The translations under genes were made by a program, and so were the position numbers. Under the pieces are notes generated by a model. That model saw nothing but the letters and a program-made list of their open reading frames with translations, searched no databases and was not told the origin of the DNA. A stretch of 64,000 bases of DNA from the human T2T-CHM13v2.0 reference genome, Homo sapiens: the NCBI RefSeq assembly GCF_009914755.1, contig NC_060926.1, one strand, 5' to 3'. The number at the start of each line of letters is the position of its first letter. The stretch's first letter is position 1. Positions 1 through 64,000 of the stretch are shown one piece after another.

Positions 1-457
1 AAGTAAGAGCATACAATATTTGGTTTTCCATTCCTGAGTTACTTCACTTAGAATAATGGCCTCCAGCTCCATTCACATTGCTGTAAAAGACATTATTCTG
101 TTCCTCTTTATGGCTGAGTAGTATTCCATGATGTACATACACCACATTTTCTTTATCCTCTGGTTGGTTGATGAGCACTTAAATATGCAAAGATATGGAA
201 CTATGCTTTCACATCTTTGCAATTGCAAATTCTGCTGCTATAAACATGTGTTGCATGTGTCTTTTTCACATAATGACTTCTTTTCCTTTGGGTAGATAAC
301 CAGTAGTGGGATTGCTGGATTGAATGGTAGTTCTACTTTTAGAACTTTAAAGAATCTCCGTACTGTTTTCCATATTTACTTTCCCATCAGCAGTGTAAAA
401 TTATTCCCCTTTCATCACGTCCATGCCAACATATATTGTTTTTTGACATTTTAATTA
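1..457 (-). mobile_element. L1 3' end fragment (L1PB/L1PA16-like), truncated by window edge
   Basis: Typical antisense L1 3' sequence: 'cattcctgagttacttcacttagaataatggcctccagctcc', 'cccagtagtgggattgctggattgaatggtagttc'. Confidence 0.85.
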
Positions 458-539
458 TTTAATTTTAATTTAATAAATATTTTAATAATTTTTAATTATT
501 TCCAGATACTTTTATTTATACTTCACTCTTTTCATAACC

Positions 540-1330
540 AAACTTCTCAAATAAATGGTATTCACTTGCCTCACTTTCTTAATCCCCTTCAATCCTCAGC
601 TCACGGTAGTCTGGTTTTTGTCCCCAACACGCCACTGAAACTGCCCTCATTAAAGTCCCCCATGGCTGCCTCCTGCTAATGCTCCTCATCTCCCTGCAGT
701 ACTTGCTGCTGTAGCCACGTCCTTCTTCACACCCCCTCCTCCTTTCACTTCTGTGCTTCTCCATTTCCTAGATCCCCTCCTACCTTTGTGATCATTCCTC
801 CTCTGTGACCTTCTTTAACTGGCTTTGCTTGGTAACAGACACATCTGTTCGCATCACTAAAATGCTTCAGGGGTTGCCCACCTCTTACAAAATAAAATCA
901 GGTCTCCATAGCATGGGCTGCAACGTCCTTCAGGGTCAGCCGCTACATATCTCTCCCAACCATTCAGTACCAACCCATCTTCTGCTTCAGCCATGTCAAC
1001 CTTTTTGCAGTTTCACAAACAGGTTATGCTATTTCACGCTCCTGTACCTTTGTACAGAATGTTCTTGACTCCACCCCCATCCTCCACTAAGGAATTCCAG
1101 CTCATCTTTTAAGACTGAGGACAAAGGTGAGTAATTCTGGGAAGCTTTGTCTGCCCCCAAACAGAGGCAGCAACCCCACCTGAGTCCTGGGCATCTGTGA
1201 CACATTTTCACTGTAGAGCTCTGCACCCTGTTACGTCTCCCATATCCGAGTCCTGTGAGGTCAATAGGTTCTTGTTCATCTCTCTGTCTCAGGTTTGCAC
1301 ACTCCACCTACCACATGATTAGGGTGCAAG
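540..1330 (+). mobile_element. L2 LINE fragments
   Basis: 'gtctggtttttgtccccaacacgccactgaaactgccctcattaaagtc' and 'ttccagctcatcttttaagact' resemble L2 ORF2 and 3' sequence; pyrimidine-rich and degraded. Confidence 0.6.
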
Positions 1331-3139
1331 AAATGCATGCTTCTTTTACTTCTCTAATTTAACATAATTTGCCCTGAGCTTTCTATTCATTTCATAGAAA
1401 ATTTTAATCTCAGTTATTACTGGGGCATGTCCCCTCCCCAGAGTCAGACGGAAGTCCAGTGTCAGGTAGAGGTGCATGACGCAGAGCATGCAAAGAGACT
1501 TTGTCTACCTGGTCACCATATCCAGGCTTGTTTTCCAAAACAGCATGGAACCCTGAGGCAAGTTCTTCTAAGGCTTGGGCCTGGGGATTCTTTTCACAGA
1601 GGTTCTCAAGGTCACAGACTTTAATGTTTAGTTATTTCTACCCCAGTGCCACTTTCAGCCCCTCAGCTGCCCTCATTGTTCGTGCTGTTGGAAAGCAAGG
1701 TCCAGATGATCATACTTCAAGGGCACCCCAGTGACTCTGTTCTTTCTCTCATTTTCAGAGACTCCCTCAGTCTCCAGTCAGGGTGCACACCTTCAGAAAT
1801 GCAAAGCTCCCACTCCTGCCCATCACAGAGCAGCATGATTCTCCTCAAGGTGCATAGGGAGCTGAAACAAAAACAGAAATAGGGATGTCTCCTACTGGAA
1901 AACCTGTTTTCAGCCCCGCAACGAAACAGCTCTCAAAGACAAGGGCATGACAGGGTCTTGCTACCTTTTTGAGGCAAAGAGTACCCTCAGTGAAGAAACC
2001 AAGACATAGGTAAATATCTCGATAAATTGCTCTGCCATAAAACCACCCATGAATTTCTTTAATTTCTTTAATTACTTAATTAAAAGCAGAAATGGCCATG
2101 AAAAACACAAATGGAATTGCTCTCCCAAAGAAAGACACCTCTACCTGGCAGCCCTCGCCACTAAGCCTAATCCTCCTTCTCGTTCCTTTCCTAAGGAGGA
2201 AGCCCTAAAAGGCCTGGGATTCCCTGTCTGTGGCCCAGGAACACTACTCACATGGCCAAGTTTATTTGAGCTGCTGACTTGAGCTGCTGACTTGGGCTGC
2301 TGACGCAGGGTATTTGCAGCAGCTGCACTAACCCACTTTTTCTCATGGATGATTTTAATCTCTTTAATTTTTGCCCAGCCTGTGAGAAAACTGAAAGCGT
2401 GGTTGGGAGGGGGCGGGAGATAGAAGTTACAGGTCATGAGCTGAGTGGCAGCTAAATCCTGTGGGAGGAAGCAAATGCAAGTGTAATCCTTTCAGGAAAA
2501 CAAGTATTACTGGAGAGGAGAAAGCTGCCAATGTAACTTTGTTCCAAGAATAAATAGCACATTTTCCCTCAGTGTTTGCTTTTCTCTCTTTGATCCCCTT
2601 GAAGCCCTCTGGAAATGCCTGGCCAGCAATTTTTCTCCCCTCTGAGGCTGGGGAGAAGGAGCCACAAGCACTCACTTGAGATTCCTCAAATGAAGGCATA
2701 CAGAGGGGCTCCCAGGCAATGCTGGAGCATGAGGCCTGTGGAAGCCCTGGATCCAGACGTCGGTGTGAAGTTTAATTACCACAAATATGCCACGGTGTTT
2801 GCAAACATGCAGTCATCATGCCCAGAAGCAGTTAAAAAGGGAATAATAATAGATAGGGTATACATGACTAAAGCCACTGGGAGCCATGGGAGTTTGAAAA
2901 TGGGAAAGGAAAGGCAAAGCTCAAGTGGGTTAATGTTTAGCTTTGGTCCCAAGCAAAATAAATGCCTGCACACAGTGAGGCTGACAAGAGCATGCCCTCA
3001 ACACGGGGAGTTTATGGCTCAAGTGCTCTAGAAACCACAGTCCTTAGTTACTCACATAGTTTCCCCTTCTTTTCCCAGATAGTTTTATTCCAAGGGAGTT
3101 GCAGGCAGGGCAATGCCAATGAAAGATGAAAGCCGTGCC

Positions 3140-3335
3140 ATCAGATAGACTTGCATTCAGTCTTGGTTCTCCCACTTCCCACTTACTAGTTGTACTAAGC
3201 ATGACAAGTTAAGTACTCAGCGTCCTCTTCTGTCACATGGGAATAATAATACTTCTCTTACAGGATGGTCATGAAGAATATATGAGATGATGGATGTAAA
3301 CATTTAGGATCATGCTTGACTCTGAGTGTTCAAAT
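3140..3335 (+). mobile_element. MIR SINE
   Basis: MIR core: 'ccacttactagttgt...caagttaagt...ctcttctgtcacatgggaataataatac'. Confidence 0.75.
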
Positions 3336-3524
3336 ATCAATTCCCTTCCACCACTGCCACCCCATAGCATCATTCAAATCAGAAAACACTTACTAAGCAC
3401 TGATTCATGGAAAGACTGACTTATAGCAGGCTTATGCAGGAAGCCAAGTATGAAACCCACTCAATAAGAAATGACATTCGAAATGAAGATTCAAGCCTGA
3501 AAAGTGCCAAATAACAGGCAAATG

Positions 3525-3532
3525 TGACGTCA
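3525..3532. promoter_or_regulatory. Full palindromic CRE (TGACGTCA)
   Basis: Exact CREB/ATF consensus with intact CpG; function unproven. Confidence 0.3.
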
Positions 3533-3764
3533 TAAAACTGCACATGAGACCCTGATCAATGGCCAGTCCTGACAGTCTGTCTTAGGAATCCCCCAGAGAA
3601 TTGAGATAGCTAAGTAAAGCTTTGTGGAGAGGGCTGGGCTTGCTTTGGACAGAGCAGCAAGGAACAGCTAGGAAAAGGCAATACACTTATTTGACTTAAG
3701 TAGGTACACCTTAAGGGATTTTGGGGAGATATCTGGAAAGGAAATTGGGAAGTTTGGTGAGTTA

Positions 3765-4270
3765 AAGATGATGAAAAATTCTCCATCACTCTGCCCATTG
3801 ACAGATAGAGTCTATGTCTCTTCTTGATTCTGGGCAGATTCAGTGGCTGCTTAAAAAATAGTACCTGGCAGGAATGATGCTGTGCCAGTTTCAGACCTAG
3901 CCTTGGAGAGAATCAGTAGCTTTTGCTTCCTGCTTCTGGCTACTTCTGCTCTGTAGACACTGCCTCTTAGAATCTAGCCACCATGCTGTGAAAAACCCAA
4001 GCCAAATGGAAAAGCCATGTGTGACTCTTCAATCAAAAGCCCAGCTGAGCTCCCAGCCAACAGACAGTAATAAGAACAATCACGTGAGTGATCCATGTTG
4101 TATATTCCAACCCAATCAAGCCCCCAGATGACTGAAGTCCCATTTGGAGAAGAAGAACCACCCAACTGATCCCAGTAAACCCACAGAATTTTGAGAGATA
4201 ATAAAATGTCACCTGCTGTTAGACACAAATTTGGCGGTGGTATATTATACAACACTAGATAACTGACACA
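3765..4270 (+). mobile_element. MaLR solo LTR (MLT1G/H-like)
   Basis: 'tgtgccagtttcagacctagccttggagag', 'cagctgagctcccagccaacag'; ends 'atacaacactagataactgacaca'. Confidence 0.75.
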
Positions 4271-4339
4271 GGAAGGGATTCGTGGGAGGCATTGAACATC
4301 AAACACCATAGTCTAAATTCATCACCATCATCATAGAAA

Positions 4340-4570
4340 CTATTAGCAAATGATCACTAAATGCCAGACACTATGAGGTAAGTTTTTATAACTTTTAAAA
4401 TTTAACCTGCTTATAAACCAGGTTAAGTAGGTACTATTATTCATACTTAATAGTCAAGTAAACTAAAATTTAGAAAGGTTTAAAATTTGCTCAAGATTTT
4501 ACAGCCAGAAAATAGTAGAGATGGAATTCAAGCCAGTTATATTCTGAACACTCTCAAATCTGCCATCTTG
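4340..4570 (-). mobile_element. MIR SINE
   Basis: 'gtaggtactattatt...aaactaaaatttagaaaggtttaaaatttgctcaagatttacagccag'. Confidence 0.65.
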
Positions 4571-4806
4571 TTTCTACAAGGTGAATAAGCAATGGGTGTA
4601 CTGATAATCTTGACAGATACAAACAACTCTCCAGCTGCAAATTGTCAACCAGTTTGAAAAACCACAAGCTGCCTGGGCTTGTCAAATAATTCCATGCAAA
4701 ACAATGGCAATAGGTTTAACTCTCATTGTTCAGTGACTATATAGGTATATAAGACAATTTGGGATGAATAAAAATGATGAGTTTATTGAGGAAAATAGAA
4801 GCCACT

Positions 4807-5348
4807 TGTATTAGTTACCTATTTCTGTATAATCACCCCCACAAAAACAAAAACAGTAGCTTATAAAAACAATGATCACTCATTATGTCTCATGGTTTTG
4901 ATGGATCAGGAATTTAGGAGTGGCTCAACTATGAAGTTCTTAGCTTGGGGTCTCTCAGGAAGTTGTAGTCAGTTGTTGGCTGGGGTTTAAGTCATCTGAT
5001 GACTTGCCTGGAACTGGTCCACTCCAAGGCAGCTCACACCTTCATCTGGCAAGTTGGTGCGTGTTGTTGGTGGGAGGCCCCAGTTCTGCATCAGGTGGGC
5101 CTCTCCAGAGGGTTATTTGAGTGTCTTCATGGCTTGACAACTAGCTTCCCACAGAGCAAGTTTTCCAAAAGGCAGAAGCCACAGTGCCTTTTAGAATGTA
5201 ACCTCAGAAGTCACACATCAACCCTTCCACCTAATTCTATGGATTACCTAGGGTCATCTCTGATTCAATGTGGGAGGGGACTCCACAAAATCATGAATAC
5301 AAGGAGAAAGCAATCATTAGGGGCCATCTTAGAGACTGGCAACCATAC
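4807..5348 (-). mobile_element. MaLR solo LTR (MLT1F/H-like)
   Basis: Starts 'tgtattagttacctatttctgtat'; ends 'ggggccatcttagagactggcaaccata'. Confidence 0.8.
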
Positions 5349-5583
5349 TTCTCTATCTATTCTAAGTACTTTGGCTTTGAAGCTTTAAAGCAGGACATTT
5401 GAGGTTTTTATAGGTGTCTGTAGGGCTAAGGAACAAAGATTAAAGAAGTCATTTGGGATGACCCCAGCCTGCATTACCAACCTAAGAAATTCTGAAGCAA
5501 TCATTTGAAAGCTGTTTCAAATATCAGAACATTTTAGGAAACTCCTACCATCTATCTCAGCCAGCAGCTCTGAAGTGAGAGAT

Positions 5584-5597
5584 TCTCTAGAGGGCAC
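5584..5597 (+). promoter_or_regulatory. Candidate CTCF motif
   Basis: TCTCTAGAGGGCAC matches CCACTAGAGGGCAC at 12 of 14 positions. Confidence 0.3.
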
Positions 5598-6449
5598 CGC
5601 TGGGCTATCTCAGGTTCCCACAGCACCAAAGAAGGTCATTCACAAGGAAGTATCCTGAATCACCTGCTAAGAACCTTATATCTGCCTTCTGCCTCTGCCT
5701 ACAAGTACTTCCAGAGAGTGTGGCCTTTCTCACTTCTCTGCCTTTCCCTCTCAGGCAAATCCCTCCCATTGACTGACATCAATTTAAGATCACAAGAAGC
5801 AGAAGATTCCAGGAAATGTCATTCCTGGCCTCTTACTGGTGATGCAGGGAGTCTATGGAAGTAGGTGGTGGTGACGCTAAGCTGAGCACAGGTAATCTCG
5901 CACAGACTTGGGGGAGTTTCCAGCCAATGAAGCATGTATGTGCTACGCATTTTGGCTTGAAATTCTCCCTCTGCTCCAAAATAGTAATAAACTGTAAATA
6001 TATAAATGTATATATGAAAATGGAAAAAAGCATTTCCATGAACAAGACAGTAATGAACAGGAGATGAAGCTATGAAGCTATAGATCCCAAAATTGGAAGA
6101 TATGCTTAGAATTCTACCCCTTTAAGTGGGTCATGTCCTGAAGGGTGATGGGATTTACAAGCACCCTGTGCCTGAGAAATGATCAGAGTGGAGCTCCGTC
6201 CTGAAAAGAAGGTTACTGAAAGATGAGGCCACCGGCTAAGGCTATGGCTTGTTCAAATGGCATACTTACGGCCTTATTCCAAGTGATTGTCACTCATCCC
6301 TAGTCTGAAAAAGAGAAAGGCCTTATGTGTATCATTTCCTCACTGACATCTACCACTTCCTTATATTAGCTTCATCTTTTTGACCCTCTCCCCAAATTAT
6401 TTTATTAGACTTACCAACATATTTTACTGACATTTTTGCTCCTTGTTTT

Positions 6450-7300
6450 TTACATCCCATTTCTTTCCTGTGAATTTACATCTCCTCTTGCTAAAGTACA
6501 TCTTTTCGTAACTCCTTCAAGGGTTTATAAAAGGTAAATGCTAATAATTTTTATGTTTCTGAAAATATCTTTATTTTTTCCCCTCTTGTAAAATAATTTG
6601 GGTATAAGATTCTAGGTTGACAGTGATATTCCTTCTTAACTTTGAAGATGTTGTTCTATACCTCCTGGCATCTGTTGTTACTAATGAAATGTCTTTTGTT
6701 AGTCTAATTGTTCTTTCCTTTTTCTCTATTAACTTTTAAGAATTTCTCTTTATCCTTCTTAGTCTATTAATATTAATTAATTAATATTTCTGATTGTGAG
6801 TTTATTTCATTCTGCCCAGCACCCTGTGTGTTCTTATACTCATAAAGCTCATGTTTTACTTTAATTCTAACATGTTATGATTTCTTATAGTATCAATTTT
6901 CTGCCATGTGTCATTTCTTTTATTTTGTACTTTTTAATTCCCTATTTAATTTGTGTTGAAAACTTTTACTTGCCTTACATGTCACCTTATTCGTTTTTTA
7001 AACAACTTTTTAGCTCTCCGTGTGATTCTCTGTGTGATTTAGAGTTCTGTGTGATTCCTAACAAACTATATCCCAGCTGACCAATTATCTCTAAAGAGTT
7101 TCCAATCTAGAGTTTATCCCATGTGTTGATTTATATTTTAAATTTCGGACGATATATTGACATTTCCAAGATTGATGATTCTGTTTTTTTTTTTCTATGC
7201 CGGGATTTTTCATGTCCAGGATTCACATCTAAATTGTTTTTGTTTCACAATTCCTTGTACTTTTTAATAGATATTATTCTGTCCTTTTACTTCTGAGATA
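6450..7300 (-). mobile_element. Old L1M fragment
   Basis: T-rich; 'gggtataagattctaggttgacagtgatattccttcttaactttgaagatg' is typical antisense L1M ORF1-region sequence. Confidence 0.6.
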
Positions 7301-7433
7301 TTGTATTCATTAATTTAATAGCCTATTTTGTAGCGTTTACTATGTGCTAGGCATATTAATTCCTGGTATCAATTCTATAATAGTACTTTTATTATCCACA
7401 CATTATAGATCAGGAAACTGTACAGAAAAATAA

Positions 7434-7878
<445 letters not shown>

Positions 7879-7894
7879 TATTCTACGCAATTCT

Positions 7895-9360
7895 GACCAA
7901 AACATCAATAGGCATTTTCACTGAAATGAGCAAATTGATTCTAAATTGTTTATAGGGCTAAGATCTAACCAAGATAATTCTGAAAAAGAAGAGCAGAAAC
8001 AAAGAACTTTACCTACAAGCGATACAGGCTTACTATGAAGTACAGTAATAAGACAGTAAGCAAGTAAGACAGCAACAGACCAGCAACAGACACATGGCTC
8101 AATGGAACAAAATTAAAAACCCAGAAACAACTCCAAGTATAAAAAAGTCTTTGGCATAAAGTAGATGAGGCAGTGTAAATCACTGGGGGAAAGACAGAGT
8201 GTTCAATAAATGGAACTGGGAGAACTTTATTTCCATATGGAAATTTCCATAGCTGGAAAATACCATTAGATCTTCACTTTATACCATTACAAGAATAATT
8301 GTACCTATATGACCTTGGAAAGAAGAACTTATAAACAAGATACAAAAAAGCAGAAATTGTAAAGGTTTAATTTATCTGGCTATATTAACACTAAAACTTC
8401 AGTACAATAAAGACCACTTTTTTAAAAGTTTGTGTTTTTAAAAAGAGAAATTGACACAATAGAAGACAATTTCAACATATTTAATTACTAAAGTGGAGTA
8501 ATAAATTAAGTAAACTCTACTTTTTATTCAGAAAGACTTGCTTCTACAAAATAAGAAAAAGACAAACAATGCAATAAAAAAAGAGGAGCAAGTGTTCCTT
8601 ATGTTCAAAGAAGAACATAAATGGATGATTAGCATATGAAAATATAAGTAACAGGAAAATGAAATGTAAAACAACACTGAGGTTCCATTTAACATTTCTC
8701 AATAGGACAAAAGCTGAAAGCCTGACATATTCCTGTTGGCCAGGATAAAAAACCAAACAAACAAGACTTGTCAAACACTGCAAATAGAAGTATGATTTGG
8801 TTCAGTCACCTTGGATACCTGTTTCATAATAACTGGAACGCAGAATTTGGCAATCCAGTAATTTCAGTTATAGGTTAATACATCAGACAAAGTCCTGTAC
8901 CTGTACTCTAGAAGACAGAGTAGTATTTATTTCAGCTCTGTTTAGAGTCACAAAATATTTGAAACATCCCAAATGTCCATCAGAAGGAAACCAGATAAGT
9001 AAGCAGATAAGTATTGGTGTATTGCCTATGACAGAATATCATAATACAATTAAGATGACTGAACTATAATTTGCATATAGCAATGAAAATAAATTCCAAC
9101 AAAGTACATTGTGTAGAAAAAGTTGCCTAACACTGTGTACTATATGATACCATTTATGTATATTTTACAAAAAATAATTTTATATTCTTCATGGCTACTA
9201 TATGTTTTCATACTTTTATATAACAAATGCATGATACTGCTGCTATGGGGAAGGTAGAAGGTGAATGAAGTTGGAGATGGGAGCAAAAGAGAATTCAACT
9301 TTATTGTAATGTTTTATTTATTTAAAAATAAGCAAATAAGATAAAATGCTGGCATTTACT
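7895..9360 (+). mobile_element. Old L1ME ORF2 3' region and 3' UTR
   Basis: A-rich; 'aatggaacaaaattaaaaacccagaaacaactcca', 'gttcaataaatggaactggg', 'cccaaatgtccatcagaagg'. Confidence 0.75.
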
Positions 9361-9375
9361 TATTTTTGGAGTTGA

Positions 9376-10018
9376 TGTTATAGCCTGAATGTTTGTGTTT
9401 TCACAGAATTCATATGTTGAAACCTAATCCCTAATGTGAGAGTATTTGGAGATAGGGACCTTGGAAGGTAATTAGGTCATGAGGGCAGAACTTTCATGAG
9501 TGGGATTAGTATCCTTATAAGAGAAACTCTAGGATAGCCAAAGGTTAGTTAATGGAAACAAAAGTACAGCTAGATACAAAGAATAAGTTTTAGTGTTCTA
9601 TAGCACTATAGGGTGATTAAAATTCACAATTGTAACTCCTATTCAGAGAGTTAGAAGAGAGGATTTTGAATTTTCCCAATACAAAGAAATAAATATTTGA
9701 AGTGATAGATTTGTTAATTACCCTGATTTATCAATACATGTTGTGTATTAAAATATCATACCACATCTCATAAATATGCACAATTAATATGTTAATTAAA
9801 AATAATAATAAAAGAAAAAAGAGACCACAGACAGCTCCCTTGGTCCTTCTGTCATGTGAGGACACAGTGAAAACTAGAAAATGGACCTTCACCAGGCCTG
9901 AATCTACTGGCACCATAATCTTGGCCTTCCCAGCCTCCAGAACAGTGAGAAATAGATTTCTGTTCTTTATAAGCCACCCAGTGTATGGTATTTTGTTATA
10001 GCAACCCAAACTAGGATA
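9376..10018 (+). mobile_element. MaLR LTR (MLT1A/MST-like), interrupted by an L1MA 3' fragment
   Basis: Starts 'tgttatagcctgaatgtttgtg'; 'cccagcctccagaacagtgagaaatagatttctg'; ends 'ttttgttatagcaacccaaactaggata'. Confidence 0.85.
9530..9822 (+). mobile_element. L1MA 3' UTR fragment nested in LTR
   Basis: 'gaataagttttagtgttctatagcactatagggtg', 'taattaccctgattt'; A-rich tail. Confidence 0.75.
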
Positions 10019-10067
10019 GTTGAGTATATTGATTTTTATTATTTGTAATTATTTTACAAATAAAATA

Positions 10068-18005
<7,938 letters not shown>

Positions 18006-18594
18006 ACATCAAAGGGATATTTCCCTTTCTATCAAAACATGTGAAACCATAAAAATGTTTTAATGTTTTCTTATGTCTGAGATGTGCTAAGCGTCAAAGA
18101 GAATAGCACCAAACACTGAGTCTGAGCTCATCTAGAAGCCCCAGAGTTTCAGAAAACAACCATGATGGAATTAGTGGCCTTGAGTTGGTTAGAAGACCCC
18201 CACTCTGGAAGAGCAATGTCAAATGCCGCCAACCTGCCTTCATCAGCTGCCTTAAAGGAGTCTTCTTTCCTTTAGATTCCTCCTAACTCATGTGCTAACC
18301 ATGTTCAGGTCAACCCATGGGCAAAATTTAGGAAAATCCGGCCAGGGATGCATACAGGAAATAGTCCAGTGGTGCATAAAATTTGCAGCCATACTAATTC
18401 CTAAACTAGAGCATGCATCCACCTGGCTGAATTCCCTGGGAGTCAGGATTAGTAAGGAGGGGTTTATTTCTCCAGTAAATGCTCAGTCTCCCAAGGGATT
18501 TAATTACCTAATCTGGATGGTTCCCAAACTCTTTCTATACTAAGTTCTAACTATAATTGTGCTGGCAGTGGTAAGCTGATATCAATTAAGTGAA

Positions 18595-18760
18595 GTTAAT
18601 TCCCAGGCCCAAATCTATACCATGCCAGTTTGCTGAAGGAACTTGCAGAATGTGATTAAGGAAGTAGGCAGTAATTCCCGAGAAAAAGTAGAGATTGATA
18701 AAATAACCAAATTTTCAAATAGGAAAAAGTGAATCCCAGTAATTATATGCCAATTAGATG
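18595..18760 (+). mobile_element. CR1/L3 LINE ORF2 relic
   Basis: Translates to FPGPNLYHASLLKELAE and IFK*EKVNPSNYMPI, resembling CR1 motifs SPGPDGxHPRVLKELA and PIFKKGxKEDPGNYRP. Confidence 0.6.
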
Positions 18761-19329
18761 GAGCCTAGAACATATTAGTGAATGTGGGAATAGAAATATG
18801 AATGAGAGATACTATTCAAGTGGTTAAGTGTGTGAATTTTCAAATCAGGCAGACCTTAGCCGATCTCTCATTATATCACATTTTTATACTAAGAATGATA
18901 TTGTTGTTTATGAGGAGGAATCTTTCAGTCTGTGAATAATCATACAAAGCTATTACCACTATGTCAGTCTTAAGGGTGGCCAAGGTGTTTAAAACCAAGG
19001 TGCTGCTTCGTTTAACATGTTTATTTTTTATTGATGGTTTAGATCAATTCATAATAAAGATACATAAACATTTAAGCCTTCGTAGAATTAAAATTATACG
19101 GTCAGACTAAGATAACCTGTATTCTGTGGAAGACAGTAACTGTATAACTTTCATTGTCACCTCCCCTAAAGAGAACATTTTAATTTAATTTACTCTCTCC
19201 CTGAGAGAAATTAAATACCAAGGAATAAGATTTGGTTGAGTAAGATTGAGCTTTGGAGAGCCACAAACCATTGTAAATTCTAAGGTTTCTTCACTAATCA
19301 GTGTGAGTCAATAGAGAAATACAGCTGCT

Positions 19330-19750
19330 AAGGAGGTACTATAGTCATGAGTTGTGTCATAAATCCAAGTGTTGATGACAGAAGCCAAGTATTGAATAGG
19401 TAGCGGGAATTCTCAAGTACTCTGTATTAGTGAGACTTCCGGAGTGTTGAGTCCAGGTCTCAGCAACAAACAACCAGTGAGGTTCCGCCAGGCACAAGCA
19501 GATTTGTGAAGGTTTCAAATATCACAGGAGGAGCCAGATTATATGAGGAACTGAATCATAAAGAAAAAATCCAAGGGACTCAGAATGATTAGACCGAATA
19601 AAAAGAAATGTTTAAGGAAAATGATCATGATGTTAAAATATTTAAAAACGTAACACAGAGGGAAAATTGTGACTCAAGAATCCACCCACAAAATGGCTGC
19701 CATTTACAAGGTATGAGAAACACATTGTTAGCTATGCAAAAACCCAGAAA
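19330..19750 (+). mobile_element. CR1/L3 3' fragment
   Basis: 'tactctgtattagtgagacttccggagtgttgagtccagg' resembles the CR1 LYxALVRPHLEYCVQ coding region. Confidence 0.45.
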
Positions 19751-19811
19751 ATGTACACTTCAGCAGCGTTTCTGAATAATCTATTTGTCACCAGCCTCTA
19801 AAAGTTGAATC

Positions 19812-20310
19812 TTAAATGCAATATGGTATCCTGGATTGCATCCTAGGAAAGAAGAAAATGATATGAGGGAAAAACTGTGGAAATCTGAAAAAAATCTATA
19901 CTGTAGTCAGTGTATGGTACCAATGTCAGTTTCTTAGTTTTGATAAATGTGCCATGATTATGTAATATATTTATTCAGATTTTTCTGTTTTTCTCTTTTA
20001 AATATTTTAACTTTATGTTGATGATACTTCTGAAGTTTCTAGTCAAGTTCTAGTCAACAAATCACCAACTTAAAAAACTAATTTTTGAAACATTTTAAAA
20101 AGCCATACATACAAAGATGTTGTACACTAGTAAAAATTTGGAAGCAAAATGTTCAACTATATATGAGTACTTATATCATGGTACATTTCTATGATTAAAT
20201 GTCTTAAAGCCATTACAGATGTTTGTGAAGCTGGTATTAACATGAGGAAATGCTTATGATATAATATGAAATTTAAAAGCAGAATACAAATATGAATGTA
20301 GCCCAAATTT
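19812..20310 (+). mobile_element. L1MC/L1ME 3' fragments
   Basis: 'taaatgcaatatggtatcctggattgcatcctagg', 'ccaatgtcagtttcttagttttgataaatg'. Confidence 0.65.
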
Positions 20311-20323
20311 CTGTACTACTTAA

Positions 20324-20557
<234 letters not shown>

Positions 20558-21840
20558 TCAAAAACAATATGTATTTTCTCTGGATTTTGTTTTGTTTCTC
20601 TTTTTTCTTTTTCTCTATTTTATAGTTTTCTCTAACAAGCATATATTACTTTGATAATCCAAAAAAAAATCCATAAAAGGATTTGAGCTAGTTTCATCGT
20701 GTAAATAGTTAGAGGTCAAAATCTATCCTCTCTCCCCCAGACTTTGACTAACTATACGATGTTAAAAGGCTGAGAATGAAAGCCATAAGATTGCACAACA
20801 CAAAATAACTCGGAAGGATTTTTTTAAGAACATAGGATATAGCTAAATCTATTAGTCCTGGAAAGAAACTCTTGGTGCTTCTAAGCAGTCACAATGACTT
20901 AAGAGGCAAGATAGAGGAGCATGCCAAAGATATCTCAATGAGAGATAAGTGTACTATACACAAAGATGGAAAACAAACCAGAGGGAGAAGGATTAGAATC
21001 TGTTCCAGACTTTGGACAATAAACCAAAATTATATCTTAGTGCAGACAAATATTCTAAAAGAAGTGTGGCAGTAATCCAACCTGAAAAGTATATAGTGGC
21101 AGATGGCATTTATCCAGCATAAAGATTTACGTCTCATTAGCAAAAATGCTTCATGTAATGGTCAAAGACAGAGCAGAGAAAATTCAAGTCAGAGAGCTGT
21201 AATGTCACAGGCAAAACAGAACACAAAGTATGCAAGGATTGCAACTGTATCCAGAAGAGACTTTACTTGAATGAGCTAGTCATTCCCTCCCCATGAGGGT
21301 TCCTTAGAGAACGCTGATGAAAACAGAACCTCATGCACAGATGAAAGAGCATTATCTTATTTAGATAGGGAAAAGGTGGTATGGCCAAATGATAACAGGA
21401 CCTGTGCCCATCTTCCATAATGGTCCTGGGTATTTAGAAATCCTAATATGGCTGCAGAGATTAGCCATGAGTCATAAACCTTTCAAAGACACCCTATCCA
21501 GTTGGGCATTTCATTTTTCCAGTGATGGATCATATGTCATATGTGTGTGTGTACTGTTCATAAGTTTTACTGAGGGTCTGTGTGCTAGCTAGAAACATAA
21601 ATTTGTTAGCTCCAATACCAAAGCAGATCAAAGCACATTTTTTTAATAAATGTTGTTTCTACAAAACATTCATAGGCCTGGTACCAGTCTCAATTCACCT
21701 TCGGTGTTGTTAATTATAGAACTGGTATCAACAAGCTGAGTCATTATCAAAACTATGGAATATATTCGCAATTTAGTCTAGTATGTATATCCTTGTCCCA
21801 AAACTTCAGGTATGTGAAGCTCTTGGTGCCTACAAAGTAC

Positions 21841-21945
21841 ATATATATATATATATATATATGCTCTTGGTGCATACAAAGTACTTCTATATATATATAT
21901 ACACATATATATAGATATAGATATCCATAGGTATATATCTATACA
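21841..21945. repeat. (TA)n microsatellite tracts
   Basis: Directly visible; they occupy the position of the L1PA tail. Confidence 0.9.
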
Positions 21946-22408
21946 TACTTTAAGTTCTGGGATACATGTGCAGAATGTGCAGGTTTGTGACATAGGTATA
22001 CATGTGCCATGGTGGTTTGCTGCACCCATCAACCCATCATCTACATTAGGCATTTCTTCTAATGCTATCCCTCCCCTAGCTCCCCACACCCTGACAGGCC
22101 CGTGATGTTCCCCTCCCTGTGTCCACGTGTTCTCATTGTTCAACTCCCACTTGTGAGTGAGAACATGGAGTGTTTGGTTTTCTGTTCCTGTGTTAGTCTG
22201 CTGAGAATGAAGGTTTCCAACTTCATCCATGTACCTACAAAGGACATGAACTCATCCTTTTTTGTGGCTGCATAGTATTCCATGTTGTATGTGTGCCACA
22301 TTTTCTTTATCCAGTCTACCATTGATGGGCATATGGGTTGGTTCCAACTCTTTGCTATTGTGAACAGTGCTGCAATAAACGTATGTGTGCATGTGTCTTT
22401 ATAGTAGA
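21887..22408 (-). mobile_element. 5'-truncated L1PA (L1PA7-like) 3' end
   Basis: 'atactttaagttctgggatacatgtgcagaatgtgcaggtttg'; 17-bp TSD GTGCATAC(A/G)AAGTACTT at 21870-21886 and 22409-22425. Confidence 0.93.
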
Positions 22409-23989
22409 GTGCATACGAAGTACTTATAATGCAAACATCCACGCTGCTCAAGCTAATGTTTAGCAGTTCTGAATATCCTGAGGTTTCTATTCCAAAAGCA
22501 GCTACACAAAATTAAAGAATGATTCATATACATCTTTTTAAAAATTCTGGGATGCTCTTTTACAATGACTTCATTTCCAGGAAATATCTACAATTTCCAC
22601 AAATCTGTATTTCCAATGAACTCAGGGCAGTTTGATAAAGAAAAATATGCCCAGTTTGAATCTAAATACTCAACTTCATTCAATAAATTACAGGTCTTTC
22701 TATTCCATCTCGGTGCTGAAAAAAAAATTACAGATCTTCTTTACTTTTCCCTCATAATTTCAAGGTTAATGTGTTCAGATGTTTTTTCACATCATTAAAG
22801 ATATACAATTCTTTGAGTCATTGGGAGCCTGATGGATGGGGTCTCTCAGGGCATATTCATTTTCCAAAATCATTGATCTGAGAACAAAGTTAAGTAAACC
22901 TCCTCTGACTACATTAAATAAAATAAACTTCTATTTTCTGCTTCAAGTTATTGAAGTATTCCTTAAGCTAGCACTGATGAAAGTATAGTCCTGAAAAAAA
23001 TTCAGTCTTGCTTACCTTATCTAACCATGTGAGAAAACAGATATAAACATTCACAGGAGAAAATTCGTGAATAGAAGATCAATGGAAGTTGGGGTCGCTC
23101 ATATTCTTTGTTGATATAAATGTAGATGCCAGTTCTTTTAATTGGTGTGGCTCACCTGTGGCATGTAAACTAAGTTTTTCCAAGGTATTGTATATATTAT
23201 CAGGGAGAAGGGGAGCCCACTAGAAATTACCCCAGGATCAAATAACACATTGACTGAGATATACAGTAAATATTTTTGATCCTTTCCCATTCTCATAGGC
23301 AGGATCAGAAAATAGAGGCCTTGGACCCCCTCATAGTAAGTAAAAGACAAAGGAGAAATTAAGGACTGCTCGCCAAGGCCCATAGCCACGAGCAGGATTT
23401 ACCCTACCCCCATGCAGCAAGGTCTGGTCAAGGAGAAGTTGCAAGGGCACATATTTGTCATGGGCATGAGCAACTTACAAAAATACTGCCCCTGAGCCAT
23501 AAGCCACAAGCCAAACCTGCTCTGTGTGATTTATGACTTGTTTGTTTCCACTTAACAGCCAGGTTTGTTAAAGGACAGTTTTGTTCCCAGACGAATCATC
23601 AGTGAATGAAGGCCGTGGAAGTGTTGCAACTTGAAAATTGACTCAGACATGAATATGCAAATTATATTCAGACACAAAATAGATAAAAGCAGCTTATAAG
23701 CAAGCCAGGATGGGGGCTTTAGGGAAATTCCAGTAGAAAATACAGTCAGAGATAAATTTGAAGATGGATTTTTTTTTACTTTGTCTGGTTTTCCTCCTTT
23801 TATTTACCCTCTTTAGCTTAATTAAATAATCAGTCCAGCCTAGATGGACTGATGAGAACTAGGCCTGGATGAGAATATTTACATTAATGAGGCAAACCCT
23901 CCAGTCTCCTTCTGTTCTTTCTTGTCCAAGAGAAGTGTTTAATATTTCAGAAGTATCTGACTGAATAGTGCAATATAAATCAGGTAGGA

Positions 23990-25860
23990 TGACTTCTGAG
24001 CTTCTGGTTCAAGATGGCTGACAGATCACATGTGGCAACCTCTTTCTTCACCCCAAATTCTTAGAAAGGATAACTTACTCTGGAAAATAAGATGTACCCT
24101 CAGTGGACCAAAAATCGGGAAAAAAAATCACTAAAACATAGAACGTGTATAGAATTAGACTGAAGAAGAAAACCACAAGCAACATGCACACAGGAGAGGG
24201 CAAATAAAAAAGGTGAGATAACTCTACCGGGCATACCCTACCAGGAAGGAGCAGTTACTCACAGGACGACGGTATACTGGAATCACTAACAGGCTTATTA
24301 TTTAAGGTCCCGCAGAAAGAGCCACCAGGTATATGGAATCTTCCTCTCCTTCCAACTTCCCACCTTCCCACCCTTCCTTCTCATACTTGCAGGGTTGTCA
24401 GTTGCCCAAGGCAATTAGGCAACAGAGCTGTTTGCCCTTAGAGATGAGCAATGAGTATGTGCATTTGGACAGAGAAGCAGTCTAACTATCAAAGTAACAT
24501 AGCTGGCAGTCATTGGCCCTTCCCTAGGCTCACTACACACACAAAGTATAAGTGCAGCATCACGGAATGCCTCTCTCTCCTGCCTCTCACCCTATCCTAT
24601 GTACACTTGTGAGTACATAATGAATGAATAGCAATTAACAGGAAAAAACAAATACAAAGAATCACTTGCAATCACAAATCATTAAACATGTGAGAAAAGC
24701 TAGCACCATTAAAAAGAGGCACTCTCAAACTCAATGAATAGATGAATCTGACTAATGGAAAACAGAGGTAATAAGCTGAGCAGAAAAAACAACCACAAGA
24801 CAAAGTTAAAGGAGACATATTCAGAGAAAATATTTGCAATGAATATGAAAGGAATAGTATGCAGGATATAAAAAGAATTTCAATAAGTCAAAAGGAAAAA
24901 GCTGTCCCCACCATGTTAGAATACAGTTAGAGGACAGCCATCTGCAAATCAGGAAGACAGCCCTCATCAGAACCCAGCCATGCTGGCACTCTAATCTCAA
25001 ACATCCCAGCCTCCAGAACAGTGAGAAATAAAAGTCTGTTATTTAAGTTAAGAAGAAGGAGACAGAGGAGGAGAATGAGGAGGAGACAAACAATGCAATA
25101 CGAAAATAGACAAATTTTCTAAAGAAATAATTAATAGAAATAAAAATATAGAAACAGTTTAACCTCTCTACTAATTGAAGAAATGAAAATTGAAATGAAA
25201 TATTTTTACCTTTGAGTTAAATGTTTCTTAATATAAAATGATGGCAAAAATAAGGGGAAATAGTTGTTACATAATGATTCAGACAATTTGGAGGGAGATT
25301 GGGAAATATCTGCTAAAATTAAAGTTTTAGATTCTTTGACAAAGCCATTTCATTGCTCTGTATCAATTCTAGAGAAACATTCACATCTGTACAGAGTCAT
25401 GTGTATAAAAACATTTGTGGCCACATTATTGTAATAATAAAATCTTAGAAATAACCTTAGTGTCTGTGAGTAGGGTAATTATTAAATAATATGGCACATG
25501 CATATTATAGAAAATAAACAGACAGAATGAGTTTTCTCCATTTATACCAATATGGAAAACTCTCTAAGATATGTTAAGTGAATAAAGCCATTTTAGAACA
25601 GTACATACAATAAATTCCATTTGTGTGAAAAATTAAAACATAAAAATATTATAATTTCACAAGTACACATGTGCATGTAAATATGTATGTAAAAATTCGA
25701 AGGGATACACACATATAATTCACCCTGGAGAGGAAAATGAGAAGTGGCAAACGGGGATTTCAGCATTATTTGCAGTACTTGAATTATTTATAAACAGAAT
25801 GTATACACATATTACTTGTACAAAAGGTAAAAACTTCTATATGTAGAAATAAAATTAAAT
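23990..25860 (+). mobile_element. Old L1M 5' and 3' fragments with a MaLR LTR piece at about 24905-25050
   Basis: 'acttctgagcttctggttcaagatggctgac' (L1M 5'); 'agaaaatatttgcaatg' (ORF2 3'); 'cccagcctccagaacagtgagaaataaa' (MaLR). Confidence 0.6.
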
Positions 25861-26647
25861 GATTGATCTAATAGGGAGATAATTACCTATAAACTGAATA
25901 AAGAAAACTCATCACCCAGGATACCAACACAAGAAGCATTGGTGGCTATTTTTGCATAAAAGATGAAAGAAAGCAGCCATAAAAAAGTTTATGTTCTTCC
26001 CCCAAGGAAAAGAATGGCAATCAATGACAAGTCACAGCTGCATAGACGCAGCCCCATCTATGTGCTGACTCAGGAGGTAACGCAGTGCTTCCTCTCTTTG
26101 ATTACCAGGGGTCTTGACTTCTGTACTAAAGTAAGAGAGAAAAATAATCTCTAAAAAACAGTTTTAATAAATATCACCTTTGCTGAGGGTAGGAAAACGA
26201 CACTAATTTCACTGACAGACAGATTATCTCACACCACTGGCTTTTCAGAAAAATTGTGAAGCATGTCTGTAAGACAGCCCTTTAAAAAGACAATACTCTA
26301 TGAAGTATTTTAAACACTGTTAACTAGAATTTTCTTTGTTAGTTTATGTCCCGGCATTCATAATTATGAGTTGCACATGATAAGCAAACAAAAGCCACTA
26401 CCATTCAACTGATAGCATCATTTTCTCAACAGTTACTGGTTGTTCTGAGAATACTGACAGGCCCCTGACAAGTTTACTGGGTGAAAGAGTGCTAATTCCT
26501 GCATTAATAAGGAGAGACTTTTGTCATTAATAAGTCTTTGAAGTAGAAAAAAAAAAACCCAAATTGGTTAAGAGGCATGATCCTAATCCCAAAGCCACAA
26601 AAGAATGAGAAAGCTTCAGAGGGATAAGCCTACAATCTCTGCCTAGA

Positions 26648-27050
26648 TCAATCAGGCTAGACTAGACTATGCTACCATAACAAACATCCCCCAAATCTCA
26701 GTGGCTTCAAACAATAAAAATCTCTTTATTGCTAATACTACATGTCCATCGTAAGTCAGCAAGGAGGTCCTGTACATCACAGTCACTCAGGAACTCATAC
26801 TAACAGAGCAACTGCCATTCAGAAAGTTGCCACTCCCACCATGCAGATAGAAAGACAGAGAATTCTGGAGGATCTTGCACTGGTAATAAAATGTTCTGGC
26901 CCAGAAGTGACACACATCACTTCTGATCATTGGCCAGAGCTAGGTATATGGGCCCACTTAATCAAAGGATGCAAGAAAGTGCAATTCTGCCATGTGCCCA
27001 GAAGAGAGAAGAGCTATAAATAGTTGGCAAACAACATTAATAACTCACAT
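26648..27050 (-). mobile_element. MaLR LTR (MLT1J/K-like)
   Basis: 'actatgctaccataacaaacatcccccaaatctcagtggcttcaaacaataaaa', 'ggcccagaagtgacacacatcacttctgatcattggccaga'. Confidence 0.75.
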
Positions 27051-27289
27051 TAGCCTGGCCCAGGGGCATCAGAGACATCTATATTGAGGATCCCAGGCCA
27101 ACACCAAGTTGAAGCACAGGTCTGGAGAGAACCTGGAGGCCTCAGGTTGGCTTAACCAAGAAGTAGAAAAAACTCATCCTGCCCAAGAATCTTAACATAA
27201 GTGGAAAAATCCAGTAATGTCTAGTTTAGAATAATCTGTGCATGTAGGTGATGCTGGGATGTTTCTCCAAATTCCTCACAAATGATTCA

Positions 27290-28300
27290 TGATCAGTAAT
27301 TTTCAAAGCTAGCTGGTCATCAGAATCACTGGGGATGCTTTAGAAACTAGGAATGTCCAAGATCAACAAACCAGCAGGAAAAAAAAAAAAAAGAAAGAAA
27401 AAAAGAGATGTCTGAGTCTTATTCCTAAGAATTTTAATTCAATATACAGTTGGAATAGGTCCCAAGAATCTACATACTTAATCCTCTGTAGTAAAATAAA
27501 AAGGCTTATTTGGTCCTTGTCCCCCATTTCTGGCACTGAGCTTCTAATACCCTTGGAATTTTCTGACTGTTAGAAGTGTTAGGGATGTCTCGTTATTCAT
27601 AACAAGCTCTTTTCAAACATATCTGAGTCTATACTAATGAGGTGACTCAGGGTGGGCCTGAGATAGCTTCTCATGGGTTCCAGGGGGATCAGCCATGTGA
27701 GTGGAGGGTTGAAACTTTGAGCTACACAGTTCCACTCTTGAACCTCTCGGGAGGGGAGTGGAGCTGGAAATTGAGTCAAATTACAAATGGCCAATAATTT
27801 AATCAATTATGCCCTTGTAACAGAATCTCCATTAAAAAAAAAAACACCCTAAAAGATGGGGCTCAGAGAGCTTCCAAACTGGCAAACACATCCCCAAAGG
27901 CTCTTGCACTTGGGACCCTCCCAAACCTTGTGCTATGTACCTTTTCACCTAGCTGTTCATTTGTATCCTTTATAATCAACTTCAATAGTAAATATAGCAT
28001 TTTTCTGAGTTCTGTGAATTGTTCTAACAAATTATCAAAACTTGGGCCAGGAGAAGCTATGAGAACCCCCAAGTTTGTGGCCAATTTGGTAACTTTGGGG
28101 GCTTGATACTTGTGACTGGCTCCTGAAGTGAGAGCAGTCTTGTGGGTCTGAGACCTTAACCCTGTGTTGCCTGACACTCACTCCAGGCAGTTAGTGTCAA
28201 AATTGAATTAATAGATGAGTCAGAGAATTCGTTGAGTAGAGGACACCTCTTACTTCACACCCCAGGGATTCTCATGATCATTAGGTTTGGTGACTTCTGC
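27290..28300. mobile_element. MER5-type hAT MITE split by a MER21 LTR
   Basis: 'catcagaatcactggggatgcttt' on the left; 'ccccagggattctcatg...aggtttggtgacttctg' on the right. Confidence 0.55.
27487..28245 (+). mobile_element. MER21-family solo LTR
   Basis: TG...CA termini with 4-bp TSD CCTC (27483-27486 and 28246-28249); 'ggcactgagcttctaatacccttggaattt', 'ttctgagttctgtgaattgttctaacaaattatcaaa'. Confidence 0.8.
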
Positions 28301-28512
28301 TGAAGACATTGAGTCATCCAGCCGTCCTTATGCAGGGTGATTTACCAGCATGTCCAACCTCACAGAGCGCTGAGACTACTGAGTGACCAGGAGACTCACA
28401 GGGAACCACTGAGCTCCAGCAAAATAGAGTGAAAGAAACACTGGCTGAGAGTCAGAAAGCCCACAACTCGGTCCTTGTTCTGGTTACCTAGTGTTGTGTA
28501 GAAAACCATCCC

Positions 28513-28832
<320 letters not shown>

Positions 28833-29285
28833 TCAGTGGCTTCACATAGCAACAAACATCTAGTTTGCTCATTAATCTGCATTTTGGGGAGAACTCTGAG
28901 CAGACGGCTGTTCTTGTTCCATGTATTTCCAACAAGGAAGTCTTGAATGGAGCTGGAGGATCCACTTCCTAGTTAGCTCCAAAATGCTGACTGTCGGCAG
29001 AGGCTGCTGACCAGGGACCCTAACTCCTTCCCACATGTGTCTCTGGGGCTGCTGAAGCTTCCTCGCAGTATGGCATTTGGGTTCCGAGAGTCCAGATTCC
29101 CAGAGCAGGAAGTGGAAGCCGCTGGTCCCGTAAGGCCTGAGGCCATAAACTGGCACAGTGTCACTTAGGCAGGCCAAGCAATTACAGAACCTGTCCAGAA
29201 TCGGGGTGGGGTGGGGCGAAGTGGTGCGGGAGGGATGTAGTTCCCACCACTAAATGGGAGAAATGTCAAGGCATTTTCGGTCACC

Positions 29286-29873
29286 TTGTTTGTTTTCCAG
29301 TCACCTTTCCCAGCCTCCTCGCCCCTCCCCCCAGTTATTATATTTTACTTTTCCCCTTCCCACCCCTGCCCTTTGCATCCAACAGGGGGCGGCAGCGGCG
29401 GTGAGGAAGACACGAGTCCCAGGGAGTCCTAGGAGCGCGCAGTGGGTGGGGCTGGACAGCGAGTTCCACTTCCATGCCGCCTGCGTGGGCCTCGCGCCTA
29501 CAGATGGCCAACCTGCTGTACCACAGCCAGCACCACATCAAGATTTGGTTCCAGAACCGGCGCATGAAGTACAAGTAGGATTATGGGCCAAGGAGATGGC
29601 CTCGTTGTGGGGGGCCCCTCTCCCTGGCAGAGCAAGCCGTCCACGCCGACTTCAGAAACGCCCTGCAGTCCATGACCCCCGCCCTCCTTCCGCAAAGCCC
29701 ACCAGAATGCCTACTCGCTGCCCTCCAACTACCAGCCACCTCTCCAAGGCTGCGGTGCCCCGCAGAAGCAGCCACCCCCAACCCTGGCGCCCAATTATAA
29801 GCCCCAGGTCCTCCAAGCCAACTGAGACGCCTACAGGACGCCCACCATGTAGGGCAGCCCTGTGTACCTGGGC
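29286..29873 (+). pseudogene. HOXB3 (pseudogene): HOXB3-derived pseudogene fragment: putative intron 3' end, Gly linker, homeodomain and part of the C-terminus (strand given is the coding sense)
   Basis: Across frameshifts it reads [25 protein letters not shown] (29434-29472), [24 protein letters not shown] (29504-29578), AKEMAS and DFRNALQSMTP. It then reads [58 protein letters not shown] (29694-29873). Recalled HOXB3 reads [38 protein letters not shown] and [59 protein letters not shown]. Stops at 29430, 29576, 29823 and 29850. Confidence 0.93.
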
Positions 29874-30497
29874 CAATTCGCTGTCATTTTTAATCCACCA
29901 TAATCCTTGCTCTGACCTGTGGGCCTCAGGCTTCTCACCTGTGAAATTAGAGTCAAATTGGATTATCTTTGAGGTCCCCACCAATCTTCAAAGGCTGTGA
30001 ATCACTGGTTCTGATGTATAATTTGCTGACTGACAAGTACAGTCTGTGAGTCCACATCCTTTGTAGGCTTGTACATGGTGACAGCTGATCTCAGCCAGCC
30101 AGACACACAGAGCTCCCGGGCAGCAACGACGCTACACACCCAGGCTCCTCTGCATTTCCCTCCAAACTCACTGCTGTTTTTCTTCACGAAGCCGAAGTCG
30201 TCTTCTAATTCCTGGAACCTGACAACACTGGCCCTGAGGGTTTCCTAACCTTCCACATCATTCTTGCCCTTTCTCATGGGCAATAACTCATAAGCAAAAC
30301 GTGTAACCAGTGGAGGAGATTTCAAAAAGAGATCAACACAGCTCGCAAGTGGAATGAAAGGGTTCAATGAGTGGGCTCTAGATCCAGACAATCTGGGTCC
30401 AAACACCTGCACCATCACATCCTAGCTGTGAAACCTGGTGTAGAGTGACTTCACCTTTTTAAATTTCATTTTTTCCATTTTTAAAATGGTAATAGAA

Positions 30498-31132
<635 letters not shown>

Positions 31133-32379
31133 TCATAGAGTTGTACCAAGGGTTACCTGAGATATGCATATAAGACACATAGAGCCTACTCCCTAACAGG
31201 CACTTGATAAATATTAGCCATTGTTTTTACTAAATCTTAATGCAACATTCATCCTGACCATTGTTTGCTCTTCACTTCCCAGAGGCAAAGAGAGTGGACC
31301 TTGTGGGAGCAAGCAGTAGGAGGCTCAGAACTGCCGTACTGCAGTAGGCCTGGCCACTGACCACTGCCTCCTCCACATCCCCAGAGAAAAGAAAAGATGA
31401 CAGAGATAGCATCTCACTCCTGCTCTCCAAGCATCAGAGTGGGAATCCCACATTAGCCAGGCATCACTGGTCAGTCATTTTCTGATCCCAGTGTGGACAA
31501 ACATCTCATATCCTAGGCCACCCAGAGCCTGGGCAGATTTGTTGAGTGTCTACCATGAGCCCACCAGATGCTGAATGTGCTGAGGCTAGCCAGCCAAGCG
31601 TCCTGCCCTCACGGAGAACATGTTCCATTGCTCTACCCTACTTGAAAGGCACCCCTTTCAGAGGCATGGGTATAGAGGCGTTTGGCTGACTCGTTCTGGT
31701 CTGCTCTGACCTCCCATTTCACCTTCTAGATAGAATCTGCAGCTTTCTCTGATACTTGAAAGCTGGCTTGACAGACTGTCTTAGGGTTGGGGGTATGGGA
31801 TAGGACGGGGAAGATGTGTACTCTGTGGACAACACTTGTATGGACATGCAGGAATAGTTCAGTGATGCACTAAAGTGTAATTCCTCAGTGTTACTACAAA
31901 ACTGCCAGCTCATTTCTGAAGACATACGAAGTACAAACAAGCTTGCCTTGTTTGCTTTATCAATGCTGTACTGTAGTGCTGAGTTTAAGGAGGCGGCTGG
32001 CCCCAACATCTTGTAATAGCCCTGCTGACTCTGAGAGGTGGCTGCAGGTCTCACCAGTGCTTGCTGAACAAGGAAGAGAAGCAGTGTCAAATATTAAGGG
32101 AGGAATTCACATGTGGAAGAACCAGAAAACACAGCGTCTGGGGTTCTAAGGGGCAAAGGTCAGCTCTCAGGAAAGGAGGGACACAGGCTGGCTCAGTGAC
32201 AGCCATGCACACAGGGTTCTTGGCAGACACACATGCTCTGGTCCTTCCTTCACAGTCACTCCCTGTGTGGGATTCTTAACCACAACCTTCCTCAAGGCTT
32301 CTCTTCTCAGGTCACTCACCTACTTGCTGTGAGTACCCCATGCTGTGTCTCCTTGCTTGTAGATCCTAAAGCTATGCAG

Positions 32380-33820
32380 CCCAGACCTGTCCCTTGAGCC
32401 CTCTCCCCCATCTATCCAAGGCCTCCTGGACATCTTCCCCCAAAGGTCCCATGTCCCTTCAAACTCGAACTTTAAACTGTTATTAGGTGTTGAATTGGTA
32501 CCCCCTCCCCAAAAGATGTGTTGGAGCCTAACCTGTACCTGTAAATGTGACCTCATTTGAAAATAGGGTCTTTGCAGATGTAATCAAGAAGTCATTAGGG
32601 TGGTTCCTAATCCAATACATGCCCGGTATCCTTATAAGAAGAAGAAAATGTCATATGACATTTTGCAAAAATGCACAGAGATGCACAGAGAGGCTGTGTG
32701 ATGACAGAGGCAGAAGCTGGGGTGATGCAGCTGCAAGCCAAGAACACCAAGGACTGTCGGCCACTGCCAGAAGCCAGGGAGGAGGCCAGGAAGGAAGGCT
32801 TCTCCCCGTCAGGTTTCAGAGGGATTACGGCCCTGCTGGCACCTATATTTTGAACTTCCAGCCTCCAGAACTGTGAGAAAAGAGAAGATTTATTTTGTTT
32901 CAGCCACATAGTTAGTGTAACCTTGCTATGTCAGCCCTATGAAATGAGTGGCCGAAGCTGAGTTCATTTTTATTTTTCTCAAAGTGCCTTCTTTTCCAGT
33001 GTTTCTTATAATAAATGAAATGAGTTGCCAAATCAGAAATGTAAGGGTCATTTTTATTCTCCATCCCACCACAGCCCATCAAGCACCCAGTCATGTCAAC
33101 TTGATCTCCTTTGTACTTCGCTAATCTTTCCTTGATTGAGCTCACTTCTGTCTCTGCCCTGGTTCAGACTGATAACTTCATCAGGAGATTGTAGAAAACT
33201 CCTTTCTTTTGTGCCCCTGGCCAATTTCCCTTTATCTGACATCATCTCCTATCCCCACCCTAACCCATCTTTATTTTGTCAGTGTGATCCAAAGCCCTTC
33301 ATGTCACACCGTTGCTTAAGTCTTTTTTCAATAGTTCCCTGTGTCTACCTTCAATATAAATTCTAAACCCATGGGCATTACCTGCAGGACCCTACTTGAA
33401 TGATTTGGTTTCAGTATGATTGCTTCCATTTATTATCCTTCATATACTCCTTTCCTCAACCTTGAACTTTATGCTCAAGCAAGACTAAATTTCTTGAGAT
33501 TTTCAGAATACGTTCTCTTTGCTCTTGCAGGAGCTGGTCGTTATGCCAGAAACATCACTCTATCCTCTTATTTTCCTGGTAAATATCTATTCATCCTTCA
33601 GGTCTTTGATTAAGTGCTTTCTCAGTGGTGACTGCTTCCAGACTTTCCCCAGGCTATTTTGGGTAGGTTATATTCCCTCTGTTCTATGACAGTAATTATC
33701 TTCTTATACTGTAACTAGGCTGTTTACATGCTTGCTGCTGCCCTACACAATTTTAAGGGAATAGACTGTGGGGTTTCTTTTTTTGCATCTCTAATGTTTG
33801 GCATTCATTTCTTTCCTCTT
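32380..33820 (+). mobile_element. L2 fragments interrupted by MLT1
   Basis: 'cctcctggacatcttcc...cttcaaactcgaac', 'aatatctattcatccttcaggtct'. Confidence 0.6.
32478..32950 (+). mobile_element. MaLR LTR (MLT1C-like)
   Basis: 'gtgacctcatttgaaaatagggtctttgcagatgtaat', 'gcagctgcaagccaagaacacc', 'cttccagcctccagaactgtgag'. Confidence 0.88.
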
Positions 33821-33824
33821 TCAT

Positions 33825-34260
33825 TTATTCATTCAACAAATATTTGTTGCATTTAGCACCTACAATTACCTAAACATGTCTTTGGGAACACCATGAGGAA
33901 CACTACGCCTGCCCTCCTGGAACATACAGTCTAATTTGGAATAAGACTAAAGTAAACAGGTGATCACAAGGAAGCCAACAATACCACCAAGGAGATAGGT
34001 ACAAGCTGCTATAGGAATAGGTAGGGAGTACCTTGCTGAGCCTCAGAGATTCCCAAGGTGGATGAGGTTAAGGTGTATAAGAGGGCAGCCTTGTGTCAAG
34101 AATGCTCCTGGTCCTGTACAGCTGGAGAACAGAGGGAAACGGCAGAACAAGGGAACGGCTGGTGCCGCACGGACCAGATTCCAAGGGCCTTGTAAGTCAG
34201 CTAAAGAGAGCAGACTTTATCCTGAGGGCCCAGTGAGTCATAGGAGTGTTTCAAGTACTT
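33825..34260 (-). mobile_element. L2 3' end
   Basis: 'ttcattcaacaaatatttgttg', 'cctgccctcctggaacatacagtcta'. Confidence 0.65.
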
Positions 34261-34379
34261 TGTCCTTTTTTTCCCTTTTAAATTGCCTGTATCCAATAGC
34301 TTTTAATTAAAAAAAAAAAAATGCTTGTAATAGGCAAAACAGCCAAACATAGAGAAACAGGAAGTTTAAAATCACTTCT

Positions 34380-34630
34380 TATTTCTATGTCCTGAGGCAA
34401 CTTACACCGTTAAACTGTGCTTATCCAAATTGGTATAAATACATGCAAACACAGAACAGACATGTGTGTTGAGTTTTGTTTTGCTTGTTCAACATTTTTA
34501 TAACGATTGAGTCATAGTATACACATTTTCTCATAACTTGCTTTTTTCATTTAATATAAGACTAGCATGTCTCTCCATGCATAAACATATATATGTAATA
34601 TATAACATATAGATTCACATGTTGAGAATA

Positions 34631-34667
<37 letters not shown>

Positions 34668-35815
34668 ATTTTTTTAATAGGATCTTGCAATTTTTCCCAG
34701 GTTGATCTTGAATTCTTGGACTCAAGCAATCCTACCACTTCAGCTACCCAAGTGAGTGGGATCACAAGCACCCACCACTGCAGCTGGCTCATGTGAATAT
34801 GCTCATAGATCTAACTCATTCATTTTTCTTTGTGATAACTACAGGATAGCCCACAGCATGGAATTACCATGCTTATTTGGCCATTTTATTATTGGTGAAT
34901 AATTGTGCATTGCCCAATATTTTGCCACAGTGAACAATGCTACTGTAAACACCCTTGTCAACATATTCTTGGGTACTGATGACTTTATATCTACTGGAAT
35001 GACTGCCCGCAATAGGGTTCCTGATTTAATGGGTGTGCATTTTGAGCTTTAACAGGCATTGCTAGATTATTTTTCCCTGGAGACTTGAGTACTTCACATT
35101 CCCACTGGCAAGATATAAAAGTGCTCATTCATAGGATGTTTCTGGTCTTTTTAATTTTTGCCCAATATGTGGAATAAAGAACTAAATTTTATTTTCTCTA
35201 ACTTCTCTATCCCATCTAAATCTTTATTTCCTCTTTTGTGAATTGCTTGTTCATATTTTTTCCTGTTGCTTTTGGCCATTTCATTACCAATTTTTATGAG
35301 CTTTGGGTAAGTTAAGGATCATATCCTTTCATATATGCTGCAAATGTTTGTCTGAGACTATAGCTTGTCTTTTGACTTTGCTTATAATGTTTTGTTCTTG
35401 TAATTTGAAAAAAAAGTGAGAAAATATGTCATTTGTTTTCTCCTTGTTGGATTTTGGGATTCTTGCTACCATTAAATTTATGCCCTCTATGCCAAAGTTA
35501 TAGAAACTTTCCACTAGATTTTCTTCAAATCCTTTGTGTTTACTTATTTACATTTATATCTTTAACCAAAACCCATCTCACTTTTTTTCCCCAGATGAAG
35601 AGCCAATTAGGTCAGCACTATTTCTTGAATCAATCCTAACTTTCCTGCTGAATTGAAATGTTGTCTTTATCAAATACTAATTTTGCAAACATACGGTACC
35701 CATTCCTGGATTCTAGCCTGTTCCAGTGGACCACTTGTTCATGTGCCAAAACATATTATTTTGATGAAAATCACTTTATCTTAAATGTCAATATTTGGTA
35801 AGGCAAATGTACCCT
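34380..35815 (-). mobile_element. Old L1ME fragment containing (TG)n (34635-34665) and a FLAM-like Alu monomer (34668-34790)
   Basis: 'gtgaacaatgctactgtaaacacccttgt', 'cacattcccactggcaa'; monomer 'gaattcttggactcaagcaatcctacc'. Confidence 0.7.
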
Positions 35816-36487
35816 ATTTTCTTTTTCAGAATTATCTGCCAAAGTCTACAAGGCTATATGACAATATCCCACCACAATTATGCTTTTTAATTAAATTAAT
35901 CTTGTGTTTCAAAGAGGAAGTGGCTAAGAGTCTTAGCTAACCCTGGATGGCTATGAATGAACACCCAGTCATTCATGCAAGCAGAGTCACCCCAGGTGCC
36001 CTCGCTCACAGTCTCACATTCTCATTCCTGCACACTAAACGACTCAAAAGTCCTCCGGAGCTCTGGACCTTGATAGCTATTCTCCCCTTTCTTCAAAGTC
36101 CCAGGGTCTTCTCACCCAGATCCCAGGGGCCTTTCTGCCCCCTGCCATCCTCTGACAACTCTGTCCCAGGCTAAAAATAGCTGCCCGCTTGGGGCTTTCT
36201 TCTCCTTTAGGCTCCTGCTATCTCCAAGCACAATGGGGTAGAGGACCAAATCTGTGCACCCTGATAACTGCTCTTCTACGTTTCTGCAGCTGCTTATGAG
36301 ATATCCATGTGCCAGACTCCTCTCTAGCCCAAACTCTCCTTCTAGTAGTTGTTTCCCTGCTTGTAGACTACCCTTTGGTTCTCCCTAGGACACCACTCCT
36401 GATCCTCCTTGAGATGGACTCAGCCCTGACCTCCTCCTCATAGGTACTGCTGATGGCTGGAGGAGAAGGATAACGTCAGAATCATGG

Positions 36488-36947
36488 TGCTATGGGTTGA
36501 ATTGTATACCCCTAAAATTCATACATTGAAATCTAACTCCCAGTGCTGCAGAATATGATCTTATTTGGAGATAGAGTCATTTCAGATTGAATTAGTTAAG
36601 ATAAAGTCGTGGTGGGGTGTGGTTAACCAATATGACTGGTATTCTTATATAAAGGTGAAATTTGAACATGGAGACATCCACACAGGGGGAACACCATATG
36701 AAGATGCAGGCAGAGATTAGGGTGACACTTCTAAAAGCCAAAGAATGCCAAAGATTGCCAACAAACCACCAGAAGCTAAGGGAGAGGCAGGGAACAGCTT
36801 CTCTTGCATAGCGCTGAAAAGGAACCAACCCTACTGCTACCTTGATCTTGGACTTCTAGCCTCCAGAACTGTGAGAAAATAAATTTCTGTTGTTTAAGCC
36901 ACACAGTCTGTAGTACTTTGTTGCAGCAGCTCTAGGGAGCCAATACA
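36488..36947 (+). mobile_element. MaLR LTR (MLT1C-like)
   Basis: TG...CA termini; 'tgctatgggttgaattgtatacccc' to 'gtactttgttgcagcagctctagggagccaataca'. Confidence 0.9.
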
Positions 36948-39399
36948 CACAGCAACCCAATGCAGATGAAGGTGGGCTGCCTTCCCCCACCTGAGCCCTT
37001 CTCTCTGTTTTTTGCTGGGGTCACGTAGGGAGTCAGATCACAACAAGCTTCAAAATCTGTTTTTGGTTAATAATACTGGCCCCAGACTCTTGCCTGGTAT
37101 GAAGGTTTAGCAGAGAAACTCAGGCTCCCATTGCCACCCACAGCCTGGTCCCCAGGCAGAAGCAAGCCATGGGCTCTGCCTTGCCAGTTGGGAGCATCGT
37201 ATCCAAGCTTTGGTGCTTCAGCAGTAAACAAGCAGTTAGCAACTGCTCTGCAAGCTATCCAAGCGTGACATGCTGAGGTTTCTATGACTTATCCTCTAGT
37301 GCCTCCCCCACTGTCTGTCATTCCCACCACACAGGAATCCTGACTCTTCTGACCTGTGGGCATTCATTAGGACTGTGGCCAGTTGTTCCTCCTGATGCCC
37401 TAGTGCCTAGCTCAGTGTCTGACCCACAGTAAATGCTCAATCTTTATTTACTGGATGGGTGGATAGATGGACAAAGGTACAGGAGACTCTTTGGACTAAG
37501 CTTTCTCCAGTATGTGATTCAACCTAGCAGAAGAGAGGGCGTTACCAAGAGGAGCTTCTAGGAACTGAGTCAGTCATTGAGTTGCTGCAGGCATGCATTC
37601 TTGCCATGTGGACCCTGGATTCTTTCTCATTCTTTCTGGGCTAAAGGTTGGCTTCCAAGTTCCTTTCCACTAGTGCGCCCTCCTGGCGGCTCTTTATAGC
37701 CAACTTCACACAAAGGAGGTTTAAACAGCATCTGGCAAGTCTCCCTGGAATTCACAACCAGCTTGCTCCACCCCAAAAATCTACCAAATACTTCAGACAG
37801 AACTCAGAGTGGAGGCCCTGCATTTAAAAATGGATCTCTTTTCCTGAGGCATCCACACCTCCTTCTTTTTAGAAAGCACAAGCTCATATTGAAACAGCCA
37901 TCCCAGAAAAATGTGTGGAGGGGAAAAACAAAACAAAGCAGAACAAACTACAAAACAACAACCACAAAAATATTTGGAGGTCTCCCTGTCCTTGTGTTCC
38001 AGAAAGTTCGATATATGGGGATTGCAGTGGGAAGAGCAGTTGCCAGCATTGTGGAGAGACTTCTAGAGACACAGGGGACTTGAGAGTGGGAAATGGCAAG
38101 AAAAGTGCCCTGAGCCCCGGCCCAACTTGGCTCTTAAAGAGAACCCCACCATTCATTAACTGGCCCTAAAACCTGCTAAGTGAAAAAGTAAAATAAATGA
38201 GCTCATTAAATCCGGAAGGAGGGAAGACCTGGAGGCTTAACCAAGGAAATTCCCAACACCCACTTAGAAAAACAAGGGGGTTTTAGGCTCAGTTAGATTC
38301 ATGGCCAGGAGTGGGGGCTGGCCCCCAAACAAGGAGGTTGAGTCATGCTGAACCACCATGCAGAGCTCGGCCATTTCCAGCTCTGCAAACAGGAGCCTGG
38401 ATAGGGAGCTGCTGCTGCTTGTAGTGTGGCGGGGATGGTCAGTGTGGTTTACCAACTCAAGTGGTCCACATCCTTAGTCAAACTCATGGGGAAATCAGTT
38501 GAGAAATATAGTGGGAAGTTCCAGGAGCATGCAAAGTTCTTGAGAGAATTATGACTTCAACCCAGACTGCGGTAACTGCCTGTAACAAATACAGCCTGAG
38601 ATTCGGCTTAATAAAGACTGTTCATCATGTACCATCCATTCCTCCCCGATTTATCACTCACTTCCTGAGGACCATCTATGTGCTGGCGCCATGCTAGATG
38701 CTGCCCTTTCAGGCCTAACTTGTTAGTATTGCTCCCATCGACCAGTCCAAGTTCCTATTCATGGTCCCTGCTTCACCCATGACCATAGCCCTCTTTGGTT
38801 GTGGGGTTCTGCAGATTCCCTTCAGATCTCCTTGTTCTTGAATGAGTGGAACTCTGATGATTCCTGGCATCTGCTCTCGTCTTGGGTAAAAGATTCCCCT
38901 CCAGGTGTGGCAGCCCCAGGCCTACACAAACAATGACTGTACCTAGAATAATACCTGCTGTACTGATGCATGGGCAAGAACAATGGGAATGCTGAGGAGA
39001 GAGTGCCTAACCCCATGTGTGTGTTTGCTGGGAGGCATCAGGGGAAGAAAGCCTTGTCCAGAAAAGGTGGCTTGTCAGACTTTCTGCAGGGGGATCAGCG
39101 TGAGAGGATGAAGGCACGGAAATGTCACGAGGACAGCCAGATGAACAAGAAACCCACCCACTGCCAAGGAAAACATATGGTCAGGTTTACTCTGTGCCCT
39201 TTGCTCCTACCCACTGATTCTCTTTCCCCAGGGGCTGCACGTCAGATCCATTTTCATGACTGACATATTCAAAGTTATCATTTGTCGAAACTTGAAATCT
39301 CACAAGGAAATCTCCTATCTGGTGAGATCCATTCCCAACTACCTTCTCTTTGCCTTCCTCTTCCAACATGGACACCATTCTCAGAGGCAACATTTAATT

Positions 39400-39620
39400 G
39401 TGAGAAGAGAATGAGTTTTAGAGTCTCAAGATCTTGAATCCCAGCTCGGCTAATAACTAGCTGTGTGACATTGGACTAGTTACTTAACCTCTCTGAGCCA
39501 CGTTTTCCTCGTGTGTAAAATAGGTATAATAATATTTTCCAAATGGTGTGGTCATGAGGATTAGAAATAACAGATATAAAGTGCTCCTCAAAATGCTTTG
39601 CATATAGCTTATGTCCAAGG
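39400..39620 (+). mobile_element. MIR SINE
   Basis: 'actagctgtgtgacattggactagttacttaacctctctgagccacgttttcctcgtgtgtaaaatagg'. Confidence 0.88.
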
Positions 39621-40139
39621 ACGGCAGATCATGTTATCTGATTGTGAGCTGGATTGTCTCACCCTAAGAACCCTCTGCTCCCTTCAGTGACTGGCTGCTA
39701 CTCAGCGAAGGAGGGATGTGGCTTAGTGCCTGTCATGACAGCTGGGACTCTCTGTGACTTCCATCTCTGATGCAAAAACACTGGGTTCTCCACTCTGCAT
39801 CTCCATGGAGTTTACCCTTTGCTCTTAGAAGCTTTAAAAACTAATTGTCATGCATGAACAAGCTCTTGGAATCCAAAGTCACTTCCTTAACAGTCAGAAA
39901 GGTCAGCCTCCTACACGGCTTTCAAATGTGCTCCCAGAGGTCTACTCTGAAGGTCAGGGCTACCGACTGTTCTAGATTTCAAAGCATGTTAGACACATTG
40001 TTACTCTCTCTAAGGCAAGTGACTTACAAGAGGGGTGCTTGCAAAAGATTTAAAAATTAAATCTGTAGTCCCCTTTCCTGGTAAGAATAGCGCCAGCTTC
40101 TTTGGCTTGTAGACCAGAGGGAAAACCAGCCTGGCTTCC

Positions 40140-40653
40140 ATGAGGGGTGCTAACCTGGGGGAGAGGAGAAGGGGCGGGGAGGAGGTCGAGCACCCTGGGA
40201 TCCCCTAAGAGGTCACTGACGGTATTTTTCTCAGACGTCTAGATGGATAGCAAGTAGCTCTGTTGTCCAGGAAGGGGAGGGGGTAACAGGACCCTTTGTG
40301 TTTTGAGTTGAAAACAAAGGATCCCTGGGATTCATGGGAGCCTGCGCTGCCCTGGGGCTCCTGGGACGAGCTGGCACCTGGAAGGCGGCTGTGAAAGAAA
40401 ACTGGCGGCAGAACTCAGCTGAGCTGCAACCTCGTGAGCTCAAGTGGGGGGTCACCCCTGGCTGAGGTTACCACTGAGGGAATGGGGTCATCCTCCCTAG
40501 AGAACCTCGGCGGCTGTGCGGGGATACGGACAAAAGCCGCTTTGTGGAAGACTGTGGGACCGTCCAACGGCGCCACCGTGTGGCGGCGCCGGGCAGCGGC
40601 AGACAGCGCATCCCGGTTCTCACACACACCTGGACCTTCTAAGACAGGTGAGT
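40140..40653 (+). promoter_or_regulatory. CpG-rich putative promoter and first exon of an unidentified transcript
   Basis: GC box GGGGCGGGG at 40171-40179; CpG cluster at about 40500-40620 in unique sequence; consensus donor CAG|GTGAGT at 40645-40653. Confidence 0.55.
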
Positions 40654-40993
40654 CTCGAGGAGATGCTGGTTTTCTGATCACTACTTGCTATGCAATTTGG
40701 AAAAATGAGAGAGATTTGCTCACATTTTCACTCCAAGTGTGTGGAGCAGCTGAATTTAGTCCCAGGCAGTAGTAGCCCCACGCTAAAAATTGATGACTTA
40801 AAGACAATTCAAATAGAATGAAATAAAGACTGCTTGAACATTAGGGATGTCCAGGCCCTGGGATGTTTCCAGGCTCCTGATTCAAAGAACAAGTGTCGTG
40901 TGAGCAAATGAGTGAACGAGGAAAGGAGTGAGTGAATTGAGACTTTCTGAATTGCCATCGGGAACCCTGTTAGGGTTTTCATTCCCACTGCAG

Positions 40994-41034
40994 ATCTGTT
41001 AGACAGGACTTTCCCTGCCTCCACCAAGGCACAG
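40994..41034 (+). other. Candidate 41-nt internal exon
   Basis: Acceptor 'ttttcattcccactgcag|' and donor 'cag|gtatgt'. Confidence 0.35.
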
Positions 41035-41950
41035 GTATGTTCGAGTGTGAGACGGCTCAAAATATGTACAATTCACAAAAAAATTTCCAGGAACAGCTTA
41101 AACAATACTTGAACACTGTCCCCTACTTGAGAACATAGAAGGATCTGTATAAGCATCCATAGAGGAGGGAAGGGAGGGGAGCTGTGAGAGTTTCTTTGGA
41201 GTGCACTGTTGCCAAGTCCCCACTTCCCTTTGGAGGAGTGTGGAGGGAATGCCTCCTTCACTCAAGCCTAGTGAGGGGGCTTCCTTGGGAGCAGTAAGCG
41301 GCCTTGCACTGTGTTCCCACAGGCTGGGGACACAGAAAATGCGTGTCTGACTCACATTGAGATGACTGAGAGAGTCTGTGCAACGGGATAGACAATACTT
41401 CTCTGGAACTGGGCTGCACTCCCAGAATTCTTCAGAACAGGGGTGTGTGTTTCCCAGACCACGAAGAGGTGGGAAAGCCAGATGGTGCAGTTGCAAGACC
41501 TGCCTAAGAGCACAGCCTGGGGAGTTGAGGGGCCCCCAACAGTGAGATTCAGTGCTGAATGGGCCATCATTGAATCAGGGGTTTAGGAGTAGAGGAAGAA
41601 GACATCCAGAAGGCTGAACGCACTGCCCACATCACAGAGCTGTGGTCAGAGGCACCGGCAGGGAGCCTCTAAAGAGCCCAGGAATGCACCACTGGAGAAG
41701 AAGCCAGCTTCAGATATCGGCCTTGCAAGCAGGCTCCATCAGACACAGGTCCCCACTGCAAGAGACCCTGCCCTTGTTCCCTAATGACCTTGCCTCCAGC
41801 CTCATTGCCAACCTTCTTTAGCAAGTTTGGGGAACATGAGCTGAGAACGAGATAAGCTGACCATTGTGTCTTCTCAGAAAGCAGGGTTTTCCATGCCTTC
41901 TCTCCAGCTGGAAGGAGGGGACGAGATTGAATGGTAATTTAGGTTCCCAA

Positions 41951-42211
41951 TTAAGAGACAGGGTCCTGTTCTGTCACCGAGTGGTGTAATCATAGCTCAC
42001 TAAAGCCTTGAACTCTTGGGCTCAAAGGATTCTTCCACGTCAGCCTCTCCAGTAGCTAGCACTACAAGTGCATGCCACTGCGCCTGACTAAATTATTATT
42101 ACTTTGCAGAAAGGGGTTTCATCATCTTGCCCAGGCTGGTCTCAAACTCCTGGACTCAAGCAATCCTCCCACGTTGACCTCCCAGAGTGCTGGAATTACA
42201 GGTTCAGCCAG
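41951..42211 (-). mobile_element. AluJ, degenerate
   Basis: 'catagctcactaaagccttgaactcttgggctcaa', 'cccaggctggtctcaaactcctggactcaagcaatcctccc'. Confidence 0.88.
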
Positions 42212-42501
42212 GTTCTGAGTTCTTACTATTACACAAACTAGTCTTTTATAGACTATTTGCAACTAAGTAACTGCAATATTGTTACAACCTGATTGTGAGC
42301 AGAAAAGCCAAGAGTCCAGGGCAAATACATTTTGAAAGGACAGTAGGAGGCCAAAACTAAAGATGGGTTTTGATTAGGACACACTTGCGTTTGTTCAACA
42401 TTCAGGTTGTGGTATGTACAACAAATCTTTATCTGGAATTTTGTCTGTGCTGAGGCTTTGAAGGACAGAAGAGGAGAAGGAGAAGATAGATCCCCTACTT
42501 T

Positions 42502-43130
42502 ACCACCACCGTCCTCCAACCATCTCCCACCACCATCCTCCAACCATCTCCCACCACCATCCTCCAGTCATCTCCCACCACCATCCTCCAACCATCTCCC
42601 ACCACCATCCTCCATCATCTCCCACCATCACCCTCCAACCATCCCCCACCACCATCCTCCAACCATCTCCTACCACCATCCTCCAACCATCTCCCACCAC
42701 CATCCTCCATCATCTCCCACCATCACCCTCCAACCATCTCCCACCATCTCCCACCACCATCCTCCAACCATCTCCCACCACCATCCTCCATCATCTCCCA
42801 CCATCACCCTCCAACCATCTCCCACCATCACCCTCCAACCATCTCCCACCACCATCCTCCAACCATTTCCCACCACCATCCTCCATCATCTCCCACCATC
42901 ACCCTCCAACCATCTCCCACCATCACCCTCCAACCATCTCCCACCACCATCCTTCAACCATCTCCCACCACCATCCTCCAACCATCTCCCACTACCACCC
43001 TCCAATAATCTCCAACCACCATCCTCCATCATGTCCCACCATCACCCTCCAACCATCTCCCATCACCAACCTCCAACCATCTCCCACCACCATCCTCCAA
43101 CCATCTCCCACCACCATCCTCCAACCATCT
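42502..43130. repeat. Minisatellite, 24-bp unit CCACCATCCTCCAACCATCTCCCA with variant units
   Basis: Directly visible tandem array, almost G-free on the + strand. Confidence 0.95.
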
Positions 43131-43949
43131 TCGTGGTACCAGCCCCTCTCCAGTGCCTCATGTCTCCCCTCTGCTCACAGCCTGCCCTGCCTCTGTAGCC
43201 TCTCTAGCATCCATTCCTCTCTGACTTAGCTCCTTCATCCTCCCTACTGCTGCTGGGACAGATCAATCAGTAATCACCATCATCTGAAGTCCGTCTTCCC
43301 TCCCACCTCTCATCCTGTCCCTGCACAGAGTTGGGACCCTGCCATTATCTTCATGTTACAGGTGAGGGAGACCGGATCTTCTACCCAGGGTGGGCAATGA
43401 CTTATGAATGCCGATTAGTGGTGTCAGAACTACAAAGGGTGTCTCTGGCTTGGGGTATATTCACTTAACAGAACACATTCCATTATTAAATCTTCTCTAT
43501 CAATTGTTCTACTTCTCAACTGTTCACATTTCTTCAGTTATCAACCGTAGCCCTCGCATTTCTAACTCAGCACAGTGGGACGGGGTCCTACCCTGCACAG
43601 CTGAGGCATGACTTGCAGTTTAGAGATGAGGCCGCGGAGAAGGGGAGAGAATGAAGTGCCTTTCTGAAGCTCCTCCAGACCTACAAAGGCTCTTCTGCTC
43701 CTGTGTTCCATGTCCTAGTGAATGGTCACACTCTTACACCCAAGGGCCCAAGCCAGAACCCTGAGAGCTGTCATAGCTGCTGCCTCTGTCTCTTACCCCT
43801 CACATCATCAGCATCCTTGGATTCCCTCCCTTCCTCTTAGTTTCTGCTGCTTCTGCCTCAGCTCAGACCTCACCACTTTAACAAATACAGTAGCTCCCAA
43901 ATGTTCTCCCTACATCAAATCTGCTCCCCTCACCCATCTGGCTCCCCAT

Positions 43950-45260
43950 TCCAAGGAGTGTCCTTCCTAAGCATTCACTCAATATGCATTGACTGAGCAA
44001 TCCTATCTGTTGGGCACTACGTGTATCAATGTCTAGTCGAGATGCAGGGGCCATGCCAGGGAGTTCAACAGAGGAAACTGAATACAAAGAACTAGTTACA
44101 ATGGTGTAGGGAGAGCTGAAAAGCCAAGCAGGAGACAATGAGGCCAGAATTGGCAACAGCAGAAGCCCATTAACATCCCCAATGCTAAAGGGACAAAAGG
44201 AGGAAGATGGTGTTGTCAGAGCTGGAAGCAGTGGCCACTTGGCAGGAGCTTGAGCCTTGGAGACAGGGGTTGTCCAGTAGGAGCTGGAGCCTTAGAGGAG
44301 ATGCCGTCATTGTCAGTGGTGCCTCTCGAAGCAGAGCAAAGGGGAGAGAAATACTCTGACCTTTCCCTTCCTCCCACCAGCACCTCCCATTGGCCAAACC
44401 CAGCAGGAAGCCAACCTGCAAGTGATCCTGGGAAATGTAGCTTGCAAGGGTGAGCCTCTGTGACGCAGAGCAGAGAAGCTGCGGGGATCTGAAAGCAAAC
44501 ATGGTCTTTCCAGGACATGCTCTGTGCTGGGAACTGGGGCGGAAAAAATCAAACTGGACAATCACAGCCCAAAGACACCCATAAGCTATACCAATAGTTC
44601 CAGTGCAGTGTGGTAAGGGATTAGGGATCTATGTGGTGCTGGGAAGGGCCTGCGGGAGGGGGGCAGATAAATAAAGATTCTCGGAGGGGGTGACATCTGA
44701 GCTGAAATGCAAAGGATGAATCAGTTAACCAGATGAAAATGAGAGTGGGTTTGGGAAGGCCATTTTAGGGTAGAGGATGCTTGAAGACAAGGGACAGAGA
44801 AAGATCACGACTTCTCCACAAGGAATCCTTTGGTGGCTCCTCATTGTGTATAGGAGAAAATCTAAGACCCTCTCCAGGTAGTAGAAGGCCCTGCTGTCTC
44901 CAGCCTCAGCTCCACCTCCAGTCTACCCCTGAGACTCTAGGCGCCCTATACTTCTGTCTGTGGACATAGTGCTCACTATTTCTTGTCGGTGCCTTTGCAC
45001 AAGCATTTCTCACTTGTTCCCTGGTAAAGCTCAGCTCAAATGTCAACTACTCTGTGAACTTTTCTGATGTCCCTAAGTGAAGTTATGATCCTCTAAGACC
45101 TTTGTACATTGCACTTACACATGTATTTATGGATTTGTTTCTACAGCCGACTGCTTCCAAGGACCTATAAATAAGGTCCTTGAGGGAATGCCTTCATGTT
45201 TACCCTATGTATCCTTCATGCCTGCAAAGCACATGGCACAAAGTGGCACTCAGAAAATTG
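43950..45260. mobile_element. L2 fragments in both orientations
   Basis: 'cattcactcaatatgcattgactgagc' (minus); 'gtgacatctgagctgaaatgcaaaggatgaa' (minus); 'ctcagctcaaatgtcaactactctgtgaac' (plus). Confidence 0.55.
44150..44560 (-). mobile_element. LTR33-like ERVL LTR nested in L2
   Basis: 'cacctcccattggccaaacccagcaggaagcca...cctgggaaatgtagcttgca'. Confidence 0.7.
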
Positions 45261-45937
45261 GAAGAGGGTGGAGAAAGGAGGAAGACAGGCAAGAAGCAGC
45301 CAAGGTATGTTGATTTCAAGGTCATACCACTGCAACTTTTGAAAATATTCATGTTTATGTTGGAACGCAGAGAACTTTTCGAAGTTGTATTAAGATGTAA
45401 ACACACCACACTTTTGTGAATATAAATTTCATCTTCGATGTAAATATTCTATGGTTTCCTTCAAGGTTATATTGCATTTCACAATCTACCCACATAGCAT
45501 GACGAACTCGCCCTCAGGGAGATGATGTTTCCCTGGCATTTTCCTATCTCCGCCTGCTCCTAGAGGCCACTTCAGCAAGCTCTGAGATTTCACTGCACAC
45601 AACCAATCCCTACCTTGCCAGGCTCCAGAAGGTACTTCTGCTTATCTTTTTTTCTTGCAAAACACCCAGATTAGCTTTCAAAATTGCAGCTAAATCTAAA
45701 GCAAATGGCTTATAAGAAAGGCAGAAGTGGGTCACAAATAATTATACCTGATTTGTCCCCAGCTGCCTCTACTCGCCACATTCTCCAGTGCAGCTTGGCA
45801 TAGCTTCAGAGTTGTTCATTCTCTGGCCTAAATGTCCAGCAATAGGGCCTCAGCCAAATGAAGTGTGGTGCAACCACATGATTTAACACTGGGCAAATAT
45901 TAACAATGGTGTCGAAGGTGCATGGTTACTGACATAG

Positions 45938-46360
<423 letters not shown>

Positions 46361-47072
46361 TAATAATAAGCAAATTATATGTGAAAAAGTAGTAATTTAA
46401 GATTAAATATATATATTTTAGTTAGTGAGTCATGGGTCACCTTTACATATATTACAATTTGAGTCTGGAGGCCTAAATTCCTCACTTTTATCACCTTTCA
46501 AAGTGCCTCTTCTATTTCAAGACTTAGCACAATTGCTCCATTTCTGGGGACCTTTCTTGCCCAACTAAAATGTTATTTGCGAGCATTCCCCCAGCCCACT
46601 GACAACCCCTACACTCCAGCAACCACTATAGGGTATTGTGATGGTTTCCTCGTAGCAGAGTATGAGCCCTTTTGAGGGAGTTATTCAGCTCCTTGTCCCC
46701 AGGTCTACTTGACACATTGAATAAATGAATGACCCAACACTTTGATGTGTGGCATTGGACACATCCTCACCCCTCTATAAATCTCACTGGCCTCATCATT
46801 AAAAAGGGCATAAATGCGCCCATTCCAGGAGTAGCTGTAAGGATTAAACAAATGTTTTGTGCAGCAAAGAACAGTGTAGAGACATAGTGGTCCTCACAGG
46901 AAGGGCAGATGTGAACATCAAGCCTGGAGTCCACACCACAGGTTTCTTCTTCCTGCCCCTGCTCTGGGCTATTTGCTAATAAGACAGAAAGTTCACTTTT
47001 AAAATGACTTTGTACAAGCAGTAAAGAGGACTTGTGTGTATGTGTTTTTATCTTGTGTTAAATAAGATTATG

Positions 47073-47330
47073 AGCTGGGCGCAGTGGCTCATGTCTGCAA
47101 TCCCAGCACTTTGGGAGGCTTGAGCCCAGGATTTAAAGACCAACCTGGGCAACATTGTGAGAACTTGTCTCCATGAAAACTAAAAATAAACTGTCCACTG
47201 TGGTGGCACATGCTGGTAGTCCCAGCTACTCAGGATGCTGAGGTGGGAGGATCACTTGAGCCAGGGAGCTTGAGGCTGTAGTGAGCTATCCAGCCTAGCT
47301 GACAGAGGGAGACCCTGTCTAAAAAAAAAA
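47073..47330 (+). mobile_element. AluJ with small deletions
   Basis: 'gaggtgggaggatcacttgagccaggga'; poly(A). Confidence 0.9.
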
Positions 47331-47619
47331 TTAGTTATCCTTAAGCCACCAGCTCTCCTGAGAGATCCCCACTGGAGGCAGCCTGAAGGGTCAAACCTTG
47401 GTCTTTCTGAGCCCCCACATGGTTTGGAGAACTGGGTTTTCCCAAATACTTCAGGGTGCTGTTTTGAGCAATAAAACTGTTTTAATTATTTTGAATGGAA
47501 AGCTTTCTAAACTGTGTAAATTTACACAACATTGTAAATGAGTTTTCTAACCATTGTGTGTCAAGTTAGGCTCACTATGTTTTATCTTTTTAGGTATTAA
47601 CTTCATATACAAATCGTAA

Positions 47620-47800
47620 TGTTAGCTAATATTTACTTTGGCCTTGGTATGTTTCAGACACCATTCTGAATATTCTATTACATTGGCTTATTAAGTCTTC
47701 ATAACATTTATAGAAAATAGGTGCTATTGTTACTCCTGTTTTCCCAATGAGGACACAGGTCCAGAGAAGTTAAATGAGGTGCTCAAGGCCACAAATCACA
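47620..47800 (-). mobile_element. MIR SINE
   Basis: 'aatgaggacacaggtccagagaagttaaatgaggtgctcaaggccaca'. Confidence 0.75.
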
Positions 47801-47961
47801 ACATATAAACCCTAGCACCATAGCTCTGGAGCCTACATGCTCACACTACACTTCAGCTGTCCGATCAGCATTATGCAAAGAAAAGTACATGACGGAGTGA
47901 AGATCTGGGTGTGGGTAGTGCATTCATTTCTTAGAAATGAAGTTTCCATTTTGTAATGAGC

Positions 47962-48107
47962 ATATATATATATATGTGTGTGTGTATGTATATATATGTG
48001 TATATATGTATATATGTATATATACATATGTATATATGCGTATATATACACATACGTATATATGTATGTGTATATATATACATATGTATATATGTATATG
48101 TATATAT
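47962..48107. repeat. (TA/TG/CA)n compound microsatellite
   Basis: Directly visible. Confidence 0.95.
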
Positions 48108-48292
48108 GAACATAATGAAAAACAGGGAGAACCCTGGGTCCACCAACCAGTGTAAAAGTTCTCATTTACTCACAACATCCAGTAAGATAAAATTGGAGCA
48201 ATTATGCTGATCAGTAAAGCCATCAGTTGATGTCTTGATGATGTTGAAGTAAATATGGCAAGAATACTATTGGGGAAAATGTCTAAAGCGTC

Positions 48293-48665
48293 TGTTTGAG
48301 TCCATTTTTTGTTGTTATAACAGAATAACACAGACTGGGTAATTTATAAAGAAGAGAAATTTATTTCTTACAGTTCTGGAGGCTGGGAAGTCCAAGAGCA
48401 TGGCACTGGCATCTGGCAATGGCCATTTCACTACATCAAAACATGGTGAAGGGCATTGTATAGTGAAAGAGCAAGAGCGTATCCGCTCAGGGCTCTCTTC
48501 CCCTTCCTATAAAGCCACCAGTCCCATGATGGGGGCCCCACCCTGATGACCTTATCTAATCCTAACTACTTCTCAGAGGCCTCACCTGCAAATGCCATTA
48601 AGACATAAATTTGGGGGTTGAGTTTCCAACACATAAAATTTGAGGAACACATTCAAACCATAACA
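48293..48665 (-). mobile_element. MaLR LTR (MSTB-like)
   Basis: 'ctgggtaatttataaagaagagaaatttatttcttacagttctggaggctgggaagtccaag'; ends 'acacattcaaaccataaca'. Confidence 0.9.
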
Positions 48666-49034
48666 GTGTTTATGAAGAGTTTTGCCAAACTACACTAAAT
48701 AAGGATTATGAGCCTCACCTTCTCCTGCTCTCTGAGTGGCGAGATCATCACTGAGGGGTCTTGCCCTACCCCCACATGCACACCTATGATCATCATTAAA
48801 ATGCCCTAAAGTTCTGTCCGATTCCTTATCTTCCTACACAGGCTGAGAATTCTTTCACCGAGTTTGCATGAAGCATTTTCTGCTAGGCTGCTATTGCTTC
48901 AAAATGCTGTCAAATATGAATGAGGATTGCAAAACTAATAGAAATATCTGAGAACCAATATACACAGCACAGTGATCACTCTTCACCCTGCGCTCCAGAC
49001 TCCTCACTGTTCCTCAAGGGGCCCTGCATTTGCT

Positions 49035-49520
49035 TTTGCTCATTCATTCATTCCATGAATGTTTATTGAGTCGCTACTATGTACCAGGCCCTCAGCCCTC
49101 AAGGACCTGAGGCCTAATGGAAGAGACCAGCATCAGAATGTGATGACATTTATAATTGTACAGATACAAACTGTAAAATGTTCTATGAAGGAAGATCACA
49201 GGCAGCTGAGGGAAAGACTTGCAGGGAAACAATCTGATGAGAAGGATAAGACCTCAAGAATTAGGAATGAGATGGGGACAGGGTGGAAGTTATTGCAGAT
49301 GGAAAGAACAGCCAATAAAAAGGCCCAACACATTTCTCCATCAGAAGACCAACAACATGGCTACTGAAAATGGGAGAACTTGTCAAGAGATGCATCTGAA
49401 ACAACAGGGAGGGAAAGGCACTAGATTGGGGAGGGTGTAGGGCCATGAACAGACATGGGATTGCCCCCCAACTGCAATGAGAAGACAGTGAGAGAATTTG
49501 AGAAGGAAGTAATAAGAAAA
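49035..49520 (-). mobile_element. L2 3' end
   Basis: 'ctcattcattcattccatgaatgtttattgagtcgctactatgtaccaggc'. Confidence 0.7.
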
Positions 49521-49857
49521 AAAAATCATCCTTGCCCTCAAGGAATTCACAATGGTATAATTAGATTAGAAGCTCCAAAAATGTTAATTTAGCCTTGGGT
49601 AAAATCATGAGAACACAAAAAAGAGATCATACTACTATTTTAAAACAGGGCTTGGGAAGATATATTCAGGGTGACGCTAAACACTCGGAGAATTCTGTGT
49701 CTGTTCTGGCTATTTCCCTTCTCAGTGAAGATAAGAAAAGAGCAGGTTAGGAAATATTTATGTTTTGGGGGCTACAGGAGCAGAATGAACAGAATAATTG
49801 GCCAAATCAGGGAAAAGTCTTCCTTAAGTTTAAGTGGATACAGGCTGTTTCTTATTA

Positions 49858-50197
49858 TAGGTTGAGTATTTTTTATCTGAAATTTCTGGGACAGAAATGT
49901 TTCAGATTTGAGGTTTTTCAGATTTTGAAGTATTTATATTTACAGAATGAGATATCTTGGGGGATACGACCCAAGTCTAAACGCAAAATTCACTTATGTT
50001 TCATACACATCTTGTACACCTAGGCTGAAGTTAATTTGATACAATATTTTAGGTAATTTTGTGCATGAAACAAAGTGTTGACTGTGTTTTGACTGGGACC
50101 CACCACATGAGATGAGCTGTGAAATTTTCCACTTGTGGTGTCGTGTCAGTGCTCAAAGAATTTAGGCTTTTGGATTTTCAGATTAGAGATGCTCAGT
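49858..50197. mobile_element. Tigger4/MER46-type DNA transposon MITE
   Basis: TIR-like ends 'taggttgagtatttttatctgaaatt' and 'ttttcagattagagatgctca'; internal 'acccaagtctaaacgcaaaattcacttatgtttcat'. Confidence 0.75.
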
Positions 50198-50398
50198 GTT
50201 TATGATAAATAACAATTTCTTCAGTGTTTACTAGCAAAGATAGGAAGCTTCATGAGATATTCCTAATTTACTCTTAATTTATTTTTTACAACTGCATGTT
50301 TGGTATTTGACATTATCTTTCTTCTCTTAGCCCATTGGTTGGCAATCTATAGCCCATGAGCCAAACCCAGCCCATCACCTATTTGTACACAGCCCATG

Positions 50399-51281
<883 letters not shown>

Positions 51282-53240
51282 TCATGAGCTAAGAATGGCT
51301 TTTACATTCATACATGCTTGAAACAAATCAAAAGACTGTTTCCTGACACATGAAAATTATGTAAAATTCAAATTTTATTGGAACCCAGCCATTGTCATTC
51401 CATTACACATCATCTGTGGCTGCGTTTGTGCTATGATGGTAGAGTTGCAGAGTCGTGACAGGAAACTTATAGTCTATAAAACCTAAAATATTTACTATCT
51501 TTACAGAAATAGTTTGCTGACTCCTGCCTTAATGTATAGACATGTTTGCTATTTTATTGGTTTACTTAAGCTATAAACTTGTGTAACCCATTGCTTTCTA
51601 CGTATAGTATAGATCTGTTTATAATCTGAAAACTTCAGAATCTCTAGGTCTAGGTTTCTTCCTATAGTCTATCCCAAATTACTGAGCCTCCAGTGTTTTA
51701 TTGATTTTTTAAATGATCCTTAGTAAAAATATTTTACATTGTGACTCAAGACACTCACATAAATAATAGAAACAAATTTCATGAAGCATTACTCATTCTT
51801 AATGTGTGAATCACTTTGACAGTTTCCGTTCTCTTCTACTCCAGTTTTTTAAAGTACCAGTAAAAAATCTACCAATTTCACACCCCACTTATGGGTCAAT
51901 GCACACATGTTAATAAACATCATGAATCTAACAGATTCAAATCTAAACAACACAAAATGTTTCTCTTCTACACTGTCTACCAAGGAAGACGAGTACAGAA
52001 ACAGCAATAAAGTTTAGATGATATGAGTTTAAAAGAAGTCTTTAGAAGCAAAGAGGGATAGAGCTATTTTTTTTTCATGGCATTGTTGGGTAGTTTCATC
52101 AAGAAAGATCTTGAAAGATGGTCAGGAAATCCTGGTAGAGAAGAAAAAATGGGGGGAGGGCACAACTCGCCCCATGTCAGAATGACATGCTCTGTAACAG
52201 AAACTCCACAGGTTAAGAACAAGGTCTTAAGAAATTTTTTATTTCTAGTCCCTAGTGTAATGTTTTACACAAAGTAGTTGCTCAGTAATTGTTTATGTGT
52301 CCACTGAGTAATTGCTCCAGGACCTATTTGAGCCCAACTCTACCCACCTCTAAATATGTAAATTTGAGTTCTTATATCCTATTTTTTCCCACTACTTTTC
52401 ACTCCTATTGGGTCATTTTAATTAATGCAACTGACTTTTTTTGAAGGTATACTGTGGTTAATGTTTGAAACCAAGATCCCAAATTTGTTTCTACTGCTCT
52501 GGCTGCCATGTTTGATTCTTAAGAAATTCATCAGAAGGGACCCAGCATTCAAACCCACACTGTGTTGCTGGTAGGCTTCCACTGTGAATCTCTTTGTTTG
52601 GTCTATCAGCCTCAAGGATCTTCTGTATGTGAGCTTAAGACCTCGAGAGGCCAGGCCAGGGCTGCCTGCTCTACACTTCCTTTTTCTGAATGCACCCGGG
52701 CCCACTCGCCTGTCCCTCTTACTACAGAGAAGCCAGGAAGAAACAAATGGATTTCTGCCTCTTTACACTCACATTCCAAAGGTTCTGCTTCTACATGATG
52801 CCATGTGAAGTCCAGTGCCCCTCCAAGACTCCCGAGATTCTTCATGGTCCCTTTGGCTCTGAGTCCTAGCTTTTCATGAACTCGTGATATCACTTGTGTT
52901 TGTTTCCTGTGATGGGTTGTCTCTTTTCTTTACCCCATTTCCAGGATTCGTCATTCACCCCAACCCAAGCCAATCCACAAGGCTTTTCCCCAGAATTTGG
53001 GATAGTGGAGATGTATGTCACCATAAGTCTAGCTGTTCTTTTCGTCCTAAATATTATCTGCTTCTCTGTTTTCTAGGTCAGGCATGTCACTCTCTTCCGG
53101 TATGCCTTAAAAATCAATAGCTTGCTTTATTAAGCAGAAAATAGCAGAGTTCGCCTTCCTTGTAGTTCTGGGCCTCTCTGCCTGTACCAAACTCATCCAT
53201 TCTGGACAAAATAAATTGTTCGTAATGGGTTTCTCCATTT

Positions 53241-53507
53241 CAGCAGTGTACTAAGGGGGTGATGGAGGATGGGAGTGGTCTGCCCTGGGTGCAATAAGGG
53301 AGCGCCTGGGTGTAAATAATTTAAAAGCAATAATAAACTCAACTGAATATTCATCTGCTTTCTATTATCACCATGTGCCAGCAATTCTAACAATCTCAGC
53401 AATAAAATACTCCTCCCCACTGGAACCACTCCCACTGTTACCCTTGCCCAGTAGGACCCACTCCCACTGGTACCCTTGCCCACTGTGCTCCACTTTGGTA
53501 GGCACTG
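53241..53507. mobile_element. MER97-like hAT-Tip100 internally deleted element
   Basis: TIR-like ends 'cagcagtgtactaag' and 'ctttggtaggcactg'; 8-bp TSD ctccattt / ctccagtt; 'tattatcaccatgtgccagcaattcta'. Confidence 0.7.
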
Positions 53508-55029
53508 CTCCAGTTAGGAACACAAAACATGCAGGCACCTTGAAATGTCCATTGTTCTCATCCGCTCTGCCAGGGAGATTTCATTTTTCAAAGATAGAAA
53601 ACTTCTTCCTTCCTGGAATTCTTTTTTCCATTGGCTTCTATGCCACTGCTCTCTCCTGGTTTTTCTCCACTGCCTCTACCTGTATTTCCTTAGTCTCCTT
53701 CCAAAGTTCCCCCTTCTCTGTGATAGACTCCTTCCCTGAACTAGTCAGGAAGTAGGCATGGTTAGTTGATTCTAAGGAGGTACTTACATGAGCAACCCTT
53801 GCCCAAACTTTGCCATGCAAATGGAGCCGAAGGAAAAATAGAGAAGCATCATGTTCTGGAGAGGGTTCCAAGGCATAGCAAGAGAAGTGTTTCCAAAATG
53901 GGGACTTGAATTGAGCAAGAAGAGACAGAGTGAGGGAGGCAAGGCTAGTCATCTGCTATGTGATGAAGGCAGCTCTCCTGAGGTCTGCTGCAAAAACATT
54001 CTATGCTAGATTCATGTGTAGGATTTCAGGAATGAGACAAAGGATACAGCCAAACAGTCTTTGGCAGAATTATATTACTCCACAGCTCAGCAGAAGGTTT
54101 GAATCTAGATAATTGAGGTGATGGTGGGAGTTTCTAGGTCGGAAAGGCAAAGATCTAGGAAAAACACTGGGAGTAGGTGACCAACCACAGCAGCCTGTGT
54201 GTTCCTCTCATCTTATATCCCCCAAATGAGAGCTGCTCGTCAGTAGTGCCCTATCTCACATATGGCCAGCTAGGGTGAAGCAAAAAGCAATCCACAAGCT
54301 GCCTAATGGCCCAATATGTATCAAGGTCTTTATCTAGAAGTAAGTGTCTAAAGAGTATCTCAGCACTGTGGACATGGCCAGAGGGCAGGGTGCATCTTCA
54401 ACACCTTGGAGAGTGGCCACAGGTGTTGCTGATATCTGGGAGGGAAGAGAAACAAGGAAATGCAGCCTCTTCTATCACATGCACTTGTAAGGCAGAAAAA
54501 ATCTAAACACCCACACTATGGGCACTAGCAAGGAAAGGAGTCATTCTCTCAGATCGGGAGGGAGAACTCTCTGATCTTTCACTACCTTCCATGAGGTTTA
54601 TCATTCGGAGACACGAAGCATCAGTCACTCTGACCCCACATGCAGCAGGCACCTGAGGCCTTCCCGAAGTGGGTCCTCAGCACCCACTTTATTCCACTTC
54701 ACTTCCACTGTGGGAGGTTGAGTTCCATGCAGTATCTAGCTACATCCACATATCCGTGCCTCCCTTCTCTGCTTTCCCATTCACATCTCCATTCACCAAA
54801 GGCTGGCTCTGCACTGGCATCTGACATCCCCACATGGACTGCTGTAATCAGATAGGAAGCTCCAGTCAACTGAAGCATCTCCAAGAATCCGAGTGGCTAC
54901 CAGCCTGCAGGAAGGAATCAACTCATCTCTTTGGGTGCCCTACCAAGACAGACAAGAAGAACACTACAAAAAAAAAAAAAAAAAAGAAAATCATATGTGA
55001 TGAGGGTACTTTATTTATATATTGGAAGA

Positions 55030-56250
<1,221 letters not shown>

Positions 56251-57398
56251 AAGGAGGTAAAATTGTCAAAGGGAAATTTTCCACTTACACTTGCCCCAGA
56301 AGATGACAACATAAAATTAGATATTTCATTCCAACTGATTGAGAAAGAACCATGAAATTGAGTGACCCTAAGAAGACAGACCTAACAGAACTACTGGAAG
56401 ATCTTTGCTGACCAGTGAACAATGGAAGAGACACATGGACTCATTCAACCCTTAATTAGCATCCTAGCCTGAACTCTCCCTTTCCTAGCACTCAAACCCT
56501 CCTAACTTTTCCCCTCTGCAAAGTTCTCAGTGGATGTATTCACTGACGTGTACTCCTTGCCAGGCACTTTAATAAACGTTTTATTTTTTTCAATGCTCTT
56601 GTGGTTTTTGTCTTATTATTTGGCCAGAAAAATTAAACCACATGAGTTATGATTTGGACATGCTAAATTGTATTGCCCACAGGATGTGTCCTGGAATGAG
56701 GCCAGCAGGCAGTTTCAGGTCTGTACCCAAAGCTTGGCTTAGGTGTTTGGGAAGAAGTAGATCAAGAAGCCACCAGCAAAGAGGTGTTAGTTGAAGCCAA
56801 AGATAGGAATAGGATACCAACTAAGCGAAATGTGTTGCTGAGAAGATAAGAAGGCTTGGGTGAAAGCACTGGAAGATTTTCTAAAAGATGCCAAAGCATA
56901 AAGGATGAGTGAATATATGATCATTTAATTTAAGCGTTCTATGTTTATTCTTTACTTGCAGCCAACCTCCAATGCCCAGTACCTCCTGTTGCTTATAGTT
57001 TTAGACTGTTTTGTCTCTTTACACATCGTAATTTTTTTTCCAGACTTCATTCAGCAAACCAGGGAGCCATCTGGCCACCTCATGATGGAAAAAGCATAAA
57101 TGTTCTGGGAGGTTCCCTATAAATTATCATTATTGTGCAGCACTGATAAGGAAACAAGATCTGTCTCTGTTTTAAGGAGGACTCTCAGTCCTCAGGTTTA
57201 TGTAAAAGGAATATATCTTCATTTAGATTTAACTTAATTTCTATGTGGAGCCCCACTCTTGCCTCTTTTCCATGGGAAGAATCCCAATATCTTCAGGTTT
57301 ACCCTGACCCCAGCCACACAGAGGTCACCTTAGTCCTTTCAAGTGAGGCAGCAGCTCTCTACTTCCTCTGTGCCTTTCTTGAGAATCAACTTTATCTT

Positions 57399-57640
57399 GC
57401 TGGGTGGCATGGCTCACGCCTGCAATTTCAGCACTTTGGGAAGTGGAGGTGGGCTGATCACTTCACCCCAGGAGTTCGAGACCAGCCTGGGTAACATGGT
57501 GAGACGCCCGTCTCTACACAAAATTAAAACATTAGCCAGGCGTGGTGGCGTGCATCTGTAGTCCCAGCTAAGATTGTGCCACTAGACTCCAGCCTGGGCA
57601 ACCGAAAGAGACCCTATCTCAAAAAAAAAAGAAACAAAAA
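57399..57640 (+). mobile_element. Alu with a right-arm internal deletion
   Basis: 'gtagtcccagcta' joins directly to 'agattgtgccact'; A-rich tail. Confidence 0.88.
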
Positions 57641-58595
57641 ACATCTATTTCCCCTTGCTGCCTGCTCACTGGCCTCAGGCCCCCTAAGACCCTCTGGAGT
57701 CCTATCATCCTTTGCTCTTCCCCACTCCCCCAAGAACTCTGCCTGGGTAGCACCATGCATGGCCTGTCTCCTCAGGACCTACCCACTGCTTTGCGCCTCT
57801 GGGGCTTGGAAATCACTAGGAGGCTATGGCCATTCCTTTCTGGGATCTTCCTAACCTTTCAGACTCCAACACCAGACTTCCTCCCAGCCCCATACCACTG
57901 AAGAGAACTCTGATTTTCGACTCAAACGCATTCCCTCTGCTATGATGTTCAGCCTCAGAGGCATCTGAGTGTGGGCTTTAGCCAGAGGTCAGCAGATTGT
58001 CTTTTGCTGTTGTGCTCCTCCCCTAAGGCAGTTGATTTAAACAGGTCTACCTTCTTGAATGGAGGTGGTAAGGGGGAAAGTTCAGAATTTTTTAAATGAA
58101 ATATGCAAGGGAAGAAAACATCAATTAGTATCTCAAAATATTCTAATAGTTGTGTTTACTTATATCTCCAGATCACTCTGTTGTACCCCAAACAGACTCT
58201 TATATCAACTGCCAACTCACCATGTCCACTTGGATATCCAAGGGAACATGATAGGATGTGATTTTTGCCCTTTTGAGCATTAAAAATTTTCAGTGGCACA
58301 GAACTCCTGACACAAAGGAGAATTAGAAATAACTCAAATCTACACTTGAGCAAGACATATATGGTTTGTTTCTGTGGAGAAAACATCATCTTTCTAGTAT
58401 CTCCTCACCACAGAGAAGAGCCCTACACCAACTGGGGACCTAGGTACTGTGTGCAGAGAGTAACGTCCTGAAAGCATTAAGGGAGTGCTGTCAGGTGGAT
58501 AGTGATGGCTTCTGATTGTCAGTTGGAGGGTGCTATGCTAATTGGGAACTTTGTGACTTAAACTTAAAAAAATATTTTTTTAAATCAAAGAAACA

Positions 58596-58717
58596 TTTGT
58601 AGAGGCAGGTTCTTGCTATGTTGCCCAGACTGGCCTCAAACACCTGGCCTCAAGAAATCCTCCCATCTCAGCCTCCCAAAGTGCTGGGATTGCAGGTGCG
58701 AGCCACCATGCCCAGCC
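58596..58717 (-). mobile_element. FLAM/Alu left monomer
   Basis: 'ttgctatgttgcccagactggcctcaaac...cctcccaaagtgctgggatt'. Confidence 0.85.
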
Positions 58718-58767
58718 AAGAAATGATACTGAAGAGCCCAAGGTATTTGTTAAATTTGTGGAATGGA

Positions 58768-58774
<7 letters not shown>

Positions 58775-58831
<57 letters not shown>

Positions 58832-59152
58832 ATATATGTACATACATGAATATAAAATATAAATTATATATACACATATAATTACATGCATATATACATA
58901 TATAAAATATAATTAAATATATTACATATTATATACTATATATGTTAAATTTGTGGAATGTAATCATATATGTATATAACATATAATATAGATAATATAT
59001 ATAATATATACACATACACATATGTGTATATATGTATATATGTATATATGTATATATGTATATAATATGTTACATAATTTATGTAATTATATATTATATA
59101 TACATAATATATTTATTATATATGTAATTATGCATTTTAAAAATATATATAT
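58775..59152. repeat. (TA)n and AT-rich low-complexity tract
   Basis: Directly visible. Confidence 0.95.
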
Positions 59153-59359
59153 TGGTTGTAGGGATGGAGGTGGGAGAAATCTCTCAATCAACAAAATAGG
59201 AATAAAATTCCTAGTGCCAACTAAGGTAGAGGGCAGATCTTTATACTTTCAGGGATCAATTCTATAGTAGGTTACTAGAGAAATGTTTCTGAACAGAGTA
59301 GGGGGAGAAATCTCAATGAAAAGCTGCAGTAGCTCTCCTGAGCATGAAGCTGGCAGGTG

Positions 59360-59373
59360 GTGCCACCTGGTGG
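59360..59373 (-). promoter_or_regulatory. Consensus CTCF motif
   Basis: Reverse complement CCACCAGGTGGCAC fits CCASYAGRKGGCRS fully. Confidence 0.55.
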
Positions 59374-59679
59374 TAGCCACTGCTTGCTGTCGATGACCGT
59401 TCTTTGCTCCTTGGACAAGGATAAGAGAGAGAGAGAACACAAGCTGCGGGTTCCTTTCTGATGTGATTGCTTGTATTTTGTTCTTCACTCTCAGGGATTG
59501 TTCCTTTCACTTTTCCATAAAGGAAACGGGTAACATCTAGTATCTTCTTTATTTCAGTTTTCTTATGGCCATACTAAGGATGCATTTGACAACAAAACTC
59601 TCAAAAAGATAAATTGAAGGTGTATCTCTTTCTTGGCTTGCTCACCCTTTACCAAAAACTTCCTTTTTCAAGTAAAGCA

Positions 59680-60690
59680 GTTAGTTCTTTGCTTATTTTT
59701 ATATAACAATATATGATACTGTTTTAATTTTAAACATGTCTTCTCACTAAACATCCACATCAGTACATATGTATCTAATTAGTTTTTATCTTCTGTATAG
59801 TATCTTAAGATATGAATAAATTATGGTATATTTATTTAGCCAGTGATGTGCCATAGTATATTTAACCATTGGCTTTCTCTCAGTGCTTTCAATTCTTTGC
59901 TAGAACAAGCAGTGCTTGCAATGAACATCGTTGTATGTTTTCTGCACATCCATGAGTTTTCCTTAATAGTAAATAAGATGTGGAATTGCTGGGTCAAAGA
60001 GTATCTATACTTTAAGTTCTAAGCTACTACCAAAATGTCTTTCAATTCAGCACTGAGATTTTATACCCCCCGTAAACAGTGTGTGGAGTACATATCTGGT
60101 CCCCACTTCCGTTCTTTCTCTCTGCCTCTTTCTCTTAATCTCACTCTTTCTCTCTTTCAACCTGGACAGAAGAAATAACACCTTATTACCACTCTAATTT
60201 AATTCCCCTTTTTACTAACTAGATTGAAATGATTATATTTCATGGTCATTCATATTTTTTCTTCTGCAAATGTCTATTAATATATGTATACAGCTCAATA
60301 CTGAATTGTGCATGCTTTTCTTTTTTGCATGCACATCTTTGTATATTCTGAATATTAATTCTTGGTTGGACCAGTCTCGTCTTTAATTTTGTTTATGATA
60401 TGATATTCAGAAGTTATCAATACTGATAGAATCAGGTTTATCAATCTCTTCTTTCATGTTTCTTTAAATTTGTGTTTTAAGAAGACTTTACGTACCTTTT
60501 ATATTTTTTCTATGACTTTATGTTTATATTTATTTAACAATCAAGTATATGTTTCTATAAATGGTTCAAGGATCTATCTTAACCTTTTCCTGAGTGTATA
60601 AACAGTGTTTGTTGACTAGTTTACCTTTCTGAACTGATTTGAATAGGCAATTTTTTCACATTCTAAATTTTAATATACTCAAAGGTCTTG
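59680..60690 (-). mobile_element. Old L1ME fragment
   Basis: 'gcaatgaacatcgttgtatg', 'tggaattgctgggtcaaagagtat'. Confidence 0.7.
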
Positions 60691-60710
60691 AGCTGAGAAG
60701 AAATATCTAA

Positions 60711-61336
<626 letters not shown>

Positions 61337-61787
61337 CTGAGAAGAGATACCTTGAAGTAGATATGCAAGTTTGGGAGAAATTGGCATTTACATGATATTT
61401 GGAGGATATAACAAGTGAAATCAGTCTCCTAGAGGTACTGTGTAGAATTAGAAGAAAATAAAGGTGATAGAAGACACAATTGAAGGAGGACAGGACATGG
61501 GGTAAAGATACAATGTGTGCTGCATCAAAGCTCCCTGTGGGAGCTGCATTCCTACCCTAGGAGGGTATAGAAGCCGCACCCAAAGCACAGGCTCCTGCCT
61601 TCAGATTTTGCTCAGATCACCCCAATGGCTCCGGTGGCTCTAATTTGTCCTTTCACATCCCTGAGTCCTTGAACAGAACTTAACTCCTTTCTAGCACCAC
61701 TTGCGGAAGGAGAGGTTGGTTCTTACAATTGAAAGGCACTATCAACATTTACAGCATTCAGGCCACAGATGCAAAAAAATCATATGG

Positions 61788-62530
<743 letters not shown>

Positions 62531-63532
62531 CAAGAGTTTCTGCACATGTAAGAAACAGGTATGGAAAAAATTCACACATGAGAGACAGGGAACAGGCAGG
62601 CTTAGAAACCACTCATGGCCTACATGTTCAGATGGATTAGTAGCATCTGAGGGAAATGCTCCAGCAACACACACAGACCCCTGGTTCCTAAGCCAGCCAT
62701 GGTTCCCCAAGGCAGCTTACCTGGGACCTTGAGAATCCAGCATGTGGAGAGTCTGGGCTGATCTTGACTCTCCATGTGGGCCCTCCCTGATATGGAGCTG
62801 AACCAAACCTTGGCAAGCCGAGTAAAAATTCAGTAACACTGGAGCCTTCACAACCCATGTCTCTCCTGGGGAAAACAGCAGAGATTAGGAAAGACAGTGA
62901 AACCAACTTATCATCAAGTTCTATCACATGTGCATGGGTGGCCACAACTATGGGATCTCACTTAATGTCATCAAGGACATGAACTTGATATGGATTATGA
63001 TTTTTTCAGTGTTATACGAAATCCTCAGCAAATTCACCTTCATCTTCTCCCTACCTACAGACTACTGCATCTAGCTCCTTCAGCAACAAAAATCTGGGCT
63101 GCCACCAACCCCATCACTGATGCTTCCTGGAGCCCATATTCTTGTCCTGAAGCCTTGCCAGGGATGTGATGTTGAGTCCAAGCAGGAAGGGTTCTCAGAA
63201 CATTCCTCTTGGCTGAAAGAGACTGGACTGTGACTGGCTGTCAGGCCATGATTTAGTGGGTAGCAATGTGCCCCCTGCCTCTGCCTTCCTAAGAAATTCT
63301 ACTCAGTATCGTTCAGGAGGAAAATTGCTCTGTTCATTTCTTTTGTTTCTGCTCACATATTCTTCCGCTGGCTTTGGAGCACTCTTGAGCTTTTCCTTCT
63401 TTTCCCCTGTTCAGTAGTCTCCCTTACAGGCGAAGGATTGAGTCCTAAGACTCACTTTCTCCTTTCCGTGATGGTAACTACTCTCTCTCCAATGTCAAAC
63501 CAGGGAAGAGACCCACGATTTAAGACAGGCCT

Positions 63533-63543
63533 TGCTGAGTCAT
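63533..63543 (+). promoter_or_regulatory. NF-E2/NRF2-sMAF (ARE) motif TGCTGAGTCAT
   Basis: Exact consensus; kappaB-like GGGCTTTCC at 63551-63559. Confidence 0.35.
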
Positions 63544-63659
63544 TCACAGAGGGCTTTCCAAAGGGAGTAGCACTTATGCCAAATGGGTGAGATCAAACCA
63601 CTTCTGGCGCTCTCGGCTTTCATTTTTCTTTCTTTTCAAAACATCTTTGTTCAGTTTTT

Positions 63660-63845
63660 CAAAATGCAGTTCTCTTACCACCTGTGTCCAATTGTCCTGG
63701 GACTCCTGTGAAAATTGCAAATTCCTGTGCTTCACCCCAGACCAGACCTATTCAATCCAATCTCTTGAGGGTGGAGCTTAAGACTCTCCAGGTTAAACAA
63801 GCACTCAAGCAGATTCCTAAGTACACAAGATTTGAGAACTGTTAT
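63660..63845. mobile_element. MER5A-type MITE
   Basis: 'caccccagaccagacctattcaatccaatctcttgagggtggagc...tttgagaactg'. Confidence 0.7.
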
Positions 63846-64000
63846 AGGCTGAGAATTTTGATAATAAATTAACATCTGGTTTTATTTAATTCAGCCTCAA
63901 AATCTCTCAGACTAGTGCAAGGCTGGAATTTTTCTCTTCTTTTCTTTCCTTTTTTTTTTCTTATTTTCTTTCTTTTCTTTTCTTCTTAACAGCAAAAGGA

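What the first reader, a model, noticed from the sequence alone, without database searches (positions are those of the whole stretch)
29272..29893. Junctions suggest a retrocopy of an RNA antisense to HOXB3
Seen in sequence: the fragment has no poly(A) at its coding 3' end and stops abruptly in coding sequence at 29873. It is flanked by degenerate direct repeats cattttcggtca (29272-29283) and aattcgctgtca (29875-29886), identical at 8 of 12 positions. The left copy is followed by a T-rich tract ttgtttgtttt (29286-29296). The right copy continues as TTTTT|AA (29887-29893). Established: a minus-strand L1-mediated insertion reads [TSD..TTTT] poly(T) insert [TSD..TTTT]AA on the + strand. Inference: the template RNA ran antisense through the HOXB3 homeobox exon into the intron, where it was polyadenylated or primed on an A-rich stretch, and it was 5'-truncated at 29873. 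This would be a fossil of an ancestral germline or early-embryo HOXB antisense transcript. The TSD is degenerate, so this remains a hypothesis.
Basis: partly seen in the sequence, partly recalled or inferred. Interest (0 to 1): 0.85.

Follow-up and report, generated by a model that had tools for sequence, protein, structure and literature searches.

The report
Ancient retrocopy of HOXB3 antisense RNA
A decayed 600-base piece of the HOXB3 gene, intron boundary included, was most likely copied by the LINE-1 machinery from an RNA made on the opposite strand of HOXB3, so it is an ordinary kind of genomic fossil with an unusual template.

Summary
The 8-of-12 flank repeat is chance-level on its own: 78.5% of 1000 shuffles reach 8/12.

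A profile of 30 other copies of the surrounding old LTR rescues it. The left flank's LTR homology ends at 29287 and the right flank's starts at 29875, so 16-17 LTR positions are present twice. Each copy scores about 10 bits in a fixed register, matched by about 0.016% of the window's 16-mers.

The duplication ends exactly at TTTTT|AA. A T tract (29289-29296) follows the left copy, and the other end has no A tract. This geometry implies LINE-1 target-primed reverse transcription of an RNA antisense to HOXB3, 5'-truncated at 29873.

In today's HOXB3 the antisense strand carries AATAAA 12 nt before the point where homology stops. Only 2.3% of positions have this.

Caveat: HOXB3 homology stops at 29332, not at the T tract. 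The 35 nt between them have no source I could find.

Extension of HOXB3 homology through the left repeat is chance-level. No outgroup genomes or poly(A)-site data were available.

Verdict: interpretation supported. This is a new member of a known kind, of moderate interest.

The parts
29002..29271 (+). Left part of the host repeat, an old LTR-type interspersed repeat.
   Evidence: Weak matches to other genomic copies. nhmmer hit to the 30-copy family profile, E 2.4e-30. 130/169 identical to the family majority sequence.
29272..29288 (+). Left copy of the target-site duplication (CATTTTCGGTCACCTTG).
   Evidence: The left flank's profile homology is best ended at 29287. 10.5 bits over 16 columns; 0.016% of window 16-mers score as high.
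29289..29296 (-). T tract TTTGTTTT on the + strand, read as the remnant of a poly(A) tail on the - strand.
   Evidence: Only 0.43% of + strand 8-mers have 7 or more T. It directly follows the left duplication copy.
29297..29331 (.). 35 nt of unexplained sequence, pyrimidine-rich on + and G-rich on -, lying inside the duplication-bounded insert.
   Evidence: No significant source in 30 kb of the HOXB region, in adjacent sequence or genome-wide. No tandem repeat.
29332..29385 (+). Last 54 nt of the HOXB3 intron, with polypyrimidine tract and CAG acceptor (sense on +). Under the best explanation this is the 3' end of the antisense template.
   Evidence: Alignments to chr17. The collinear HOXB3 antisense strand has AATAAA ending 12 nt before the homology end.
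29386..29873 (+). HOXB3 homeobox-exon fragment (sense on +), decayed, with stops and frameshifts. It ends abruptly in coding sequence.
   Evidence: 455/534 aligned columns identical, K2P 0.166, 17 deletions and 4 insertions. Pfam Homeodomain E 3.5e-7 on 29405-29578.
29875..29891 (+). Right copy of the target-site duplication (AATTCGCTGTCATTTTT). Base 29874 (C) cannot be assigned.
   Evidence: The right flank's profile homology is best started at 29875. 10.0 bits; 0.017% of window 16-mers score as high.
29892..29902 (+). Remainder of the host LTR up to its 3' end. It begins with the AA of the TTTTT|AA cleavage motif.
   Evidence: 9 of 11 positions match the family majority. TTTTAA occurs at 0.09% of + strand positions.

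Best explanation
An RNA transcribed from the strand opposite HOXB3 ran through the homeobox exon into the last ~54 nt of the intron. It was probably cleaved and polyadenylated about 12 nt after an AAUAAA there. LINE-1 ORF2 protein nicked the + strand of an old LTR on what is now chr2 at TTTTT|AA. The freed T-rich 3' end primed reverse transcription on the poly(A) tail. The cDNA was 5'-truncated after about 540 nt of template. A second nick 16-17 bp upstream produced the target-site duplication.

Shown here: the HOXB3 origin with the intron boundary retained, the duplication, its boundary motif, the T tract, the abrupt end, and the AATAAA in the source.

Inferred: that LINE-1 did it, that the template was polyadenylated, and that it was made in the germ line or early embryo. 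The age, roughly 60-100 million years, is also inferred, from K2P 0.14-0.17 and substitution rates recalled from memory.

The 35 nt at 29297-29331 are not explained. I favour later slippage or a template switch for them.
For: 1. Source and extent. chr17 HOXB3 exon plus intron, 29332-29873, is contiguous across the splice acceptor, so the template was not a spliced HOXB3 mRNA.

2. Duplication. Thirty family copies of the host LTR were fetched; one search scored 40 of 108 candidates. The profile places the left-flank end at 29287 and the right-flank start at 29875, an overlap of 16-17 columns. The two copies score 10.5 and 10.0 bits, with empirical tails of 0.00016 and 0.00017. Both copies share two departures from the family majority, C at column 13 and T at column 16. 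They are 10/17 identical to each other.

3. Motif. The right copy ends TTTTT and is followed by AA. The left copy's LTR homology stops at the same place: beyond it only 4 of 12 positions match the family and 1 of 11 match the right copy, by my count's table.

4. Tail. TTTGTTTT follows the left copy, with a base rate of 0.43%. There are 2 A in the last 20 nt at the other end.

5. Poly(A) signal. The HOXB3 antisense strand reads AATAAA, then 12 nt, then the homology end. 2.3% of positions in 30 kb have AATAAA ending 8-30 nt upstream.

6. Order of events. The host LTR is 77% identical to its family majority, the insert is 85% identical to HOXB3, and an Alu in the same LTR has a perfect 11-bp duplication.

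7. Background from papers. Polyadenylated antisense units overlapping HOXB3 mRNA are conserved between human and mouse (PMC1831499, passages and Table 2 text). Mouse Hoxb3os and human HOXB-AS1 partially overlap HOXB3 (PMC10786614, passages).
Against: - The T tract is short (8 nt) and does not touch the HOXB3 homology. 35 nt of unknown origin lie between them, which a simple poly(A)-primed copy does not predict.
- No source for those 35 nt was found.
- An exact 8-mer, GTCACCTT, occurs at both 29280-29287 and 29300-29307. Only 0.9% of shuffles match this. It hints at a more complex junction history.
- Window 29271-29280 also resembles the HOXB3 intron just beyond the homology end. This is statistically weak: 14% of 5990 control windows score as well.
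- The AATAAA is degraded in the retrocopy itself, so it is seen only in the modern source.
- There is no empty orthologous site, no transcript annotation and no poly(A)-site data.
- The family profile rests on 30 diverged copies (about 70-75% identical to the query copy).
Confidence: 0.72

Rival explanations
1. DNA-level templated repair. A break in the LTR was repaired by copying HOXB3 DNA, through microhomology-mediated strand invasion or template switching, with no RNA intermediate. The apparent left duplication copy would then be HOXB3 intron sequence or microhomology.
For: Window 29271-29280 equals the HOXB3 intron stretch 6-19 nt beyond the homology end once a 4-nt gap is allowed (sequence; local alignment). 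The insert keeps intron sequence and lacks a clean long poly(A). The 35-nt filler could be repair-associated.
Against: The resemblance is at chance level. It scores 7.5, and 14% of 5990 control windows do as well. Unrelated family copies score up to 11 against the same HOXB3 50-mer. The bases TCACCTT at 29281-29287 match the LTR register and the right copy, not HOXB3. A 16-17-bp duplication ending at TTTTT|AA with an adjoining T tract is not expected from end joining or templated repair (established knowledge, not tested here).
Confidence: 0.08
2. LINE-1-mediated chimeric retrocopy. Reverse transcription began on the poly(A) tail of another RNA, whose last ~35 nt are 29297-29331 on the minus strand. 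It then switched to the 3' end of the HOXB3 antisense RNA. This is a variant of the best explanation that accounts for the 35 nt.
For: The 35 nt sit between the T tract and the HOXB3 homology, and they match nothing in 30 kb of the HOXB region. The HOXB3 homology ends at a predicted cleavage site. Template-switch chimeras are a known LINE-1 product (recalled, no call).
Against: No donor for the 35 nt was found: a genome-wide 65-nt query hit only itself, though that search skips common words. No A-rich spacer lies at the 29331/29332 junction. The 8-mer repeat points rather to local rearrangement.
Confidence: 0.1
3. A copy of sense-strand unspliced HOXB3 pre-mRNA, or of an intron-initiated sense RNA, captured at a staggered break. 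The T tract and the cleavage motif would be coincidental.
For: The fragment is sense on the + strand and retains the intron-exon boundary, as unspliced pre-mRNA would.
Against: Target-primed reverse transcription starts at the RNA 3' end. The sense 3' end of the insert is mid-exon, with no A tract (2 A in 20 nt). HOXB3 continues there with a G-rich run. The left edge of the duplication has no TT|AAAA-type site (register). All three orientation marks point the other way.
Confidence: 0.05

Closest known systems
LINE-1-mediated retrocopies (processed pseudogenes) of cellular RNAs
   Same: Dispersed location on another chromosome, a 16-17-bp target-site duplication, a TTTT|AA-type nick site at the duplication boundary, a tail remnant next to one duplication copy, and 5' truncation.
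   Different: The template was not the spliced HOXB3 mRNA. The insert keeps the intron-exon boundary, and its orientation marks imply the opposite-strand RNA. The tail remnant is only 8 nt and is separated from the copied sequence by 35 unexplained nt.
Retrocopies of non-coding RNAs used as records of how parental genes were transcribed (e.g. microRNA host-gene retrocopies; Pan and Lin 2020, PMC7692494, abstract and outline seen)
   Same: The same logic applies: hallmarks of LINE-1 insertion plus the position of the poly(A) tract are used to infer a 3' end of the parental transcript.
   Different: Here the parent is an antisense transcript of a HOX coding exon, there is a single old copy, and the tail does not abut the homology.
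Present-day HOXB3 antisense transcripts (human HOXB-AS1 / mouse Hoxb3os; antisense units of Mainguy et al. 2007)
   Same: Polyadenylated antisense RNAs overlapping HOXB3 mRNA exist and are conserved between human and mouse (PMC1831499; PMC10786614).
   Different: Whether any annotated isoform runs unspliced through the homeobox exon and ends at chr17:49,414,818 (T2T) could not be checked. The overlap listed in Table 2 of PMC1831499 is 78 nt, whereas the retrocopy needs at least 540 contiguous nt.
Templated sequence insertions at repaired double-strand breaks
   Same: A short piece of a distant locus, including intron sequence, inserted without a clean long poly(A).
   Different: Insertions of that kind, as I recall it, lack a long duplication and a LINE-1 nick motif. 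Here both are present.

Membership tests
LINE-1-mediated retrocopy | Target-site duplication of roughly 7-20 bp flanking the insert | tested here: met
   16-17 profile columns of the host LTR are present on both sides (29272-29288, 29875-29891). 10.5 and 10.0 bits, empirical tails of about 0.00016.
LINE-1-mediated retrocopy | Endonuclease nick motif TTTT|AA at the duplication boundary next to the tail | tested here: met
   The right copy ends TTTTT and is followed by AA at 29892-29893. TTTTAA occurs at 0.09% of positions. The family majority has a T-run followed by AA at the same columns.
LINE-1-mediated retrocopy | Poly(A) tail at the 3' end of the copied RNA, abutting one duplication copy | tested here: inconclusive
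   An 8-nt T tract abuts the left copy (base rate 0.43%), but 35 nt of unknown sequence separate it from the HOXB3 homology.
LINE-1-mediated retrocopy | Empty orthologous site with a single copy of the target in outgroup species | not testable with these tools
   Only the human genome is held. Other copies of the LTR family served as a stand-in.
Processed pseudogene of HOXB3 mRNA | Intronless copy of the spliced mRNA including its 3' end and poly(A) | tested here: not met
   The insert contains 54 nt of intron with the acceptor, lacks the rest of the exon and the 3' UTR, and has no A tract at its sense 3' end.
Copy of a polyadenylated HOXB3 antisense transcript | Poly(A) signal on the antisense strand 10-30 nt upstream of the end of the copied sequence | tested here: met
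   AATAAA ends 12 nt before the homology end at chr17:49,414,818 (T2T). 2.3% of positions in 30 kb qualify.
Copy of a polyadenylated HOXB3 antisense transcript | A documented antisense transcript with that 3' end, or crossing the homeobox exon unspliced | not testable with these tools
   The papers show that antisense units overlap HOXB3 but give no coordinates. The search for end-mapping of HOXB-AS1 found nothing useful.
DNA-level templated insertion (break repair) | No target duplication; junction microhomology or source homology continuing into the flank | tested here: not met
   The duplication is present. The resemblance of the left junction to the HOXB3 intron is at chance level, with 14% of controls scoring as well.
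MLT1 (MaLR) LTR as host element | Match to the named family's reference sequence | not tested
No repeat library is on hand. I showed only that the flanks belong to one old dispersed family: one search scored 40 of 108 candidates, and 30 copies were aligned.

The most novel reading that the evidence does not exclude
The fragment is a 60-100-million-year-old snapshot of the ancestral HOXB3 antisense lncRNA (the Hoxb3os / HOXB-AS1 lineage). It would show that this RNA was already made in germ-line or early-embryonic cells, ran unspliced across the homeobox exon, and used a poly(A) site in the HOXB3 intron that is still readable in the human sequence. The 35-nt G-rich piece before the tail could then record a lost terminal exon or an RT template switch.
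Probability: 0.3. Interest if true: 0.55.

Novelty: new member of a known kind. Interest (0 to 1): 0.4.

Why it matters
LINE-1 copies any polyadenylated RNA that it meets in the germ line, so old retrocopies are dated records of past transcripts. Very few HOX-derived copies are catalogued. In the survey of human homeobox loci that I consulted (PMC2211742, passages only), HOXB3 occurs once, in the gene table, and 2p12 not at all.

If the reading holds, this fragment is physical evidence that antisense transcription across the HOXB3 homeobox exon, ending at a poly(A) site in the intron, predates much of the placental radiation. That fits the reported human-mouse conservation of HOXB3 antisense RNAs.

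It does not reveal a new mechanism, and the locus shows no sign of present function.

Tried and rejected
- Genome searches with the right flank and with the last 171 nt of the left flank found only the locus itself. The family had to be reached through a less decayed copy.
- A longer duplication running to the LTR end was rejected. Beyond 29288 the left side matches the family at 4 of 12 positions and the right copy at 1 of 11, by my count's table.
- An inverted match of 29308-29331 to the HOXB3 intron (19/24, E 0.54) and a direct match to the exon 61 nt beyond the truncation point (15/18, E 3.9), both, were rejected as low-complexity chance. In 30 kb the best scores were 17 and 18, and 8% of 200 shuffles reach that.
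- Origin of the 35 nt by duplication of the adjacent polypyrimidine tract was not supported: 13.7% of 1000 shuffles score as well.
- Tandem Repeats Finder found nothing in 29240-29400.
- A genome-wide query of 29276-29340 hit only itself.
- A spliced antisense exon was considered. The modern antisense strand has no GT at the junction (sequence).
- HOXA3 and HOXD3 introns gave no help on the ancestral intron, because homology starts in the exon.
- The literature search for mapped ends of HOXB-AS1 gave nothing useful.
- Internal priming on the A-rich antisense stretch was rejected, because that stretch is retained inside the insert.

Full report
**What is there.** Window 29332-29873 is a decayed copy of part of HOXB3.
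- In the own-genome search the best non-self match is chr17:49414148-49414622 (77% identity, E 3e-96), with a second piece in the adjoining intron. Matches in the HOXA and HOXD clusters cover only the homeobox.
- The chr17 exon translates to a protein with Pfam Homeodomain (E 2e-22) and DUF4074 (E 4e-29). The window piece keeps half a homeodomain (E 3.5e-7).
No tool named it.
- A global alignment gives 455 of 534 aligned columns identical, K2P 0.166 (0.139 outside CpG), and 17 deletions and 4 insertions in the window copy. There are 26 CpG against 63 in the source.
- The copy is sense on the + strand. It crosses the splice acceptor without a break (54 nt of intron, then 488 nt of exon) and stops at 29873 in mid-exon, where HOXB3 continues with a G-rich run.
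- It is therefore not a copy of spliced HOXB3 mRNA.

Every string is at the stated place.
- The 8-of-12 repeat by itself is worthless. 8 is the best 12-mer identity between the two 41-nt junction windows, and 78.5% of 1000 shuffles reach it.

**Testing the duplication without an outgroup.** No other mammalian genome is held, so I used other copies of the host repeat as stand-ins for the empty site.
- The flanks are too decayed to find relatives directly. The right flank and the last 171 nt of the left flank hit only themselves.
- A longer left-flank query found four weak copies. One of these, better preserved, found many more: 108 candidates, 40 scored, 30 fetched.
- I aligned the 3' ends of those 30 and used the column frequencies as a profile.
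- In an ungapped register fixed by the unambiguous LTR sequence on either side, the left flank's cumulative log-odds peaks at 29287 and the right flank's starts at 29875.
- Sixteen profile columns, seventeen if 29288 was once T, are therefore present twice: CATTTTCGGTCACCTTG and AATTCGCTGTCATTTTT, 10 of 17 identical.
- The copies score 10.5 and 10.0 bits. Of 127,968 16-mers in the window, 0.016% and 0.017% do as well.
- Both copies share two departures from the family majority.
- Beyond the overlap the left side stops resembling the LTR: 4 of 12 positions match the family and 1 of 11 match the right copy, by my count's table. The right side continues to the LTR end.

**Orientation.**
- The right copy ends TTTTT and the LTR resumes with AA. 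TTTTAA occurs at 0.09% of + strand positions.
- The left copy is followed by TTTGTTTT. 8-mers with 7 or more T make up 0.43% of positions.
- The other end of the insert has 2 A in its last 20 nt.
- By the established model of LINE-1 target-primed reverse transcription, a nick at TTTT|AA on the + strand frees a T-rich 3' end that primes on poly(A). The + strand then reads duplication, poly(T), reverse complement of the RNA, duplication, AA.
- The + strand insert is HOXB3 sense, so the RNA was antisense to HOXB3 and 5'-truncated at 29873.
- An Alu in the same LTR (28513-28816, with a perfect 11-bp duplication) shows the mirror-image arrangement for a + oriented insertion.

**New evidence from the source gene.**
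- On the chr17 + strand, which is antisense to HOXB3, AATAAA ends 12 nt before the last homologous base, chr17:49,414,818 in T2T.
- In the 30 kb around it, 2.3% of positions have AATAAA ending 8-30 nt upstream, and 3.7% if ATTAAA is allowed.
- The A-rich antisense stretch that includes the signal is retained inside the insert. Priming on that stretch is thus excluded, and polyadenylation at a real site is the better reading.

**What does not fit.**
- HOXB3 homology begins at 29332, not at the T tract. The 35 nt between them (29297-29331) are pyrimidine-rich on the + strand.
- They have no significant match on either strand of chr17:49,395,001-49,425,000. The best scores were 17 and 18, and 8% of 200 shuffles do as well.
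- They are not a detectable duplicate of the neighbouring polypyrimidine tract (13.7% of shuffles).
- They form no tandem repeat and find nothing genome-wide. That search skips common words.
- The one oddity is an exact GTCACCTT at 29280-29287 and 29300-29307 (0.9% of shuffles), together with three '...CCAG' ends. This hints at local slippage.
- A template switch from another polyadenylated RNA, or lost ancestral intron sequence, are the alternatives.

- The HOXB3 intron just beyond the homology end resembles window 29271-29280 if a 4-nt gap is allowed.
- The local alignment of the left junction with those 50 nt scores 7.5. 14% of 5990 control windows from the HOXB region score as well. Unrelated family copies score up to 11 against the same 50-mer.
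- Homology therefore does not demonstrably run through the T tract and left repeat, and DNA-level templated repair gains no support. It is not excluded.

**Age and order of events.**
- The host LTR is 77% identical to its family majority (130/169).
- The insert is 85% identical to a conserved exon.
- The Alu has a perfect duplication.
- The inferred order is LTR, then the HOXB3 copy, then the Alu.
- With recalled neutral rates of about 1.5-2.2e-9 per site per year, K2P 0.14-0.17 suggests roughly 60-100 million years. This is an inference only.

**Literature.**
- Mainguy et al. 2007 (PMC1831499; passages and table text) report polyadenylated, spliced antisense units in the HOX clusters. [quoted passage not shown] - Mouse Hoxb3os is described as an antisense transcript partially overlapping Hoxb3, with HOXB-AS1 as its human counterpart (PMC10786614, passages).
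- A review table lists HOXB-AS1 and HOXB-AS2 (PMC8293171, passages).
- None of these gives coordinates.
- Retrocopies of non-coding RNAs have been used before to infer parental transcript ends (PMC7692494, abstract and outline).
- In the human homeobox catalogue (PMC2211742; 12 of 22 matching places shown) HOXB3 occurs once, in the gene table, and '2p12' never. I saw no HOXB3-derived pseudogene there, but I did not read the whole text or its tables.
- The RefSeq table supplied with the finding lists nothing at this place.

**Verdict.**
This is a LINE-1-type retrocopy of an RNA antisense to HOXB3 (confidence 0.72).
- It has one unexplained 35-nt segment and lacks the outgroup and transcript-end checks that would settle it.
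- It is a new member of a known kind and of moderate interest.

Noticed in passing
window 28502-28827: An Alu (28513-28816, + orientation, with an A-rich tail containing CCAAA repeats) sits in the same old LTR. It is flanked by a perfect 11-bp duplication, AAAACCATCCC, at 28502-28512 and 28817-28827. It is younger than the HOXB3 copy and mirrors its arrangement.
   Followed up: partly
window 29280-29334: An exact 8-mer, GTCACCTT, occurs twice 20 nt apart (29280-29287 and 29300-29307). Three pyrimidine-rich units each end in CCAG (at 29300, 29313 and 29334). This may be junction slippage. Only 0.9% of shuffles give such an 8-mer match.
   Followed up: partly
L002 (chr17:49412648-49416122), antisense strand near chr17:49,414,801-49,414,860: Besides the AATAAA 12 nt before the homology end, a second AATAAA lies about 30 nt further along the HOXB3 antisense strand. 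The human HOXB3 exon carries a much longer GGC/glycine run than the retrocopy (deletions of 13 and 41 columns in the window copy), so the run may have expanded in HOXB3 or shrunk in the copy.
   Followed up: no
window 30500-31100: Two Alu elements lie head to tail just downstream of the LTR.
   Followed up: no
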